A stretch of DNA of 63,399 nucleotides, filler included, from Spirochaetales bacterium (GTDB lineage Bacteria; Spirochaetota; Spirochaetia; Treponematales; UBA12059), in assembly GCA_016928955.1 (NCBI GenBank). It is 5 parts of 5 records of this genome, joined end to end, with 100 filler letters (N's around TTAATTAATTAA, not from the genome) between each part and the next. Parts side by side here need not be neighbours in the genome. Positions count along the whole stretch, not along the records: positions 1 to 17,622 come from JAFGJV010000007.1; 4 more parts are not named here. One strand, given 5' to 3'. Shown piece by piece: positions 1-63,399 of the stretch (position 1 is the first letter of the stretch; the number at the start of each line of letters is the position of its first letter). Both the position numbers and the translations under genes were made by a program. A model generated the notes under the pieces. That model had not been told where the DNA came from and did not search any database. It saw nothing but the letters and a program-made list of their open reading frames with translations.

Positions 1-1
1 C

Positions 2-83
2 GCCCAGATGGTGGAATTGGCAGACACGCTAGTTTCAGGTACTAGTGCCGAGAGGCATGGGGGTTCAAGTCCCCCTCTGGGCA
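2..83 (+). tRNA. tRNA-Leu(CAG)
   Basis: Cloverleaf: acceptor GCCCAGA/TCTGGGC+A, D-arm GGTGGAATTGGCAGACAC, anticodon stem CTAGT/ACTAG with loop TTCAGGT, long variable arm, T-loop GGTTCAAGTCC; no encoded CCA. Confidence 0.95.
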
Positions 84-590
84 GAAAAAGCGTTCCGCGC
101 GAAAGCGCAGGAACGCTTTTTTATTGGCCCAGAGGGGGACTTGAACCGAGGATGCGTCGCGAGCTAGCGAGCGCGAGGCGCAGGAAGCGCCGAGAGCATC
201 CGAGGCGGGCTGAAGCGGCGAGGCAGGACGGCGAGCCGCGTAAGCCAAGTCCCCCTCTGGGCAGAAAAAGCGTTCCGCGCGAAAGCGCAGGAACGCTTTT
301 TTATTGGCCCAGAGGGGGACTTGAAGGGTTCGAGCGCGCGCGACAGCGCGAACAGGCGCCATGGATGGCGCCGGCAGCGAGAACCCCGGCCCGAAGGACC
401 GAAGTAGGATGGTGAGGTCATGAGGGCAAGTCCCCCTCTGGGCATACGCCGCGAGACTCGCAGCGGCGTAGGGGAGGCGGGTCCGCAAGGAGCCGCCGGG
501 GGTATCCCCCGTGGGCCAAGGCGTTCCGCGCGAAAGCGCAGGAACGCTTTTTTATTGGCCCAGAGGGGGACTTGAAGGGTTCGAGCGCGC
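62..590 (+). repeat. tRNA-Leu 3'-end-derived repeat array (direct and inverted copies of the tRNA 3' end, terminator copies, structured spacers)
   Basis: 66-145 is identical to 246-325; CAAGTCCCCCTCTGGGCA recurs at 427-444; 127-147 is the exact reverse complement of 62-82, with further inverted copies at 307-325 and 558-576. Confidence 0.9.
85..122 (+). terminator. Intrinsic (bidirectional-type) terminator after tRNA-Leu; repeated at 265-302 and 521-553
   Basis: AAAAAGCGTTCC-GCGC-GAAA-GCGC-A-GGAACGCTTTTTT hairpin with A- and T-tracts. Confidence 0.8.
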
Positions 591-615
591 TCCCCCTGTG
601 TTACACTCCAAAGGC

Positions 616-1389
616 ATGGACGCGTACCGCCTGAGCGACATAGAGGCAAAATCCGGCCTTGGCAGCGGGGACCTGCCCGATCCCTTCATGGTGTCGCTGT
701 ACCGCGCCCTGGCGCCGTACCGGGGCTGCGGCCATGGCTGCGCGTACTGCGACGGCCGCGCGGAAAAATATTACGTGGACGGGGAGTTCGAGCGGGACCT
801 GGCCGTGCGCCGGAATGTGGCGGACCGGATACGGCTGGACGTGGAGGGCGGCAAGGCGACGCTCGACTACGACGTGCTCTCCCGTTTTCCCAGTGCCCTC
901 ATCATGGTAACGCTGACGACCACGGACGACGGGCTGGCCGCCTGGCTGGAGCCCGGAGCCAGCCCGCCATCGGAGCGCCTGGCCGTGGTGCGCTCGGCGC
1001 GGAAGGCCGGGTTCATGTCCGGCGTCATGGCCATGCCCCTGTGCCCGGGGCTATGCGACGATGATGGGCACACCGACGCGCTCGCGACGGCGGCACAAGA
1101 CGCGGGGGCGCAGTTTGTGTGTCCCGGGCATCTGACCTTGAGGCCCGGCCGCCAGAAGGATTTTTTCATGCGCCGGTTGGCCGAGCGTCGCCCGGATATG
1201 GTTCCTCACTACCGCGACCTGTACCGCGAGAACAGGCAGTCGGGCTCGCCCCTGGCCTCGTACCTCCGCTCGGCGCTGAACTGGGACGGCTTCTGGAGCG
1301 GGATATCGAGTCTGTTCTCCAAAACGACAAGCTGGCCACGCTGTGCCGTTCCCTGTACTGCGGCGATATGGAGTTTTAGCCAATTTTGA
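616..1389 (+). pseudogene. SplB/Rv2578c-like radical SAM protein, apparently internally deleted or frameshifted
   Basis: PYRGCGHGCAYC (CxxxCxxC) motif; family-like 'VTLTT...LEPGASPPSERL' segment; the usual DxYQPxE region seems absent; a plausible C-terminus lies in another frame (ORF 1119-1379). Confidence 0.5.
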
Positions 1390-1393
1390 AAAA

Positions 1394-1427
1394 GGAGCCT
1401 CTAAAAACTGCAGTTTTTAGAGGCTCC
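1394..1427. repeat. Perfect 34-bp AT-rich palindrome (REP/MITE-like family A)
   Basis: GGAGCCTCTAAAAACTG|CAGTTTTTAGAGGCTCC; copies at 17956-17987 and 63212-63246. Confidence 0.9.
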
Positions 1428-1450
1428 CTTCAACCGTCAAGGGGGCCAAG

Positions 1451-2476
1451 GTGCCGGTATTCTCTCCCGCCCTGTTCCAGGGCTCACATAAGCGCCGTCG
1501 GTATTTTGAGGGCTGGTATTTCAAGCATGTCAGCGCGGACGGCAAGGCATGGTCGTTCATACCGGGTATATCGATGGATGCCACAGGTTTGCGTCGCGGA
1601 GCCTTCGTGCAGGCCATTGACGGGACAACGGGCGAGACGCTCTGGTATGACTACCCGTTCGAGGCGTTCAGCTGGGACAAGAAGACGCTTGACGTACGCG
1701 TGGGCGCCAGCCGCTTTTCTATGGACGGCGTACAGCTGGATCTGGACGGACCGCAGGGAGCGCTGCGCGCATCGCTGGCCTACGGCTCTCCCGCCCGGTT
1801 CCCTGCTCGACCCTGGCGGCCGGGCATTATGGGACCATACAGTTTTGTCCCGTTCATGGAATGCAACCATGGCCTTCTCTCTCTCGACCACCGCGTCGAC
1901 GGCTGGGTTGAACGGGCAGGCCGCCGTTGGTCCTTTGACGGCGGGCGCGGGTATATCGAGAAAGATTGGGGATCGTCCATGCCGGCGGCCTGGATATGGA
2001 GCCAGTCCAACTCGTTCGAGAAGCCCGGCACGTCCCTCATGTTTTCCGTGGCCAGCATCCCCTGGCTGGCCGGCGCATTTACTGGATTTCTGTGCGCGGC
2101 CCGCTTTCCGGAGAAGGGCAAGGACGCGGCGGAGTCCGGGATGCACGTGTGGGCCACATGGAACGGGTCCCGCCTAACAAACGTGGTCGTTTGCGACACA
2201 GCCGTGGAGCTCTGTATAGGGCGGAGGGACGAGCGGGTCGAGCTCGCCCTGACGCGCGGGCGCGGCGGTCTCCTGAGGGCTCCCGTGGCGGGGACCATGG
2301 AACGGCGCATAGCCGAGTCCGTGGACGCCAGCATGCGCGTGCGCTACCTGCGTAACGGCACCACGGTATTTGACGGCCAAGCGGCGCCCGCCGGCCTGGA
2401 AACGGTTGGGGATCTCGGCTCGCTTGGAGCGACGGTCCAGGGTACGCCCGAGGCCGGGGAGGCGCCCCGTGCATGA
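1451..2476 (+). CDS. Tocopherol cyclase family protein
   Basis: YFEGWYFK, GIMGPYSFVPFMECNHG and GYIEKDWG motifs. Confidence 0.8.
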   Translation: MPVFSPALFQGSHKRRRYFEGWYFKHVSADGKAWSFIPGISMDATGLRRGAFVQAIDGTTGETLWYDYPFEAFSWDKKTLDVRVGASRFSMDGVQLDLDGPQGALRASLAYGSPARFPARPWRPGIMGPYSFVPFMECNHGLLSLDHRVDGWVERAGRRWSFDGGRGYIEKDWGSSMPAAWIWSQSNSFEKPGTSLMFSVASIPWLAGAFTGFLCAARFPEKGKDAAESGMHVWATWNGSRLTNVVVCDTAVELCIGRRDERVELALTRGRGGLLRAPVAGTMERRIAESVDASMRVRYLRNGTTVFDGQAAPAGLETVGDLGSLGATVQGTPEAGEAPRA

Positions 2477-3533
2477 AACGGAAGGGAACGTTGCCCGAAA
2501 CACGCCCGTCTGGCTGCCCGCCCTGGCGGACGCGGCGCCCGAGTACCGCCGCCTGCTCGACCTGGGTTACCCGCGGGACGCAACGCTCAAGCTGGTCGGC
2601 GACAGGCATCGCCTCGGCGCGCGCGAGCGCATGATCCTGTACCGCGGCGTGCTGGATGCCGGACAATCCGGGCGCATCGCGTCGGCCCTGGTAAGAAGCG
2701 CGCGGCCCGGCGCTCCCTGGGCGGTGGACGGCTACAACGTGCTCTTCACCATCATCAACTACCGGGGCGGCCACCCCACGTTCCTGGGCACCGACGGGCT
2801 CCTGCGCGACGCGGGGGGCAAGCACGGAAGGTTCGGGGGCGACGACGAGTTTGGCCAGGCGTCCGAGCTCATGGCCGAGACGCTGGCAGGGCTCGGGCCC
2901 GGTGCCGTGACCGTGTATCTGGACACGCCCGTGTCCGGCTCGGGGAGGCACGCGGAAAAGCTGACGGACATGCTCAGACGGGCGGGCATCGACGCCGAGG
3001 CCAGGACTGTCCGCTCTGCCGATCCGCCCGTGCGCGACTTTGAAGGAGGCCACGCGGCCAGCTCCGATTCGGCGGTGGCGCTGGGCGCCCGCTCAACTGT
3101 CTTTGACCTGGCCAGGTGCGCACTCGAGCGGCGCTACGGCGCCGTGTTTCCCGACCTGGGCTCCCTGGTGGAAGGTTGTGCGGACGGGCCGGCAGGGGCA
3201 TACGCCCTGGTCACCTTCGTTCCGGCGGGACACGCAGAAGCCGTGCTTGAAGCCTTGTTCGCCGCGGGAGCGGGGGCGCTGGGCAACTACGAACGCTGCG
3301 CCTGGACCAGCCTTGGGCAGGGGCGGTTCCGTCCTCTGCCAGGTTCGAGGCCGCGCTTGGGCGCGGAAGGCCGGGACGAACGCGTGGACGAACAGAGGCT
3401 CGAGCTTCTGGTCACGGAGTCATTCGTGGAGCCGGCCCTGGCGGCGCTCAGGTCTTCTCACCCCTACGAGGAACCGGCCGTTTACCTGTACCGCCTGGAC
3501 GCCCGCTGTCTGCGTCCGGGGGCGTTGGCGTAG
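2469..3533 (+). CDS. DUF434/DUF5616-type (PIN-like) protein fused to a C-terminal NIF3/YqfO PII-like domain
   Basis: LLDLGYPRDATLKLVGDRHRL and VDGYNVL motifs, then LVTFVP...AGAGALGNY...HPYEEPA; GTG start overlaps the upstream stop. Confidence 0.7.
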   Translation: MHETEGNVARNTPVWLPALADAAPEYRRLLDLGYPRDATLKLVGDRHRLGARERMILYRGVLDAGQSGRIASALVRSARPGAPWAVDGYNVLFTIINYRGGHPTFLGTDGLLRDAGGKHGRFGGDDEFGQASELMAETLAGLGPGAVTVYLDTPVSGSGRHAEKLTDMLRRAGIDAEARTVRSADPPVRDFEGGHAASSDSAVALGARSTVFDLARCALERRYGAVFPDLGSLVEGCADGPAGAYALVTFVPAGHAEAVLEALFAAGAGALGNYERCAWTSLGQGRFRPLPGSRPRLGAEGRDERVDEQRLELLVTESFVEPALAALRSSHPYEEPAVYLYRLDARCLRPGALA

Positions 3534-3535
3534 GC

Positions 3536-3913
3536 TCAGCGCCTGCGGCCTCGGGATCTAGGGCCGGCGGGGTCGGAAGAACGGGCGGCTGGTTGGAAGC
3601 TGTCCTCAACCTGAACCAGAAAAGTGCCGTCCGGAAGCGGGTACACGGCCGCCGCTTTGTACAGAACTCCCCTCCCGGTGCTTATGAGCGACGCTTGAAC
3701 ATATTGCGCCTCGCCCGTGGCCGCGGCCGCCGCGAGCGCGGCGGGCAGTTGGAGGAGGGCGGCCGCCGGCAGCGCCGACTGCACGGGCGCGCCCGTGGGG
3801 GGCGTGCCCGACGGAACCTCGGCCAAGGCCGGGCCGTTCATCCACAGGACCGTGGCGCCGCTTTCGTCAACAATGGCCACGCTGGTCCTCAGTCCCGGCG
3901 CCGCGTCGCTCAC
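3536..3913 (-). CDS. Small PAS-like domain protein
   Basis: 3' part of ORF 3536-4486; GTG start overlaps the GGDEF stop (GTGA); VAIVDESGATVLWMN is PAS-like. Confidence 0.55.
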   Translation of the reverse strand: MSDAAPGLRTSVAIVDESGATVLWMNGPALAEVPSGTPPTGAPVQSALPAAALLQLPAALAAAAATGEAQYVQASLISTGRGVLYKAAAVYPLPDGTFLVQVEDSFQPAARSSDPAGPRSRGRRR

Positions 3914-5292
3914 CGCTGAAGCTCCACACGGTCGCGGCCGCCCTGCTTGGCCCGGTACAGGGCCACGTCGGCCTGGCGCATGAAGCGTTCCAGCTCGGCC
4001 TGGGGCCGCGAGCTGTCTACCTTGTCCGCAAAGACGCCGGCGCTGACCGTTATGCCGATGGATGGATAATCGGGGAGGCCCAGGTCCCTGGTGGCGGACA
4101 GTATCCGCCGGGCCGCTTCCATGGCGGCCTGCGCGCTGGCTCCCGGCATGATGATGGCGAATTCCTCGCCGCCGTAGCGGCACACAAGATCGTCTTCCCT
4201 GGTCATTGAAGCGCAGCAGGCGCCGAACGCGCGGAGCACCTCGTCGCCCGCCGTGTGTCCCCACGTGTCGTTGACGGACTTGAAGTGGTCCAGGTCCAGC
4301 ATGATGAAGCCGGCGCGGCCCTTGTGGCTGACCAGGCAGGACGGGCCCAGGTCCTCGAACTGGCGGCGGTTGCCCAGGCCGGACAGCCAGTCGGTGCGCG
4401 CGTTGCGCTCGCTGTCGTCGTAACGCAGGGCATTGGCCAGGGCTATGGCCGCCGAGTCGGCAAACACGATGGATTTGCGCACGCACTCGGCTCCAAAGGC
4501 GTCCGGGGCGTCAGACAGGAATTCCAGCGCGCCTATGACCCTGTTCATCAATACAAGGGGCACGCACAGGCGGGAACGAGTTCCTGATTCCCCAGACGAC
4601 CTATCCAGCACCGGCCTCCGTTCCAGGGCCGCCTTTGCCGCCACGTCGCCTGAAGGCGTGTCGACGCCCGCTCCCCTGGCCGCTATCAGCAGGGGTTTGC
4701 CGTCTTCCAGCTGCCAAACCACGGCCGCGTCGAACTGGACCAGGGACCGCGCCTGGGCCAGTACCAGGTCCAGGGCCTCGGATCTGTCCAGCGTGCTGGA
4801 CGCCACGGCCCCGGCGGTGCGGAGAAGCTCCGCGTCGGCCAGGCGGCTCTCAGCCAAGGCGCGGGCGCCACGCTCGCTTTCCAGGGCGGCTCGGGCCTCC
4901 GTGATTTCCTCGTCCACGCCGACCGTGAGGCTGGGCACCCCCGCGTCGTCTCGCTCAAGCACAAAGGTGCGGTGCCGGACGGTACACCACTCGCCGGATG
5001 TGCTCTTGATCCGGAACTCCCCGGCCCACGCGTCGGCCTCGCCGCGGTACACGCCGTCCCAGCTGGCCAGGACCCGTTCCCTGTCGTCCGGGTGGAGCAG
5101 GTCCCGCCACAGCTCCGCGCCGAGCTGTTCCTGGCTGTAGCCAAGGTCGGCCCACAGGGTATTGGGAACGCAGGCGCCGGACGCGTAATCCTTGAGGAAG
5201 ACGCCCAGGCCCTTGAGTATGGATGGCAACTTGCCGGATCTATAGAGTCGCTCAAAGAGCTCGTTGCTGCCGGATTCCTTGTTCGTTCCCAT
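3910..5292 (-). CDS. Diguanylate cyclase (PAS-GAF-GGDEF)
   Basis: LHPDDR PAS_3 motif, GAF region, DLDHFKSVNDTWGH and RYGGEEF. Confidence 0.9.
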   Translation of the reverse strand: MGTNKESGSNELFERLYRSGKLPSILKGLGVFLKDYASGACVPNTLWADLGYSQEQLGAELWRDLLHPDDRERVLASWDGVYRGEADAWAGEFRIKSTSGEWCTVRHRTFVLERDDAGVPSLTVGVDEEITEARAALESERGARALAESRLADAELLRTAGAVASSTLDRSEALDLVLAQARSLVQFDAAVVWQLEDGKPLLIAARGAGVDTPSGDVAAKAALERRPVLDRSSGESGTRSRLCVPLVLMNRVIGALEFLSDAPDAFGAECVRKSIVFADSAAIALANALRYDDSERNARTDWLSGLGNRRQFEDLGPSCLVSHKGRAGFIMLDLDHFKSVNDTWGHTAGDEVLRAFGACCASMTREDDLVCRYGGEEFAIIMPGASAQAAMEAARRILSATRDLGLPDYPSIGITVSAGVFADKVDSSRPQAELERFMRQADVALYRAKQGGRDRVELQR

Positions 5293-5432
5293 GTTCCTGG
5301 CGGTGTCCGTCCTGTGTCCGGTGTCTGGCGCGCGGTGTTCAGCTCCGCTCCAAGCGCACTGCTATCATCATAGGATGGGGCGACGCCCGAGTAAAGCCTT
5401 GTGCGCCGAAGCTTTGATGTCCGGTCCGGCCG

Positions 5433-6191
5433 TCAGGACAGGGTTTGCCATAGCAGTTTGGCCGTCAGGGCCAGGGCGATGACGATGAAGATCGGCTTGA
5501 TGACCCTGGCGCCGTTCTTGATGGCCACATGGGTGCCCACCCAGGCGCCTGCTATCATGGCCAGGGCCATGGGCACGGCGGCGGCATACACCACCTTGCC
5601 CCCGATGGCAAACAGCGACAGGGACACGGCGTTGCTGGCAAAGTTGAGGATTTTGCCGTTTGCAGCCGCGCCCACAAAGTCGTAGCCGTAGATGGCTATG
5701 AAAAGGAATATCAGGAAGCTCCCCGTGCCGGGGCCAAAGAAGCCGTCGTAGAAGCCAAGGGCAAACGCAAAGGCCATACCGGCTGCGTGCCCGCTGCGGC
5801 TGTGCCCCTTGAAGCGGTCGATCGCGCCAAAATCCTTCTTGAGCGTGGTGTACAGGGCCACGGCGAACACCATGACCACGATCATGACGTTGAGGACGCG
5901 CTCGTCCAGAGCCAGCACGGTCCGCACGCCGAGGGCGGCTCCCAGGGCGGTGCAGGGCAGCTGCCACAGCACCAGCCTGAAGTCGATGCGCTTGGACAGG
6001 GCGAATTGTATGGTGCTGGTGAGCGACGCCGACGTGCTGGCGAATTTGTTGGTGCCCAGGGCCAAATGGGGCGGCACGCCGGCTGCTATGATGGCCGGGA
6101 GGCTTATGAGGCCCCCGCCTCCGGCTATGGAGTCCACGGCGGCCGCCAAGAAACCGGCCACGCACAGGAAGATCAGGGTTCCAGCGCTCAT
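5433..6191 (-). CDS. TSUP (TauE/SafE) family transporter
   Basis: VDSIAGGGGLI, GTNK and GFYDGFFGPGTGSF motifs; hydrophobic. Confidence 0.9.
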   Translation of the reverse strand: MSAGTLIFLCVAGFLAAAVDSIAGGGGLISLPAIIAAGVPPHLALGTNKFASTSASLTSTIQFALSKRIDFRLVLWQLPCTALGAALGVRTVLALDERVLNVMIVVMVFAVALYTTLKKDFGAIDRFKGHSRSGHAAGMAFAFALGFYDGFFGPGTGSFLIFLFIAIYGYDFVGAAANGKILNFASNAVSLSLFAIGGKVVYAAAVPMALAMIAGAWVGTHVAIKNGARVIKPIFIVIALALTAKLLWQTLS

Positions 6192-6215
6192 GGTGTCGTG
6201 TGTCCTTGGCTGAAG

Positions 6216-6752
6216 CTATTGCCCCAGGAGGTCGGAGAGCAGGGCGTCCACGTCGTCCTGGTCCAGGTCGGCCTTGCGCTCGTAGGCAAGCTCCTGGTTG
6301 GCCGCCCTGAGCTTGCGGAGCAGGCCGTACACCACCACCAGGAGGAGCTTGTTGCCGCCCGAGGGCTGGCTTTTGAAGAAGGCCGACAGGTCCGAGCGGT
6401 GGATTCTAAGGAGTACGGTATCGTCCGTGGCGCTGACGGTGGCCGTGCGCTTGACGCTCATGAAAAGGCCCGCCTCGCCGAACGCGTCGCCCGGCCCCAG
6501 CGAGCACATGTACACGTCCTTGCCCTCGTCGGACTTGGACGAGTCGCGAACGGTCACGCTGACCGTGCCTGACAGGATGCCGTACAGGTAGGCGTCCAGC
6601 TCGCCCTCGCGGACCACCGCTTCGCCCGGGGAGTAGCGCAGTATGGACGCGGCCTTGAGCAGGCTGTCGAGTTCCGATGGGGACAGGTATTTGAACGCCA
6701 TGATGCCAGCGGCGCGCTGGCGCCACTGGGCTTTGTCGCTGATGCTTTCCAT
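6216..6752 (-). CDS. Stand-alone cyclic nucleotide-binding domain protein
   Basis: ILSGTVSV...GDAFGE...RTATV cNMP signature; no HTH. Confidence 0.85.
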   Translation of the reverse strand: MESISDKAQWRQRAAGIMAFKYLSPSELDSLLKAASILRYSPGEAVVREGELDAYLYGILSGTVSVTVRDSSKSDEGKDVYMCSLGPGDAFGEAGLFMSVKRTATVSATDDTVLLRIHRSDLSAFFKSQPSGGNKLLLVVVYGLLRKLRAANQELAYERKADLDQDDVDALLSDLLGQ

Positions 6753-6880
6753 GGCTACAGCATACGGCGGCCGGGGCGGCCTGGCAACAGCATCGTTTCC
6801 GGACGGGCTGGAAACGGCAAGGGCCGCCCCGGGACGTCACGCGGACGTCCCGGGGCGGCCCCTGGATCGGAACCCGGGCC

Positions 6881-7576
6881 TTATTCCAGGACCACGGGCG
6901 GTTCGATGGACAACAGCTCCACCTCGAAGATCAGGGTGGAGTTGGGCGGTATGACGCCGCCCGCGCCCGACGCACCGTAGGCAAGGGCGGAGGGTATGTA
7001 GAACTTGAATTTGGAGCCAACGGGCATCAGCTGTATGCCCTCGGTCCAGCCGGCTATGACCTGGTCCAGCGGGAACACGGCGGGCTCGCCGTGCTGGGCG
7101 GAGCTGTCGAACACCGAGCCGTCCAGGAAGGTGCCGGTGTACTCCACCTTGACCGTGTCCGTGGCGGCCGGGCGCTCGCCGGAGCCCTCGCTGATGACCT
7201 CGTACTGGAGGCCGGAATCCGTGGTGCGCACGCCGGTTTTCTTGGCGTTGTCAGCCAGGAACTCGGTTTCCTTGGCCAGGTTTTCCTCCCCGGCCTTGGC
7301 CATGGCGGCCATGATGGCCGACTGAATGGCCTGGTTGGCCTCGTCCAGGGTCAGCTTGGCCTCGTCCTTCTCCATGCTGTCCTTGACACCCTGGATGAAG
7401 GCGGCGTAGTCCAGCTCGACCGAGGTTTCCTTGATGCTGCCGCCGATGGCCACGCCAAAGGCGTAGCTGGCGTCGGCCTTGGTGGGCTCAGTGGTGGCTT
7501 TCTCGCTGGGTCCCTTGTACGAGCAGGAAGCCAGCAGGGCTGCGGCCGCGAGGGCCGCGACGATGATCTTCTTCAT
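6881..7576 (-). CDS. FKBP-type peptidyl-prolyl isomerase (FkpA/Mip-like) lipoprotein
   Basis: Lipobox LLASC, SYAFG N-domain, SGLQYEVI, VFDSS, VIAGWTEG, IPSALAYG. Confidence 0.92.
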   Translation of the reverse strand: MKKIIVAALAAAALLASCSYKGPSEKATTEPTKADASYAFGVAIGGSIKETSVELDYAAFIQGVKDSMEKDEAKLTLDEANQAIQSAIMAAMAKAGEENLAKETEFLADNAKKTGVRTTDSGLQYEVISEGSGERPAATDTVKVEYTGTFLDGSVFDSSAQHGEPAVFPLDQVIAGWTEGIQLMPVGSKFKFYIPSALAYGASGAGGVIPPNSTLIFEVELLSIEPPVVLE

Positions 7577-7755
7577 AATCCGTCCGGTGGTTTGGCGATC
7601 GCGGCGGGATCGAGGCGGGACGGGCGTCCCGTGACGACAAAGCCGGAGCCCCTCCATGGGGGCTCCGCACAGAATAGCCAAACGGCCGTATTAGGGCAAG
7701 CTGTGCCCGGGGACACGGCGCCCGAGTTTACCGAATCTGTACGGAAGCCCCTGAT

Positions 7756-9486
7756 TCAGGATTTCCGGTTCTCCAGGGCGACGACGACGGCCGACAGGGG
7801 CGCAAGCCGCAGTCGGCGCGCGTCGACCGCGCTCCCCGTGGCCTGCCTGTCCGTGGACTCGAGCACGGTGCCCGGCCCGGATACCGAGCGCGCGCGCAGT
7901 ATAGCGGGCGTGTCGCCGTAGTTCAGGGCCACAAGGACGGCGCGCGGGGAGCCTGGCTCCCTGCGCAGCCAGGCCAGTACGGACCCCGAGCCGCCGTCCA
8001 CAAAGCGCTGCTCGCCGCGGCGCAGGGCAGGCTCGGCGCGGCGCAGGGCCAGTATCCGCCGGTACCAGGCCAGGATGGAATCCGGGTCAGTCTCCTGGTC
8101 GGCGGCGTTGACGCCGCGAGCGTGGTCCGGGTGGACGGGCAGCCACGGCCGGACGCCTGCCGGGCAGAAATCCGCGTTGGGTCCGGGGCCCCACTGCACG
8201 GGCGAGCGGCAGCGGTCCCTGGTCATGTCGGCGGCGCGCCGCGCGGCCTCGTCGGGGGGCACGCCCAGGGTGTCGGTCAGCTGGCCGAGGTACCACACGG
8301 CCATGGTGTCGCGCAGGTCGGCGGGGTTGTCCAGGACCAGGTCCTCCATGCCCAGTTCCTCGCCGTTGTACAGGACGGGCGTGCCGCGGATCAGGGTCAC
8401 CATGGCGGCGTTCAGCCTGGCCAGTGCCAGGGAGTGCTCGGGATCGACGCCGCCAAAACGCGTGCGCATGCGCGGCGAGTCGTGATTGCCCAGGGTGTTG
8501 CACGGCCAGCCGCGAGCTGGCAGGCGGTCCAGGGCCTTCTGGCGCGCGCGCTGGTTGGAGCGCACGTGGGCCGGCGTGATTGACTCGGTCCTCATCAGGG
8601 GGAAGTTGAACACCATGTGGATTTCGTCGTCGCCCCGGCCCTGGTAGGCAATGTTGTCGTCCTCCGCTATGAGGACGCGGTCGCCTTGGTACCCGTCCAC
8701 CAGGGCCCTGAGCTCCTTCATGAGCTCGTGGACTCCCGGCTGGCCCCATTGCCGCTTGAACATGTCATGCCAGTAGCGCTGGACCCGGCGCTTGTCGGCC
8801 CTGCTCACGGCGGTCTCAGACAGGCGGCGGAGCCTGGCCAGGTCCAGGGGCAGGCCGTGCGGGGCGAGATCGGGATCCTCAAAGATGGTGCCTATGGCGT
8901 CCAGGCGGAAACCGTCCACGCCCAGGTCCAGCCAGAAACGGACGGCGTCCCACATGGCCTTTTTTACGTCCGGGTTGTGCCAGTTGAGGTCTGGCTGCTG
9001 GCGCATGAAATAATGGTAGTAGTACTGCCCGCGCTCGGGCACGTAGGTCCACGCCGGGCCGTCAAAGCAGGACTGCCAGTCGTTGGGCGGCCGGTCCGCC
9101 CAAACGTACCAGTCGGCCTTGGGATTGTCGCGCGACGACGCCGACTCCAGGAACCAGGGGTGCAGGTCGCTGGTGTGGTTGAGCACCAGGTCCAGGATCA
9201 CCTTGAGGCCGCGGCCGTGGGCCCCGTCCAGGAAGGCGCGGAAGGCCGGCATGCCGCCATACTCCGGGGCCGTGTCCAGGTAGTCGCTCACGTCGTAGCC
9301 CCAGTCCAGGTTGGGCGAGGGAAAGTGCGGCGATATCCAGAGGGCGTCCACGCCAAGCTTGGCCAGATAGTCCAGTTTGGCGGCCATGCCCATGAAGTCG
9401 CCTATGCCGTCGCCGTTGCCGTCGGTAAAGGAGCGGGGATATATCTGGTAGAACACGGCGTCCCGCCACCAGGGTGTGTTGCTCAA
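7756..9486 (-). CDS. GH13 alpha-glucosidase / oligo-1,6-glucosidase family
   Basis: YQIYPRSF, DLVLNHTS, QPDLNW, GFRLDA, NHD motifs. Confidence 0.9.
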   Translation of the reverse strand: MSNTPWWRDAVFYQIYPRSFTDGNGDGIGDFMGMAAKLDYLAKLGVDALWISPHFPSPNLDWGYDVSDYLDTAPEYGGMPAFRAFLDGAHGRGLKVILDLVLNHTSDLHPWFLESASSRDNPKADWYVWADRPPNDWQSCFDGPAWTYVPERGQYYYHYFMRQQPDLNWHNPDVKKAMWDAVRFWLDLGVDGFRLDAIGTIFEDPDLAPHGLPLDLARLRRLSETAVSRADKRRVQRYWHDMFKRQWGQPGVHELMKELRALVDGYQGDRVLIAEDDNIAYQGRGDDEIHMVFNFPLMRTESITPAHVRSNQRARQKALDRLPARGWPCNTLGNHDSPRMRTRFGGVDPEHSLALARLNAAMVTLIRGTPVLYNGEELGMEDLVLDNPADLRDTMAVWYLGQLTDTLGVPPDEAARRAADMTRDRCRSPVQWGPGPNADFCPAGVRPWLPVHPDHARGVNAADQETDPDSILAWYRRILALRRAEPALRRGEQRFVDGGSGSVLAWLRREPGSPRAVLVALNYGDTPAILRARSVSGPGTVLESTDRQATGSAVDARRLRLAPLSAVVVALENRKS

Positions 9487-9516
9487 GGGGTCCTCCGTAT
9501 AGATGCCCGTATCGCG

Positions 9517-10740
9517 TCAGCGCGCCTCGGACAGAGCATGCGAGCGGCCGGCGTGTTCGCGCTCCGCCGCTCCTATCAGGAATTTGTGGCTGACCAGGGC
9601 CATGACCGCCACCGCGGCGTAGATGGAGAAGCCCACGGACAGGCCGGCCACCGTGGACACGGTTGCCATGGTCAGCGGGAACGCAAAACCGCCCAGGCCG
9701 CCTCCCGTGGCCGCAAAGCCCGTGGCCTCGCCCTGGCGATCGGGCAGGGCATAGGCGACGATGCTGACCACCATGGGGTATACCGCCGACGACGACAGGC
9801 CGGCCAGAGCTATGGCCAGCCAGGCCAGGGGCCGGGCCTGGGGGCCGAGGAAGGCCGACAGGGCCAGCATGCCGTAACTGGCCACCATGCCCACGCCCAG
9901 GAAGACCAGGGTCCGCTGGGGCTTGGTGCGCGGGAAGATGGCGGGTATGCCCAGGCGGCCGGCCAGGAGGCCCAGCCAGAATATGGAGGGAACCAAGGCG
10001 GCCACGGCCGCCGGCGCCAGCAGGATACGGTCAAAGAGCTCGGCCGACCAGTTGGACAGGCCGTGCTCCGCGCCCACGTAGAGGAGCAGGGACAGGGCGC
10101 CCAACCAGTATGCCGGGCGGGACGCCAGGCTGCGCGCCTTTCCGCTGCCGGCGGCCTTATCCTCGGTGCCAAGGCTCCTGAACGGCAGTACCAGGGCCGA
10201 CACGAACAGGATGCCGAACATGACGGCGGAAGCGCGGAAGCCCGTCTGCCAGCTTATGCCGGACGCCAGGAGGGCGCCGGTCATGAGGGGGCCGGTGACC
10301 GCGCCTATGGCATAGGCCCCGTGGACCAGGCTCAGCGCCTTGCCCGACGACTCGCCGCCGGCCATCCTGAGGACGGCCCAGTTGGCGGCCACCTCTATGA
10401 AGCCCTGGCCAACGCCGATGAGGGCGTACAAGAGCATGTTGGGCACCAGCTCGGGACCCGTGCCGAAGAGCGCCAGGCCGAGCACGTTGATGCCGTAGCC
10501 CATGGCAAGGGTGCGACCCGCGCCCAGCCTGCCCACCAGCCTGCCCGCCACGAACGATGCCAAGAAGAAGGCCAGGGAGCCTGAGGCCATGACTATGCCG
10601 GCCTGGCTGTCCAGCCAACCATAGCTGTCCAGTATGCGGGGCAGGGCGGCGCCCATGATGGTGTTTGATACGCCGAACAGGAAGAAGGCGGCAAAGACGG
10701 CCGCGAACAGAAGGCGCTTGTCGCGCGGGATGGTAGCCAT
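9517..10740 (-). CDS. MFS transporter (FucP/TsgA-like sugar permease)
   Basis: About 12 hydrophobic segments, GRLVGRLG motif A, YVGAE motif; directly upstream of the GH13 gene. Confidence 0.8.
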   Translation of the reverse strand: MATIPRDKRLLFAAVFAAFFLFGVSNTIMGAALPRILDSYGWLDSQAGIVMASGSLAFFLASFVAGRLVGRLGAGRTLAMGYGINVLGLALFGTGPELVPNMLLYALIGVGQGFIEVAANWAVLRMAGGESSGKALSLVHGAYAIGAVTGPLMTGALLASGISWQTGFRASAVMFGILFVSALVLPFRSLGTEDKAAGSGKARSLASRPAYWLGALSLLLYVGAEHGLSNWSAELFDRILLAPAAVAALVPSIFWLGLLAGRLGIPAIFPRTKPQRTLVFLGVGMVASYGMLALSAFLGPQARPLAWLAIALAGLSSSAVYPMVVSIVAYALPDRQGEATGFAATGGGLGGFAFPLTMATVSTVAGLSVGFSIYAAVAVMALVSHKFLIGAAEREHAGRSHALSEAR

Positions 10741-10798
10741 GTGGCTGGATAGTGGCACGCCGACCCGGGCGGGTCAAGAGAGCCAGGGAGCTGCCTGC

Positions 10799-11356
10799 TT
10801 ACGGCTCCGAGGCCTGGATGATCTGGTCCAGGGTCTTGGGGAAAAGGTCCTTGAGCGTGTCCAGGTCTTCCTGGGTAACCATGGATTCCCGTTCCAGGGC
10901 AAGGTCGCGGTTCATGGTGTTCAGCTTGCGCAGGAGGCTGTATATGATGAAGGTGAGTATCTTGAGGCCCGCCGTGGGCATGGCGTTGCAGTACTCGAAA
11001 ATGTGGTCCCTGGATATGCTGACCAGGCGCACCTGGGTCCTGGCGACCACGCTGGCCGTGCGCCGCACGTCCATGAACATGGACGTCTCGCCGAACACGT
11101 CGCCCTTCTCCACGCCGGACACGCGCACCTGTTCCTTCTCGGCGCCGCGCACCATGATGTCGACCGAGCCCGAGAGCAGGATGTACAGGTAGCGGCTGAC
11201 CGAGTCCTGGGTGACGATGGCCTCCCCGGGCGCGTATTCCCAATGCTCGCACACGCCTATGATGCGCCTGAGCTCCTCAAGGGACAGGTTCTGGAGTATC
11301 AGGGTGGCCGCGAGCTCCTGCAGCATGGGATCATGGTTAACCGGTAACTGGCGCAC
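10799..11356 (-). CDS. Stand-alone cyclic nucleotide-binding domain protein (paralog of 6216-6752)
   Basis: ILLSGSV...GDVFGE...RRTASV; C-terminal LLRKL...LALER helix shared with the paralog. Confidence 0.85.
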   Translation of the reverse strand: MRQLPVNHDPMLQELAATLILQNLSLEELRRIIGVCEHWEYAPGEAIVTQDSVSRYLYILLSGSVDIMVRGAEKEQVRVSGVEKGDVFGETSMFMDVRRTASVVARTQVRLVSISRDHIFEYCNAMPTAGLKILTFIIYSLLRKLNTMNRDLALERESMVTQEDLDTLKDLFPKTLDQIIQASEP

Positions 11357-11486
11357 GGCGGGCTCCTCGTCGTTTGGGCTGGTCGCTACGCAAGGAGTGT
11401 AGCGCGGGCCGTGCAGCCGCGCAACAGCGATACCGCGCGCATCAAAGCTTCGTCACACGGGGGGAGCATGGATGGCGGCAGGGCAT

Positions 11487-11525
11487 AAAAAAAGGCTTCC
11501 GGACAAGGAGGTTAAGCCGGAAGCC
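11487..11525 (-). terminator. Intrinsic terminator with anti-SD loop
   Basis: Minus strand GGCTTCCGG-CTTAACCTCCTTGT-CCGGAAGCC-TTTTTTT. Confidence 0.85.
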
Positions 11526-11738
11526 CAGCCGTCTGTGACGGCGCCAGTCCCCTGACGCGCATCGCAACGGTGGTGCATTGGGATGCGCGTCAGCACGGAG
11601 GCCCGGAAAGCCGGGCATCCATGTAATTCTGTTAACGTTTTAGGCTCTGTACTACAATCTGTTGTAGTAAAGTTCTTATTACTGAAAATGGTTGTAAAGC
11701 TGTTGTTTTACGACGATTGACTGACCGTTGCCGAACTG
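11487..11738 (-). ncRNA. Candidate ~250-nt structured small RNA (unassigned family)
   Basis: Consensus-like promoter upstream, several strong hairpins, intrinsic terminator, no SD-led ORF; 5' end estimated from -10 spacing. Confidence 0.6.
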
Positions 11739-11744
11739 GTTGAC

Positions 11745-11773
11745 ATAATATCCAATACCTCTAAGCATGTCAA
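11745..11773 (-). promoter_or_regulatory. sigma70-type promoter for the candidate sRNA
   Basis: TTGACA-17 nt-TATTAT on the minus strand. Confidence 0.75.
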
Positions 11774-11829
11774 GCGACCATACCGTTGCGTTTCAGCGAC
11801 ACCGTGCGCCCAAAAGCTTGATTTGTCAT

Positions 11830-11861
11830 CCATACTACTATACAAATGTATAGTAGTATGG
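11830..11861. promoter_or_regulatory. Palindromic operator overlapping the dnaE2 start (probable SOS/LexA-type box)
   Basis: CCATACTACTATACA-AA-TGTATAGTAGTATGG, 15-bp perfect arms, AT-rich in a GC-rich background. Confidence 0.65.
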
Positions 11862-14800
11862 CATACCCCGCCCCCGATCCGCCGCCCGTGCTCGCGGCAC
11901 GCAGTTACTATTCCCTCCTTCGCGGCGCTCTGTCGCCGGAACGTGTGGCAGAGCACGCCGCTCGCTCGGGTTTTGGCGCCCTGGCCCTTACGGACCTGGG
12001 CAACCTGTATGCCCTGCCGGCCATGGCCGACGCCGCGGCCGAGCGGGGCCTGGGGTGCCTGGCCGGTGCAGCCCTGGAGCGGCCTAACGGGTCGGCCATA
12101 TACGCCTGGGCCCTGGACAGGCGCGGCTACGGCAGACTGTGCGGTATCCTTTCTCGCTCGCTGGCGTCGCCCGTGGGCCTTCCGCACGACGCGCTGGCGG
12201 ATCTGGTAGCCGGAGCCTGGGATGGTCTGGCCCTTGCCACGGACGACGAGGCTGCCCTTGGGGCGCTGGCGGCGGCCGCGCCCGTCCACGGCGACCCGAC
12301 CCGGCCCTACGCCCTGCCCTTTGTCGCCCTCCTGTCGGGGCAAGCCATGAGCACGTCCGCCCGCTTGGCCAGGCGCCTGGGCCTGCCCCCCCTGGCCGTG
12401 GCCGGCGGCCGCACCCTGACGGATGACGACGACGAGCTACTGCCCCTGCTGGGGGCCATAGACCGCCGCCTGACGCTCGGCGGCCTGAACGGAAGCTCCG
12501 GCTGGCGCGCGCCCGGGCCTGAAGACCGCCTGCCGGACGCGGAGCGTGTCCTGGCCCTGTATTCCGCGTATCCGGAGGCTTTGGACGCGGCGCGCGCCCT
12601 TGCAAGGGACGCGGCCCCCGCGTCGTCGTTTTTTTCGTCGCCCCCCGCCTTTCCCTCCTGGCGCGGCCTGCCGGACGCGGAAACCTTCCGGGCCCTGCGT
12701 AGCGCCTGTCAGGACGGGGCCGCCCGCCGCTACGCTCCGGCTGGCGCCTCCCGCCCAGACGTGGCCGCGCGGCTGGAGCGCGAACTGGCCATAATACGCG
12801 ACAAGGGCTTTGCCGCCTACTTTCTAGTGGTCAGGGACATCGTGGCGGCCTGTCCGCGCACCTGCGGCAGGGGTAGCGCCGCGTCCAGCATCGTGTCGTA
12901 CCTCCTGGGGCTTACCCACGTGGATCCCCTGGCCCACGACCTTTTCTTCGAGCGCTTTCTCAACGAGGGTCGCACCGACCCGCCGGACATAGACATAGAC
13001 TTTCCCTGGGACGAGCGCCCGGCCGTGCTCAAACGCGTGTTCAGCGAGTACCGCGGCCGCTCTGCCATGGTGGCCGACCACTGCCGTTTTTCCGGCGCCA
13101 GCCGCGTCCGCGAGGGCGCCCTGGCCCTGGGCATGGACCCTGACACACTGGACCGGGAAGTAAGCGCCTGGAGGCACGGCGGCACGGAGGCCCTGGCCCC
13201 GGCCCTGGCACGGGCGGCCCGCCTTCTCAAGGGCGTGCCGCGCTACATAGGCACGCACCCCGGCGGAGTGGTCATCACCCCGGGGCCCATGGACGACTAC
13301 GCCCACGTGCAGCCCGGCCTGGCTGGCTACCCGGTCCTGGCCTGGGAGAAGGACGGCACCGAGCGCGCGGGCCTGGTCAAGATAGATTTGCTGGGGAACC
13401 GCTCCCTGGCCGTGCTCCGCGACTGCATCGAGCTGTGCTCCCGCGAGCCGGGCGCCCCGCCGGAGGCCACCGACTGGGAGCGCTTCAATCCCGTGGACGA
13501 GCCGTCGGCGCGCGCTCTCATAGAGTCGGGCAATACCATCGGCGTCTTCTATATAGAATCGCCGGCCACGCGCCAGCTCTTGGCCAAGATGCGCAGGGCC
13601 GACTACGGCCACCTGGTCGCCGCCAGCTCGATCATACGCCCGGCGGCCAACCGCTACATCAACGAGTATGTCAGGCGCATGCACGGCGGCTCGTGGAAAC
13701 GCATGCCGGACGCGGTTGAGGCCTGCCTGGCGGACACCTACGGCATCATGGTGTACCAGGAGGACGTGTCGCGCGTGGCCATGGCAGCCGCCGGCTTCCA
13801 GGCGGCCGAGGCCGACGCCCTCCGCAAGACCCTGACAAAAAAACGCGGCTCCGCGCGCCTTGCGGCTTTCCGCGAGCGCTTTGAGGGCGGTTGCGCGGAG
13901 CGCGGCGTGTCCACGGCCGACGCCGACGATCTGTGGTCCATGATGCTGTCCTTTGACGGGTACTCGTTCTGCAAGTCCCATTCGGCGTCCTACGCCCTGG
14001 TGTCGTACCGCCTGGCCTGGATGAAGGCCAACCGGCCGGGCTACTTCATAGCGTCCGTCATCAACAACGGCGGCGGCTTTTACGGCACCCAGGCCTACCT
14101 GGGCGAGGCCGGCCGCCTGGGTTTCCGCGTCCTGCCGCCCGGCGTCAACCACAGCGGCGTCCGTTACGCCATGGAGGGACCGGACGCCATACGGACGGGC
14201 CTGTGCCAGGTGGTGGGCCTGTCGTCGTCCTGCGCTGCGGCCATAGAGCGGGGCCGGCAGGCGGGAGACTACGCCGACCTGGCCGATTTTCTGGAGCGTG
14301 TCCGCCCGTCCTATGACGACTTCCGCGTCCTTGCCCGCTCGGGCTGCCTGGACGGCCTTCCGTCCGGCCTTGGCGGTCAGGCTGCCCTTTCCCGGCCGGC
14401 GCTCCTGTGGGCTTTCCGGCGCTGGGAGCGCTCGGGTCCGCCCGGAGGCCTGTTTCCCGACTGGTCCGTGCCCGACTGCGTGCGCGACTATCCCGAATCG
14501 CGCAAGCTGGCCGACGAGGCGGATTTCCTGGGCGTTATCGTGTCGCGCAATCCCGCGTCGCTCTTTGCCGGCCGGGCCCGTTCGGAGGCCAGGCGGCTCT
14601 CCTGGCCCGAACCATCGTCGTCCTCGGAGCTCGGCGCCCTCCTGGGCCGACGCGTCAGCCTCCTGGGCGTGGCCGTGGCAGGCAAGGAAGTGCTCACCCA
14701 CGCGGGGGCGCCCATGTGCTTCCGTTCCTTCTCCGACGAGGCAGGCGTGTACGAGTGCGTCGTTTTCCCTCAAGCGTACCGCCGACTTCTGCCGATGTTG

Positions 14801-14953
14801 GAAGAAAATGGGGCCTTCCTTGTGCTTGGCTCGGTGCGCTATGACCACGGGGCCGTGGCCGTGCACGTGGAAGACGTGTCGAGTCTGAACAGGAGCCGGC
14901 CGCCGGGGCGCAGAGGGAACAGTGAACATAGCCGTAACGGCACTAGCGCATAA
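11858..14953 (+). CDS. dnaE2: Error-prone DNA polymerase III alpha subunit DnaE2 (alternative start 11846)
   Basis: Degenerate PHP domain (SYYSLLRGA), GRGSAASS, LFFERFL, PDIDIDF, HPGG, KIDLLG, YSFCKSH, OB fold; lacks the replicative C-terminal extension. Confidence 0.85.
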   Translation: MAYPAPDPPPVLAARSYYSLLRGALSPERVAEHAARSGFGALALTDLGNLYALPAMADAAAERGLGCLAGAALERPNGSAIYAWALDRRGYGRLCGILSRSLASPVGLPHDALADLVAGAWDGLALATDDEAALGALAAAAPVHGDPTRPYALPFVALLSGQAMSTSARLARRLGLPPLAVAGGRTLTDDDDELLPLLGAIDRRLTLGGLNGSSGWRAPGPEDRLPDAERVLALYSAYPEALDAARALARDAAPASSFFSSPPAFPSWRGLPDAETFRALRSACQDGAARRYAPAGASRPDVAARLERELAIIRDKGFAAYFLVVRDIVAACPRTCGRGSAASSIVSYLLGLTHVDPLAHDLFFERFLNEGRTDPPDIDIDFPWDERPAVLKRVFSEYRGRSAMVADHCRFSGASRVREGALALGMDPDTLDREVSAWRHGGTEALAPALARAARLLKGVPRYIGTHPGGVVITPGPMDDYAHVQPGLAGYPVLAWEKDGTERAGLVKIDLLGNRSLAVLRDCIELCSREPGAPPEATDWERFNPVDEPSARALIESGNTIGVFYIESPATRQLLAKMRRADYGHLVAASSIIRPAANRYINEYVRRMHGGSWKRMPDAVEACLADTYGIMVYQEDVSRVAMAAAGFQAAEADALRKTLTKKRGSARLAAFRERFEGGCAERGVSTADADDLWSMMLSFDGYSFCKSHSASYALVSYRLAWMKANRPGYFIASVINNGGGFYGTQAYLGEAGRLGFRVLPPGVNHSGVRYAMEGPDAIRTGLCQVVGLSSSCAAAIERGRQAGDYADLADFLERVRPSYDDFRVLARSGCLDGLPSGLGGQAALSRPALLWAFRRWERSGPPGGLFPDWSVPDCVRDYPESRKLADEADFLGVIVSRNPASLFAGRARSEARRLSWPEPSSSSELGALLGRRVSLLGVAVAGKEVLTHAGAPMCFRSFSDEAGVYECVVFPQAYRRLLPMLEENGAFLVLGSVRYDHGAVAVHVEDVSSLNRSRPPGRRGNSEHSRNGTSA

Positions 14954-15821
14954 CGCCGACCTGGCGTCCCAGCTCATCCACACCCTTGCCGAGGGAGGCA
15001 TGTGCGCCTACGGCGTGAAGTACGGGTCGTCCTGGCGACACGAGGCCAAGGCCAAGACCGACGGCGTTTTGTCCAAGGCCACGCACTTCCTCCATATAGT
15101 CGACCCGCGTACGGAAGGCGAGGGCTTTCTGGCCTACGTTGTGGGCATGGCCCGGGGCGACGGCCGCCACATGGCCGTGTACCGCGCCGATGTGCTCTGG
15201 GAGGCGCGGGGCTGGCTGGCCGGCCTGCCCGTGTTCGACGGCTCCGACGAGACCCTGGCCTTCTACCGCGCCGAGCGCCAGGAGTGGCAGGTGGCCGAGC
15301 AACGGAGGCAGGCCCGCGCCAGCCTCCTGGAACTGGGCATATCCTGGCACGCCGAGTCCATGGCCCAGTGCGCGCGGGAAGGCGACAACAAGGCCATCGA
15401 GCTGTTTCTGGCCTCCGGCTATCCGCCGGACGTGCGCGACAAGACCGGCGTGCCCATGCTTTGCTTGGCGGCCCGTTCGCGCCACCACACCATCGTCGAG
15501 CTGCTCCTGGACCGTGGCTGCGACATCAACGTGCAAAGCGACGATCGCGGCTATTCCGCCCTCATGGACGCCGCCCAGACCGGTGACGATGCCCTGCTCC
15601 GCATACTGCTCGGCCGTGGCGCCAACCCGGACCTGGCCAGCAAGGACGGCCAGACCGCATTGATACTGGCCGTTGGCCGCAACGACTTGGTGTCGGCCAA
15701 GCTTCTCCTTGAGCACGGGGCCAACGCCGACCTTACTGACAAGCTTGGCCTGTCCGCGCGCAAGTACGCGTCGCTGTTCCACAACCCGGACATGGCCGCC
15801 CTCTTTGCCGACTATCCCTGA
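14922..15821 (+). CDS. Ankyrin-repeat protein with a TIR-like alpha/beta N-terminal domain
   Basis: Ankyrin repeats (GYSALMDAA, GQTALILAV, GANADLTD); N-terminal pattern resembles a TIR_2 fold; overlaps the dnaE2 end by 32 nt. Confidence 0.75.
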   Translation: MNIAVTALAHNADLASQLIHTLAEGGMCAYGVKYGSSWRHEAKAKTDGVLSKATHFLHIVDPRTEGEGFLAYVVGMARGDGRHMAVYRADVLWEARGWLAGLPVFDGSDETLAFYRAERQEWQVAEQRRQARASLLELGISWHAESMAQCAREGDNKAIELFLASGYPPDVRDKTGVPMLCLAARSRHHTIVELLLDRGCDINVQSDDRGYSALMDAAQTGDDALLRILLGRGANPDLASKDGQTALILAVGRNDLVSAKLLLEHGANADLTDKLGLSARKYASLFHNPDMAALFADYP

Positions 15822-15834
15822 TCCGCCCCGGCCC

Positions 15835-15864
15835 TTGACACTCAGCCCCTGTTTTTTGTATTGT
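15835..15864 (+). promoter_or_regulatory. sigma70-type promoter of tRNA-Gln/Glu
   Basis: TTGACA-18 nt-TATTGT just upstream of the tRNA. Confidence 0.6.
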
Positions 15865-15882
15865 TTCGCTCGCCGATAGCTT

Positions 15883-15953
15883 TCCCCGGTTGTGTAATGG
15901 TAGCACGGCAGACTCTGGATCTGCTTGTGGGGGTTCAAATCCTCCCTGGGGAA
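15883..15953 (+). tRNA. tRNA-Gln(CTG)
   Basis: Acceptor TCCCCGG/CTGGGGA, anticodon stem GCAGA/TCTGC with loop CTCTGGA, T-loop GGTTCAAATCC. Confidence 0.93.
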
Positions 15954-16042
15954 CTACAGCTTTGTTGGACATCGGACGATCGCGGTTTCGCAAGGAACCG
16001 CGTCGCGTGGAAAGGCGCTTTTTCCAAGGCCCCTTCCCCCGC

Positions 16043-16114
16043 GGCCCCTTCGTCTATCGGTTAGGACAAAAGATTCTCAATCTTTAAAGAGGGGTTCGAC
16101 TCCCCTAGGGGCTA
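16043..16114 (+). tRNA. tRNA-Glu(CTC)
   Basis: Acceptor GGCCCCT/AGGGGCT, anticodon stem AAAGA/TCTTT with loop TTCTCAA, T-loop GGTTCGACTCC. Confidence 0.93.
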
Positions 16115-16325
16115 AAAATGCCTGGCTTACGCCAGGCATTTTTTTATTGGCCCCAAGGGGAGTCGAACGGGTTGCGCCCGCGCGGCGAATGCCGCGGAAA
16201 GGCGCCAAGGATGGCGCCGTCAGGGCACAACCCCGGTCCCAAAGCCCGAGGCAGGATGCCGAGGGATGAGGGATCGACTCCCCTTGGGGCTAAAAAACGC
16301 CTGGCGCAAGCCGGGCGTTTTTTTA
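16114..16325 (+). repeat. tRNA-Glu 3'-end-derived module: terminator, inverted tRNA end, structured core, direct tRNA end, second terminator
   Basis: Hairpin 16114-16145; 16149-16168 is antisense to the tRNA 3' end; 16274-16292 is a direct copy; core homologous to 326-426. Confidence 0.85.
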
Positions 16326-16518
16326 TGCGAGCCGCGCCAAGCTTGCGGATCCAGCTGAAATCCTGTTACTATCGGAAAGCTCGCTTCCGATCGCGGGGCT
16401 CGGGACGTACCCCGGAGTGGTATAGCGCCGCAGTGTCTGGGATAGCGCGGCGACGAGTGTCAGCATGTACCAATAACATAGACGGCTTGGCGGAAGCTGT
16501 CGGGATCAAGGAGCTTGT

Positions 16519-17556
16519 ATGGCCGATACCAGGATATTCATAGGCACGGACTGCGGCGGTACGACCACCAAGGTGGGCGCCGTCAAGGCGGATGGCACGC
16601 CGGTGTCGCTCAAACTTTCACAAAGGCCGACTGACGCGTCCGGTGGCAGGAAGGCCGTGCTGGACGCCTGGGTCAGGGCCGTGGAGGACTATCTTACCGA
16701 ATATGGATATGCCTGGGAAAACGTCGGGGGCGCGGGCCTGGCCATACCCGGTCCCTTTTCCGCGCCCGGGGTCCTGGGCGTGGCGGCGAACCTGCCCAAG
16801 GAGTTTGCCGGCTGGGACATAGGCTCGGATTACGCAGCGCGCCTGTCAGCGGCCGCCGGCAAGCCTGTCAAGCTGACCGTGGGCAACGACGGCAACTATG
16901 GCGGCGTGGCCGAGGCCCGGCTGGTGCGCGGCACGGGCACGGGCACCGTCCTCATGCTGGCGCCCGGATCGGGCCTGGGCGTGGCCTATGTTGACGACCG
17001 GGGCCTCCCGTTGGACGGCGCGTCGCTCGTCGGCATGGAAGCCGGCCACATGCCGGCCCCGCTCCAGCTTTTGGGCATGCCCGTGTTCAGCTGCGGCTGC
17101 GGCCGGACCTGGGGCTGCATAGAGGCCTACACCACCATATCGGGCCTGCCCCAGCTTCTGGCGGTCATGCTAGAACGCCACCCCGACCATGCCCTGGCAA
17201 GCTCTACGGCCTCCGTCAAGGACAAGGTACTGTCCCTGCGCGGCCTGGCCCAGAAGGGCGACGCTTTGGCCACCGAGATATTCGACTTCCAGGCCAGGGC
17301 CCTGGGTATCCACGCGGCCAGCCTCTGCCAGGCCGTGGACCCCGCCTACATCGTCATTGGCGGAGGCCTCATGGATCCCGAGTCCACCACCGAAGCCTTC
17401 CGTTCGCGCTACATGGACACGGTCCGGGCCAATGCCGAACCCTATTTCTGGCCCGCCCAGCGCGAGCGCATCAGGTGGTCCCAGGCCCAGCTCGGCGACC
17501 TTTCCCAGGCCATTGGGGCAGCCCTGGTAGCCCTCTACAACGCGGCCGTTTCCTGA
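16519..17556 (+). CDS. ROK family sugar kinase
   Basis: GTDCGGT, GNDGN, GSGLG, EAGH and CGCG...GCIE zinc motif. Confidence 0.88.
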   Translation: MADTRIFIGTDCGGTTTKVGAVKADGTPVSLKLSQRPTDASGGRKAVLDAWVRAVEDYLTEYGYAWENVGGAGLAIPGPFSAPGVLGVAANLPKEFAGWDIGSDYAARLSAAAGKPVKLTVGNDGNYGGVAEARLVRGTGTGTVLMLAPGSGLGVAYVDDRGLPLDGASLVGMEAGHMPAPLQLLGMPVFSCGCGRTWGCIEAYTTISGLPQLLAVMLERHPDHALASSTASVKDKVLSLRGLAQKGDALATEIFDFQARALGIHAASLCQAVDPAYIVIGGGLMDPESTTEAFRSRYMDTVRANAEPYFWPAQRERIRWSQAQLGDLSQAIGAALVALYNAAVS

Positions 17557-17588
17557 GGGGCTGATTCTCTTGGCCGGGGGGGGGGGGG

Positions 17589-17621
<33 letters not shown>

Positions 17622-17622
17622 C

Positions 17623-17722
17623 NNNNNNNNNNNNNNNNNNNNNNNNNNNNNNNNNNNNNNNNNNNNTTAATTAATTAANNNNNNNNNNNNNNNNNNNNNN
17701 NNNNNNNNNNNNNNNNNNNNNN
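17623..17722. other. Contig-join linker (N44-TTAATTAATTAA-N44), preceded by a poly-G/poly-C artefact
   Basis: The identical 100-nt six-frame-stop spacer occurs four times. Confidence 0.97.
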
Positions 17723-17990
17723 GACGTGATTTGCGTAGCGGTTGCGGAATATGCAAACAACCGCGAGCAATCGCAGAGCCAATTTCAAAAGTAACAGACT
17801 TTTGAAATTAGCTCTATTCATGAAACTTTCCGCGTCCGCGGTATTTTTAGTTGGTGTGCGGACGGGCGGAGCTTTGGCTTCAGGGAACCTCTAAAACCCC
17901 ATGGTTATTAGTGGTTCACTGCGTTTTCGGCCGAAAACGCAAGGTTTTCTAAGCTAAGCCTCTAAAAACTGCAGTTTTTAGAGGCTTCCT
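17723..17990. repeat. Cluster of palindromic REP/MITE-like elements
   Basis: Hairpins at about 17728-17772, 17775-17815 (TTTCAAAAGT...ACTTTTGAAA), 17883-17919, 17920-17941 (TGCGTTTTCGGCCGAAAACGCA) and 17956-17987 (family A). Confidence 0.85.
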
Positions 17991-18026
17991 TCAGGCACGT
18001 TCCCACCGGAGTATGAAAGGCCAACG

Positions 18027-18551
18027 ATGAAACGCCTAATGCTTATCGCCCTCATGGCAGTATCCCTGACCGCGGCGGCCCAGGAAACCCGGGCTGTCTT
18101 TGTCGTCAAGAAACTAGGCCCGGATGCCGCCGCATCGGACGCGGCCGAGCTCTGGGCCCGCTATATGGACGCCGCCCCGGACGCAGCCCGTTTTTTTGCG
18201 CCCGCCCGCTTTGCCAAAAAGCTCTTCTCGCTCGACATAGAGTTGGCCGCCGATCTGGCGTTCAGCGTGCTGGGTTCGGAGGAGCTGGAGCGCTCGGACA
18301 AACACGTGCTGGTCCGCTATGACGTTGCATGGTCGGCCCCACCGGCCCTACCCCGCGCCGGCAAACTGGTGACCGTGCGTTTCAGCCTGTCCGAGCTGGT
18401 CAAGAAGAACAAGGACGCGTCGCCTGGGTATTACGCCCTGCTCAAGGGCATCAAGGCCGGTCCCTACGCGCGGGGCCAGGCCTGGGTCGTGTCCATGGAG
18501 TACGACGGAAAAGGCTCGTTCAGGGCTGTCGTCGCCTTGGCAAAGAGTTAG
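18027..18551 (+). CDS. Hypothetical exported protein
   Basis: Signal peptide MKRLMLIALMAVSLTAAA; host-like codon usage. Confidence 0.7.
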   Translation: MKRLMLIALMAVSLTAAAQETRAVFVVKKLGPDAAASDAAELWARYMDAAPDAARFFAPARFAKKLFSLDIELAADLAFSVLGSEELERSDKHVLVRYDVAWSAPPALPRAGKLVTVRFSLSELVKKNKDASPGYYALLKGIKAGPYARGQAWVVSMEYDGKGSFRAVVALAKS

Positions 18552-18633
18552 TAACGACAATACCAGGCTTTTTGTCACATCCCCCTCTGGCCTGTCGATA
18601 GTTTTTTCCGTACACTTGAGGGCGGAGGTTCCC

Positions 18634-19047
18634 ATGCAAGAGATCACCTGCTCATGGAAGGGCGACATGGCCTTCGGCGCCCAGATAGACGGCCACGAGG
18701 TCATCCTGGACGCGGCGCCCGATGTCGGTGGCCATGATTCAGGACCCACACCCAAGCCGTTCATCCTGGTTTCCATCGCCGGCTGCACCGGCATGGACGT
18801 CATATCCATACTCCGCAAGATGCGCGAGCCGGTCAGCTGGTTCAACGTGCGGGCGTCCGGGGAACTCACCACGGAGCACCCCAAAACCTACACGTCGATC
18901 ACGGTGGTATACGAGTTCAAGGCCGCCGACGGCCTCAAGGACGAGAACGTGCGCAAGGCGGTCAGCCTGTCGGAGGAACGCTACTGCGGCGTGTTTGCCC
19001 TGCTCCGCAAGGCCATTCCGGTGACCACGGAAATCAGGTACCTGTAA
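18634..19047 (+). CDS. OsmC family protein
   Basis: GPTPK...AGCTGMD and ERYCGV conserved cysteines; GGAGG SD. Confidence 0.88.
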   Translation: MQEITCSWKGDMAFGAQIDGHEVILDAAPDVGGHDSGPTPKPFILVSIAGCTGMDVISILRKMREPVSWFNVRASGELTTEHPKTYTSITVVYEFKAADGLKDENVRKAVSLSEERYCGVFALLRKAIPVTTEIRYL

Positions 19048-19177
19048 GCGCTATGCTACCGGAACTCGCAAGTGAATTTTCCCTCACAGGCTGTTTACCT
19101 GGGACACCGCCCAACCTAGACTTACGGGAAGCTCTAAGGCTGTTCTTGATAGATGCTTCTTCATACCGGAGGCTTTG

Positions 19178-20413
19178 ATGGAGGCACGAACCCACTACAC
19201 GCCGTACAATCTCAGGTGGTTCAACAAGATACTGCGCTGGTTCTACGGCTCGTACCTGCGGAGCTGGTACCGCATGAAGGCCATAGGGGCCGACATGGTG
19301 GCGGATATCAAGGGACCCTATGTCCTCATTCCCAACCACCAGAGCCTTTTGGATCCCTTCATGATCAGCACCTTTGTGCCCCAGTCCATCTATTGGGTGA
19401 CGAGCGACGCCAACATGCGTTCGCGCATCATGCGCTTCCTCCTGCGGCTGGTAGGCTCCATACCCAAATCCAAGGTCATACCGGATCTGGTCACGGTCAA
19501 CTGGATCGTGGACGTGGTGAGGAGGCGCGGCGGCGTGGTGGGCATCTTTGCGGAGGGGCAATCCAGTTGGGACGGCCATACCCTGCCGCTGATCCCCAGC
19601 ACAGCCAAGATGGTCAAGCTCCTCAAGGTGCCCGTGGTGGTGGCCACGCTCAGGGGCGTCTACCACTCAAGGCCACGGTGGAGCTGGCACCCCCGCCGCG
19701 GCCGGGTGGAGATAGAATTCCGCAAAATATTCGACGGCCCCGAACTCAAGGCCATGGATTCGGACAGCATCCTGGACATCCTGACCCGTTCCATGGAATA
19801 CGACGAGGATGACTGGCATACGGGAGTCCGGATTCCGTACAGGGGCGGCCAGCGGGCGCGGCACCTGGAACTGGCCCTGTTCATGTGCCCCCATTGCGGC
19901 CGCGTGGGCGACATGAGGAGCGCGGGCAACCGCCTGTACTGCCACTACTGCGGCCATACCGCGCGCCTGTCGCCGTATTACCGCTTCCGCCCGGTGGGCC
20001 AGAGCGTGCCCCGCTTCCAGACCATACGCCAGTGGATGCTCTGGCAAAAAGACGCCTTTGCGGCCTTCGTGCGCGAGGCGTCGGCCAAGCCCCACCGCCC
20101 CATCCTGTCGGACTCGGGCGTCATGCTCCTCAAGGGCCGGCGCATGCGGGCCCTCAAGAATCTGCGCACGGGCACCCTGGTCATGTACCCGGACCGGGTG
20201 GAGCTGGCCACCCTGTCCGGCGAGCGCCTGGCTTTTCCGTTGGCTACCATTGAGGGCGCAGGCGTGCAGAAACAGCAGCGCTTCGAGTTTTACGTGGGCA
20301 GGGACCTGTACCAGTTCCGCTTCCCGCTCAGGCGCCAGTCCGGGCTCAAGTGGCTATTGGCCGTGCAGGAACTCCAGGCCATGCTGGGCATGCCCGCGGC
20401 ATCCCCAGCCTGA
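19178..20413 (+). CDS. Lysophospholipid acyltransferase (PlsC-like) with a Zn-ribbon/C-terminal extension
   Basis: NHQSLLD and IFAEG motifs; CPHC...CHYC. Confidence 0.85.
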   Translation: MEARTHYTPYNLRWFNKILRWFYGSYLRSWYRMKAIGADMVADIKGPYVLIPNHQSLLDPFMISTFVPQSIYWVTSDANMRSRIMRFLLRLVGSIPKSKVIPDLVTVNWIVDVVRRRGGVVGIFAEGQSSWDGHTLPLIPSTAKMVKLLKVPVVVATLRGVYHSRPRWSWHPRRGRVEIEFRKIFDGPELKAMDSDSILDILTRSMEYDEDDWHTGVRIPYRGGQRARHLELALFMCPHCGRVGDMRSAGNRLYCHYCGHTARLSPYYRFRPVGQSVPRFQTIRQWMLWQKDAFAAFVREASAKPHRPILSDSGVMLLKGRRMRALKNLRTGTLVMYPDRVELATLSGERLAFPLATIEGAGVQKQQRFEFYVGRDLYQFRFPLRRQSGLKWLLAVQELQAMLGMPAASPA

Positions 20414-20466
20414 ACGGGGGCCGCGTGCGGCCCTCGCAGCCCCTGATGTCCACCCGCGTCGGCCTT

Positions 20467-21885
20467 TCAGTCCTCCAGCCAGATGGTACGGGGCTTGAGG
20501 AAGGCCTTCTTGCCGGCTATGAACGCGAGGGCCAGCATCGAGTACACAAGGTAGCCGCCCGCTATCAGCATGAAGGTCCAGAACGGGCCCATGGTTCCGG
20601 ACGCTGACGCCTGGGCCGGTAAATTGATGACCAGTATGAACGGTATGAAGAGCGCAAAGGTAAGGCCGGCCGACAGCATGTAGTCGCTGGACACCTTGGT
20701 CTTGAATTCGGGGTCCAGGATCCGCAGCAGGGCCAGGCCCGTGGACAGGGTGCCCGTGGATACGCCGAATATCATGATCATGCGCTCGTAGCGGTGGTCC
20801 TTGAATATTCGAGAGCATAGCCAGGGTACGGTCAGGGTGACGGCCACGCCGCCTACCGTGGACACGACCAGGATAGGCAGCCAGTATTTGCCCACAAAAA
20901 CCAGCTCTATGGCCGCAAGGGCGCCCGCCACCATGTAGTCCACGGCCATGCCGGATATCCTGGACATCGAGTCGTCGTCAAGGACATGGTCCACCTTCAT
21001 GGCGTTGATGACCACCCGTACAAGCATGGCCGTCAGCGCGGAGAAGATGAAGTTGATGCCCCACAGGTTGGTGGCCAGGTCGGTGCCCGCCTTGCCCAGG
21101 AAGGACAGGCCCCAAGTAATGCCCAGAAGCAGAACGTAGGACAGGATATAGGTCAGGGCGACCAGGGCGGCGTGCAGGGTCATGGGATCTATGGCTTCAA
21201 GGTCCGTGGTGTTGCGCGAGCCCACCGGCCGCTCGTTGCCGCGCGGCACGATGCCGCTCATCATGGCCTTGTCCTTCATCATATCGTCCGAGTGATGGGG
21301 CAGGTAGCCTTTTCGCACGCCGTAGTTCACCAGGATCACGCCAACGACGCACGCCCACATAAAGCCGAGGGCAGCCATGGTCAGGCCCGCCGACGCGCCA
21401 CCCTCAAAGCCCATGCTCTCCCAGCCCTTGCCGATGGCGTATGCCTGGCCCGGCCCGAGCGCGTAGCCCAAGGGCAGGTGGAGGCCAAACGCCAGGTTGA
21501 GATCCGGCATGAGCGTTTTGACAATCAGCAGGGTTAGTCCCAGGCCAAGCAGGGCCTGGAGGGCATATTGAGACATGATGGCGGTGGACATGGCCCACAC
21601 GGACTTGGATTTGTCGCCCGGAGTCTTGGCCGGCCGGGACCTGAGGCCCATGGCTATGAAGGACAGGGACAAGAGGTGGTACACCAGGTCGCCCAGGCGG
21701 TTTGTGCTGTAGCCCAGAGCCGGCATCAGGTAGTTGTATACCGGGAGGAGGATGAAGCCCGCGGTCAGGGCGTTGGGCACCATGAAGCGCTGGAGAAACC
21801 GGAGACGCGTGCGCAGGAACGTCGCCAGCACCAGGCCGGCGGATATGATGCCCGCGTCTATGATGATCTTCCAGGAAAATTCCAT
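20467..21885 (-). CDS. gltS: Sodium/glutamate symporter (ESS family)
   Basis: FLQRFMVPNALTAG, GYALGPGQA and FGVSTGTLSTGLALLRILDP motifs. Confidence 0.8.
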   Translation of the reverse strand: MEFSWKIIIDAGIISAGLVLATFLRTRLRFLQRFMVPNALTAGFILLPVYNYLMPALGYSTNRLGDLVYHLLSLSFIAMGLRSRPAKTPGDKSKSVWAMSTAIMSQYALQALLGLGLTLLIVKTLMPDLNLAFGLHLPLGYALGPGQAYAIGKGWESMGFEGGASAGLTMAALGFMWACVVGVILVNYGVRKGYLPHHSDDMMKDKAMMSGIVPRGNERPVGSRNTTDLEAIDPMTLHAALVALTYILSYVLLLGITWGLSFLGKAGTDLATNLWGINFIFSALTAMLVRVVINAMKVDHVLDDDSMSRISGMAVDYMVAGALAAIELVFVGKYWLPILVVSTVGGVAVTLTVPWLCSRIFKDHRYERMIMIFGVSTGTLSTGLALLRILDPEFKTKVSSDYMLSAGLTFALFIPFILVINLPAQASASGTMGPFWTFMLIAGGYLVYSMLALAFIAGKKAFLKPRTIWLED

Positions 21886-22078
21886 GCTACCGCCCTTCCC
21901 GCGCCGCCTATGGCGCGCCAGAGCCCGGCCGTGGCGCGGGCATACTCCGTTTCCACCATTCTAGCAGATAAGCCGGCAGTCTGCCCCGTAAAGCAGGCAA
22001 GAAAAGAAGCCGTTTTATCGCTGCTCGCACGGCTTCCGGCTTCTCAAGCGCCAGGTCCCATAGTACACTTCCGTCATC

Positions 22079-23161
22079 ATGGATCCGACCCCCTTTGTGG
22101 AAGGTATCCGCGCCCTGGCCGGGCGGACGCCCCTGTTCCCAGGCGATGCCCTGGACGTGGCTCTGGTGCTCAATCCCCGGGCCGGAGGCTTTGCCCACCG
22201 CGCCCGCTACTCGTCCGCCCTGGCCCAGCTCAAAAGCGCCCAGGCCGAGTCGGCTGCCCTGCCTCCCCGATCAAAGCCGGTTTCCTTCCGGGAGCGTTCC
22301 ACGGAGGCCCCCCGGCACGCGTCGCGCCTGGCCGAGGAATTCCTGGACGAGGCGGCGCTCAGGCCGGCATCCCAGTGGCTGGTCATCCTTGCCTGCGGCG
22401 ACGGCACCAGCCACGAGTACCTGGACGCCCTGTCCCGCGCCCCGGACGACCTCAGGGAGCGCTTCACGGTGCTCCGCCTGCCCATGGGCACGGGCAATGA
22501 CGGCTCAGACGGCCGCTATATGCCCGACGCCCTTGCCCGCCTTACGGGTCACGGCCGGCCGGCCATACAAGCGGCCTTGCGCGTCCGGCCCAAGCCCGGA
22601 GGACCGGCGTCAACCAAGGCTCCAGACGGCGAATGGCGCGCCTTCAACATAGCCAGCGTGGGCCTGGACGCCTATGTGACCGTCCATACCAACCGCCTGA
22701 AGTCGGCCATGCCCGGGGATTTTTACAAACTGTGGCTGGACCTGGCATCCGTGTTCTACGACCGCTTCTATCCGCCGGGGCCCATGGTCTTGTCGGCCAT
22801 TGACGCGCGCGGCAAGGAGCAGTCACGGCACGAGGGCCGCTTTCTCCTGGCGGCCATGGGCGTGAGCGGCCACCGGGCCTACGGCGCGGGCAAGCTCATA
22901 CTGCCGAGCGACCACAACGTATGCGCGATAAGGCAGATGGGCCTCCTGCGCAAGCTTGCCCTCAAAGGCCCCATAAGTTCTGGCCGCCACGACCGGTTTC
23001 CGGAAGCCGAGCTCTTTAGCGCGGACACTTTGGTCATTGACTACGCCGACAAGCTCCTGGCCCAGGTGGACGGCGAAACGCACGAGCTGGAGCCGGCCGA
23101 TTTCCCCCTGCGCATGGAGCGCACCGGTCCACTGATCAGGTACCTGGCCCGCGCTGACTGA
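22079..23161 (+). CDS. Diacylglycerol/lipid kinase family protein
   Basis: NPRAGG, GDGT, LPMGTGND, SVGLDA and QVDGE motifs. Confidence 0.85.
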   Translation: MDPTPFVEGIRALAGRTPLFPGDALDVALVLNPRAGGFAHRARYSSALAQLKSAQAESAALPPRSKPVSFRERSTEAPRHASRLAEEFLDEAALRPASQWLVILACGDGTSHEYLDALSRAPDDLRERFTVLRLPMGTGNDGSDGRYMPDALARLTGHGRPAIQAALRVRPKPGGPASTKAPDGEWRAFNIASVGLDAYVTVHTNRLKSAMPGDFYKLWLDLASVFYDRFYPPGPMVLSAIDARGKEQSRHEGRFLLAAMGVSGHRAYGAGKLILPSDHNVCAIRQMGLLRKLALKGPISSGRHDRFPEAELFSADTLVIDYADKLLAQVDGETHELEPADFPLRMERTGPLIRYLARAD

Positions 23162-23238
23162 GCGGCCGCGCGGAGCGCCTCTTGAGCGCGCGGGCCATCT
23201 GGACGCGGGCCGTGGGCGCGCGCTATAGTCAGCGAACC

Positions 23239-25034
23239 ATGAAGCACCTGAAACGCACCGTCACCTGCGGCCAGCTCGGCGCGCCCGACTCTGGCAGCAC
23301 CGTCATTCTCAACGGCTGGGTCCACCGCAAGCGCGACCACGGCGGCATATCCTTCATCAACCTGCGCGACCGTTACGGCGTCACGCAGGTGGTGGTGGAC
23401 GCCGACGCGCCGGACGCCCTCAAGGCCGTGGCCGCCGAGCTCAGGAACGAGTTCTGCGTGGCGGTCAAGGGCACGGTCCGCCCCCGGCCCGACAGCATGG
23501 TCAACACGGACATGGCCACCGGCGCCATCGAGGTGGTAGCGTCGTCCATAGACATACTCACCCGCTGCGAGGTCCTGCCCTTCCAGATCGACAAGGAAAG
23601 CGACGCCAAGGAAGAGTTGCGCCTGAAGTACCGCTACCTGGACCTGCGCTCCGATGGCATGCAGTACCGCATGAAGCTCCGCGCCGACGTGACCTTTGCC
23701 GTGCGCCGGTGGATGACCGAGCACGGCTTTATGGAAATCGAGACGCCGACCTTCATCAAGAGCACCCCGGAAGGCGCTCGCGACTACCTGGTGCCCAGCC
23801 GCCTCTACCCGGGCCAGTTCTACGCCCTGCCCCAGAGTCCCCAGCTGTACAAGCAGATACTCATGGTGTCCGGCTTTGACAAGTATTTCCAGATAGCTCG
23901 CTGCTACCGCGACGAGGACGCCCGCGGCGACCGCCAGCCCGAGTTCACGCAGATAGACATAGAGATGAGCTTTGTGGAGCGGGACGACATCCTGACCATG
24001 ATAGAAGGCCTCTTTGGGCACGTGTTCAAGGCGACGCTGGGCGTGGACCTGCCCCCAACATTCAAACGCCTGTCCTACGAACAGGCCATGGAGCTCTACG
24101 GCTCCGACAAGCCCGATCTGCGCTTTGCCATGGAAATGCAGGACTTTGGCCCTTACGTGGCCGACTCAGGCTTCCAGGCCTTCAAGGACGCCCTTGCCAA
24201 CGGCGAGGCAGACAGGGTGGCAGCCGAGGCCAAGGGCGTGACCATTCAGGGCGGTGGCGTCAAGGCTTTGGTGGTGCCCGGCAAGGCCGACTACTCGCGC
24301 AAGCAGATAGAGGAACTGGAGTCGGTGGCCAAGATATACAAGGCCAAGGGCCTGGCGTGGATGAAGGTGGCAGCCGGAGCGGACGGCACGCCCGCGCTCG
24401 AGGGCGGCGCGTCCAAATTCTTCCAGGACATCGCCGCGCGCGTGATAACCGGACTGGGAGCCAGTGTGGGCGACCTCATCCTGCTGGTGGCCGACCAGAA
24501 GCGCGCCATAGCCAACGTGGCCCTGGGCGCCGTGCGCTCGCGCCTGGGCAGGGACCTGGGCATGTGCGACCCCGCCCGTTTTGAGTTTGCCTGGATCGTG
24601 GACTTTCCCATGTTCGAGTGGAACGAGGACGAGAACAAATGGGACACCGCCCACCACATGTTCACCTGGCCCCAGGAACAGTACCACGCTACCCTGGAGA
24701 GCGACCCGGGCTCGGTCAAGGGCGACCTCTATGACCTGGTGCTCAACGGCTTCGAGTTGGCGTCCGGGTCCATCCGTATCCATGACCCCGAGCTCCAGAA
24801 GCGTGTGTTCAAGGTGGTTGGCTTCGATCCGGCCGAGGCCGAGAAGAAGTTCGGCTTCCTGACCGAGGCCTTCAAGTACGGCGCCCCGCCCCACGGCGGC
24901 ATAGCCCCCGGCCTGGACCGACTGGTCATGCTCATGGCCGGCCAGACCAGCATCAAGGAAGTCATAGCCTTCCCCAAGAACAGCTTCGCCGTCTCTCCAA
25001 TGGATGAATGCCCGAGCGAAGTGGACCAGAAGCA
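23239..25034 (+). CDS. aspS: Aspartate-tRNA ligase (3' end truncated at contig end)
   Basis: RDHGG, TPEGARDYLVPSR, LPQSPQLYKQ, DRQPEFTQID, GAPPHGGIA. Confidence 0.96.
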
Positions 25035-25134
25035 NNNNNNNNNNNNNNNNNNNNNNNNNNNNNNNNNNNNNNNNNNNNTTAATTAATTAANNNNNNNNNN
25101 NNNNNNNNNNNNNNNNNNNNNNNNNNNNNNNNNN
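25035..25134. other. Contig-join linker
   Basis: N-TTAATTAATTAA-N spacer. Confidence 0.97.
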
Positions 25135-25175
25135 CAAGTCCCTGCTGATAATTGCTTATCAAACAGGGACTTATT

Positions 25176-25249
25176 TGGGCAGTATTGGAGTTGAACCAAC
25201 GACCCCCAGTGTGTCATACTGGTGCTCTAACCAACTGAGCTAACCGCCC
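25176..25249 (-). tRNA. tRNA-Val(GAC)
   Basis: Minus strand GGGCGGTTAGCTCAGTTGGTTAGAGC...CCAGT-ATGACAC-ACTGG...GGTTCAACTCC...ACTGCCCA; hairpin downstream at 25136-25172. Confidence 0.92.
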
Positions 25250-25277
25250 TCTACCAGTCCGTTGTGCCGGACGCGTC

Positions 25278-25307
25278 TTTATAGCAAGCCGCGCCGCCCT
25301 CTGTCAA
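25278..25307 (-). promoter_or_regulatory. sigma70-type promoter of tRNA-Val
   Basis: TTGACA-18 nt-TATAAA on the minus strand. Confidence 0.65.
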
Positions 25308-25308
25308 G

Positions 25309-25746
25309 CTACTTGGACAGCACGTGCTGGATGCGCTCGAGCACCTTCTTCCTGTCCAGCGGTTTCACGATGTAGTTCTTGGCGCCCGTAAGCAGGGCCT
25401 GCTTGACCAAGTCCTGCTTGCCCAGGGCGCTGATCATGATCACCTTGGCGTTCTTGTCGAACTCTATGATCTTCTGCAGGGCCGTGAGCCCGTCCATGTT
25501 CGGCATGGTTATGTCCATGGTCACCAGGTCCACGGACGGGTACAGCTCCTTGTAGCGCTCCAGGCCCAGTAGACCGTCGGCCGCCTGGCCCACCACGTCA
25601 TAGCCTTCCGAGGTCAGGATCTGGGTAATCTGCTTGGCCACGAACATGGAATCGTCCACCACCAGGATGCGGTAGGGCGTACCGTCAGGCTTGAGGCCGT
25701 CGGGTTTGCGCTCGTTGATGGACGGAAAGTCTTCCTTGGTCTTCAT
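25309..25746 (-). CDS. cheY: Chemotaxis response regulator CheY
   Basis: VVDDS, MDITMP, ISALG and VKP receiver motifs; spirochaete-type N-terminal extension; last gene of the che operon. Confidence 0.92.
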   Translation of the reverse strand: MKTKEDFPSINERKPDGLKPDGTPYRILVVDDSMFVAKQITQILTSEGYDVVGQAADGLLGLERYKELYPSVDLVTMDITMPNMDGLTALQKIIEFDKNAKVIMISALGKQDLVKQALLTGAKNYIVKPLDRKKVLERIQHVLSK

Positions 25747-25756
25747 GCAACCTCCG

Positions 25757-26221
25757 CTAGGCCCGTTCCCGTATGGCCACGTTGATCTCAACCTTGCCCT
25801 GCGGCGTCTCCATGGGCACGATCAGGGCTTCCACGTCCTGGTTCGACACTTCCATGTTGTCTCCGGTAAAAATGGCCGGAGGCGTCAGGTCAAAGCGGAA
25901 GCCCAGCTCATGGAGCTTGGTAACGGCCTGGGCGGTTATCATGTTGGCCAGCTCGGTGATGGTGGCCTTGACGAGCTCGTCCATGGTGGTGAGATCCTCG
26001 CCGTTCATGGTGGACGCTATGCTCAGGGCCGTGTTCTTGTCCATGTCGAACAGCACCCGGCCTTCCACGTCTCCGGCCAGACCGACGATGGCGGCCACGC
26101 CCATGACCGGCATGGACGTTGACTTGAGGAACAGCTCGCCGCGCCGCACGTCGGCCTGCAACACCTCTCGCATCACGTTGAAGGCGCTCTCCACGAAGGG
26201 ATTAATATACTCTACTCTCAT
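25757..26221 (-). CDS. cheX: CheY-P phosphatase CheX
   Basis: MRVEYINPF and ELANMI (ExxN) motifs. Confidence 0.93.
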   Translation of the reverse strand: MRVEYINPFVESAFNVMREVLQADVRRGELFLKSTSMPVMGVAAIVGLAGDVEGRVLFDMDKNTALSIASTMNGEDLTTMDELVKATITELANMITAQAVTKLHELGFRFDLTPPAIFTGDNMEVSNQDVEALIVPMETPQGKVEINVAIRERA

Positions 26222-26246
26222 ACCGCTCTCCCGTCTTGCTGTGTCC

Positions 26247-27590
26247 CTAGCGGGACGTCTTCACGAACAGCGACACGCCGTCCTTGCCGGCGTCATTCCA
26301 TCCGTCCAGGGGCATGCGCTCGCGCGCGCCCAGGATCAGGGCCGCGCCCTCCTTGGCCTTCTCCCCGAAATCCGCCAGGAGCCGTTTCTGCTCCGCCTCG
26401 GTCATGAACGACACCGTGTCCCGGCACAGGATCATGTCCACCGGCGGCACGGGATTGGCGTTCAGGACGTCGTGGAACTCGAAGAATATCGAGTCCCGTA
26501 TGGCTTGCTGGAAGGTCCAGCCGTTGCGCCCCTCCACCATGAACTCGTGGTAGCGCTCCGGAACGTCCTCTATCATGAACACCATGTTGGGCGCCATCGA
26601 TATGGCCAGAAGGTCTGAATCGTTTGCCCATATCTTGACCCTGCATTCAGGGTACTTGGCCTTGAGCAGGCAGGCCAGCGAGTAGGTCTCGTAACCCTTG
26701 CCGCAGCCCGGGTTCCACACGTTGATGCCGCGCGCCTGGATGACCGGCAGGGCGGCGAGCACCCGGTCCGCGTAGTCGTCCGACCACAGCTCCCCCGTGT
26801 GGGGCGAATAGAAGCCGCTCAGGAACTGGTCCGCGTCGCCCTCGTCCTTGAGCTGGATGTCCCCGCTCGAGCGCTCGCGCTTCCACGCATCGTACCGGGC
26901 CTTGAACCACGGCTCGTTGACCGGCGTCACGCCGAAGCGCCTGAGGGTCCAGAGGGCCTCGCGCACAAAATCCACGTTCACGTCGGCCGAGGGCTTGCGC
27001 GTCTCGGCGGGGGCCGGCTCCTGGACGCCCGCCTGTCGGCCCTGGGTCGGGCGTATGGGGGCGTCGCGCGACTCGTCCTCTTCCTTGGCTGGGGCAAAGA
27101 GCTTTTCCACGTTGAGGATGATGTACAGCTTGTCGCGGTTTTCTATGACGCCCTTGATGTACCGTATGTTGATGTCGCTGAAAATGGGATGGGGCGGCTG
27201 GACGCTGGAGCGGGCCACGCCCACCACCTTGTCTATGCTGTCCACCACCACGCCGAACACGTGGTCGCCTATCTGGAGTATGAGGAGGCTCTCCTGGGCG
27301 TTGTCCTCCTTGCGCTCGGCCGGCAGGTGGAACATGACCCTGAGATCGATGATCGATATGATGTCGCCGCGCAGGTTGTACACGCCCCTGACGAACGGCG
27401 CCGCGTTCGGAACGTAGGTGAAGCGGCCCGCGTGGGCTATCTCCTTGACGTTCATGATGTCGATGCCGTATTCCTTGCCGGCCAGGGCAAAGGTGACCAT
27501 CTTGAAGTCGATCTTCTCGGCCCGTTCCTTCTTCTCTTCCTGGCCCTGCGCGGCCCGGTCGTCTGAGGCCTGTACGCTCATCGCTGGCAC
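26247..27590 (-). CDS. cheW: CheW with a C-terminal CheR-like domain
   Basis: N-terminal CheW (YGIDIMNVKEI, GVYNLRG) and C-terminal WNPGCGKGYETYS...CRD. Confidence 0.9.
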   Translation of the reverse strand: MPAMSVQASDDRAAQGQEEKKERAEKIDFKMVTFALAGKEYGIDIMNVKEIAHAGRFTYVPNAAPFVRGVYNLRGDIISIIDLRVMFHLPAERKEDNAQESLLILQIGDHVFGVVVDSIDKVVGVARSSVQPPHPIFSDINIRYIKGVIENRDKLYIILNVEKLFAPAKEEDESRDAPIRPTQGRQAGVQEPAPAETRKPSADVNVDFVREALWTLRRFGVTPVNEPWFKARYDAWKRERSSGDIQLKDEGDADQFLSGFYSPHTGELWSDDYADRVLAALPVIQARGINVWNPGCGKGYETYSLACLLKAKYPECRVKIWANDSDLLAISMAPNMVFMIEDVPERYHEFMVEGRNGWTFQQAIRDSIFFEFHDVLNANPVPPVDMILCRDTVSFMTEAEQKRLLADFGEKAKEGAALILGARERMPLDGWNDAGKDGVSLFVKTSR

Positions 27591-27597
27591 GCTCCCG

Positions 27598-30051
27598 TCA
27601 TCGTATGGTCATCTCGAGGCGCTGGCGCTCCTCGAGCTCCTTTTTCTGGCCCAGCTCCAGGAGCTGGCTCACATCTATGATGAGACAGACCGAGCCGTCT
27701 CCCAGGATGGACGCTCCCGCTATGCCGGGCGAGTTGGTGAACTGGTCGCGGAGCGGCTTGATGACCACGTCCTCCTCGCCGATCAGCGAGTCCACCATCA
27801 GGCCCATCTTCTTTTCCGCGGTGCCGACTATGACCACAAAGCAGTAGTCGCCCTGCTCGTCGGTCTGGATGCGGAACAGGCGGTTCAGGCGCAGGAGCGA
27901 CACCACGTCGTTCCGCACGTTGAACACCTCGTAGTTGTCTATCATCTTGATGTCCGCCGGCTTGATACGGTGGCTCTCTATCACGCTGGTGATGGGTATG
28001 GAGTAGATTTCCTTGCCCACGCGCACCAGGAGGCCCTGGATAATGGCCAGGGTCAGCGGCAGCTTGATGACAAACTTGGTGCCCTTGCCCCGCTGGCTGG
28101 ACACAGTGACCGAGCCGTTGAGCTTCTCGATCTGGCGCTTGACCACGTCCAGGCCCACTCCGCGACCCGATATGTTGGTAACCGAGGCGGCGGTGGAGAA
28201 GCCGGGCTCAAAGATCAGGTTGTAGGACTCCAAGTCGGTCAGGACCTTGTTGGGATGGACGATGCCCCGCTCCACGGCCTTGCGCTTGACCGCCTCAACG
28301 TCTATGCCCTTGCCGTCGTCGGATATCTCGATGATGATCATGTTGCCTTCATTGGAAGCGCGCAGCATGACCGTGCCCTCTTCCGGCTTGCCGGCCTTGC
28401 GGCGCTCGTCCGCCGACTCTATGCCGTGGTCCAGGGCGTTCCTCACCGAGTGCATGAGCGGATCCAGGAGGTCCTCCACCACCGACTTGTCCAGCTCTGT
28501 TTCCTCTCCCTCTATGACCAGGTTGACCTTTTTGGCCAGGTTCTTGGACAGGTCCCTGACCAGGCGCGGGAAACGGCTGAAAATCTGGCTGATGGGCACC
28601 ATGCGTATGCGCATGACGCCTTCCTGCAGGTCGCTGGTGATGCGTCCCAGGTTCTGGGCGGTCCCGCGGAACTTGGCCACGTTGGCCTTGAAGTCCGACT
28701 CAAAGGCGTCGAACACCCCGTACAGGCCGCCGTAGCGCTCCAGGATCTCCTTCTTGATTTCCTTGACTGCCCGCCCGTCCTTTATGGACGACAAGTAGTC
28801 GGGCAGGGAGTCGAACAAGTCCTTGAGCCTGTCCCGGAATTGTCCCTGGGAAGCCTGGAAGGCGTTCTGGATATCCCCGAACTGGGTGCTGACCTGGTTG
28901 AAGGTGGCCTTGTTGATGACCATCTCCGACACCTGGTTGAGCAGGTTGTCTATACGCTTGGAATCGACCCTGAGTATGCTGCCCGCCTGCTGGCCGGCCT
29001 TGCGGGCCTCGGCGGCCCGGTCTTCCGCCTGCTCCTCAGGTTCCTCGACGGTCTGGGGCGCGGCCGGAGCCGACTTGGGCGGCTGGAACGTGTCCTGGGC
29101 GGCCGGCGCGGGGGCTGAGGGCGCCTGGGCGGCCCGGGCAACGGGCGCGGCCGGCTGGACTGCCGGAGCCGGCTGGGCGGCCTGACCGCCCTTGATACTT
29201 CCGTCCTGGGCCAGCTCGGACAGGCGCACGGCGTTGACCACGTCCGGGATATTCGCGACCTTCTCCACCTCGGCCGCGCCGCGGGCCGACGCCACAAAAT
29301 AGGTGACGGTTGGATGGAAAACGTCCTCGTACAGGTTCTCGAAATCAGGCACGGTCTTGAGCACGGTGCCCACGTCCCGAAGGGCGGCAAAGGCGTGTAT
29401 GGCGCTGACCGTGTTCATAACGTTGGTCTCGTCAAAGTCTATCTCGACCATGAACACGCCGCGGTCCGACCCGGCGGCCTCGCGCATTTCCAGGATTTCG
29501 TATTCTGTCAGGCCCGACGCCGACGCCTTTACGCCCTCGGGCTGCTTGGCGGCTGGCTTCGGAGCCGGGGCTGCGGCCGGAGCCGCAGGCGCCTTGTCCG
29601 CTGACGGAGCCTTTACCGTCTTGGCAGCCGCCTTGGCCGCCAGGGAGGACGCTTTTTTGGGCGCCAGGGCTATGAGCCTGCCCTTGACCTCTTCGGAGTC
29701 GCCGGAGTACACCGACCCGTCTGCCCGGGCGTCCAGCATCGCCTTGACCACGTCTATGCCGGCCAGGAGGGCGTCTATGATGCCCTCGTCGACCTTGATA
29801 GCGTCGCCCCGTATGGCGTCCAGGAGGTCCTCCAGGACATGGGTGAACTCGGCCAGCTCGGACATCTCTACCGTGGCCGCGCCGCCCTTCAGCGTGTGGG
29901 CAGCCCTGAAGATCTCGTCTACCGCGTCGCGATTACCGGGGTCGTTCTCGAGCACGAGGATATTCTGCTCGAGCGCGTCGACCTGGCTCCGGGCCTCGGC
30001 GAAGAAATCCTTCAAGAGCTCCTGGTTATTCGGATCAAGGTAGTCGCTCAT
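27598..30051 (-). CDS. cheA: Chemotaxis histidine kinase CheA
   Basis: FRAAHTLKG Hpt, RNALDHGIE, DDGKG, SGRGVGLD, C-terminal CheW-like domain. Confidence 0.96.
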   Translation of the reverse strand: MSDYLDPNNQELLKDFFAEARSQVDALEQNILVLENDPGNRDAVDEIFRAAHTLKGGAATVEMSELAEFTHVLEDLLDAIRGDAIKVDEGIIDALLAGIDVVKAMLDARADGSVYSGDSEEVKGRLIALAPKKASSLAAKAAAKTVKAPSADKAPAAPAAAPAPKPAAKQPEGVKASASGLTEYEILEMREAAGSDRGVFMVEIDFDETNVMNTVSAIHAFAALRDVGTVLKTVPDFENLYEDVFHPTVTYFVASARGAAEVEKVANIPDVVNAVRLSELAQDGSIKGGQAAQPAPAVQPAAPVARAAQAPSAPAPAAQDTFQPPKSAPAAPQTVEEPEEQAEDRAAEARKAGQQAGSILRVDSKRIDNLLNQVSEMVINKATFNQVSTQFGDIQNAFQASQGQFRDRLKDLFDSLPDYLSSIKDGRAVKEIKKEILERYGGLYGVFDAFESDFKANVAKFRGTAQNLGRITSDLQEGVMRIRMVPISQIFSRFPRLVRDLSKNLAKKVNLVIEGEETELDKSVVEDLLDPLMHSVRNALDHGIESADERRKAGKPEEGTVMLRASNEGNMIIIEISDDGKGIDVEAVKRKAVERGIVHPNKVLTDLESYNLIFEPGFSTAASVTNISGRGVGLDVVKRQIEKLNGSVTVSSQRGKGTKFVIKLPLTLAIIQGLLVRVGKEIYSIPITSVIESHRIKPADIKMIDNYEVFNVRNDVVSLLRLNRLFRIQTDEQGDYCFVVIVGTAEKKMGLMVDSLIGEEDVVIKPLRDQFTNSPGIAGASILGDGSVCLIIDVSQLLELGQKKELEERQRLEMTIR

Positions 30052-30302
30052 CGTAAGCTACAGTCTCATACGTACCGCACCTTTAGTCAAGGGAAGTAGT
30101 TAAGCGGCCTGTCGCCCTGGCCCGTGCCCCAAGGCCGGCGCGGGGCGGCGCTTGAGCCAAAAGCACAGAATGCCGATGATTTAAGCGGAAAATACGCTAC
30201 ACTGTATTGTGGGGAACGGAAGGCCTAAGGACGCGTCCCCCACCGGGAGCGGCGGGGCCGTGCCCGAGGCCTTCACTCACACCGTCCTGCCCGAGGTACT
30301 AC

Positions 30303-31286
30303 ATGAGTCGACGATACGCGCCGCGTCGCGGCCTGGCCCTTGCGGCCGTTTTTGCCATCTGCGCCGGCCAGGCCTTGGCCCTGGACCTGGACGTGGGCCT
30401 GGCCCTGGGCAACATGAGCCTGCCCTGGGGCTTTGAGTCGCATATCCCCGATCCAGCGTACCCGTCCAATCTCTTTACCTATAATGTGGAAGCCCACCTG
30501 ATAGAAAGCTTCAGCGACTCGTTCAGCCTGGAAACCAGCTTTATCATGGACCCCATCGTTCACAGCATCCTGCGAAGCGTGGTGTCCTACGAGTCCGGCT
30601 ACATCACTGTCAGCGCGGGACCCCTCCTTGGTCTATTCAACACCATCAAGACGCCGGTCAAGGCCGGCATATCCGCCGGCCTCAGGTTCGACCTGCCCGG
30701 CATCGTGTTTCTGGGCGCCAACGTGGACTCGTCGCTCGGGGCCACCATCAGCGCGGAAGGCGACTATTCCCAGGAAATGGCCAGGCTCAGCCTGGGCTGG
30801 TATGGCCACAACGTCATATACACGGCCAGCATCCTGACCAGGCGCTTCCTGTGGGGCGGCACCTCCGGAGACCTGTACACCGACATGTCCAACACCTACA
30901 GCTTTTCCCTGGACATGTTTAACAAGACGTCGCCGTACCATTTGACGGTGACACTCGGCTACGAGGATTTGTCCCGCACCTACCCCGACGCCTTTGTGGA
31001 CAAACTCGGGTTCATCATCCTGGGAGCCCGGCTGGACGCCCAGCTGTCGCGAACCTTTGGCCTGCGGGCGGAGATGCTTGCCAGCCCCTACGCTTTTGGC
31101 ATGGAAGGCCTGGTTGGCCGGGGCCCCGCTCCGACAGCCCTCATGTTCAGAAGCTTCCTGGGCATCGTCCTCAAGCTGGGCGCGGACGCCTTGCCGCCGC
31201 CGGCCGACGATATCGAGGAAGCGACCGCCACGGGCGAAGAAGCCGGGCAGGGCGCCTCGGCTGAGGAAGCTGCACAGACACCGTAA
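30303..31286 (+). CDS. Hypothetical exported protein, possible outer-membrane beta-barrel
   Basis: Signal peptide (…AGQALA), alternating amphipathic beta-strand pattern, acidic tail. Confidence 0.6.
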   Translation: MSRRYAPRRGLALAAVFAICAGQALALDLDVGLALGNMSLPWGFESHIPDPAYPSNLFTYNVEAHLIESFSDSFSLETSFIMDPIVHSILRSVVSYESGYITVSAGPLLGLFNTIKTPVKAGISAGLRFDLPGIVFLGANVDSSLGATISAEGDYSQEMARLSLGWYGHNVIYTASILTRRFLWGGTSGDLYTDMSNTYSFSLDMFNKTSPYHLTVTLGYEDLSRTYPDAFVDKLGFIILGARLDAQLSRTFGLRAEMLASPYAFGMEGLVGRGPAPTALMFRSFLGIVLKLGADALPPPADDIEEATATGEEAGQGASAEEAAQTP

Positions 31287-31396
31287 ACCCGTCCGGCCCT
31301 CAAAGAATCCTTACTGCCGCGAACCTTATTGGTCGCTCTGGGAGCTAGGGCTCCGTCCGACCTCAGGCAAGGGCGAACCTCGGCGTATACGCCCTC

Positions 31397-31496
31397 NNNN
31401 NNNNNNNNNNNNNNNNNNNNNNNNNNNNNNNNNNNNNNNNTTAATTAATTAANNNNNNNNNNNNNNNNNNNNNNNNNNNNNNNNNNNNNNNNNNNN
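31397..31496. other. Contig-join linker
   Basis: N-TTAATTAATTAA-N spacer. Confidence 0.97.
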
Positions 31497-33596
31497 CACA
31501 CCCTGTTCGAGGCGGACGACGGCAAGTTCCACAAGGTCGCCAACATCGTCGGCTCGTGCATGAAGTACCACCCGCACGGCGACGCGTCCATATACTCGGC
31601 CCTGGTCGTCCTGGCCAACAAGGAACTGTTCATAGACCGCCAGGGCAATTTCGGCAACCTGTTCACCGGCGACGAGGCGTCTGCCGCGCGTTACATTGAG
31701 TGCCGCGTCACCCCGTACGCCAAGGACGTGTTCTACAATCCCAAGATCACCGAATACGCCGACAGCTACGACGGGCGCAACCGCGAGCCGGTGGTGTTCC
31801 CGGCCAAGATGCCCGTGGTGCTGTTCATTGGCGTTGAGGGCATAGCGGTGGGCATGAGCACCAAGATCCTGCCCCACAACCCGGTTGAGATCCTTGAGGC
31901 CGAGATTGCCTGCCTGCAGGGCAAAACCTTCAAGCTCCTGCCCGACTTTCCCACCGCTGGCGTGGTGGACGCGAGCGAGTACGCCGACGGGGCGGGCAGG
32001 GTACGGGTGCGCGCGTCTTTGGACACGTCCGATCCTAAGCGCATCGTCATACGGGAACTGCCCTACGGCGTGACCACGGAGAGCCTCATAGCCAGCGTGG
32101 AGAAGGCCGCCAAGGCCGGCCGCATCAAGATAGCGTCGATCAGCGACTTTACCACCGACAAGGTGGAGATAGAGATCAAGCTGGCACGCGGCGAATACGC
32201 CAAGGAAACCATAGACGCCCTGTACGCCTTCACGCAGTGCGAGCAGTCCATATCCTGCAACCTCCTCCTGATCAAGGACGGACTGCCCACGCAGATGACC
32301 GTCACCGACGTGGTCCGCTACCACGCGGACAAGCTTCTGTCCATCCTCAAGCGGGAGCTGGAGCTGGAAATCCGGGAGCTTCTGGACGAGCTGCACGCGC
32401 GGACGCTGGAGCGCATATTTATAGAAGAGCGCGTGTACAAGGCCATAGAGAACAAGAAGACCCAGGAGGGCGTGATCAAGGCCGTCGTGGACGGGCTCAA
32501 GCCCTTTGCCGCTGAGATCAAGCGCGAGGTGACCGTGGAGGACGTGGAGCGTCTTCTCAAGATACCCATACGCCGCATATCCCTGTACGACATAGAGCGG
32601 GCCCGGGCGGAAATGGAGCGCATCAAGGCAGCGCTCAAACAGGCACGATACAACCTGGCCCACCTGACCGAATACGGCATCAGCGTGCTCAAGGGCCTGT
32701 CCGAGCGCCTGGGCACGGCGTGGGCCCGGAAGACGCGCGTGGAATCGTTCGACAAGGTAGCCGCCAAGGAAGCTGCCCGCAGGGACGTGGCCCTGCGCTA
32801 CGACGCCCAGGCCGGCTACCTGGGAACATCGGTGTCCACCGGCGACTACCTCTTTGACGTGTCGCCCTTCGACCGCCTTTTGGTCATACGGCGCACGGGT
32901 TTGTACTCGGTCGTGGAGGTGCCCGAGCGGCTCTTTGTGGACAGGGATATGCGCTACTGCGCCCTGGCGGACAAGGACGCCCTGTCCCAGGTGGTGTTCA
33001 GCGCCGTGTACCGTTCGCAGGACGGACAAGCATACATCAAGCGCTGTCGCATAGAGCAGTGGATCTTGGCCAAGGACTACGCGCTCATACCGGACGGCGC
33101 CCAGCTCATGTTCCTTACGGCCGAGCCCAAGAAGGGCTTTGCCGCGCGCTACGCTCCCAAGCCCCGCACGCGAGTCACCGAGGAGACGTTCCGTGTAGAG
33201 GACTACGATGTCAAGGGTATCAAGGCACAGGGAGTTCGGCTGTCAACCAGGGAGCTGTTGGACGTGGTGCCGCTTGACGGCGGGCTTTTTGACCAGGCGG
33301 GTAAAGCCGTCAAGACGGCATCCAAGGCGGGTCCCAAGGCCGCCGTTGCCAAACAAAGCCCGGCCGCGGCCAAGACGGCGGCAAAGAAGGCAAGCGTAAA
33401 AAGAAGCGCGGCGGCTAAAAAGGCGGCCGTTCCCAAAAAGAGCCCGGCCGGCGCGGCGACCAAGCCAAAAGCGGCCAAAAAGCCTGCGGCCGGCAAGCGA
33501 GCGGGAGCCAAGCCCGCCTCTAAAAAGAAAGCCCCCGCAAGCGGTCACGCCCACGGCGGCCTTCTGGACAAGGCGTCGGAGAAAAAGAAGAAGTAA
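31497..33596 (+). CDS. parC: DNA topoisomerase IV subunit A (5' truncated) with a Lys/Ala-rich tail
   Basis: DDGKFHKVANIVG, KYHPHGDAS and AARYIE (catalytic Tyr); short CTD of spirochaete ParC type. Confidence 0.88.
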   Translation, partial: HTLFEADDGKFHKVANIVGSCMKYHPHGDASIYSALVVLANKELFIDRQGNFGNLFTGDEASAARYIECRVTPYAKDVFYNPKITEYADSYDGRNREPVVFPAKMPVVLFIGVEGIAVGMSTKILPHNPVEILEAEIACLQGKTFKLLPDFPTAGVVDASEYADGAGRVRVRASLDTSDPKRIVIRELPYGVTTESLIASVEKAAKAGRIKIASISDFTTDKVEIEIKLARGEYAKETIDALYAFTQCEQSISCNLLLIKDGLPTQMTVTDVVRYHADKLLSILKRELELEIRELLDELHARTLERIFIEERVYKAIENKKTQEGVIKAVVDGLKPFAAEIKREVTVEDVERLLKIPIRRISLYDIERARAEMERIKAALKQARYNLAHLTEYGISVLKGLSERLGTAWARKTRVESFDKVAAKEAARRDVALRYDAQAGYLGTSVSTGDYLFDVSPFDRLLVIRRTGLYSVVEVPERLFVDRDMRYCALADKDALSQVVFSAVYRSQDGQAYIKRCRIEQWILAKDYALIPDGAQLMFLTAEPKKGFAARYAPKPRTRVTEETFRVEDYDVKGIKAQGVRLSTRELLDVVPLDGGLFDQAGKAVKTASKAGPKAAVAKQSPAAAKTAAKKASVKRSAAAKKAAVPKKSPAGAATKPKAAKKPAAGKRAGAKPASKKKAPASGHAHGGLLDKASEKKKK

Positions 33597-33647
33597 ACAT
33601 CCATGGCGGCTTTCCCCCTCGGTAGCCCGAGGGGAAGGCCGCGCGGA

Positions 33648-35294
33648 TCAGGAATCCAGGACCTTAAATTCGCCTATCTCATGGGCTATGTTGCCTATCA
33701 GCCGCTCGTTGCCCTCTGCCAGCTCCAGCACGGTCTTGGCTGAATGCTCGATCAGGCCGGTCTGTCCGGCGACGCCCTCCACGTCGGCCACGATGCCCTT
33801 GTTGCGCTCGGAGAGCTCGGTCATGGCGCCTGACAGCTCGGCGGCGTTGTCGCGGAGCGACTGGGCACCGTCGCGCACCTTGGCCGTGGCCGTATGCATG
33901 TCGGACATCACGTCGGATATCTGGGACGAGCCGGCGGACTGCTCGCGCATGGCGTTCTCTATCTCGGTCATGTGGTCGGCCACCCGGTGCACCCCGTCCA
34001 GGATATCCACAAAGGACGAGCTGGCCTGCCCGGACGAGGCCACTGCCGCGTCGATCGATTCCTTGATGGAGCTGAGTTCGGCAGCTATGTCCCTGGACTG
34101 GGTGGCCGTTTCCTCCGCCAGTTTGCGGATCTCGTCCGCCACCACGGAGAAGCCGCGGCCCGCGTCACCGGCGTGTGCCGCCTCTATGGCCGCGTTCATG
34201 GCCAGCAGGTTTGTCGTGCTGGCTATGCCGGATATGACGCCCACGGCGTCCAGCATGCCCTGGCTTTTGTCCGCTATGCCCTCAATGGACGACAACACCT
34301 CGTCCAGGTTGGACCGGCCGTTCTCGCTCTTGTCCATGAGCGACTGCACGTCTGAGCGCGTCGATATGACGTGGCTGCTGATGGACCCTATGTTGCCTAT
34401 CATCTGCTCGGTGGACGCGGACGTCTCGGCTATGGCAGCTCCCTGGTCCTTGACCAAGACCTCAAGCTGGCTCGAGAAATTTTCCAGGGAGGCCATCAGT
34501 CTTGTTATGCGCTCGGCCACGGCGGCCTGGGCGTCCACGTTGGCCCTGGAATCGTCCAGCATGCGGCCGATGCCCTGGACGGCTGTGTAGGTGGCCCGCA
34601 TCTCGTCGGCCAGGGTACCGCCCGTGGCCCTGAGCGCGTCTATGTCGCCCATGAGGCGCTTGGACATGGCCTGGTAGGTGCTGGTGGCTGCCTCGAACGC
34701 CGCCTGCTGGGACGCAAGGAGGCGGTTTATGGTGGCCGGAATGTACATGAGGCCCACGCCGAACAGGATCAGGTACATGCTTTTGTAGAACTGTCCGGAC
34801 GCCTTGACATGCGGCGCGTACACGTACAGTTCCGGGGGTATGGCCGACGCTGTTGTCCAGTACACGATGTTGTAACTGACGACGGCAAGCAGGGTGGCGT
34901 AGGCTACCAGGCGCCGGTCGTGGCGGAACGACGCCACCAGGATGACCACCGGGTACAGGAGGACGATGGCTGTTGTAGCTGCGCCGGATGGGGCCATGAA
35001 GAGGGTGGTGTTGAGTATGTTGGTTGTGACCAGAAGCACGTCCACGCTGACAGACGCCCAGCGCAGCCAGCCGGGATAGCGTCGCCTGATAATAAAGGGA
35101 AGAAGGACTAGGTTGTACGCCACAGCCACGGCCAGCGTGATCAAGGCCCCGCGCCCCTGCGCGGCTTGCTCCGGATCGACCACCTGGATCACGGCCATGG
35201 CGGTCAGGAAGGCTATCATGCCCCAACGGATGTAGTACGACGCCCGCTCGCCCCGTTTGGCCTCCTCGGCCAGGAGATTCTTGGATATGCTCAT
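33648..35294 (-). CDS. Methyl-accepting chemotaxis protein with a multi-TM N-terminus
   Basis: [38 protein letters not shown] hairpin tip; 5-6 TM segments. Confidence 0.93.
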
Positions 35295-35377
35295 AGCGCC
35301 CCCACAACGATCTACCATGGCGCCGTTTGGCGCCTGGGTCAAGGAATGAAAAATTATCTTTCAGCAGGGGCAAGGTC

Positions 35378-35406
35378 TTGACATTTTTACGGTGTTCCGG
35401 CATTGT
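35378..35406 (+). promoter_or_regulatory. sigma70-type promoter of the tRNA cluster
   Basis: TTGACA-17 nt-CATTGT. Confidence 0.6.
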
Positions 35407-35424
35407 ACGACCTGCCAAGCGCGC

Positions 35425-35497
35425 GGTGGATGTAGCTCAGCGGTAGAGTCCCAGAATGTGGATCTGGTTGTCGCGGGTTCGAACCCCGTCATCCACC
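35425..35497 (+). tRNA. tRNA-His(GTG)
   Basis: G-1/C73, anticodon stem CCAGA/TCTGG with loop ATGTGGA, T-loop GGTTCGAACC. Confidence 0.94.
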
Positions 35498-35542
35498 CTT
35501 AGCTCCGCCCGGCTTCGGTGATCGAGTTCCCAGGACCGTCGG

Positions 35543-35616
35543 GCGTTCGTAGCTCAGCTGGATAGAGCGACGGACTTCGAATCCGTAGGTCGCAGGTTCG
35601 ACTCCTGCCGGACGCA
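35543..35616 (+). tRNA. tRNA-Arg(TCG)
   Basis: Anticodon stem ACGGA/TCCGT with loop CTTCGAA; T-loop GGTTCGACTCC. Confidence 0.94.
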
Positions 35617-35643
35617 GAGCTCGTAGTGTTTTTGAGAGTACCA

Positions 35644-35716
35644 GGGCCGTTAGCTCAGCTGGTAGAGCAGCAGACTCTTAATCTGCGGGTCGGAGGTTCG
35701 ATCCCTCCACGGCTCA
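35644..35716 (+). tRNA. tRNA-Lys(CTT)
   Basis: Anticodon stem GCAGA/TCTGC with loop CTCTTAA; T-loop GGTTCGATCC. Confidence 0.94.
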
Positions 35717-35874
35717 TACGGATGGCGGATAAGCCGAAAGGCTTGTCAGCCGTCCAAGGGGATGTGCCTGAGCAACGCGGCCAAAGCCCCCGCCGGAACG
35801 GCAGGCTCGTCCTGCGGGGCGCTTGACAGCGTCCGGTCCCGTCCGGTATCGTTCGGTCGCCCCTGGGCTTCCGG

Positions 35875-35956
35875 GCGAGAGTGGTGGAATTGGCAGACAC
35901 GCCAGACTTAGGATCTGGTGCCTTGCGGCGTGAGGGTTCAAGTCCCTTCTCTCGCA
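35875..35956 (+). tRNA. tRNA-Leu(TAG)
   Basis: Anticodon loop CTTAGGA, long variable arm, GGTTCAAGTCC. Confidence 0.94.
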
Positions 35957-35991
35957 GAACGACGGACAGTCGTACGCTCTGGGAGTACATT

Positions 35992-36063
35992 GCGGGAATA
36001 GCTCAGTGGTAGAGCGCCACCTTGCCAAGGTGGATGTCGCGGGTCCGACTCCCGTTTCCCGCT
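35992..36063 (+). tRNA. tRNA-Gly(GCC)
   Basis: Acceptor GCGGGAA/TTCCCGC, anticodon loop TTGCCAA; T-loop reads TCCGACT. Confidence 0.9.
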
Positions 36064-36070
36064 CGAAGCC

Positions 36071-36105
36071 AAGGCGGTCCGGAGACACCCGGATCGCCTT
36101 TTTTC
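36071..36105 (+). terminator. Intrinsic terminator after the tRNA cluster
   Basis: AAGGCGGTCCGG-AGACAC-CCGGATCGCCTT followed by a T-tract. Confidence 0.8.
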
Positions 36106-36241
36106 TATTCGGGCGCCACTAGCGGCACCCGGTCATAAAAAAAATCCGGACGGCGGAAAAGCGGCAGTGGGCTTTTTCGGATCCTGGTACAGCACAGCAT
36201 CCCGCGGTCGCCATACAAAGCCGCGGCGGAAAGGGAATCAC

Positions 36242-37600
36242 GTGATCGCGAGCAAGAAAATCGAGCGGCAGGCAAAATCCTCGGCCAGGCTGACCGTCAG
36301 CGTGGGCAAAACCGACGTCAGGGCCGCCTATGACGACCTCCTCAAGGATTACGGCAAGACGGTCCGCATAGACGGTTTCCGCCAAGGCAAGGTGCCGGCG
36401 GCTGTGCTCGAGCGCAAGTTCGGGGATGCCCTCAAGACGGAAGCCATGGCGCGTCTGATGGATGCGGCCGTCCAGGATGCCCTGGAAGGGGAGGAACTCG
36501 TTCCCCTGGCCTACGCCCAGCCTTCCCTTGAAGGCGAGCCGTCCTTTGACCTGGACTCGGACTTCAGTTTTTCTGTCACCTACGACGTGTTCCCGGAGGT
36601 CAAGCCAGGCGACGTTAGCGGCGCCGAGGTAGAGGTGCCGGCGGTCAGCGTTTCCAAGGCCGACGAGGAACGCGAGCTGGCGGAAATCCGCGAGCGCAAC
36701 GCCCTGGTCAAGGACAAGGACGAGGGCTCCCGCGCCGCCAAGGGCGACATCGTCACGGTGAACTACGTGGAGCTGGACGACGCCGGCCAGCCGGTCCAGG
36801 GCACCGAGCGCCAGGACTTTGTGTTCGAGATAGGCTCAGGGTACAACCTCTATAAATTTGACGACGACTTTGTGGGCATGAAGAAGGGCGACGAAAAGGT
36901 CGTGGACAAGACCTTCCCCGCCGACTTCGAGTATTCAGAGCTGGCAGGAGCCAGCAGGAAGCTCAAGCTCAGCCTGGTCAAGCTCAAGGAAAAAACGCTC
37001 CCCGAACTGGACGACGACCTGGCCCAGGACGTGTCGGAGAAATTCAAGACCCTGGACGACCTCAAGGCCGACATCCGCGCCAAGCTGGAAAAGCGCCTGG
37101 ACGACAGGCTCAGGTCGATCAAGGAAAAGGGCATCATTGACGCCCTCAGGGAGCGGTCCGAGGTGGACGTGCCAGAGTCCATGGTCCAGGCGGAGCTGGA
37201 CATGCGCATGCGCAACCTCATGCAGAGGATGGGCCTGGACAACGAGGAGCGCCTGGCCCAGATCATAGCCGCCAGCGGCCGCACAGCCCAAAGCATGTAC
37301 GACGAGTGGAGGCCGGACGCGGAGAAGGCCATCAAGACGCGACTGGTGCTGGACAAGATGGTCGCGGACGGCGCCTTTGAGGCCACCGACGCGGACATGG
37401 ACGCCGAGTACGCAAAAATGGCCGCCGAATCCAGCATGGGCGCCGACGACATCAAGGCCGAATACGAGAAACGCGGCATGGTAGACTACCTGCGTGACCG
37501 GATCAAGGAAGACAAGCTCCTTGCCCAACTGGCCGATAAGGTTAAGGTGAAGAAGGGCAAGAAGATGGCCTTCGTGGACTTGTTTAAGGAAAATGAGTAA
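36242..37600 (+). CDS. tig: Trigger factor
   Basis: [10 protein letters not shown] ribosome-binding motif, FKBP-like middle domain; upstream of clpP. Confidence 0.93.
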
Positions 37601-37620
37601 GTTTGTCCGCGAGGTGCCTA

Positions 37621-38241
37621 ATGAATGAACGCATGATCGTCGGGGTCCCAAACATCATCGAGCAGACTGGCGTCAGCGAGAGGATCTACGACATCTTCTC
37701 CCGCCTGCTCAAGGACCGCATCGTGTTCGTGGATGGCGAGATAAACGACGTGGTTGCCGATATCGTCGTGGCCCAGCTCCTGTTCCTGGAATCCCAGGAT
37801 CCGGAGAAGGACATAGACATGTACGTAAATTCCCCCGGCGGGTCGGTAACGGCCGGTTTGGCCATATACGACACCATGCAGTACATCAAGCCGGACATCA
37901 AGACCATATGCGTGGGACAGGCGTCCAGCATGGGCGCCCTCCTCCTGGCGGGCGGTACAGCCGGGAAGCGCTTTGCCCTGCCGAGCTCGCGCGTGCTCAT
38001 CCACCAGCCCTGGGGCGGCGTGTCGGGCCAGGCGGCGGACATCAGCATACAGGCACGCGAGATCGTGCGCCTCAAAAAGCTGACCGTGGACTACTTTGCC
38101 ATGCACACGGGCAAATCCGTGGAAGACGTGGCCAAGGACATGGAGCGCGACCTGTTCATGTCGGCCGAGGAAGCCAAAGCCTACGGCCTGGTGGACAAGG
38201 TGCTGGAACGGAGGAAGCATGGCCCGCACCCGGCAAACTAG
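37621..38241 (+). CDS. clpP: ATP-dependent Clp protease proteolytic subunit
   Basis: [29 protein letters not shown]. Confidence 0.96.
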
Positions 38242-39472
38242 GGAAGGCGAATCTGGGCACGAGTGTTCGTTCTGCGGAAAGAGCGCCGAATACGCCAAGC
38301 GACTGATCGCCGGTCCCGGCGTGTACATATGCGACGAATGCGTCCAGGTGTGCAACCGCATCCTGTCGGAGGACGAGCAGGCGGCCGTGGGCGACTTTTC
38401 CGTTGACGTGCCCAAGCCCAAGGACATCAAAGACTACCTGGACCAGTACGTGATCGGCCAGGAGCACGCCAAGCGCGTGCTGTCCGTGGCCGTGTACAAC
38501 CACTACAAGCGCATCGTCAACCAAAAGAAGCTGTCGTCCGGCGTCGAGCTCGAGAAGTCCAATGTCCTCCTGATGGGCCCAACGGGCACGGGCAAGACCC
38601 TCCTTGCGCGCACCCTGGCGAGAAAGCTCAACGTGCCCTTTGCCATAGCCGACGCCACCACCCTGACGGAGGCCGGCTACGTTGGCGAGGATGTTGAGAA
38701 CATCCTGCTCAAGCTCATCCAGGCCGCCGGTGGCAACGTCAACGCGGCTGAAAAGGGCATCGTCTACATCGACGAAATAGACAAGATAGCGCGCAAGACC
38801 CAGAACGTTTCCATAACGCGCGACGTGTCCGGCGAGGGCGTCCAGCAGGCCCTGCTCAAGATCATAGAGGGCACGGTGGCCAACGTGCCGCCCAGCGGTG
38901 GGCGAAAGCATCCCCAGCAGGAATACATCCGCATAGACACCACCAACATACTCTTCATCTGCGGCGGGGCCTTTGTTGGCCTGGAGAAGGCCATAGAGGA
39001 CCGTACCGCCAAGACGCCGCTGGGCTTCGGCGCGGACGTTCGTTCCCGCGGCCAGCTCAACCTGCGCGAGGTCTTCGACAACCTGCACCCGGACGACCTG
39101 GTCAAGTATGGCATGATACCTGAGTTCATCGGGCGCCTGCCCATACAGGTGGCGCTGGAGGACCTTAGCGCGGATGAGCTCAAGCGCGTGGTATCCGAGC
39201 CCAAGAACTCCATCCTCAAGCAGTACCAGGAAAGCTTCAAGCTGGACGGCGCAGAGCTTGAGTTCACTGACGACGCCGTAACAGCCATCGCCAAGGAAGC
39301 CATAGCCCGCCATACCGGCGCCCGCGGCCTGCGTTCCATCGTGGAAGCCCTGCTCATGGACATCATGTACGACCTGCCGAACAGCAGCTCCAAGCAGAAG
39401 GTCTTGGTGACGCGGGACACGGTGGAGAAAAAATCACCGCCCGAAATCGAGGAACTCAAGAAGAGCGCATGA
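38219..39472 (+). CDS. clpX: ATP-dependent Clp protease ATPase ClpX
   Basis: CSFCGK...ICDEC zinc domain, [29 protein letters not shown] loop. Confidence 0.96.
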
Positions 39473-41922
39473 GCATCCTCGATTCCCTGCGGCCCCGCGG
39501 CGACGCCGTGGAGTTGCCCCTGGTATACGTCCGGGAAACCGTGGTGTTTCCCGGCGCCCTGTCTCCGGTCCTGGCGGCCACCAACTTCTGCGCCACTGCG
39601 GCGGACATCGCCCTTAAGGGAGACAAGCTGGTCTTTGTGTCCCTGCTCAAGGCCATTCCCGCGGACGGCGCCAACGACATAGACGTGCACCCCGTTGGGA
39701 CCGTGTCCCACATCATCCAGGCCGTGCGCCTGGCCGACGGGTCCCTGAGGCTCCTGCTCGAGGGCCGTGAGCGCGTCAAGCTCAGGCGCAGCGTTTTCCG
39801 GAAGGACCACCTGGGCGCCATCGTCGAGCCGTTGCCGTCCGTATGGGCCGGCGGCGCGGACGAGCGCGAGACCCAGGCCCTGGTCCAGGTGATCAAGCGG
39901 GATTTCCTGAGCTACGCGGAGCTGGTCAAGAAAGTGCCTGCCGAAACCCTGCAGGCCATACAGCGGGCTGAATCCCTGGACAGGCTGTGCGACCTGGTCG
40001 GCAGCGCGGTGAACCTCAAACCCGAGCGCAAGCAGGAACTTCTGGCCATTGAAGACGGCAAGGCGAGGCTTGAGGCCACGGCAGCAGCCCTGGCCCAGGA
40101 AACCGAACTTCTGTCCATGCAGAAGCGCATATCCCAAAAGGTCCGCTCGCGCATGGAGCGTAGCCAGAAAGAATACTTTCTCCAGGAACAGCTCAAGGAA
40201 ATCAACCGCGAGCTCGGCAAGGAGCCCGACCAGAACGAGAACGCCGAACTGGAAAAACGGCTTGAAGCCAAGGGGCCGCCGGCGGAGGTGATGGACAAGG
40301 CCCGCAGGGAGCTGGCCAAGCTCGCCAAGCTGCAGGCCATGTCGCCGGAAGCCGGCGTCATCCGAGCATACTGCGAGTGGCTGGCCGATCTTCCATGGAG
40401 GCCAAAACCAGCCGACCACCTGCCCTTGGACAAAGCCAGGGACATCCTGGACGAGGATCACTACGGCATGAAAAAAGCCAAGGAGCGCATCCTTGAGTTC
40501 ATAGCCGTGCGGCGCCTCAACTCGTCTCTCAAGGGGCCCATACTCTGCCTGGTAGGTCCTCCGGGCACCGGCAAGACCAGCCTTGGCAGGTCCATAGCCC
40601 GGGCCCTGGACAGGGACTTTGTGCGGGTAAGCCTGGGCGGCGTGCGCGACGAGGCGGAGATCCGCGGACACCGCAAGACCTACGTGGGCGCCCTGCCGGG
40701 CAAGATCCTCCAGAGCATGCGCAAGGCCGGCTCGTCAAACCCGGTGTTCCTCCTCGACGAAATAGACAAGATGTCCAGCGACTTCCGTGGCGACCCGGCC
40801 AGCGCCCTGCTTGAGGTGCTGGACCCTGAACAGAACGTTGCCTTTGTGGACCACTACCTGGAAGTGCCCTACGACCTGTCGTCCGTCGTGTTCGTCACCA
40901 CAGCAAACAGCCTCCACGGCATTCCGTATCCCCTCCTGGACAGGATGGAGACCATAGAGATACCCGGCTACTCCGAGTACGAGAAACTGGAAATAGCCCG
41001 GCATTTCATCGTGCCGAGGCAGTTGTCAGAGAACGGCCTTGCCGGGTCGGGAGTGAGGGTCAGGGACGACGCGATCCTTGAGGTCATACGCCACTACACC
41101 ATGGAATCAGGGGTCCGCAACCTGGAGCGGGAGATAGCCCGCATCATGCGCAAAACCGCTGAGAAGGCCGTTGCGGATGGCCGCGCCGACGATCCTCCGG
41201 GACAGGATACCGGCATAGCGGCCTTCAAGCGGATCATACGCGCGGATTCGGTGCCTAAGCTCCTCGGAAAACGCAAACACGAGCTGGATCTCGTCTTTTC
41301 CGATCCCGGCCCCGGCCTGGCCTGCGGGCTGGCGTGGACGGAACTCGGCGGCACGGTGCTTCCCGTGGAGGCATCCGTGTTCGAGGGCGAGGGCGAGCTC
41401 ATCCTGACCGGCAACCTTGGCGACGTCATGAAGGAGAGCGCCCGGGCGGCGCTTACCTACATAAGATCGCACGCATCGGATTTTGGGCTGGTTCCAAAGG
41501 ATTTTTCAGGCAGGACCCTGCATGTCCACGTCCCTGAGGGAGCCATCCCCAAGGACGGTCCGTCCGCGGGTATCACCCTGGCGGCGGCCATCCTGTCCGT
41601 GCTGACCGGCTCGCCCCTGAGTCCGGGCTGGGCCATGACCGGAGAGATCACCCTGACGGGGCGGCTCCTGGCCATAGGCGGCGTCAAGGAAAAGGTACTG
41701 GCTGCCCACAGGAACAAGCTGGCCAAGGTGTTGTTGCCAGAGGCCAACCGCAAGGACCTGGACGACGTTCCGCCTGAAGTAGCCAGGGACATAGAATTCC
41801 GCTTCTCGGCATCGGTGGCCGACGCTCTGGCCGTGCTCATGCCCGAGCGGAAGCTCCCTGCCAAGCGGCCCGTCCGCGCCAAGGCTCCCTCGCAGTCGGC
41901 AAAAAGCGGAAGCGGGGCGTAG
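39469..41922 (+). CDS. lon: Lon protease
   Basis: [22 protein letters not shown] catalytic Ser, IGGVKEK. Confidence 0.96.
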
Positions 41923-41924
41923 GC

Positions 41925-42260
41925 GTGAGGTCGGGGGCCGTCGCGCGGGGCCTGTGCTCCCGTCTGTCCGTGGCCACGCTGTGCTTTGCCGCATTCGCCT
42001 TGCTGGCCTACGCGGCCGCGGACATGCGCGCCTTCACCGATCCGTCGCTCCTTGCCTATCTGCTGGCCGCCGCCGCAGGAGCCTGGGCATCGCTGGGTGC
42101 GTCGCTTGCGGCAGTGGTTTTGGACATCCTGGCGCCCGGGCCGGGAGGGCGGGTATCGGCTCGCGCCCTGGCGTGGTCGTTGGCCAGCGCCGGCCTTGCC
42201 GCCATGGCCATAGTGGCAACGTCCCTCGTGCGGGCGGCCGCGCGGGGCTTGTCGTTCTGA
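41925..42260 (+). CDS. Hypothetical small membrane protein
   Basis: Three hydrophobic segments; starts 2 nt after the lon stop. Confidence 0.55.
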   Translation: MRSGAVARGLCSRLSVATLCFAAFALLAYAAADMRAFTDPSLLAYLLAAAAGAWASLGASLAAVVLDILAPGPGGRVSARALAWSLASAGLAAMAIVATSLVRAAARGLSF

Positions 42261-42411
42261 CGGGATCCACCCGTACGCGGCACGGCCACGCGGACATGCC
42301 CCGAGCGGCGAACCGCGTTCGCTTGCCCTTGGAAGGTCCGGACGGGTATACTCGCGCCGGGGACATGGCGCCGCGTCAACGCGGCGGCGTTCCCACATAA
42401 GGAGTAGCCCG

Positions 42412-43893
42412 ATGGATGTACGTGTTCGATACGCTCCGTCGCCGACCGGACTTCAGCACATAGGCAGTGTACGGACGGCCCTGTTCAACTATCTTTTTGC
42501 GCGCTCCATGGGCGGGAAATTCATCCTGCGCCTTGAGGACACCGACCGCTCGCGCTATTCGGACGCGTACGTCCAGAACCTGTACGACACCTTTTCATGG
42601 CTGGGTTTCTACTGGGACGAGGGTCCAGACGTGGGAGGACCCGCCGGCCCCTACATCCAGTCTGAGCGTTTCGGGCTGTACCGCGAGCACGCCCAGCGGC
42701 TCGTGGACATGGGCAAGGCGTACTACTGCTTCTGCACCGACAAGCGCCAGGCTGAAACCGCCAGGACGGAAGGCGACGAAGCGACCGACGCGCAGGCGTC
42801 GTCCGGCTTTGGCTACAACCGGGCGTGCAGGAACCTGGATCCGGTGGATGCCAAGCGCCGCGCAGCCTCAGGCGAGCCCCATGTCATCCGCCTCAAGATA
42901 CCCCTGGACGGAACCACCAGCTTCCACGACCTCCTCCTGGGCGACATCGAGTGGAAAAACGCCGACGTCAACCCTGATCCCGTCCTGCTCAAGAGCGACG
43001 GTTTCCCGACCTACCACCTGGCCAACGTGGTTGACGACCACCTCATGGGCATAACCCACGTGATGCGCGCGCAGGAGTGGATACCTTCTGCGCCCTTGCA
43101 CATGATCATGTACGAAGCCTTTGGCTGGACTCCGCCGGCCCTGTGCCATTTGCCCATGGTGCTTGGCCAGGACGGTCACAAATTGTCCAAGCGACACGGG
43201 TCGACCGCGGTGGACGAATTCCGGACCAAGGGTTACCTCAAGGAAGCCCTGATCAATTATGTGGCCATGCTCGGCTGCTCCTACGAGGACGGCCGGGACC
43301 TGTACTCCCTTGAAGACCTGGCCAGGCTGTTCAGGATAGAGCACGTCAACAAGGCGCCCGCCGTGTTCGACTACGTCAAGCTGGAATGGTTCAACGGCCA
43401 GTACATACGCGCCAAGGCCGACGACGAGCTTTCCGCCCTGGTCACGCCCTACCTTGCGTCGGCGGGCCTGGTATCGGCACAGCCTACGGACTCAGAGAGG
43501 GCCGTCATCATGGGAGCCATGCCTCTGGTGCGCGAGCGCCTCAAGTACCTGTCGGACGCGCCCGAGTCGCTCCGCTTCCTTTTCCGCGAGCCGGCTGTGC
43601 CACCGGCGGAGGACATGATACCCAAGAAACTTGACGCCGCCCGTGCCCGGGAGGCGCTCGCCGCGGGCAGGGAGCTGCTTGTGGCCGCAGGCAGCCTGGA
43701 GCATGACGCGCTGGAAGCCGCGTTCAGGGCCAAGGCAGAGTCCATGGGCCTCAAACTCGGCGACATACTCATGCCCCTGCGCATGGCCGTAACAGGCACC
43801 AAGGTCAGCCCGCCCTTGTTCGAAAGCATCAAGCTCGTAGGTCTTGAAACTGCTCTTCCCCGCATAGACAAGGCCCTGGAGGTACTCCGATGA
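42412..43893 (+). CDS. gltX: Glutamate-tRNA ligase
   Basis: RYAPSPTGLQHIG, LRLEDTD, PTYHLANVVDD, KLSKR; AAGGAG SD. Confidence 0.95.
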   Translation: MDVRVRYAPSPTGLQHIGSVRTALFNYLFARSMGGKFILRLEDTDRSRYSDAYVQNLYDTFSWLGFYWDEGPDVGGPAGPYIQSERFGLYREHAQRLVDMGKAYYCFCTDKRQAETARTEGDEATDAQASSGFGYNRACRNLDPVDAKRRAASGEPHVIRLKIPLDGTTSFHDLLLGDIEWKNADVNPDPVLLKSDGFPTYHLANVVDDHLMGITHVMRAQEWIPSAPLHMIMYEAFGWTPPALCHLPMVLGQDGHKLSKRHGSTAVDEFRTKGYLKEALINYVAMLGCSYEDGRDLYSLEDLARLFRIEHVNKAPAVFDYVKLEWFNGQYIRAKADDELSALVTPYLASAGLVSAQPTDSERAVIMGAMPLVRERLKYLSDAPESLRFLFREPAVPPAEDMIPKKLDAARAREALAAGRELLVAAGSLEHDALEAAFRAKAESMGLKLGDILMPLRMAVTGTKVSPPLFESIKLVGLETALPRIDKALEVLR

Positions 43894-44831
43894 TCGCGCA
43901 GTCTGCCATCCGTTCAATCAAAGCCTTTACCGGCACGGCCCTGCTGGCCTTGGCCGGCTTTCTGGCCGGTTCCTGCGCCCAGCTGCCCTCCGGCGCGCCC
44001 GGCAGCAAAGAGCCGCGCATGTTCTGGACGCTCACGGCGCCCGACGGCGGCACGCTTTACGTTCAGGGCACCATACACGTTGGCGGCGACGAGCTGTATC
44101 CCATCGATCCCGAGGTGCTGGACGCTTTGAAGAGCGCGGACCTGGTGCTGGCCGAGCTGTCCAGCGGGGAGATGGAGCGCAGCCAGTCCCTGGTGCTTGA
44201 GCGCATGGCCAACGGCATCCTGGACAAGGGCGCAACGCTGTACGACTACCTGTCGCCCGAGGAAAGCGCCTTTCTGGAAGGCGTCATGACGGCAGACCTG
44301 TTCAAGCGGCTGGCTCCGTTCCAGCCCTGGGTGGCGTACAGCGCCTTGGACGCCATCATGGCGGGCAAAAGCGGACTGGATCCGGCCAAGGGTCTGGATA
44401 TGGAGTTGTATTCTGCCGCCTCGGAGCTGGGCAAGCCTGTTGTCGGGCTGGAAAGCGCCGCCGCCCAGCTGGACGTGCTCACGGGCCCGCCCTTGTCCAC
44501 GCAGCTCCTGGTGCTCAAGGACGCGATACGAGAATACCGGGCCTATCCCGATGCCCTGAAGGCCCTGTACGACGCGTTTGTGCGCGACGACCGCAAGGGT
44601 ATGGGTCGGGAGGTGTCGGCGTCCTTGACGAGAACGGAAACCTTCTCGGACGAGCTTGCTGACTTCAACCATTCACTGTTGGGCCAGCGCAACGTGGCCT
44701 GGGCCGAGCGCATCGTCGCCGTGTCCAAGGGCAAGAAGGCCGTATTCCTGTTCGCCGGCGCCGCGCATTTCGTGGGAGACGGCAACGTCCTGGACCTGCT
44801 GGCCGACCGAGGATACAAAACAGCCCGCTAA
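43890..44831 (+). CDS. TraB/GumN family lipoprotein
   Basis: GTIHV, GLE, RNVAW and GAAHF motifs; lipobox LAGSC. Confidence 0.85.
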   Translation: MIAQSAIRSIKAFTGTALLALAGFLAGSCAQLPSGAPGSKEPRMFWTLTAPDGGTLYVQGTIHVGGDELYPIDPEVLDALKSADLVLAELSSGEMERSQSLVLERMANGILDKGATLYDYLSPEESAFLEGVMTADLFKRLAPFQPWVAYSALDAIMAGKSGLDPAKGLDMELYSAASELGKPVVGLESAAAQLDVLTGPPLSTQLLVLKDAIREYRAYPDALKALYDAFVRDDRKGMGREVSASLTRTETFSDELADFNHSLLGQRNVAWAERIVAVSKGKKAVFLFAGAAHFVGDGNVLDLLADRGYKTAR

Positions 44832-44914
44832 GCGCGCGCGTCCTTGACTCCGCGCGCCGCCGCGTTGCATAGTCGTCCTTGCCGCGCCCCTGAAGCGCGG
44901 TAAGGAGCAAACCA

Positions 44915-46636
44915 ATGAGCGATTCCCTCCCCGCGGGCGCCCCCGCATCGGATTTCATCCGAGAAGCCGTGAAGGCGGACCTGGCGTCAGGCCGATTCTC
45001 GTCAGTGCGCACGCGTTTTCCGCCCGAACCCAACGGATGGCTCCACATAGGCCATACCAAGGCCTTTACCATAGACTTTGGGGTGGCACAGGACTTTGGC
45101 GGCGTGTGCAACCTGCGCTTTGACGACACCAACCCAGAGAAGGAAGACCAGTCCTACGTTGACGCCATAAAGCGCGACATACGCTGGCTTGGCTTTGAGT
45201 GGGGCCAGAACGAATTCTACGCATCGGACTACTACGAGTACCTGTACGACCTGGCCGTCAAGCTCATACGCAAGGGCAAGGCATACGTGGACGACCTGTC
45301 GGACGAGGAGACGCGCGAGTACCGCGGCACGGCCGTGCCCGACAAGAACAATATCACCCACACGCCGCCCGGAAGGAACAGCCCCTGGCGGGAACGGTCC
45401 GTGGAAGAGAACCTGGACCTGTTCGCGCGCATGCGAGCCGGCGAGTTCGCGGACGGGGCCAAGACCCTGCGCGCCAAGATAGACATGGCCCATCCCAACC
45501 TGGTCATGCGCGACCCGGTCATGTACCGCATACGCCGCGAGCCGCATTACCGCACCGGCGACGCCTGGTGCATCTATCCCATGTACGACTTCCAGCACCC
45601 CCTGTCGGACGCCAAGGAAGGCATTACCCACTCGCTGTGCTCGCTCGAGTACGAAATCCACCGCCCCCTGTACGACTGGTTCATCCGCGAGTGCGATGTG
45701 TTTCCCTCTCGCCAGATCGAGTTCGCCAGGCTCAACATCACCCATACGGTCCTGTCCAAGCGCTGGCTTTTACGGCTCGTCAAGGACAAGGTGGTCAGGG
45801 GCTGGGACGACCCGCGCATGCCAACCCTGGCAGGCTTGCGGAGGCGCGGCTACACGCCCGAGGCCGTGCGGGACTTCCTGTCGCGCATCGGCATAGCCAA
45901 GACTGACAGCATGGTGGACGTCCAGTTATTGGAGCACTGCCTCAGGGAGGACCTCAACCGCAGGGCTCCGCGCGTCATGGCCGTGCTCAGGCCCCTTCCG
46001 CTGATACTAGAAAACTGGCCCGAAGGGCAGGTGGACTGGCTGGACGCCGTCAACAACCCAGAGGACCCGGGCGCCGGTACGCGGAAAATTCCCTTCTCCG
46101 GGCGCCTGCTTATCGAACGGGACGATTTTATGGAAACCCCGCCGCCCAAGTATTTCCGCCTGTACCCCGGCAACTCAGTGCGCCTGCGCTACGGCTTCAT
46201 CGTCACCTGCACCGGCTTTGACAAGGATCCGGCTACCGGCCAGGTGACCGCCGTGCGCTGTACATACAACCCGGACACCCGGGGAGGGAACGCCCCGGAC
46301 AACAGCAAGGTCCGAGGCACCATACACTGGCTGTCAGAGGCCCATGCCGTGCCCATCGAGGCCCGCCTGTACGAGCGGCTCTTCCCGTCGGAGCGGCCCA
46401 TGGACGTGCCGCCCGGCGTGGACTGGATCAGCACCGTGGATCCCAAATCGGAGGAGATAGTCCCTGGCGCCATGGGCGAACCCGCGTTGGCCGGCGTCAA
46501 GCCGGGGGATTTCTACCAGTTCGAGCGCCTGGGCTATTTCTGCTGCGACCCTGACGGCGCAGGCGGCAAGCCCGTGTTCAACCGCTCCGTGTCGCTCAAG
46601 GACAGCTGGGCCAAGATAGAGAAGAAAAACGCCTGA
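44915..46636 (+). CDS. glnS: Glutamine-tRNA ligase
   Basis: TRFPPEPNGWLHIGH, FDDTNP, YPMYDF, VLSKR, FERLGYF. Confidence 0.95.
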   Translation: MSDSLPAGAPASDFIREAVKADLASGRFSSVRTRFPPEPNGWLHIGHTKAFTIDFGVAQDFGGVCNLRFDDTNPEKEDQSYVDAIKRDIRWLGFEWGQNEFYASDYYEYLYDLAVKLIRKGKAYVDDLSDEETREYRGTAVPDKNNITHTPPGRNSPWRERSVEENLDLFARMRAGEFADGAKTLRAKIDMAHPNLVMRDPVMYRIRREPHYRTGDAWCIYPMYDFQHPLSDAKEGITHSLCSLEYEIHRPLYDWFIRECDVFPSRQIEFARLNITHTVLSKRWLLRLVKDKVVRGWDDPRMPTLAGLRRRGYTPEAVRDFLSRIGIAKTDSMVDVQLLEHCLREDLNRRAPRVMAVLRPLPLILENWPEGQVDWLDAVNNPEDPGAGTRKIPFSGRLLIERDDFMETPPPKYFRLYPGNSVRLRYGFIVTCTGFDKDPATGQVTAVRCTYNPDTRGGNAPDNSKVRGTIHWLSEAHAVPIEARLYERLFPSERPMDVPPGVDWISTVDPKSEEIVPGAMGEPALAGVKPGDFYQFERLGYFCCDPDGAGGKPVFNRSVSLKDSWAKIEKKNA

Positions 46637-46701
46637 GCTCAGGCGGCGGGGCACGCTTGTCCCGCCGCCACCGACTGGAAAGAAAGGAAAGCTATCGGAC
46701 C

Positions 46702-47169
46702 ATGGTGGAGGAACGACGGGCCGGCGCGTACGAGCGCATATACGCCCAACTGGAACCGCTCATACGCGACAAAAGCCCCAACCTGACAGCCGGTATGGCC
46801 ACGATCAACGCCGTGCTCCACGCAAAGCTCAGGCACCATTTCTGGACAGGCTTTTATTATGTGGCATCGGATGACGAGCTCCATGTGGGTCCGTACCAGG
46901 GAGCCGTGGCCTGCCAGGTGCTCAAGGGCAGGGGCGTGTGCCTGGCTGCGGTGCAGAAACGAGCGCCCGTGGTGGTGCAGGACGTGGACGCCTTTCCCGG
47001 CCACATAGCCTGCGATTCGCGGTCCAAGAGCGAAATAGTGATACCCCTCATCAAGGACGGCCGCGTGCTTGCCGTGCTGGACATAGATTCGGACAAGCCC
47101 GCCCAGTTTGACCACGACGATATAGCTCCCCTGTCGCGCATCGTCGCCTTACTGGAGCCCTTGGCATGA
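46702..47169 (+). CDS. GAF-domain protein, free methionine-R-sulfoxide reductase (MsrC-like)
   Basis: WTGFY, GPYQGAVAC, GVC, FPGHIACD, SEIVIP, VLDIDS. Confidence 0.85.
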   Translation: MVEERRAGAYERIYAQLEPLIRDKSPNLTAGMATINAVLHAKLRHHFWTGFYYVASDDELHVGPYQGAVACQVLKGRGVCLAAVQKRAPVVVQDVDAFPGHIACDSRSKSEIVIPLIKDGRVLAVLDIDSDKPAQFDHDDIAPLSRIVALLEPLA

Positions 47170-47218
47170 CAACCGGGCGCACCGAGCGCCTTCATACCCC
47201 GCACCGCAAGGAACAACC

Positions 47219-48265
47219 ATGAACGCGCCCGATGCACGCTTTGTCGACCACGCCGTCAACCTGACCATGACGCTGTGCGGAATCCCCAGCCCCACCGGCT
47301 TCACCCGGCAGGCCGAGGAGTTTGTGCACAACGAGCTTACCTCCCTCGGTTACGCGCCCGAGTACACGGTCAAGCGTTCCGTCCGCGTCAAGCTCGGCGG
47401 CACCGGGTCGCCCCTGGTGCTGGCCGCCCATGTGGACACCTTGGGCGCGGTGGTGAGGGCCGTTAAGGGCAACGGCTGCCTACGCGTGAGCAAGGTAGGA
47501 GGCTTTCCCGAGACGACCATTGAGGGAGAGAACTGCGTGGTACACACGCGTGACGGCAGGCGCTTTACCGGACGCTTCCTCCTGGACAAGCCGGCCGTGC
47601 ACGTGAACAACGAGCTTGGCTCGACAAAGCGCGACGACAGCAACATAGAGATCGTGCTGGACGAGTTAGTGTCCAAGGCCGAGGATACCAAGGCCCTGGG
47701 CATAGGGCCCGGCGACTTTGTGTCGTTTGAGCCGCGCACCGTGCTGACCGAGAAGGGTTTCATAAAGAGCCGCCATCTGGACGACAAGGCTAGCTCGGGC
47801 GTGCTCCTGGCCCTTGCCAGGATGGTCAAAGAAACCGGGATGACCCTTGCGCGGGAAACCTGGCTGTTGTTCACCAATTACGAGGAGGTTGGGCACGGCG
47901 GCAGCGCTGGCATACCCCCGGGCGCCGTGGAGTTCATATCGGTGGACATGGGAGCCGTGGGCGACGACCTGTCCACCGACGACCGCAGCGTATCCATATG
48001 CGCCAAGGATTCCGGCGGCCCCTATGACTTTGACCTTACCAATACCCTCATACAGCTTGCCAGGGACCTGGACCTGCGCTACGCCGTGGACATTTATCCC
48101 TTCTACGGTTCCGACGCCGGCGCGGCCCTGCGCGCTGGGCACGACCTCAGGCATGCCCTGGTAGGCCCCGGCGTGCAGGCGTCCCACGGGTACGAGCGTA
48201 CGCACAGGGATGCCCTTGCGGGCACCCTGGCGCTGGTAGCCGCGTACGTAGCTCGACCCGTGTGA
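47219..48265 (+). CDS. M42 family metallopeptidase
   Basis: AAHVDTLG, SRHLDDK, YEEVG and SHGYER motifs. Confidence 0.9.
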   Translation: MNAPDARFVDHAVNLTMTLCGIPSPTGFTRQAEEFVHNELTSLGYAPEYTVKRSVRVKLGGTGSPLVLAAHVDTLGAVVRAVKGNGCLRVSKVGGFPETTIEGENCVVHTRDGRRFTGRFLLDKPAVHVNNELGSTKRDDSNIEIVLDELVSKAEDTKALGIGPGDFVSFEPRTVLTEKGFIKSRHLDDKASSGVLLALARMVKETGMTLARETWLLFTNYEEVGHGGSAGIPPGAVEFISVDMGAVGDDLSTDDRSVSICAKDSGGPYDFDLTNTLIQLARDLDLRYAVDIYPFYGSDAGAALRAGHDLRHALVGPGVQASHGYERTHRDALAGTLALVAAYVARPV

Positions 48266-48302
48266 CGGGCGTGCCAGGGTCCAGCACGCCCGTGGACCCC
48301 CG

Positions 48303-49832
48303 CTAGAAGTACAGGTCCCGCTCTCCGGCCATGATGCGTTTCCGCGCATCCACCAAGTGCTCGAAGGCGGCTTGGGAAAAATCGCCGGGAACGCGTAACT
48401 GAACCTCTGACAACTCGCGCTCGATGATGGCCTCGCCGGCGAGCCTGGTATCCGGGCTGGCAAAATCCTCAAGCCATTCCTGGAACGTCAGAATGGCGTT
48501 CAGCTTGCAGAGATGGCCCTCGGAGCCGCAACGCAGGGCGTCCATGATTTTCTTTCCCGTCCTGCCGCAACGGTACCCTGCCGTGCAGAAGGATACGATG
48601 TGTCCCATGGACGCGAGCTCGCGCACGATCTGGTCCAGGCTGCGCGTGTCGCCAAGCATGAACTGCTGGCGTTCAGCCTTCTGTTCGTCTGAACCAGAAA
48701 AGGCGTCCGCGTAGGCCCCGAGCCCAACGCGGGTGTCGGCGTCCCTCTGCGTGCACATGCCGATCACCGAACGCAGCATGTCTGGCTTTTCACGGTTGGT
48801 CACGATGAGCCCCGCATAGGGTATGGACACGCGCAGGACGGCGATCAGGTAGCGGAAATCGTCGTCGCTCACCCAATGCCCGACCCAGGAGAAGTCAGTC
48901 CCGGCGGCGGGCTCGAGACGGGGCACGGAAACCGTGTGCGGTCCTACGCCAAAGCGGCGCTCCAAATCGCGGGCGTGGGCTACCAGCCCCATGACCTCGA
49001 AGCGCCAATCGTACAAGCCAAACAGCGCGCCTATGGCCACGTCGTCTATGCCAGCCTCCATGGCGCGGTGCAGGCAATACAGTCTCCAGTGATAGTCGCC
49101 TTTAAGGGTTCCTTCAGGATGCACAAAGCGGTACGTAGCCTTGTGGTAGGTTTCCTGGAATACCTGGTAGGTTCCTATGCCGGCTTCCCGGATTTTCACC
49201 AGATCGGCTATGCTCATGGGGGCGGCGTTGATGTTGACGCGGCGTATCTCTCCCACGCCCGATCTGACTTTTTCCTTTACGGCATACACGCGGCGCACGC
49301 TGTCCGCGATATAGTCGGCGCCGGTATCGGGGTGCTCCCCATAGACCATGACCAGGCGCTTGTGCCCGATTTTGCCGGCCAGCACGCGGGCTTCTGCCTC
49401 TACCTCGTCCATGCCCAGAGACCTGCGCTGGACGGCGCTATTGTCGCTCCTGAAGCCGCAGTACCGGCAATTGTTCACGCATTTGCTTCCGCAGTAGAGC
49501 GGGGCAAAGGTGACGACGCGATTGTCGTACACGGCCGTTTTTATCTCGTGGGCGGCGGCCAGCACCTCCTGCCTGAGTTCCGGGTCCGTCACTGTGGCAA
49601 GGGCGGCCACGTCCGCGTCGTCCAATAGCTTAATGGACCGCGCTTTTTGGAGGATACCCCTGATTCTGTCCGCCGGAGCCTGTACGTTGGATGCGAGCGT
49701 CCGCTCGATGTGGCCTTCGTCGATAAAATCCTTGCCGCCGTCCAGATAGCGCTCGATCTCGTCGCGCCGTATCTGGCGTTTGATCCAAGCGGAAACGCTC
49801 TCTGTCCCGGCGCCCGATTCCAAACCATGCAT
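48303..49832 (-). CDS. hydG: [FeFe]-hydrogenase H-cluster radical SAM maturase HydG
   Basis: FAPLY..CVNNCRYC, GEHP, IRRVNIN, FQETYH, GPHTVSVPR; C-terminal CX5CX19C auxiliary-cluster motif. Confidence 0.9.
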   Translation of the reverse strand: MHGLESGAGTESVSAWIKRQIRRDEIERYLDGGKDFIDEGHIERTLASNVQAPADRIRGILQKARSIKLLDDADVAALATVTDPELRQEVLAAAHEIKTAVYDNRVVTFAPLYCGSKCVNNCRYCGFRSDNSAVQRRSLGMDEVEAEARVLAGKIGHKRLVMVYGEHPDTGADYIADSVRRVYAVKEKVRSGVGEIRRVNINAAPMSIADLVKIREAGIGTYQVFQETYHKATYRFVHPEGTLKGDYHWRLYCLHRAMEAGIDDVAIGALFGLYDWRFEVMGLVAHARDLERRFGVGPHTVSVPRLEPAAGTDFSWVGHWVSDDDFRYLIAVLRVSIPYAGLIVTNREKPDMLRSVIGMCTQRDADTRVGLGAYADAFSGSDEQKAERQQFMLGDTRSLDQIVRELASMGHIVSFCTAGYRCGRTGKKIMDALRCGSEGHLCKLNAILTFQEWLEDFASPDTRLAGEAIIERELSEVQLRVPGDFSQAAFEHLVDARKRIMAGERDLYF

Positions 49833-50110
49833 AGGATCCTCCTTGCGCTCGCCCGGGGAAGCCTATGCATGTACGCGGCCAGGGAGCCCCTATGGCGGGG
49901 CACTGGCGGGGTTAGCTATGCGTGGCCGTCCTTGGCTTCAGATGATGTCCTCAACGGTACCAATGATCGTGGGATTTCATCCTGGCCGCGGGTTGCGTTG
50001 TCAACCACGCTATCATAAGGATAAGTATATATCAATAGAAAAAGAACTAAATAAGATTTTATTCCGCGCTTACATGTGGTCGCCTGACGGTATGAAAGGA
50101 CAGTTACGGT

Positions 50111-50764
50111 TCAGCGCGCCGGACTCAGCTCAACCAGGCAGCGTTCGTCGGGCAGGAAGGGCACGGTCACGGTCTTGATGTCCACGGCCGAATAAAGACC
50201 GTCTATAGCCGCCAGCTCGGCTCGGGCCTTGTCCGCCTTGCCCTTGTAGGCGGCCACAAGGCCGCCAGGGGCGCAGGCGCCGAACACCTTGCGGAACAGC
50301 TTGCGCTCGAACGGACGGAACGCGCGGAAGGTAATCAGGGCGTGGGAACCTCGGTAGCGCTCGACCTGCTCCTCGACTATATTCACGTTGTCCAGACCAA
50401 GGGCTATCTTGGCCGTATCAAGCACATTGATGCGCCTGGTCATGCGGTCCACCAAGGTAACGTGCCACTGGGGTCTGGCCAGGGCCAGGGGTATGCCCGG
50501 TAAGCCAGCCCCCGTTCCGAGGTCGGCCAGGGTCGGTTCACCCTGTCCGGCCGCTTTGTCCATCAGCCTGTCCAGCTCAGAAAGGGGAGCAAGGCTGTCC
50601 AGAAGGTGCTTGATGATGAATTCGTCGCCGCTTGCGCCCACCAAGCCAAGGGTAGGATTCAATTCCGCGATAAGCTGTGTATAGAGCGCCAGCCCGTCCA
50701 TGAGGGCGCCGTCTGAAGGGAGGCCGAGCATGCCAAGCCCAGCCGAAAGCAGGTCTTTGTTCAC
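50111..50764 (-). CDS. rsmG: 16S rRNA m7G527 methyltransferase RsmG (GidB)
   Basis: KHLLDSL, DLGTGAGLPGIPLA, FRAF, YKG. Confidence 0.9.
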   Translation of the reverse strand: MNKDLLSAGLGMLGLPSDGALMDGLALYTQLIAELNPTLGLVGASGDEFIIKHLLDSLAPLSELDRLMDKAAGQGEPTLADLGTGAGLPGIPLALARPQWHVTLVDRMTRRINVLDTAKIALGLDNVNIVEEQVERYRGSHALITFRAFRPFERKLFRKVFGACAPGGLVAAYKGKADKARAELAAIDGLYSAVDIKTVTVPFLPDERCLVELSPAR

Positions 50765-50841
50765 GCCGGACAGTGTAGCCCACGGACTGTCCGCGGGCCA
50801 AGTCCTTGACGCCGCCCCGTCGGCACGGAGATAGTGCGAGT

Positions 50842-51732
50842 ATGCGCGCGACCCTCCCACTCATCGCCATAGCCGCCGCGGCATCCTTGCTCTCCGCCGG
50901 AGCCCAGGAGCCCGCCCCAGCCATCAGCGCGGAGCAGAAGAAGCTTGTCGACTATGCCCTGCGGTTTACGGGCGTCCCCTATAAATATGGCGCCCAGTCG
51001 CCAGCGGCCTTTGACTGCTCGGGCTTTGTCCAATACGTGTACCGGAACGCCGTGGGCATGGAGCTCCCCAGGAGCGCCCGGTACTACCTGACGGTGGGCG
51101 TGGCCGCCGACCCCAAGGCTCCCCAAGCGGGAGACATCTTTGTGTACAACACCGTAGGGTCGGGAGCCAGCCACGTGGCCCTGTACCTTGGCAACGGCAC
51201 CGTCATCCATGCCATATCGGAAGGGCCAAAAACCGGCGTTGTGGTGAGCGCGGTGACCGAGCGCTACTGGTCTGCCAGGCTCATGGCCGTGCGCCGGGTG
51301 CTGTCCCCCGCAGGACAAGCAACGGCAGAGGGTCGGGAAGCCGGGCCAACGGGCACGCACGGGCAGGCTGCAGCCGGAGCTTCCTCCCAGCCACCCGCCC
51401 CAACGGAAGCGGTAGTGGCCGAGCTTGGCTTTTCCATACCCGACAAACCTGAAAAGTCCACCGAGAGAATTCCCATAGCCCCGGGAACGCAGATAGCCTT
51501 CACCGTGAGCAACGGCACGGGTAGGGCGGGCACCTTTATCGTGTACCTGTACTCCATAGACGCGGCAAGCTACAAGCTGGACGAACTGCACAGGCAGAAG
51601 GTAGATCTTGCCGCCGGCGAATCCTACGCCTTGCCACCCTGGACCTTCCAGAAGCCCGGCTTGTACCGGCTGATGGTAAAGGGCGACTGGGGTAGGGTGC
51701 TCCTGGAGCGTTCCTACGTGGTGGAGCCCTGA
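50842..51732 (+). CDS. NlpC/P60 (C40) peptidase with a C-terminal beta-sandwich domain
   Basis: GVPYKYG, FDCSGFV, HVALY, IHA; signal peptide. Confidence 0.88.
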   Translation: MRATLPLIAIAAAASLLSAGAQEPAPAISAEQKKLVDYALRFTGVPYKYGAQSPAAFDCSGFVQYVYRNAVGMELPRSARYYLTVGVAADPKAPQAGDIFVYNTVGSGASHVALYLGNGTVIHAISEGPKTGVVVSAVTERYWSARLMAVRRVLSPAGQATAEGREAGPTGTHGQAAAGASSQPPAPTEAVVAELGFSIPDKPEKSTERIPIAPGTQIAFTVSNGTGRAGTFIVYLYSIDAASYKLDELHRQKVDLAAGESYALPPWTFQKPGLYRLMVKGDWGRVLLERSYVVEP

Positions 51733-51746
51733 GGCGCATCATGCAC

Positions 51747-51827
51747 AGGGAGCCTCGAGCTGGCTGTTGAAAAGCATCGAGGTTTTCAGCATCTTGCCAG
51801 AAACCATTGGGTTTGTAGAGGTTCCCC
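51747..51827. repeat. Degenerate composite copy of the palindromic family A
   Basis: AGGGAGCCTC...TAGAGGTTCCC ends; the reverse complement resembles 17883-17905. Confidence 0.55.
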
Positions 51828-51899
51828 ATATTCTTGTTCCCAAAAAAAATCATGGCCTGCTATACTGGACGCCGCCGACACCGGCAAAAGGAGAGCGCC

Positions 51900-53414
51900 A
51901 TGGCAGAGGAACAGAAAAAGACAGATACCGAGGAAAAAAAGCCGCAGTCCGAGCCCTACACCCCACCCAAGGGAGCCTCAACGGTGCTTGCCGCCACCCT
52001 GGGAGGCAAGCGCGTGGACTACGAGGCCGAGGCGGACTGGATCGTGCTCCGCAAGGACGAAAAACCGGCCGCCGAGATGTTCTACACCCGGTATTTCCTG
52101 AAAGACGCCGGTGACCGTCCCCTGACCTTCATATTCAACGGCGGCCCCGGCGCCTCGTCCGTATACCTGCACCTGGGAGCCGCCGGCCCGCGCAGGGCCG
52201 ACTTCGGCCAGCGGGGAGAAAGCCTCCCGCCGCCGCACAAGCTCGTTGACAACGCGGACAGCTGGCTGGCCTTCAGCGACCTTGTGTTCATCGACCCCAT
52301 AGGCACGGGGCTGTCCCGCATGGTGCCAGACGACAAGAAGGACGGCGACAAGAAAGACGGAGAGGGTAAGAAGGACGTCGAGTACTGGCAGCTCAAGCGC
52401 GACCTCGAGTCCATAGGCGAATTCTGCAGGAAATTCCTGTCCCGCTTCAAGCGCTGGGAGAGCCCCATCTTCCTGGCCGGCGAGAGCTACGGCGGCTTCC
52501 GCGTGGCCAAGCTCACCAGGCTCCTCCAGGAGGATTACGGCATAGGGCTGGCCGGCGCCGTCATCATATCGCCAGCCATGGAATTTACCCTGTTGGACGG
52601 CTCGGATTACGACACCATGATGTGGCTGGACAGTTTCCCCACCATGGCAGCGGCGGCCGCCTGGCACGGACGGGCGCGCAAGCTGGCCAAGGGTGAGGAC
52701 CACGCCGCCTATGCCGAGAGGGCCGGTCTCTTTGCCGTGTCCGAGCTCCTCCCGGTACTGGCCGCAGGCGACCTGGTTGGTCAGAAAAAACGGGATACGA
52801 CCCTGGACGCGGCGGCGGACTGGATAGGCATACCCAGGCCCGTCATGCGCGCCAAGAACGGCCGCGTCGCCATAGACTGGTTCGTCAAGAACCTCCTGCG
52901 TGACAAGGGTCTCTTCCTGGGCTTGTACGACGCCACGGCCACGGTCAAGGATCCCTATCCGGACCGCGACGACTGGGTGGGGCCGGATCCCACCCTGCAC
53001 GTCATCGAGCGTGTGTTCGCCGCCGGCATCAACGCCTTGTTGGGCTCATCTATAGGCCTGTCCACGGACCGCGACTACGACCTTATGAGCGAGGAAGCAA
53101 ACAAAAACTGGAAAATTGATACCCGGCGCCATGCCCTGGAAAGCCAGGTGGGCGCCACGGACGACCTGCGCTACGGCATGAGCCTCAATCCCCACATGAA
53201 GGTGTACCTCACGCACGGCCGCTTTGACCTGGTCACGCCGTTCTTCACCGCGGAAAGACTGGCTCGGCTCATGAAGCTGGACGACGAGCGCCGTTCCCGC
53301 CTGACCGTCAAGCATTACGACGGCGGGCACATGTTCTACACCTGGGCGTCCAGCCGGCACGCCTTCTCCAAGGATATGGCCGCCTTCTACGCTGCCGCCC
53401 TGAAGGCAGACTGA
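51900..53414 (+). CDS. S10 family serine carboxypeptidase
   Basis: FNGGPGASS, FIDPIGTG, GESYGG, GHMFY. Confidence 0.92.
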   Translation: MAEEQKKTDTEEKKPQSEPYTPPKGASTVLAATLGGKRVDYEAEADWIVLRKDEKPAAEMFYTRYFLKDAGDRPLTFIFNGGPGASSVYLHLGAAGPRRADFGQRGESLPPPHKLVDNADSWLAFSDLVFIDPIGTGLSRMVPDDKKDGDKKDGEGKKDVEYWQLKRDLESIGEFCRKFLSRFKRWESPIFLAGESYGGFRVAKLTRLLQEDYGIGLAGAVIISPAMEFTLLDGSDYDTMMWLDSFPTMAAAAAWHGRARKLAKGEDHAAYAERAGLFAVSELLPVLAAGDLVGQKKRDTTLDAAADWIGIPRPVMRAKNGRVAIDWFVKNLLRDKGLFLGLYDATATVKDPYPDRDDWVGPDPTLHVIERVFAAGINALLGSSIGLSTDRDYDLMSEEANKNWKIDTRRHALESQVGATDDLRYGMSLNPHMKVYLTHGRFDLVTPFFTAERLARLMKLDDERRSRLTVKHYDGGHMFYTWASSRHAFSKDMAAFYAAALKAD

Positions 53415-53415
53415 C

Positions 53416-54954
53416 ATGAGTTACAGCCCGCCCCAAGGCAGTTCCGTAACCCATACCCGCCTGCGCGATCCCTCACACACGGCGGACATATCCGGCATGT
53501 GCGCGGCGTGCACCTCAGACTGCCCAGGCCCCTGCCAGATAGGCCTGTCCGCGCTGCGCGGACCGGAAGCCATACTCCCATATCAGGCCGACCGCAACCA
53601 GTTCGCCTCCGAAAAACGCTACCCCCTGGACTGGTCGCATTTCAGCGTCAACGGCCGCGTGTTCGGCGTCAGAGGCGCCGCCAACGACCACCGGTCCGCC
53701 TCGTACCCGAGCGTGGACCTGACTTCCAGCTTTGGCCTGTCGTCGCCCGTGCCCGTGTCTGCTCCCTTCATCCTTCCGGCCATGGCCAAACTGGCGTGGA
53801 AGGAGTATTTTGCCGGCGCGGCACTCTTTGGCGTGCCCGTGGTCATAGGCGAGGACGTGATAGCCAAGGACGGAGGCCTGGTCCTGGACGGAACCACGGT
53901 GGACAGCGCCCCCCTGGTGGCCGACATGGTCGATTCATTCAGGCGCTACGATCGCGGACGTGGAGACATCGTACTCCAGGCCAACGAGGACGACGAACTG
54001 CACGGCCTCCTGGAATACGCCATAGCCAAGCTTGGCGTGCGCTCGGTGGAGCTGAAATTCGGGCAGGCGGCCAAGGGCATACAGGGCATGGGCCCGCTTC
54101 CCAGCATTGAGGAAGCCCGCCGCTTCAAGGCCCTTGGATACCTGGTCTTTCCCGACCCTGACGATCCGGAGGTCCAGGACGCCTGCGGCCGCGGGCACGG
54201 CCCCCGTTTCGAGCGCGTCGGCAAACTGCCCCTGTGGACCCCGGAAGGCGTCGTACAGCGCGTGGCCGAGCTCAAGAGCCTGGGAGCCCAGCGCGTGTGC
54301 CTTAAAACCGGCCCCTTTGACCCGCGTGACCTCAAGACCATCCTGGACATAGCATCCGAGTCAGGCGCGGACCTGGTGACCCTGGACGGGGCTGGCGGCG
54401 GCACGGGTTCGAGCCCGGTCACCATGATGAACGAGTGGGGCATACCCACCGTCACGCTAGAAGCCGTGACCCTCAGGCTGCTGGCAAAAATCAAGGCGGC
54501 GGGCAAACCGCTCCCGCCCGTGGCCCTGGCCGGCGGCTTTGCCCTGGAAGACAGCGTGTTCAAGGCCCTGGCCATCGGCGCCCCGCACGTGGGCACCATC
54601 GCCCTTGGACGGGCCGCCATGGCCGCGGCCATGGTCGGCAAACAGCTCGGGGCAGCCATACAGGACGGCGCCCTTCCCAAGGAGTACTCCCGCTTCGGCT
54701 CGACAGCGGACGAGGTCTTTGCCGACCTGTCAGCCCTCAAGGCCCAATACGGCTCGCGCGCCGACTTCCCGGTCGGGGCCGTGGGCGTGTATTCCTACCT
54801 GCGGAGGGTGGCCGTTGGCGTACGGATGCTCATGGCCCTGAACCGCGTGTTCTCGCTGGCCGAGCTCGGTCCAGACTGCGTCGTGCCCATCACGGACGCG
54901 GCCGCCCGGGAAACGGGCCTGCCCACCTATCTGGACAGGGCTGACAGACTGTGA
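53416..54954 (+). CDS. Stand-alone FMN-binding glutamate synthase family protein
   Basis: N-terminal CAACTSDCPGPC, VELKFGQAAKG, DGAGGGTG, EWGIPT, LAGG. Confidence 0.8.
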   Translation: MSYSPPQGSSVTHTRLRDPSHTADISGMCAACTSDCPGPCQIGLSALRGPEAILPYQADRNQFASEKRYPLDWSHFSVNGRVFGVRGAANDHRSASYPSVDLTSSFGLSSPVPVSAPFILPAMAKLAWKEYFAGAALFGVPVVIGEDVIAKDGGLVLDGTTVDSAPLVADMVDSFRRYDRGRGDIVLQANEDDELHGLLEYAIAKLGVRSVELKFGQAAKGIQGMGPLPSIEEARRFKALGYLVFPDPDDPEVQDACGRGHGPRFERVGKLPLWTPEGVVQRVAELKSLGAQRVCLKTGPFDPRDLKTILDIASESGADLVTLDGAGGGTGSSPVTMMNEWGIPTVTLEAVTLRLLAKIKAAGKPLPPVALAGGFALEDSVFKALAIGAPHVGTIALGRAAMAAAMVGKQLGAAIQDGALPKEYSRFGSTADEVFADLSALKAQYGSRADFPVGAVGVYSYLRRVAVGVRMLMALNRVFSLAELGPDCVVPITDAAARETGLPTYLDRADRL

Positions 54955-55194
54955 CTGTGTGGCGGTCGGGGGGCGTCAGTGGCGCTCCTCCGGCCGCCTC
55001 TGGCCAGACACGCCCCCCGGCCGGAGCCTCCTCGCGCCGTCCGGCGCTGCGGGGTCTCCGGCCTCCCCAAGGCGGCATCCTTGCCCAGCGGCCGTGCAGC
55101 CTGCTATACTCCCCGGGCGCCGGCGCCCCGTACGGGCAGTGTAGCGCCCGCGACACAGCAGGTCCCCCCGCTCCATGGGGGGCAAGGAGCGACA

Positions 55195-56559
<1,365 letters not shown>

Positions 56560-56584
56560 ACCCGACCGCGACTGCCTGAAAGGA

Positions 56585-56624
56585 AGGCCGCGCGCTCGCT
56601 CAGAGCGCGCGGCCTTGTTGTTTG
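56585..56624. terminator. Hairpin terminator between convergent genes
   Basis: AAGGCCGCGCGCTC-GCTCA-GAGCGCGCGGCCTT-GTTGTTT. Confidence 0.75.
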
Positions 56625-56649
56625 CCGGCCGGAATACCCTCCAGCGCGG

Positions 56650-58293
56650 TCACTGCCCGAACGCTATCCAGTCGATCCAGCTACGACGCGAGTAGGAACC
56701 GAGGCCGCGGAGGCCCGCCGCGTACACCGCTCCATCGACCGGCGCGGTGGAAAAGGCTGCGCTCGCGCCGTTCAAGGTATAGCGGCCTCTCCCGCTCGAT
56801 GGCGTCCACTCGAGCGACTCGACGACCCAGGCGCCGAGCGGCAGGGCGCGCGACACCAGGGCCGCATCGGTATCCGTCGCTTCGACCCACACATAGGCAA
56901 AGCCCTTCGCGCCCGCGAGCGCCGCGCTGAAGGGGTCGTGCCGAAGGACCAAGGAGGGAGCAAGGCCGTCAAAGCGGGGCCTCGTGCGCTCGTTCGCGCT
57001 CACGTAGAGTTCCAGCTCACCGTAGTGGTCCGCGTCCAGGTCCTGGATCCGCACGCGGCGCTCCACGCGGATGGTCCCGCTTGGCGGGATAGGCAGCCAG
57101 GGGCCGATCAGGAACTTCCCGTCCTCGCCCCGGAGGACGAGGGCTCCGTCAGCGAGCTCGGGCGCCTCGTCGACAAAGGAATCCGACGAGGCGTCGTATA
57201 TACGCCAGTAGCCGGCCGCGCTGTCGTCAAAGTCGTCCCGACGTCCGTTCGACTCGAGCGCCTCGAGCCGCGCGGCGTCAAGCGGCGCCGCGCGCCAATC
57301 GAGAAAACGCGACTGGGTGAGCGCGTACGCGTCCCAGCCGAGCCAGAACACCAGGGCGAGCGATACGAGGGCGCCTGGCAACCTGAGCGGGGGGCGCACG
57401 GCAAGGACGAGGCGCAGCGGGATCGGACCAAAGAGGGCAAGGCCGAGCATGGCGACCTGGGGCCGGAAATTGACGTCGTTGGCCATAGATGCGGGCACGT
57501 AGAGGTCGAGTATGGCGCGGAGCCAGAAGTACAGCGCCAGCGACACAAGCAGGGGGTAGGCATAGCGGTCCCAGGCGGCACGGAAGCGCACGCCGGAGGA
57601 ACCCTGGGCGCGCGCGATGGCTCGGACAGGAATCCTGGCCAAAAACGGTATGCCGACAGCCAACGCGATCCGCGCCGCTATGCCGGCCGCCGTCCCGAGG
57701 ATTCCGCCCTGGCCTGCATCCAAGAGTCCCAAGGATTCGAGCGGCGAGCGGGGCCCAAACAGCACGGGCAGGGTCATAGCCGCCACGAGCATCCACACCC
57801 AGTCGAGCGAGGCGGCCGGCTTCGGCCGGTGGTTGTGGGAAAGCCAGCCGGCCAGCGCCGCGAGCGACGGCACCAGGAAGGCCGCTACCTTGAAGGCTGT
57901 CGGAGCCCAAGGGAAGTCCATGCCCGAGATCGCGAGCACGGGCTCTATGATCTGGAACACGAAGAAACCTTGTCCGATGAAGAAGAGCGAGTAGAAGACC
58001 AGGAAGATTTCGAGCACCTTGAGCGCAACCCGTTCCCCCCGCGTCGCGTCAGGCCGTTTGTATGCCTGGAACTCAAGTGCGACGCGCCCGATGTACTGCC
58101 AGACGAGCCAGGACATGAAGCCCGACAGCGCGAGGAAATGCAGGGGATGGAGGCCGCTTGAGACACCCGCCAAGGCGCCTTTAGCGGTCCCGATCAGCCA
58201 GACCAGGGCCAGAAAGGCAAGGTCCTGCAGGATGTGGCCGATGAGGCTCCCGGCCGTTTCCGGCGCCCGCGCGCCGCCGCTTTCGTCCATCAT
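56650..58293 (-). CDS. Hypothetical polytopic membrane protein with a C-terminal beta-rich soluble domain
   Basis: 548-aa ORF, about 9-10 hydrophobic segments, AAGGAG SD. Confidence 0.65.
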   Translation of the reverse strand: MMDESGGARAPETAGSLIGHILQDLAFLALVWLIGTAKGALAGVSSGLHPLHFLALSGFMSWLVWQYIGRVALEFQAYKRPDATRGERVALKVLEIFLVFYSLFFIGQGFFVFQIIEPVLAISGMDFPWAPTAFKVAAFLVPSLAALAGWLSHNHRPKPAASLDWVWMLVAAMTLPVLFGPRSPLESLGLLDAGQGGILGTAAGIAARIALAVGIPFLARIPVRAIARAQGSSGVRFRAAWDRYAYPLLVSLALYFWLRAILDLYVPASMANDVNFRPQVAMLGLALFGPIPLRLVLAVRPPLRLPGALVSLALVFWLGWDAYALTQSRFLDWRAAPLDAARLEALESNGRRDDFDDSAAGYWRIYDASSDSFVDEAPELADGALVLRGEDGKFLIGPWLPIPPSGTIRVERRVRIQDLDADHYGELELYVSANERTRPRFDGLAPSLVLRHDPFSAALAGAKGFAYVWVEATDTDAALVSRALPLGAWVVESLEWTPSSGRGRYTLNGASAAFSTAPVDGAVYAAGLRGLGSYSRRSWIDWIAFGQ

Positions 58294-58302
58294 CAATACT
58301 CC

Positions 58303-59209
58303 TTACGGATCGACGCGCACGGTGGTCTTGTGGACGCCGGTGCCCGACGGCGACTGGATCCACAGGTAGAGGTAGACGCTGGCCTCCTTCGGGCGCTTCA
58401 CCTTGAAACGGACCTCCTCGACGATGGTCCAGCGCTCGTAGCCGTAGGCGTTCTGCCCGGCGGCTTCCTTTTTGACGCGCGTATACCCTGTGAACGTGGC
58501 GCCTTCGTAGCGCAAGTCGCCGTCGTAGAAATCGGGGCTGAGCCAGTAGTTGTTGTCGGTGCCTGAGTCGACCGTGGTGGTTTCGGTCAGCGTGATGAGA
58601 AGGTCCTCGCCGCGGAGTTCCCAGCGAAGGACGTCTGAGCCGCCGCTCGTCACCGTGTCCTTGCCCGCGGACTGCGTGTCCGCGGCGATCTCCTTGCCCG
58701 CGGCAGACGTGCCCGCCGATGCGTCCGAGCCACCGGGCGTAGCGTCAGGTGTGCCCTTGGTGTCATCCGCGGCTTTTTTCGACGGGTCGAATTCCTCCGG
58801 CGGATTCTCGAGCATGAACGAGAGCTCCGACACGAGCGACTGGATGCGGAATTCCTCCGAGAAATACTCGCTGCTCCGCTTGCCGCTCTTTTCGGTGCCG
58901 ACCCAGTAGACGATACGGTCGGGCGCGCCCTGCTTGAGGAAGAAGTCGAGCGGGGCGGCGATGAGCAGTTCGCCGTCCGACAGGATGGCCAGGGACTGGA
59001 TGAGCTTCCGGTCGCCGCGGTAGAGTGCGGCGCGGACGCGCTGGCCTTCGCCCATGCCCGTGACGGAGACGCGTATAGTCGCCTCGTTCCGCGCGTAGCG
59101 CTCGGCGTCGCGCTGGTAGCCATACTGGTACTTGACGAGCTTCGTGCGCACGTTCTCCGCCGCGCGCGCGATGACCGCGGTCAGGCGCTGGGCCAGCACG
59201 GCCTTGTAG
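58303..59209 (-). CDS. Hypothetical protein (5' truncated at contig end)
   Basis: Open frame runs into the gap; low-complexity linker and beta-rich C-terminal domain. Confidence 0.6.
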
Positions 59210-59309
59210 NNNNNNNNNNNNNNNNNNNNNNNNNNNNNNNNNNNNNNNNNNNNTTAATTAATTAANNNNNNNNNNNNNNNNNNNNNNNNNNNNNNNNNNN
59301 NNNNNNNNN
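59210..59309. other. Contig-join linker
   Basis: N-TTAATTAATTAA-N spacer. Confidence 0.97.
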
Positions 59310-59358
59310 AAACAACCCCGCCTTGCGGCGGGGCTGTGTACAGTAACGTGTTTTTTTC

Positions 59359-61218
<1,860 letters not shown>

Positions 61219-61239
61219 TTAGGCTATACTTTGGCAGGC

Positions 61240-61953
61240 ATGAACAAGGAAATAGAAGTCATATACCACGACCAGGACATCCTGGCCGTCAACAAGCCCG
61301 CTGGCATGCTGTCCGCTCCGGACCGTTATGATCCGGACGCGCCGGTCCTGTCACGTCAGCTGGAGGGCGACTATGGCCGCCTGTGGCCAGTCCACCGGCT
61401 GGACCTGGACACCTCCGGCATCGTCGTCCTGGCCCGCAGCGAGGAAGCCCACCGCGCCCTGTCGGTGGCGTTCGAGCTGGGGCAGGTGCATAAGGCGTAC
61501 CGGGCGGTGGTCAAGGGGCGACCCTCGTGGACGGAAACCGTGTGCGAATTGCCCCTGACCCCGGACGGCGACCGCAAGCACCGAACCATAGTGGACGGCA
61601 ACGGAAAGCCGTGCATCACGGATTTCAGCGTGATCGGCACGCACGGTCCCCTGGCCATTGTGGAGGCCCGGCCGCAAACGGGCCGTACGCACCAGATACG
61701 CGTGCACCTGGCGGCCATCGGATACCCCATTGTGTGCGATCCGCTGTACGGCGACGGGGAGCCAGTGTACCTGTCCAAGATCAAGCGACGATGGAAGGGC
61801 GACGAGTACGCGGAGCGGCCGCTGATCATACGGACTGCCCTGCATGCCCTGACCATAGACCTTGCCCATCCGTCCACCCATGAGCCGCTCCATTTTGAGG
61901 CGGCCTACCCCAAGGACTTCCGGGCTTTGGTTACCCAGCTGGAGAAACTGTAG
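61240..61953 (+). CDS. RluA family pseudouridine synthase
   Basis: VNKPAG, HRLDLDTSG, TGRTHQIRVH, DPLYG, LHA. Confidence 0.92.
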   Translation: MNKEIEVIYHDQDILAVNKPAGMLSAPDRYDPDAPVLSRQLEGDYGRLWPVHRLDLDTSGIVVLARSEEAHRALSVAFELGQVHKAYRAVVKGRPSWTETVCELPLTPDGDRKHRTIVDGNGKPCITDFSVIGTHGPLAIVEARPQTGRTHQIRVHLAAIGYPIVCDPLYGDGEPVYLSKIKRRWKGDEYAERPLIIRTALHALTIDLAHPSTHEPLHFEAAYPKDFRALVTQLEKL

Positions 61954-62030
61954 CGGAGTAGAAGACTGCTGGCAAAGCAAGCGGCTTTGTCAGCAAGCTA
62001 TTGGTCCGGGGCGCCGGACGGGAGGAACGT

Positions 62031-63179
62031 ATGGGCCAACCTGACCGCCATGGTGCCTACTCGGACAGGAACGAGCTCAATTACGTGCTCAGGCGCTGGG
62101 GCAAGCCCGCCACGGCAGCCAACCGGCGCGTTCTTGCGAGGGCTCTGGACGCCTTCAACGCCGACGCAGCCTGGGAGCCGCATACGCGGGCCCAGTTCAT
62201 CCGCTACGCCAAGGAATCGGGGCTTCTGTCCGGTACGGGCGGCGACCGGGCCGTGCTCCGCGGAGACCGAGCGGGCAACGATGCCACGCGGCTTGATAAC
62301 GAGCGTTCCCGGACGCCGGCCGCGAGCCTGTACCCGGCGGGGCGGGCAGCGCGAGCCCCGGTCCGCCCGGACGGGCAACGCCGCGAGGCATACAGGGCAC
62401 CGGCCGCCGTTCCTACAGCCAGGCCAACGGTCACGGCACGAACGCCCCCACGGGCCAAGCTTGTTGCCCACGATGCATACCGACCCAGGCCCACCGGCGC
62501 TTACGGACAGCGGCCACCGCGCCCGGAGGCCGGCTCGAGCCGGACTGCCCTGTGGGTGGCGCTCGGCATAGGTGCGGCGGCCGTGGTGGTCCTTGCCCTC
62601 GTGTTCGCCCTGCCGCCGCTCATGGGCTCGGGCCGGACGGCCGTGCGCGACAAGGACCAGGCGACGCCGGCGCTCGTCGGCCGGACACAGCAGGGTTCGG
62701 TCGCCGAGCCGCCTCCTGTCCAAGCTCCGTTGGCGGCCAGCCAGGCGCCAGAAGCACCAGCGTCGTTACCAACAGCAACGCAGAGCGCACCGGCGCCTGA
62801 ACCTGCCCCGGCTGTACGCGCACTCAAAGCCGCCGACATACCGGAGTCGGCCAGGATCCTGCGTTTCCTGGCAGACTCGCCAGACGCCCTGGCACCCGGG
62901 GGAGAGACCGCCCTGGCCGCCCTTATCCAGGCCTTGTCCGGCGTGGATGAGGGCAATCTGGTCCTGGTGGGACACGCCGCTGACATAGGCTATCCGGAGG
63001 GGCAGGAGCGCCTGAGCGCCGCCCGCGCGGAATGGGTGGCGGCGCGCCTGCGGGCGTCTGGCTTGCCATCCGGCGTGGTCATACGCACGGAAGGGCGGGG
63101 AGCAGCGGACATGATAGCCGACCCCGATCCCGAGCGGGCCATGGAGTTGTCCCGGCGGGTGGAAGTCCGGGTAGAGTAG
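62031..63179 (+). CDS. Membrane-anchored OmpA/MotB-like domain protein
   Basis: Central TM segment, Pro/Ala linker, C-terminal GHAA...LSAARA...SRRVEV. Confidence 0.7.
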   Translation: MGQPDRHGAYSDRNELNYVLRRWGKPATAANRRVLARALDAFNADAAWEPHTRAQFIRYAKESGLLSGTGGDRAVLRGDRAGNDATRLDNERSRTPAASLYPAGRAARAPVRPDGQRREAYRAPAAVPTARPTVTARTPPRAKLVAHDAYRPRPTGAYGQRPPRPEAGSSRTALWVALGIGAAAVVVLALVFALPPLMGSGRTAVRDKDQATPALVGRTQQGSVAEPPPVQAPLAASQAPEAPASLPTATQSAPAPEPAPAVRALKAADIPESARILRFLADSPDALAPGGETALAALIQALSGVDEGNLVLVGHAADIGYPEGQERLSAARAEWVAARLRASGLPSGVVIRTEGRGAADMIADPDPERAMELSRRVEVRVE

Positions 63180-63211
63180 GGCCGCCCGTATCCAACGGAC
63201 CACTATAAAAA

Positions 63212-63399
63212 GGGAGCCTCTAAAAACTGCAGTTTTAGAGGCTCCCATCATTAAAAAACGAAGCCGTGCATGGCTGGCGCACCAAAAGGAATTTTTAAAA
63301 CTTCGGTCTTAGGAGGCTCTTTCAAAAATCGGACGAGTTTTGAAAGAGCTACATAGTAAGACGTGATTTGCGTAGCGGTTGCGGAATATGCAAACAACC
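63212..63399. repeat. Cluster of palindromic REP/MITE-like elements
   Basis: Family A copy at 63212-63246, GCTCTTTCAAAA...TTTTGAAAGAGC at 63316-63349; 63360-63399 is identical to 17723-17762. Confidence 0.85.

What the first reader, a model, noticed from the sequence alone, without database searches (positions are those of the whole stretch)
16091..16325. Same cassette behind tRNA-Glu, with its ends rewritten to the Glu tRNA and covarying helices
Seen: the layout repeats at an unrelated tRNA: terminator, TTATTG, antisense Glu end (16149-16168), core, direct Glu end (16274-16292), variant terminator. The core aligns with 326-426 and structurally with 148-245. The closing helices are GGGTTG/CAACCC, GGGTTC/GAACCC and GGATGC/GCATCC. 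A GGCGCCA-NGGA-TGGCGCC hairpin is conserved (GGCGC-AGGAA-GCGCC in the first copy), followed by a second AGGA hairpin flanked by GA/GA mismatches. The two flanking copies share CCCCTTGGGG while the tRNA itself has CCCCTAGGGG, so they track each other rather than the tRNA. Inference: selection acts on RNA structure, and some mechanism builds tRNA-specific termini around a common core. This is the best candidate here for an undescribed system.
Basis: partly seen in the sequence, partly recalled or inferred. Interest (0 to 1): 0.8.

Follow-up and report, generated by a model that had tools for sequence, protein, structure and literature searches.

The report
Folded DNA cassettes wearing tRNA ends
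Behind a quarter of this bacterium's tRNA genes, and in 90 of 151 related spirochaete genomes, sits a gene-less folded 105-base module bracketed by a mirrored and a direct copy of the neighbouring tRNA's tail; it moves between tRNA genes, likely folds as single-stranded DNA, and is likely a tiny mobile element whose mobilising enzyme is still unknown.

Summary
Layout: tRNA, optional terminator, antisense tRNA end (stopping at position 72), ~105-nt two-domain core, direct end from C56. Covariation is very strong (32 of 34 pairs). Loop and pair chemistry (GCGNNAGC caps, 26 GNYA vs 2 GNRA, few G-T pairs, unlike adjacent terminators) points to a single-stranded DNA fold. Cores are inherited at a locus yet also jump (94% identical cores at Glu and fMet), and one conspecific contig carries about 194 extra bases, likely a second unit. 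The 'copies track each other' claim is an exception (14 of 293 variable positions) and strain-specific. No RT, GIY-YIG, RAYT or integrase is tied to it. Best reading: a non-autonomous, T-loop-targeting ssDNA insertion module (0.5); main rival a CsrA-binding RNA (0.2). It meets the descriptive definition of E. coli tRNA-linked repeats but homology was not shown; no Rfam family or paper found. This scan noted similar modules before in other phyla.

The parts
16043..16114 (+). tRNA-Glu(CTC), the target gene
   Evidence: ARAGORN and Rfam RF00005
16115..16148 (+). Terminator T1 (A-tract, 8-bp stem 16119-16126/16131-16138, T-tract) and A/T spacer; not a constant part of the family
   Evidence: sequence; absent or replaced in other members
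16149..16168 (+). Antisense copy of the tRNA 3' end, positions 72 to 53
16169..16233 (+). Core domain I: three-way junction, closing helix 16169-16174/16228-16233, variable arm P2, hairpin P3 16201-16218 with an ANGGAN loop
   Evidence: folds; covariation
16234..16274 (+). Core domain II: near-invariant CGG, helix P4 that closes on the T-loop junction, hairpin P5 16250-16260 with an A(G/C)GAN loop
16275..16292 (+). Direct copy of the tRNA 3' end, C56 to A73 (17 of 18 identical; 18 of 18 in conspecific contigs X2, X3)
16293..16325 (+). Terminator T2; about 194 extra bases lie here in conspecific contig X2/17
66..145 (+). tRNA-Leu(CAG) end + terminator + antisense end (80-nt hairpin module, copy 1)
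146..245 (+). Core 1 of the Leu array (divergent subtype)
246..325 (+). Exact second copy of the 80-nt hairpin module
   Evidence: 100% identical
326..444 (+). Core 2 of the Leu array and its direct tRNA end (427-444)
518..590 (+). Third, truncated Leu unit: terminator, antisense end and the first 14 nt of core 2

Best explanation
This is a gene-less ~105-nt folded module that sits only at tRNA and tmRNA 3' ends, is duplicated in arrays and changes tRNA partner, and it likely works as a non-autonomous insertion element acting as single-stranded DNA, whose antisense arm would pair with the target tRNA end and whose last helix would hold the core's 3' end against C56 of the T-loop for an unidentified host or trans-acting nuclease/recombinase to join. 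Shown: the fold in the tRNA-sense strand, the fixed junction in the T-loop, direct duplication of the target from C56 to a variable downstream point, near-identical cores at different tRNAs bounded by the universal T-loop words, and strain-level length variation. Inferred: that the active form is DNA, that the direct copy is the displaced or re-copied target rather than a rewritten element end, that cores move between loci through the T-loop words shared by all tRNAs, and that the antisense arm arises by fold-back copying and is kept matched by selection or hairpin repair. The enzyme is not identified.
For: Targeting: 13 of 13 full cores in G000 lie at tRNA/tmRNA ends; 140 of 186 distinct cores have a tRNA upstream in the DNA held, 162 of 186 can be assigned to one of 25 tRNA types; 60 of 88 metagenome matches have a tRNA upstream and 75 an antisense end. 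Fold: score 0.568 vs 0.149 shuffled and at most 0.086 slid, 32 of 34 pairs change on both sides; the 21 strongest APC-MI column pairs are all predicted pairs; sense strand more stable in 180 of 185 (DNA) and 177 of 185 (RNA). DNA chemistry: four-base G..A caps of P2 are GNYA 26, GNRA 2, against 4 and 19 in terminators of the same loci; G-T pairs 2.6% vs 6.3%; GCGN(N)AGC mini-hairpin caps in P2 of 62 of 185 cores, 0 of 185 on the other strand, background 0.02, a motif more stable in DNA than RNA (PMC13037366, passages). Mobility: G017 cores at Glu and fMet 94% identical with identity confined between the T-loop words; Gly/tmRNA 92%; related T1/T2 terminators are direct in 23 of 26, inverted in 0, tied in 3; identical 80-nt Leu modules around different cores; empty Glu sites L024/L025 carry the terminator type found behind the distal copy in filled L017/L023; contig X2/17 has about 194 extra bases at 16293-16296. 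Junction pairing: model pair 76-150 is G-C56 in 47 and G-T55 in 7 of 54 sequences with letters.
Against: No mobilising gene found: G000 lacks RT and Y1 transposase and has only UvrC as GIY-YIG; no nuclease, RT or integrase among 91 ORFs near 274 core sites; IntI does not co-occur (39 both, 51 core only, 30 IntI only). Much inheritance is vertical: the nearest core in another genus sits at the same tRNA in 52 of 130 cases vs 7.2 expected, which suggests long residence and possibly a host function. No empty site in five conspecific runs that bridge the locus. No hit in plasmids, phages or viral contigs. Loop counts are not independent (GATA mostly from one genus). P3 matches the CsrA loop consensus and the antisense arm spares the discriminator base, both easier to explain at RNA level.
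Confidence: 0.5

Rival explanations
1. A tRNA-coupled small RNA that titrates CsrA: read-through transcripts fold the antisense and direct ends into an acceptor-like helix, are cut out by tRNA-processing nucleases and present two GGA loops, as shown for E. coli RrA/B/F. Spread would then be by duplication and conversion under selection.
For: P3 loop is C95% A96% N G87% G96% A95% T68% G93%, the CsrA-type loop (consensus recalled; GGA-in-loop binding stated in search listings). CsrA hit in 86 of 90 carrier genomes; in family f4 the same 18 of 41 genomes have both. Position 73 is left unpaired in 28 of 31 arms that match at 69-72. Vertical persistence. Precedent PMC8144298 (Discussion part 1).
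Against: P5 loop has C instead of the first G in 46 of 128 and T in 6, with no covarying partner; 7 of 185 cores have GGA in neither loop; 37 genomes have CsrA without cores and 4 have cores without a CsrA hit; the f4 match may be one shared loss. DNA-type caps and scarce G-T pairs. Tandem, truncated and nested copies.
Confidence: 0.2
2. A passive repeat with no dedicated enzyme: an old insertion that is amplified by unequal crossover between tRNA-end direct repeats and shuffled between loci by gene conversion at T-loop words, its helices kept by template-switch repair of hairpins.
For: Exact tandem units in G271, G199, G255 (97-100%); direct T1/T2 duplications; two-sided G-C/C-G flips dominate and one-sided changes are rare; no partner gene.
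Against: Does not explain near-invariant unpaired positions (junction G/A residues, loop A..GA, CGG), the fixed T-loop junction, or first arrival with a matching antisense arm at 25 tRNA types.
Confidence: 0.18
3. Relic of a minimal tyrosine-integrase island (attL/attR scar, integron- or CTX-phage-like folded att site) recombined at the T-loop by XerC/D, IntI or an island integrase.
For: Direct repeat of the tRNA end; folded antisense:direct duplex resembles a single-strand att site (recalled); G000 encodes XerC, XerD, an IntI-type and two other tyrosine recombinases.
Against: Direct copy usually starts at C56, inside the T-loop, without the 5' T-stem arm; no integrase or cargo in cis; IntI absent from 51 of 90 carriers including complete genome G199 with 18 copies.
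Confidence: 0.08
4. A retro-element whose antisense arm is cDNA copied from mature tRNA by a reverse transcriptase.
For: Arm ends at the modified T-loop bases and is best conserved there (93-100% at 56-63); one arm (G000 Ala) carries the complement of an unencoded CCA.
Against: CCA complement in only 3 of 96 arms, 1 with position 73 matched; arms stop at 72; no RVT_1 in G000.
Confidence: 0.04

Closest known systems
tRNA-linked repeats (TLRs) of E. coli, incl. RttR and RrA/RrB/RrF (PMC8144298; Rudd 1999 seen only as cited there)
   Same: Non-coding, behind tRNA or 5S genes, end in an 18-19 nt copy of the upstream gene's 3' end that starts in the T-loop, tandem arrays, GA-rich hairpins; a CGGCCCG word at the equivalent place (17 of 19 sites of a TLR-derived 12-mer in K-12 are such repeats; CGGCCCG.AG in 31 of 186 cores).
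   Different: No tRNA-specific antisense arm in the tyr, lys and rrnB repeats checked; CCC pairs locally instead of closing on the junction; no three-way junction. Homology not shown: R2 gives rrB E 0.009 locally but nothing on the whole chromosome, and reciprocal profiles are negative.
Ssn GIY-YIG nucleases with NTS/SRM hairpin repeats (PMC11893778)
   Same: Non-coding repeats recognised as folded single-stranded DNA; precedent for a small nuclease cutting next to a hairpin.
   Different: SRM pattern in 0 of 60 cores; the paper has no mention of tRNA; 0 of 35 small or extra GIY-YIG loci in these genomes carry a core.
REP/BIME/REPIN with RAYT, and IS200/IS605 ends (recalled; briefly discussed in PMC11893778)
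   Same: Non-autonomous single-strand hairpin elements with GNA-type caps and target choice by base pairing.
   Different: Ends are copies of the target tRNA, not a fixed REP; long target duplication; Y1 gene absent from G000 and complete G030.
tRNA-targeting integrative islands and cis-mobilisable relics; integron attC and CTX-phage attP(+) (recalled)
   Same: 3' end of the tRNA duplicated at the far side; tandem accretion; folded single strand could act as a recombination site.
   Different: About 180 bp, no cargo, no integrase, antisense arm, cores swapped between tRNA types.
CsrB/RsmZ-type sponge RNAs
   Same: About 110 nt, GGA in hairpin loops.
   Different: Only two loop sites, one often CGA; 5-32 copies per genome; best Rfam PrrB_RsmZ score 15.7 bits vs cut-off 44, E 3.

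Membership tests
E. coli tRNA-linked repeats (TLR) | Lies downstream of a tRNA/rRNA gene and ends in 18-19 nt identical to that gene's 3' end | tested here: met
   17 of 18 in the window, 18 of 18 in X2/X3; mean 16.97 of 18 in 87 units
E. coli tRNA-linked repeats (TLR) | Sequence homology to the E. coli repeats | tested here: inconclusive
   Shared CGGCCCG word and rrB E 0.009 in 7.6 kb, but negative whole-genome and reciprocal profile tests
E. coli tRNA-linked repeats (TLR) | Transcribed and processed to a small RNA (shown for RrA/B/F) | not testable with these tools
   Only assembled contigs were served for RNA runs
Any Rfam family | Score at or above gathering threshold | tested here: not met
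   Only tRNAs in the window; nothing near threshold over cores in 9 loci
Ssn/SRM system | SRM degenerate motif | tested here: not met
   0 of 60 cores
Ssn/SRM system | Small GIY-YIG gene flanked by the repeat | tested here: not met
   0 of 35 GIY-YIG loci carry a core; a profile that scores controls at 67-141 bits finds nothing near cores or in G000
REP/REPIN-RAYT | Y1 transposase flanked by the repeat; fixed terminal REP | tested here: not met
   No Y1 in G000 or G030; Y1 in 4 of 5 other genomes but none among ORFs near cores; termini vary with the tRNA
Integron cassette / integrase island | Integrase in cis or co-occurring; cargo gene | tested here: not met
Integron cassette / integrase island | Recombination of the folded strand by a tyrosine recombinase | not testable with these tools
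   needs an in vitro assay
CsrB/RsmZ sponge RNAs | Several GGA motifs in hairpin loops | tested here: inconclusive
   GGA in both loops 100, one loop 78, neither 7 of 185
CsrB/RsmZ sponge RNAs | Binds CsrA | not testable with these tools
   needs EMSA or pull-down
Retro-elements primed by tRNA | Complement of the mature CCA end; reverse transcriptase | tested here: not met

The most novel reading that the evidence does not exclude
A new kind of protein-free, self-guided DNA insertion element: the folded single strand carries its own target guide (the antisense arm) and its own splint (helix P4 closing on C56), borrows a host enzyme, and is retargeted to any tRNA gene by changing about 10-17 bases; E. 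coli tRNA-linked repeats would be eroded members of the same superfamily.
Probability: 0.25. Interest if true: 0.85.

Novelty: new variant of a known kind. Interest (0 to 1): 0.63.

Why it matters
tRNA-linked repeats have been known in E. coli since 1978 with no explanation of their origin (PMC8144298). Here a deeply covarying, order-wide family shows the full anatomy (guide-like antisense arm, fixed T-loop junction, target duplication, core swapping) and gives a testable model. If the antisense arm directs insertion, this is a compact programmable DNA element that needs no encoded protein. If it is instead a CsrA decoy, it would be a candidate RNA antagonist of CsrA in spirochaetes, coupled to tRNA synthesis.

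Tried and rejected
GIY-YIG partner (own recall, then leads from earlier scan notes): family genomes show almost only UvrC-size hits; 35 small or extra GIY-YIG loci from the order and phylum have no core, and 1 has a tRNA in range but is flanked by SRM-type repeats. A first motif regex was too insensitive (missed UvrC) and was replaced by a profile with positive controls. IntI co-occurrence: rejected. RT origin with CCA copy: rejected. Donor tRNA-Glu with T66: not found in G000 or in the Glu(CTC) genes; a distant Glu gene (L125) has it but is unrelated. Inverted duplication of the terminator as the general mechanism: the window's T1 loop resembles the reverse complement of T2's, but 0 of 26 related pairs are inverted. 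Pseudoknot through the loop G/C position: no covariation. Homology to E. coli TLRs: suggestive only. Plasmids, phages, viral contigs: no match. Exact Glu core in metagenome contigs: no match. Expression: RNA run X13 had no contig over 16142-16345, but contigs cannot show absence and DNA run X10 also lacked cover there; no conclusion. The whole-contig read-laying was cut and showed no joint at the Leu array that I could interpret. Geobacter/Pelobacter multicopy-sequence papers (PMC2700814, PMC3543383; passages only) and PMC3184786 (passages) describe no such element in their main text; their supplementary alignments were not read and could hold relatives. Paper searches without a description of this family.

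Full report
Observation. The window is five contigs joined by N linkers; both the Leu and the Glu locus lie on contig C10. The Glu unit is as described: tRNA-Glu(CTC) 16043-16114, terminator, antisense end 16149-16168, core 16169-16274, direct end 16275-16292, second terminator. The core matches 326-426 at 77% over 105 nt (E 2e-13); it has no significant BLAST match to 146-245, whose helices and loops are nevertheless in the sequence. The unit folds far better than shuffles as RNA (z -9.5) and as DNA (z -9.8). Rfam finds only tRNAs.

The family in this genome. Scanning behind all 46 tRNA calls and the tmRNA, plus BLAST, showed the same layout at many genes. A covariance model from 11 of these copies finds 15 matches at E up to 0.001; the refined model finds 13 full cores at 12 ends: Leu(CAG) twice, Glu(CTC), Ser(GCT), Asn, Ala(CGC), Pro(GGG), Lys(TTT), elongator Met, tmRNA, and Val(TAC), Cys and Thr(CGT), the last three assigned by the end sequence because the intact gene is on another contig. 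Truncated or decayed copies follow Ser(CGA), fMet, Gly(CCC) and Pro(CGG).

Distribution. 33 of 35 family genomes (5-32 copies; 0 of 2 in one genus), 90 of 151 order genomes, 11 of 151 phylum genomes. An exact consensus pattern hit 11 named GTDB records, all labelled Spirochaetota, from which I infer the group. A domain-II pattern hit at least 113 metagenome stretches; in the 80 fetched, 60 of 88 matches have a tRNA upstream and 75 an antisense end. No match in plasmids, phages or viral contigs. I fetched 80 more regions from the 150 places listed (268 were not listed); with earlier loci this gave 186 distinct cores, 140 with a tRNA upstream in the DNA held and 162 assignable to 25 tRNA types; most of the other 24 still run into a T-loop-type word.

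Structure. Domain I is a three-way junction (P1, variable P2, P3); a near-invariant CGG leads to domain II (P4, a 3x3 G/A loop, P5), and the first P4 pair closes on the T-loop junction (G-C56 in 47, G-T55 in 7 of 54). On 60 sequences the covariation score is 0.470 vs 0.147 shuffled and at most 0.118 slid; on 128 further sequences 0.568 vs 0.149 and at most 0.086, with 32 of 34 pairs changing on both sides, and the 21 top APC-MI pairs are all predicted pairs. Both alignments were fitted to a model, so they lean towards it. Many remaining cells are tandem G-A (836 of them).

RNA or DNA. Four-base G..A caps on P2 are GNYA 26 times and GNRA twice; terminators at the same loci show 4 and 19 (nominal p 4e-8, overstated because kin are not independent and GATA comes mostly from one genus). 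G-T pairs are 2.6% of core pairs and 6.3% of terminator pairs. GCGN(N)AGC occurs in P2 of 62 of 185 cores (33 genus/tRNA combinations), in 0 of 185 on the opposite strand, background 0.02, and in 7 of 96 terminator regions. PMC13037366 (start of abstract and passages) defines this motif as an unusually stable DNA mini-hairpin, less stable as RNA, found at single-strand origins. This favours, but does not prove, a DNA fold.

The ends. In 87 first units the direct copy matches the tRNA at 16.97 of 18 positions and the antisense arm at 14.4; of 293 variable positions the direct copy sides with the tRNA at 227, the arm at 45, both differ together at 14, all differ at 7. In conspecific contigs X2 and X3 position 16285 is A, as in the tRNA, while the arm is unchanged: the window's T is most simply a recent change restoring the arm:direct pair (inference). 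The arm is 93-100% conserved at positions 56-63, 52% at 72 and 25% at 73 (96 units); where 69-72 match, 73 matches in only 3 of 31. A CCA complement is seen in 3 of 96. The terminator is dispensable: minimal units have a few bases between tRNA and arm. In some lineages the direct copy includes the whole T-loop, and at fMet it often starts with A instead of C56.

Movement. Inheritance at a locus is clear (nearest core in another genus at the same tRNA in 52 of 130 vs 7.2 expected; 133 cores of 95-115 nt with genus and tRNA labels were compared). So is exchange: 94% identical cores at Glu and fMet in G017 and 92% at Gly and tmRNA in one genus, with identity confined between the T-loop words. Of 78 units with two terminators 52 are unrelated, 23 direct, 0 inverted, 3 tied, so the target is duplicated from C56 to a variable point. 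The Leu array has an identical 80-nt module around two different cores. Empty Glu sites exist in relatives, and their terminator type sits behind the distal copy in filled sites. Of five conspecific runs bridging the Glu unit, four are colinear and one (X2) has about 194 extra bases, of which 48 match 16096-16138 on the opposite strand; I read this as a second unit but could not see its letters; none was empty.

Partner search. G000 has no RVT_1, no Y1 transposase, only UvrC as GIY-YIG, and five tyrosine recombinases (XerC, XerD by inspection, an IntI-type enzyme, two others). 35 small or extra GIY-YIG loci have no core. Of 105 ORFs of 65-200 aa within 450 nt of 274 core sites, 91 were scanned with Pfam (14 redundant or tRNA-overlapping ones left out): no nuclease, RT, transposase or integrase. 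IntI: 39 both, 51 core only, 30 IntI only, 31 neither. CsrA: 86 both, 4 core only, 37 CsrA only, 24 neither; in family f4 the same 18 genomes have both, which may be a single loss.

Mechanism. I favour a non-autonomous single-strand DNA insertion module (0.5): the arm pairs with the target end, P4 aligns the core's 3' end with C56, an unknown enzyme nicks and joins, and replication duplicates the target. Targeting, fold, duplication and exchange are shown; the DNA form, the guide role and the enzyme are inferred. The CsrA-decoy reading (0.2) rests on the P3 loop, the spared discriminator, CsrA co-occurrence and the RrA/B/F precedent; against it are the CGA variant in 46 of 128 P5 loops and the DNA-type caps. 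Passive amplification (0.18), integrase relic (0.08) and RT origin (0.04) fit less well. The first two readings can both hold.

Known families. PMC8144298 (passages and Discussion part 1) defines TLRs by an 18-19 nt copy of the upstream gene's end and says they have no known function apart from CsrA binding by three rRNA-linked members. The Glu unit meets that definition. K-12 TLRs share a CGGCCCG word and GNA caps but lack a tRNA-specific antisense arm in those checked; profile tests do not establish homology. Ssn/SRM (PMC11893778; abstract, passages, section 8) fails both tests. REP/RAYT, attC, CTX-phage and integrase sublocation comparisons rest on recall. Eight paper searches found no description of this family; subscription papers and the supplements of the Geobacter and Pelobacter papers were not seen. 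Earlier notes of this scan describe similar modules in Patescibacteria, Clostridia and others, some with GIY-YIG genes; they are unchecked and I could not test whether they are homologous.

Verdict. Real, strongly conserved, mobile at least in part, undescribed in this form, best filed as a new variant of tRNA-linked repeats with a testable guide-and-splint model. Interest 0.63.

Noticed in passing
window 17623-17722, 25035-25134, 31397-31496, 59210-59309: N linkers: the window joins five contigs (C10, C12, C16, C17, C38), so neighbourhoods across them are artificial.
   Followed up: yes
window 1396-1432, 17957-17993, 63215-63251: 37-bp palindromic repeat; its core motif has 31 matches in G000 and many contig ends break at it; a REP-like family.
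   Followed up: partly
window 445-516; L021, L190, L191: A second hairpin repeat type interrupts the Leu array and is inserted inside cores elsewhere, in L190 and L191 within the P3 loop.
   Followed up: no
G000 C42, C27, C5, C22; L112, L114: Truncated second copies often stop at or just after the P3 loop, a possible cleavage or insertion hot spot.
   Followed up: no
L200 (G017:C1): Two cores in opposite orientation around fMet ends, suggesting inversion between the inverted repeats.
   Followed up: no
L423 (G199): One core nested in the P5 arm of another behind tRNA-Pro.
   Followed up: no
fMet loci L087, L092, L214, L220, L222, L227, L235, L265: Direct copy starts with A instead of C56 in several genera, and its pairing G is deleted in L087 and L092: locus-specific co-evolution.
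   Followed up: partly
L187 1400-1720 (minus strand): A different structured insert behind tRNA-Asn that also ends in a direct copy starting at C56 but does not match the model.
   Followed up: no
L159-L189: Small Ssn-type GIY-YIG genes in the order are flanked by SRM-like or other REP-like repeats, not by tRNA cassettes.
   Followed up: partly
G000 C39 11082-12661, C42 660-1050, C28 2283-3623, C22 113-1060: An island integrase beside tRNA-Thr(CGT) with a displaced Thr end on C42 that carries the cassettes; also an integron-type integrase and another tyrosine recombinase.
   Followed up: partly
E. coli K-12 loci L401-L419: 17 of 19 sites of one 12-base motif are tRNA- or 5S-linked repeats (lys, tyr, arg, pro, rrn), i.e. 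these TLRs share one core.
   Followed up: partly
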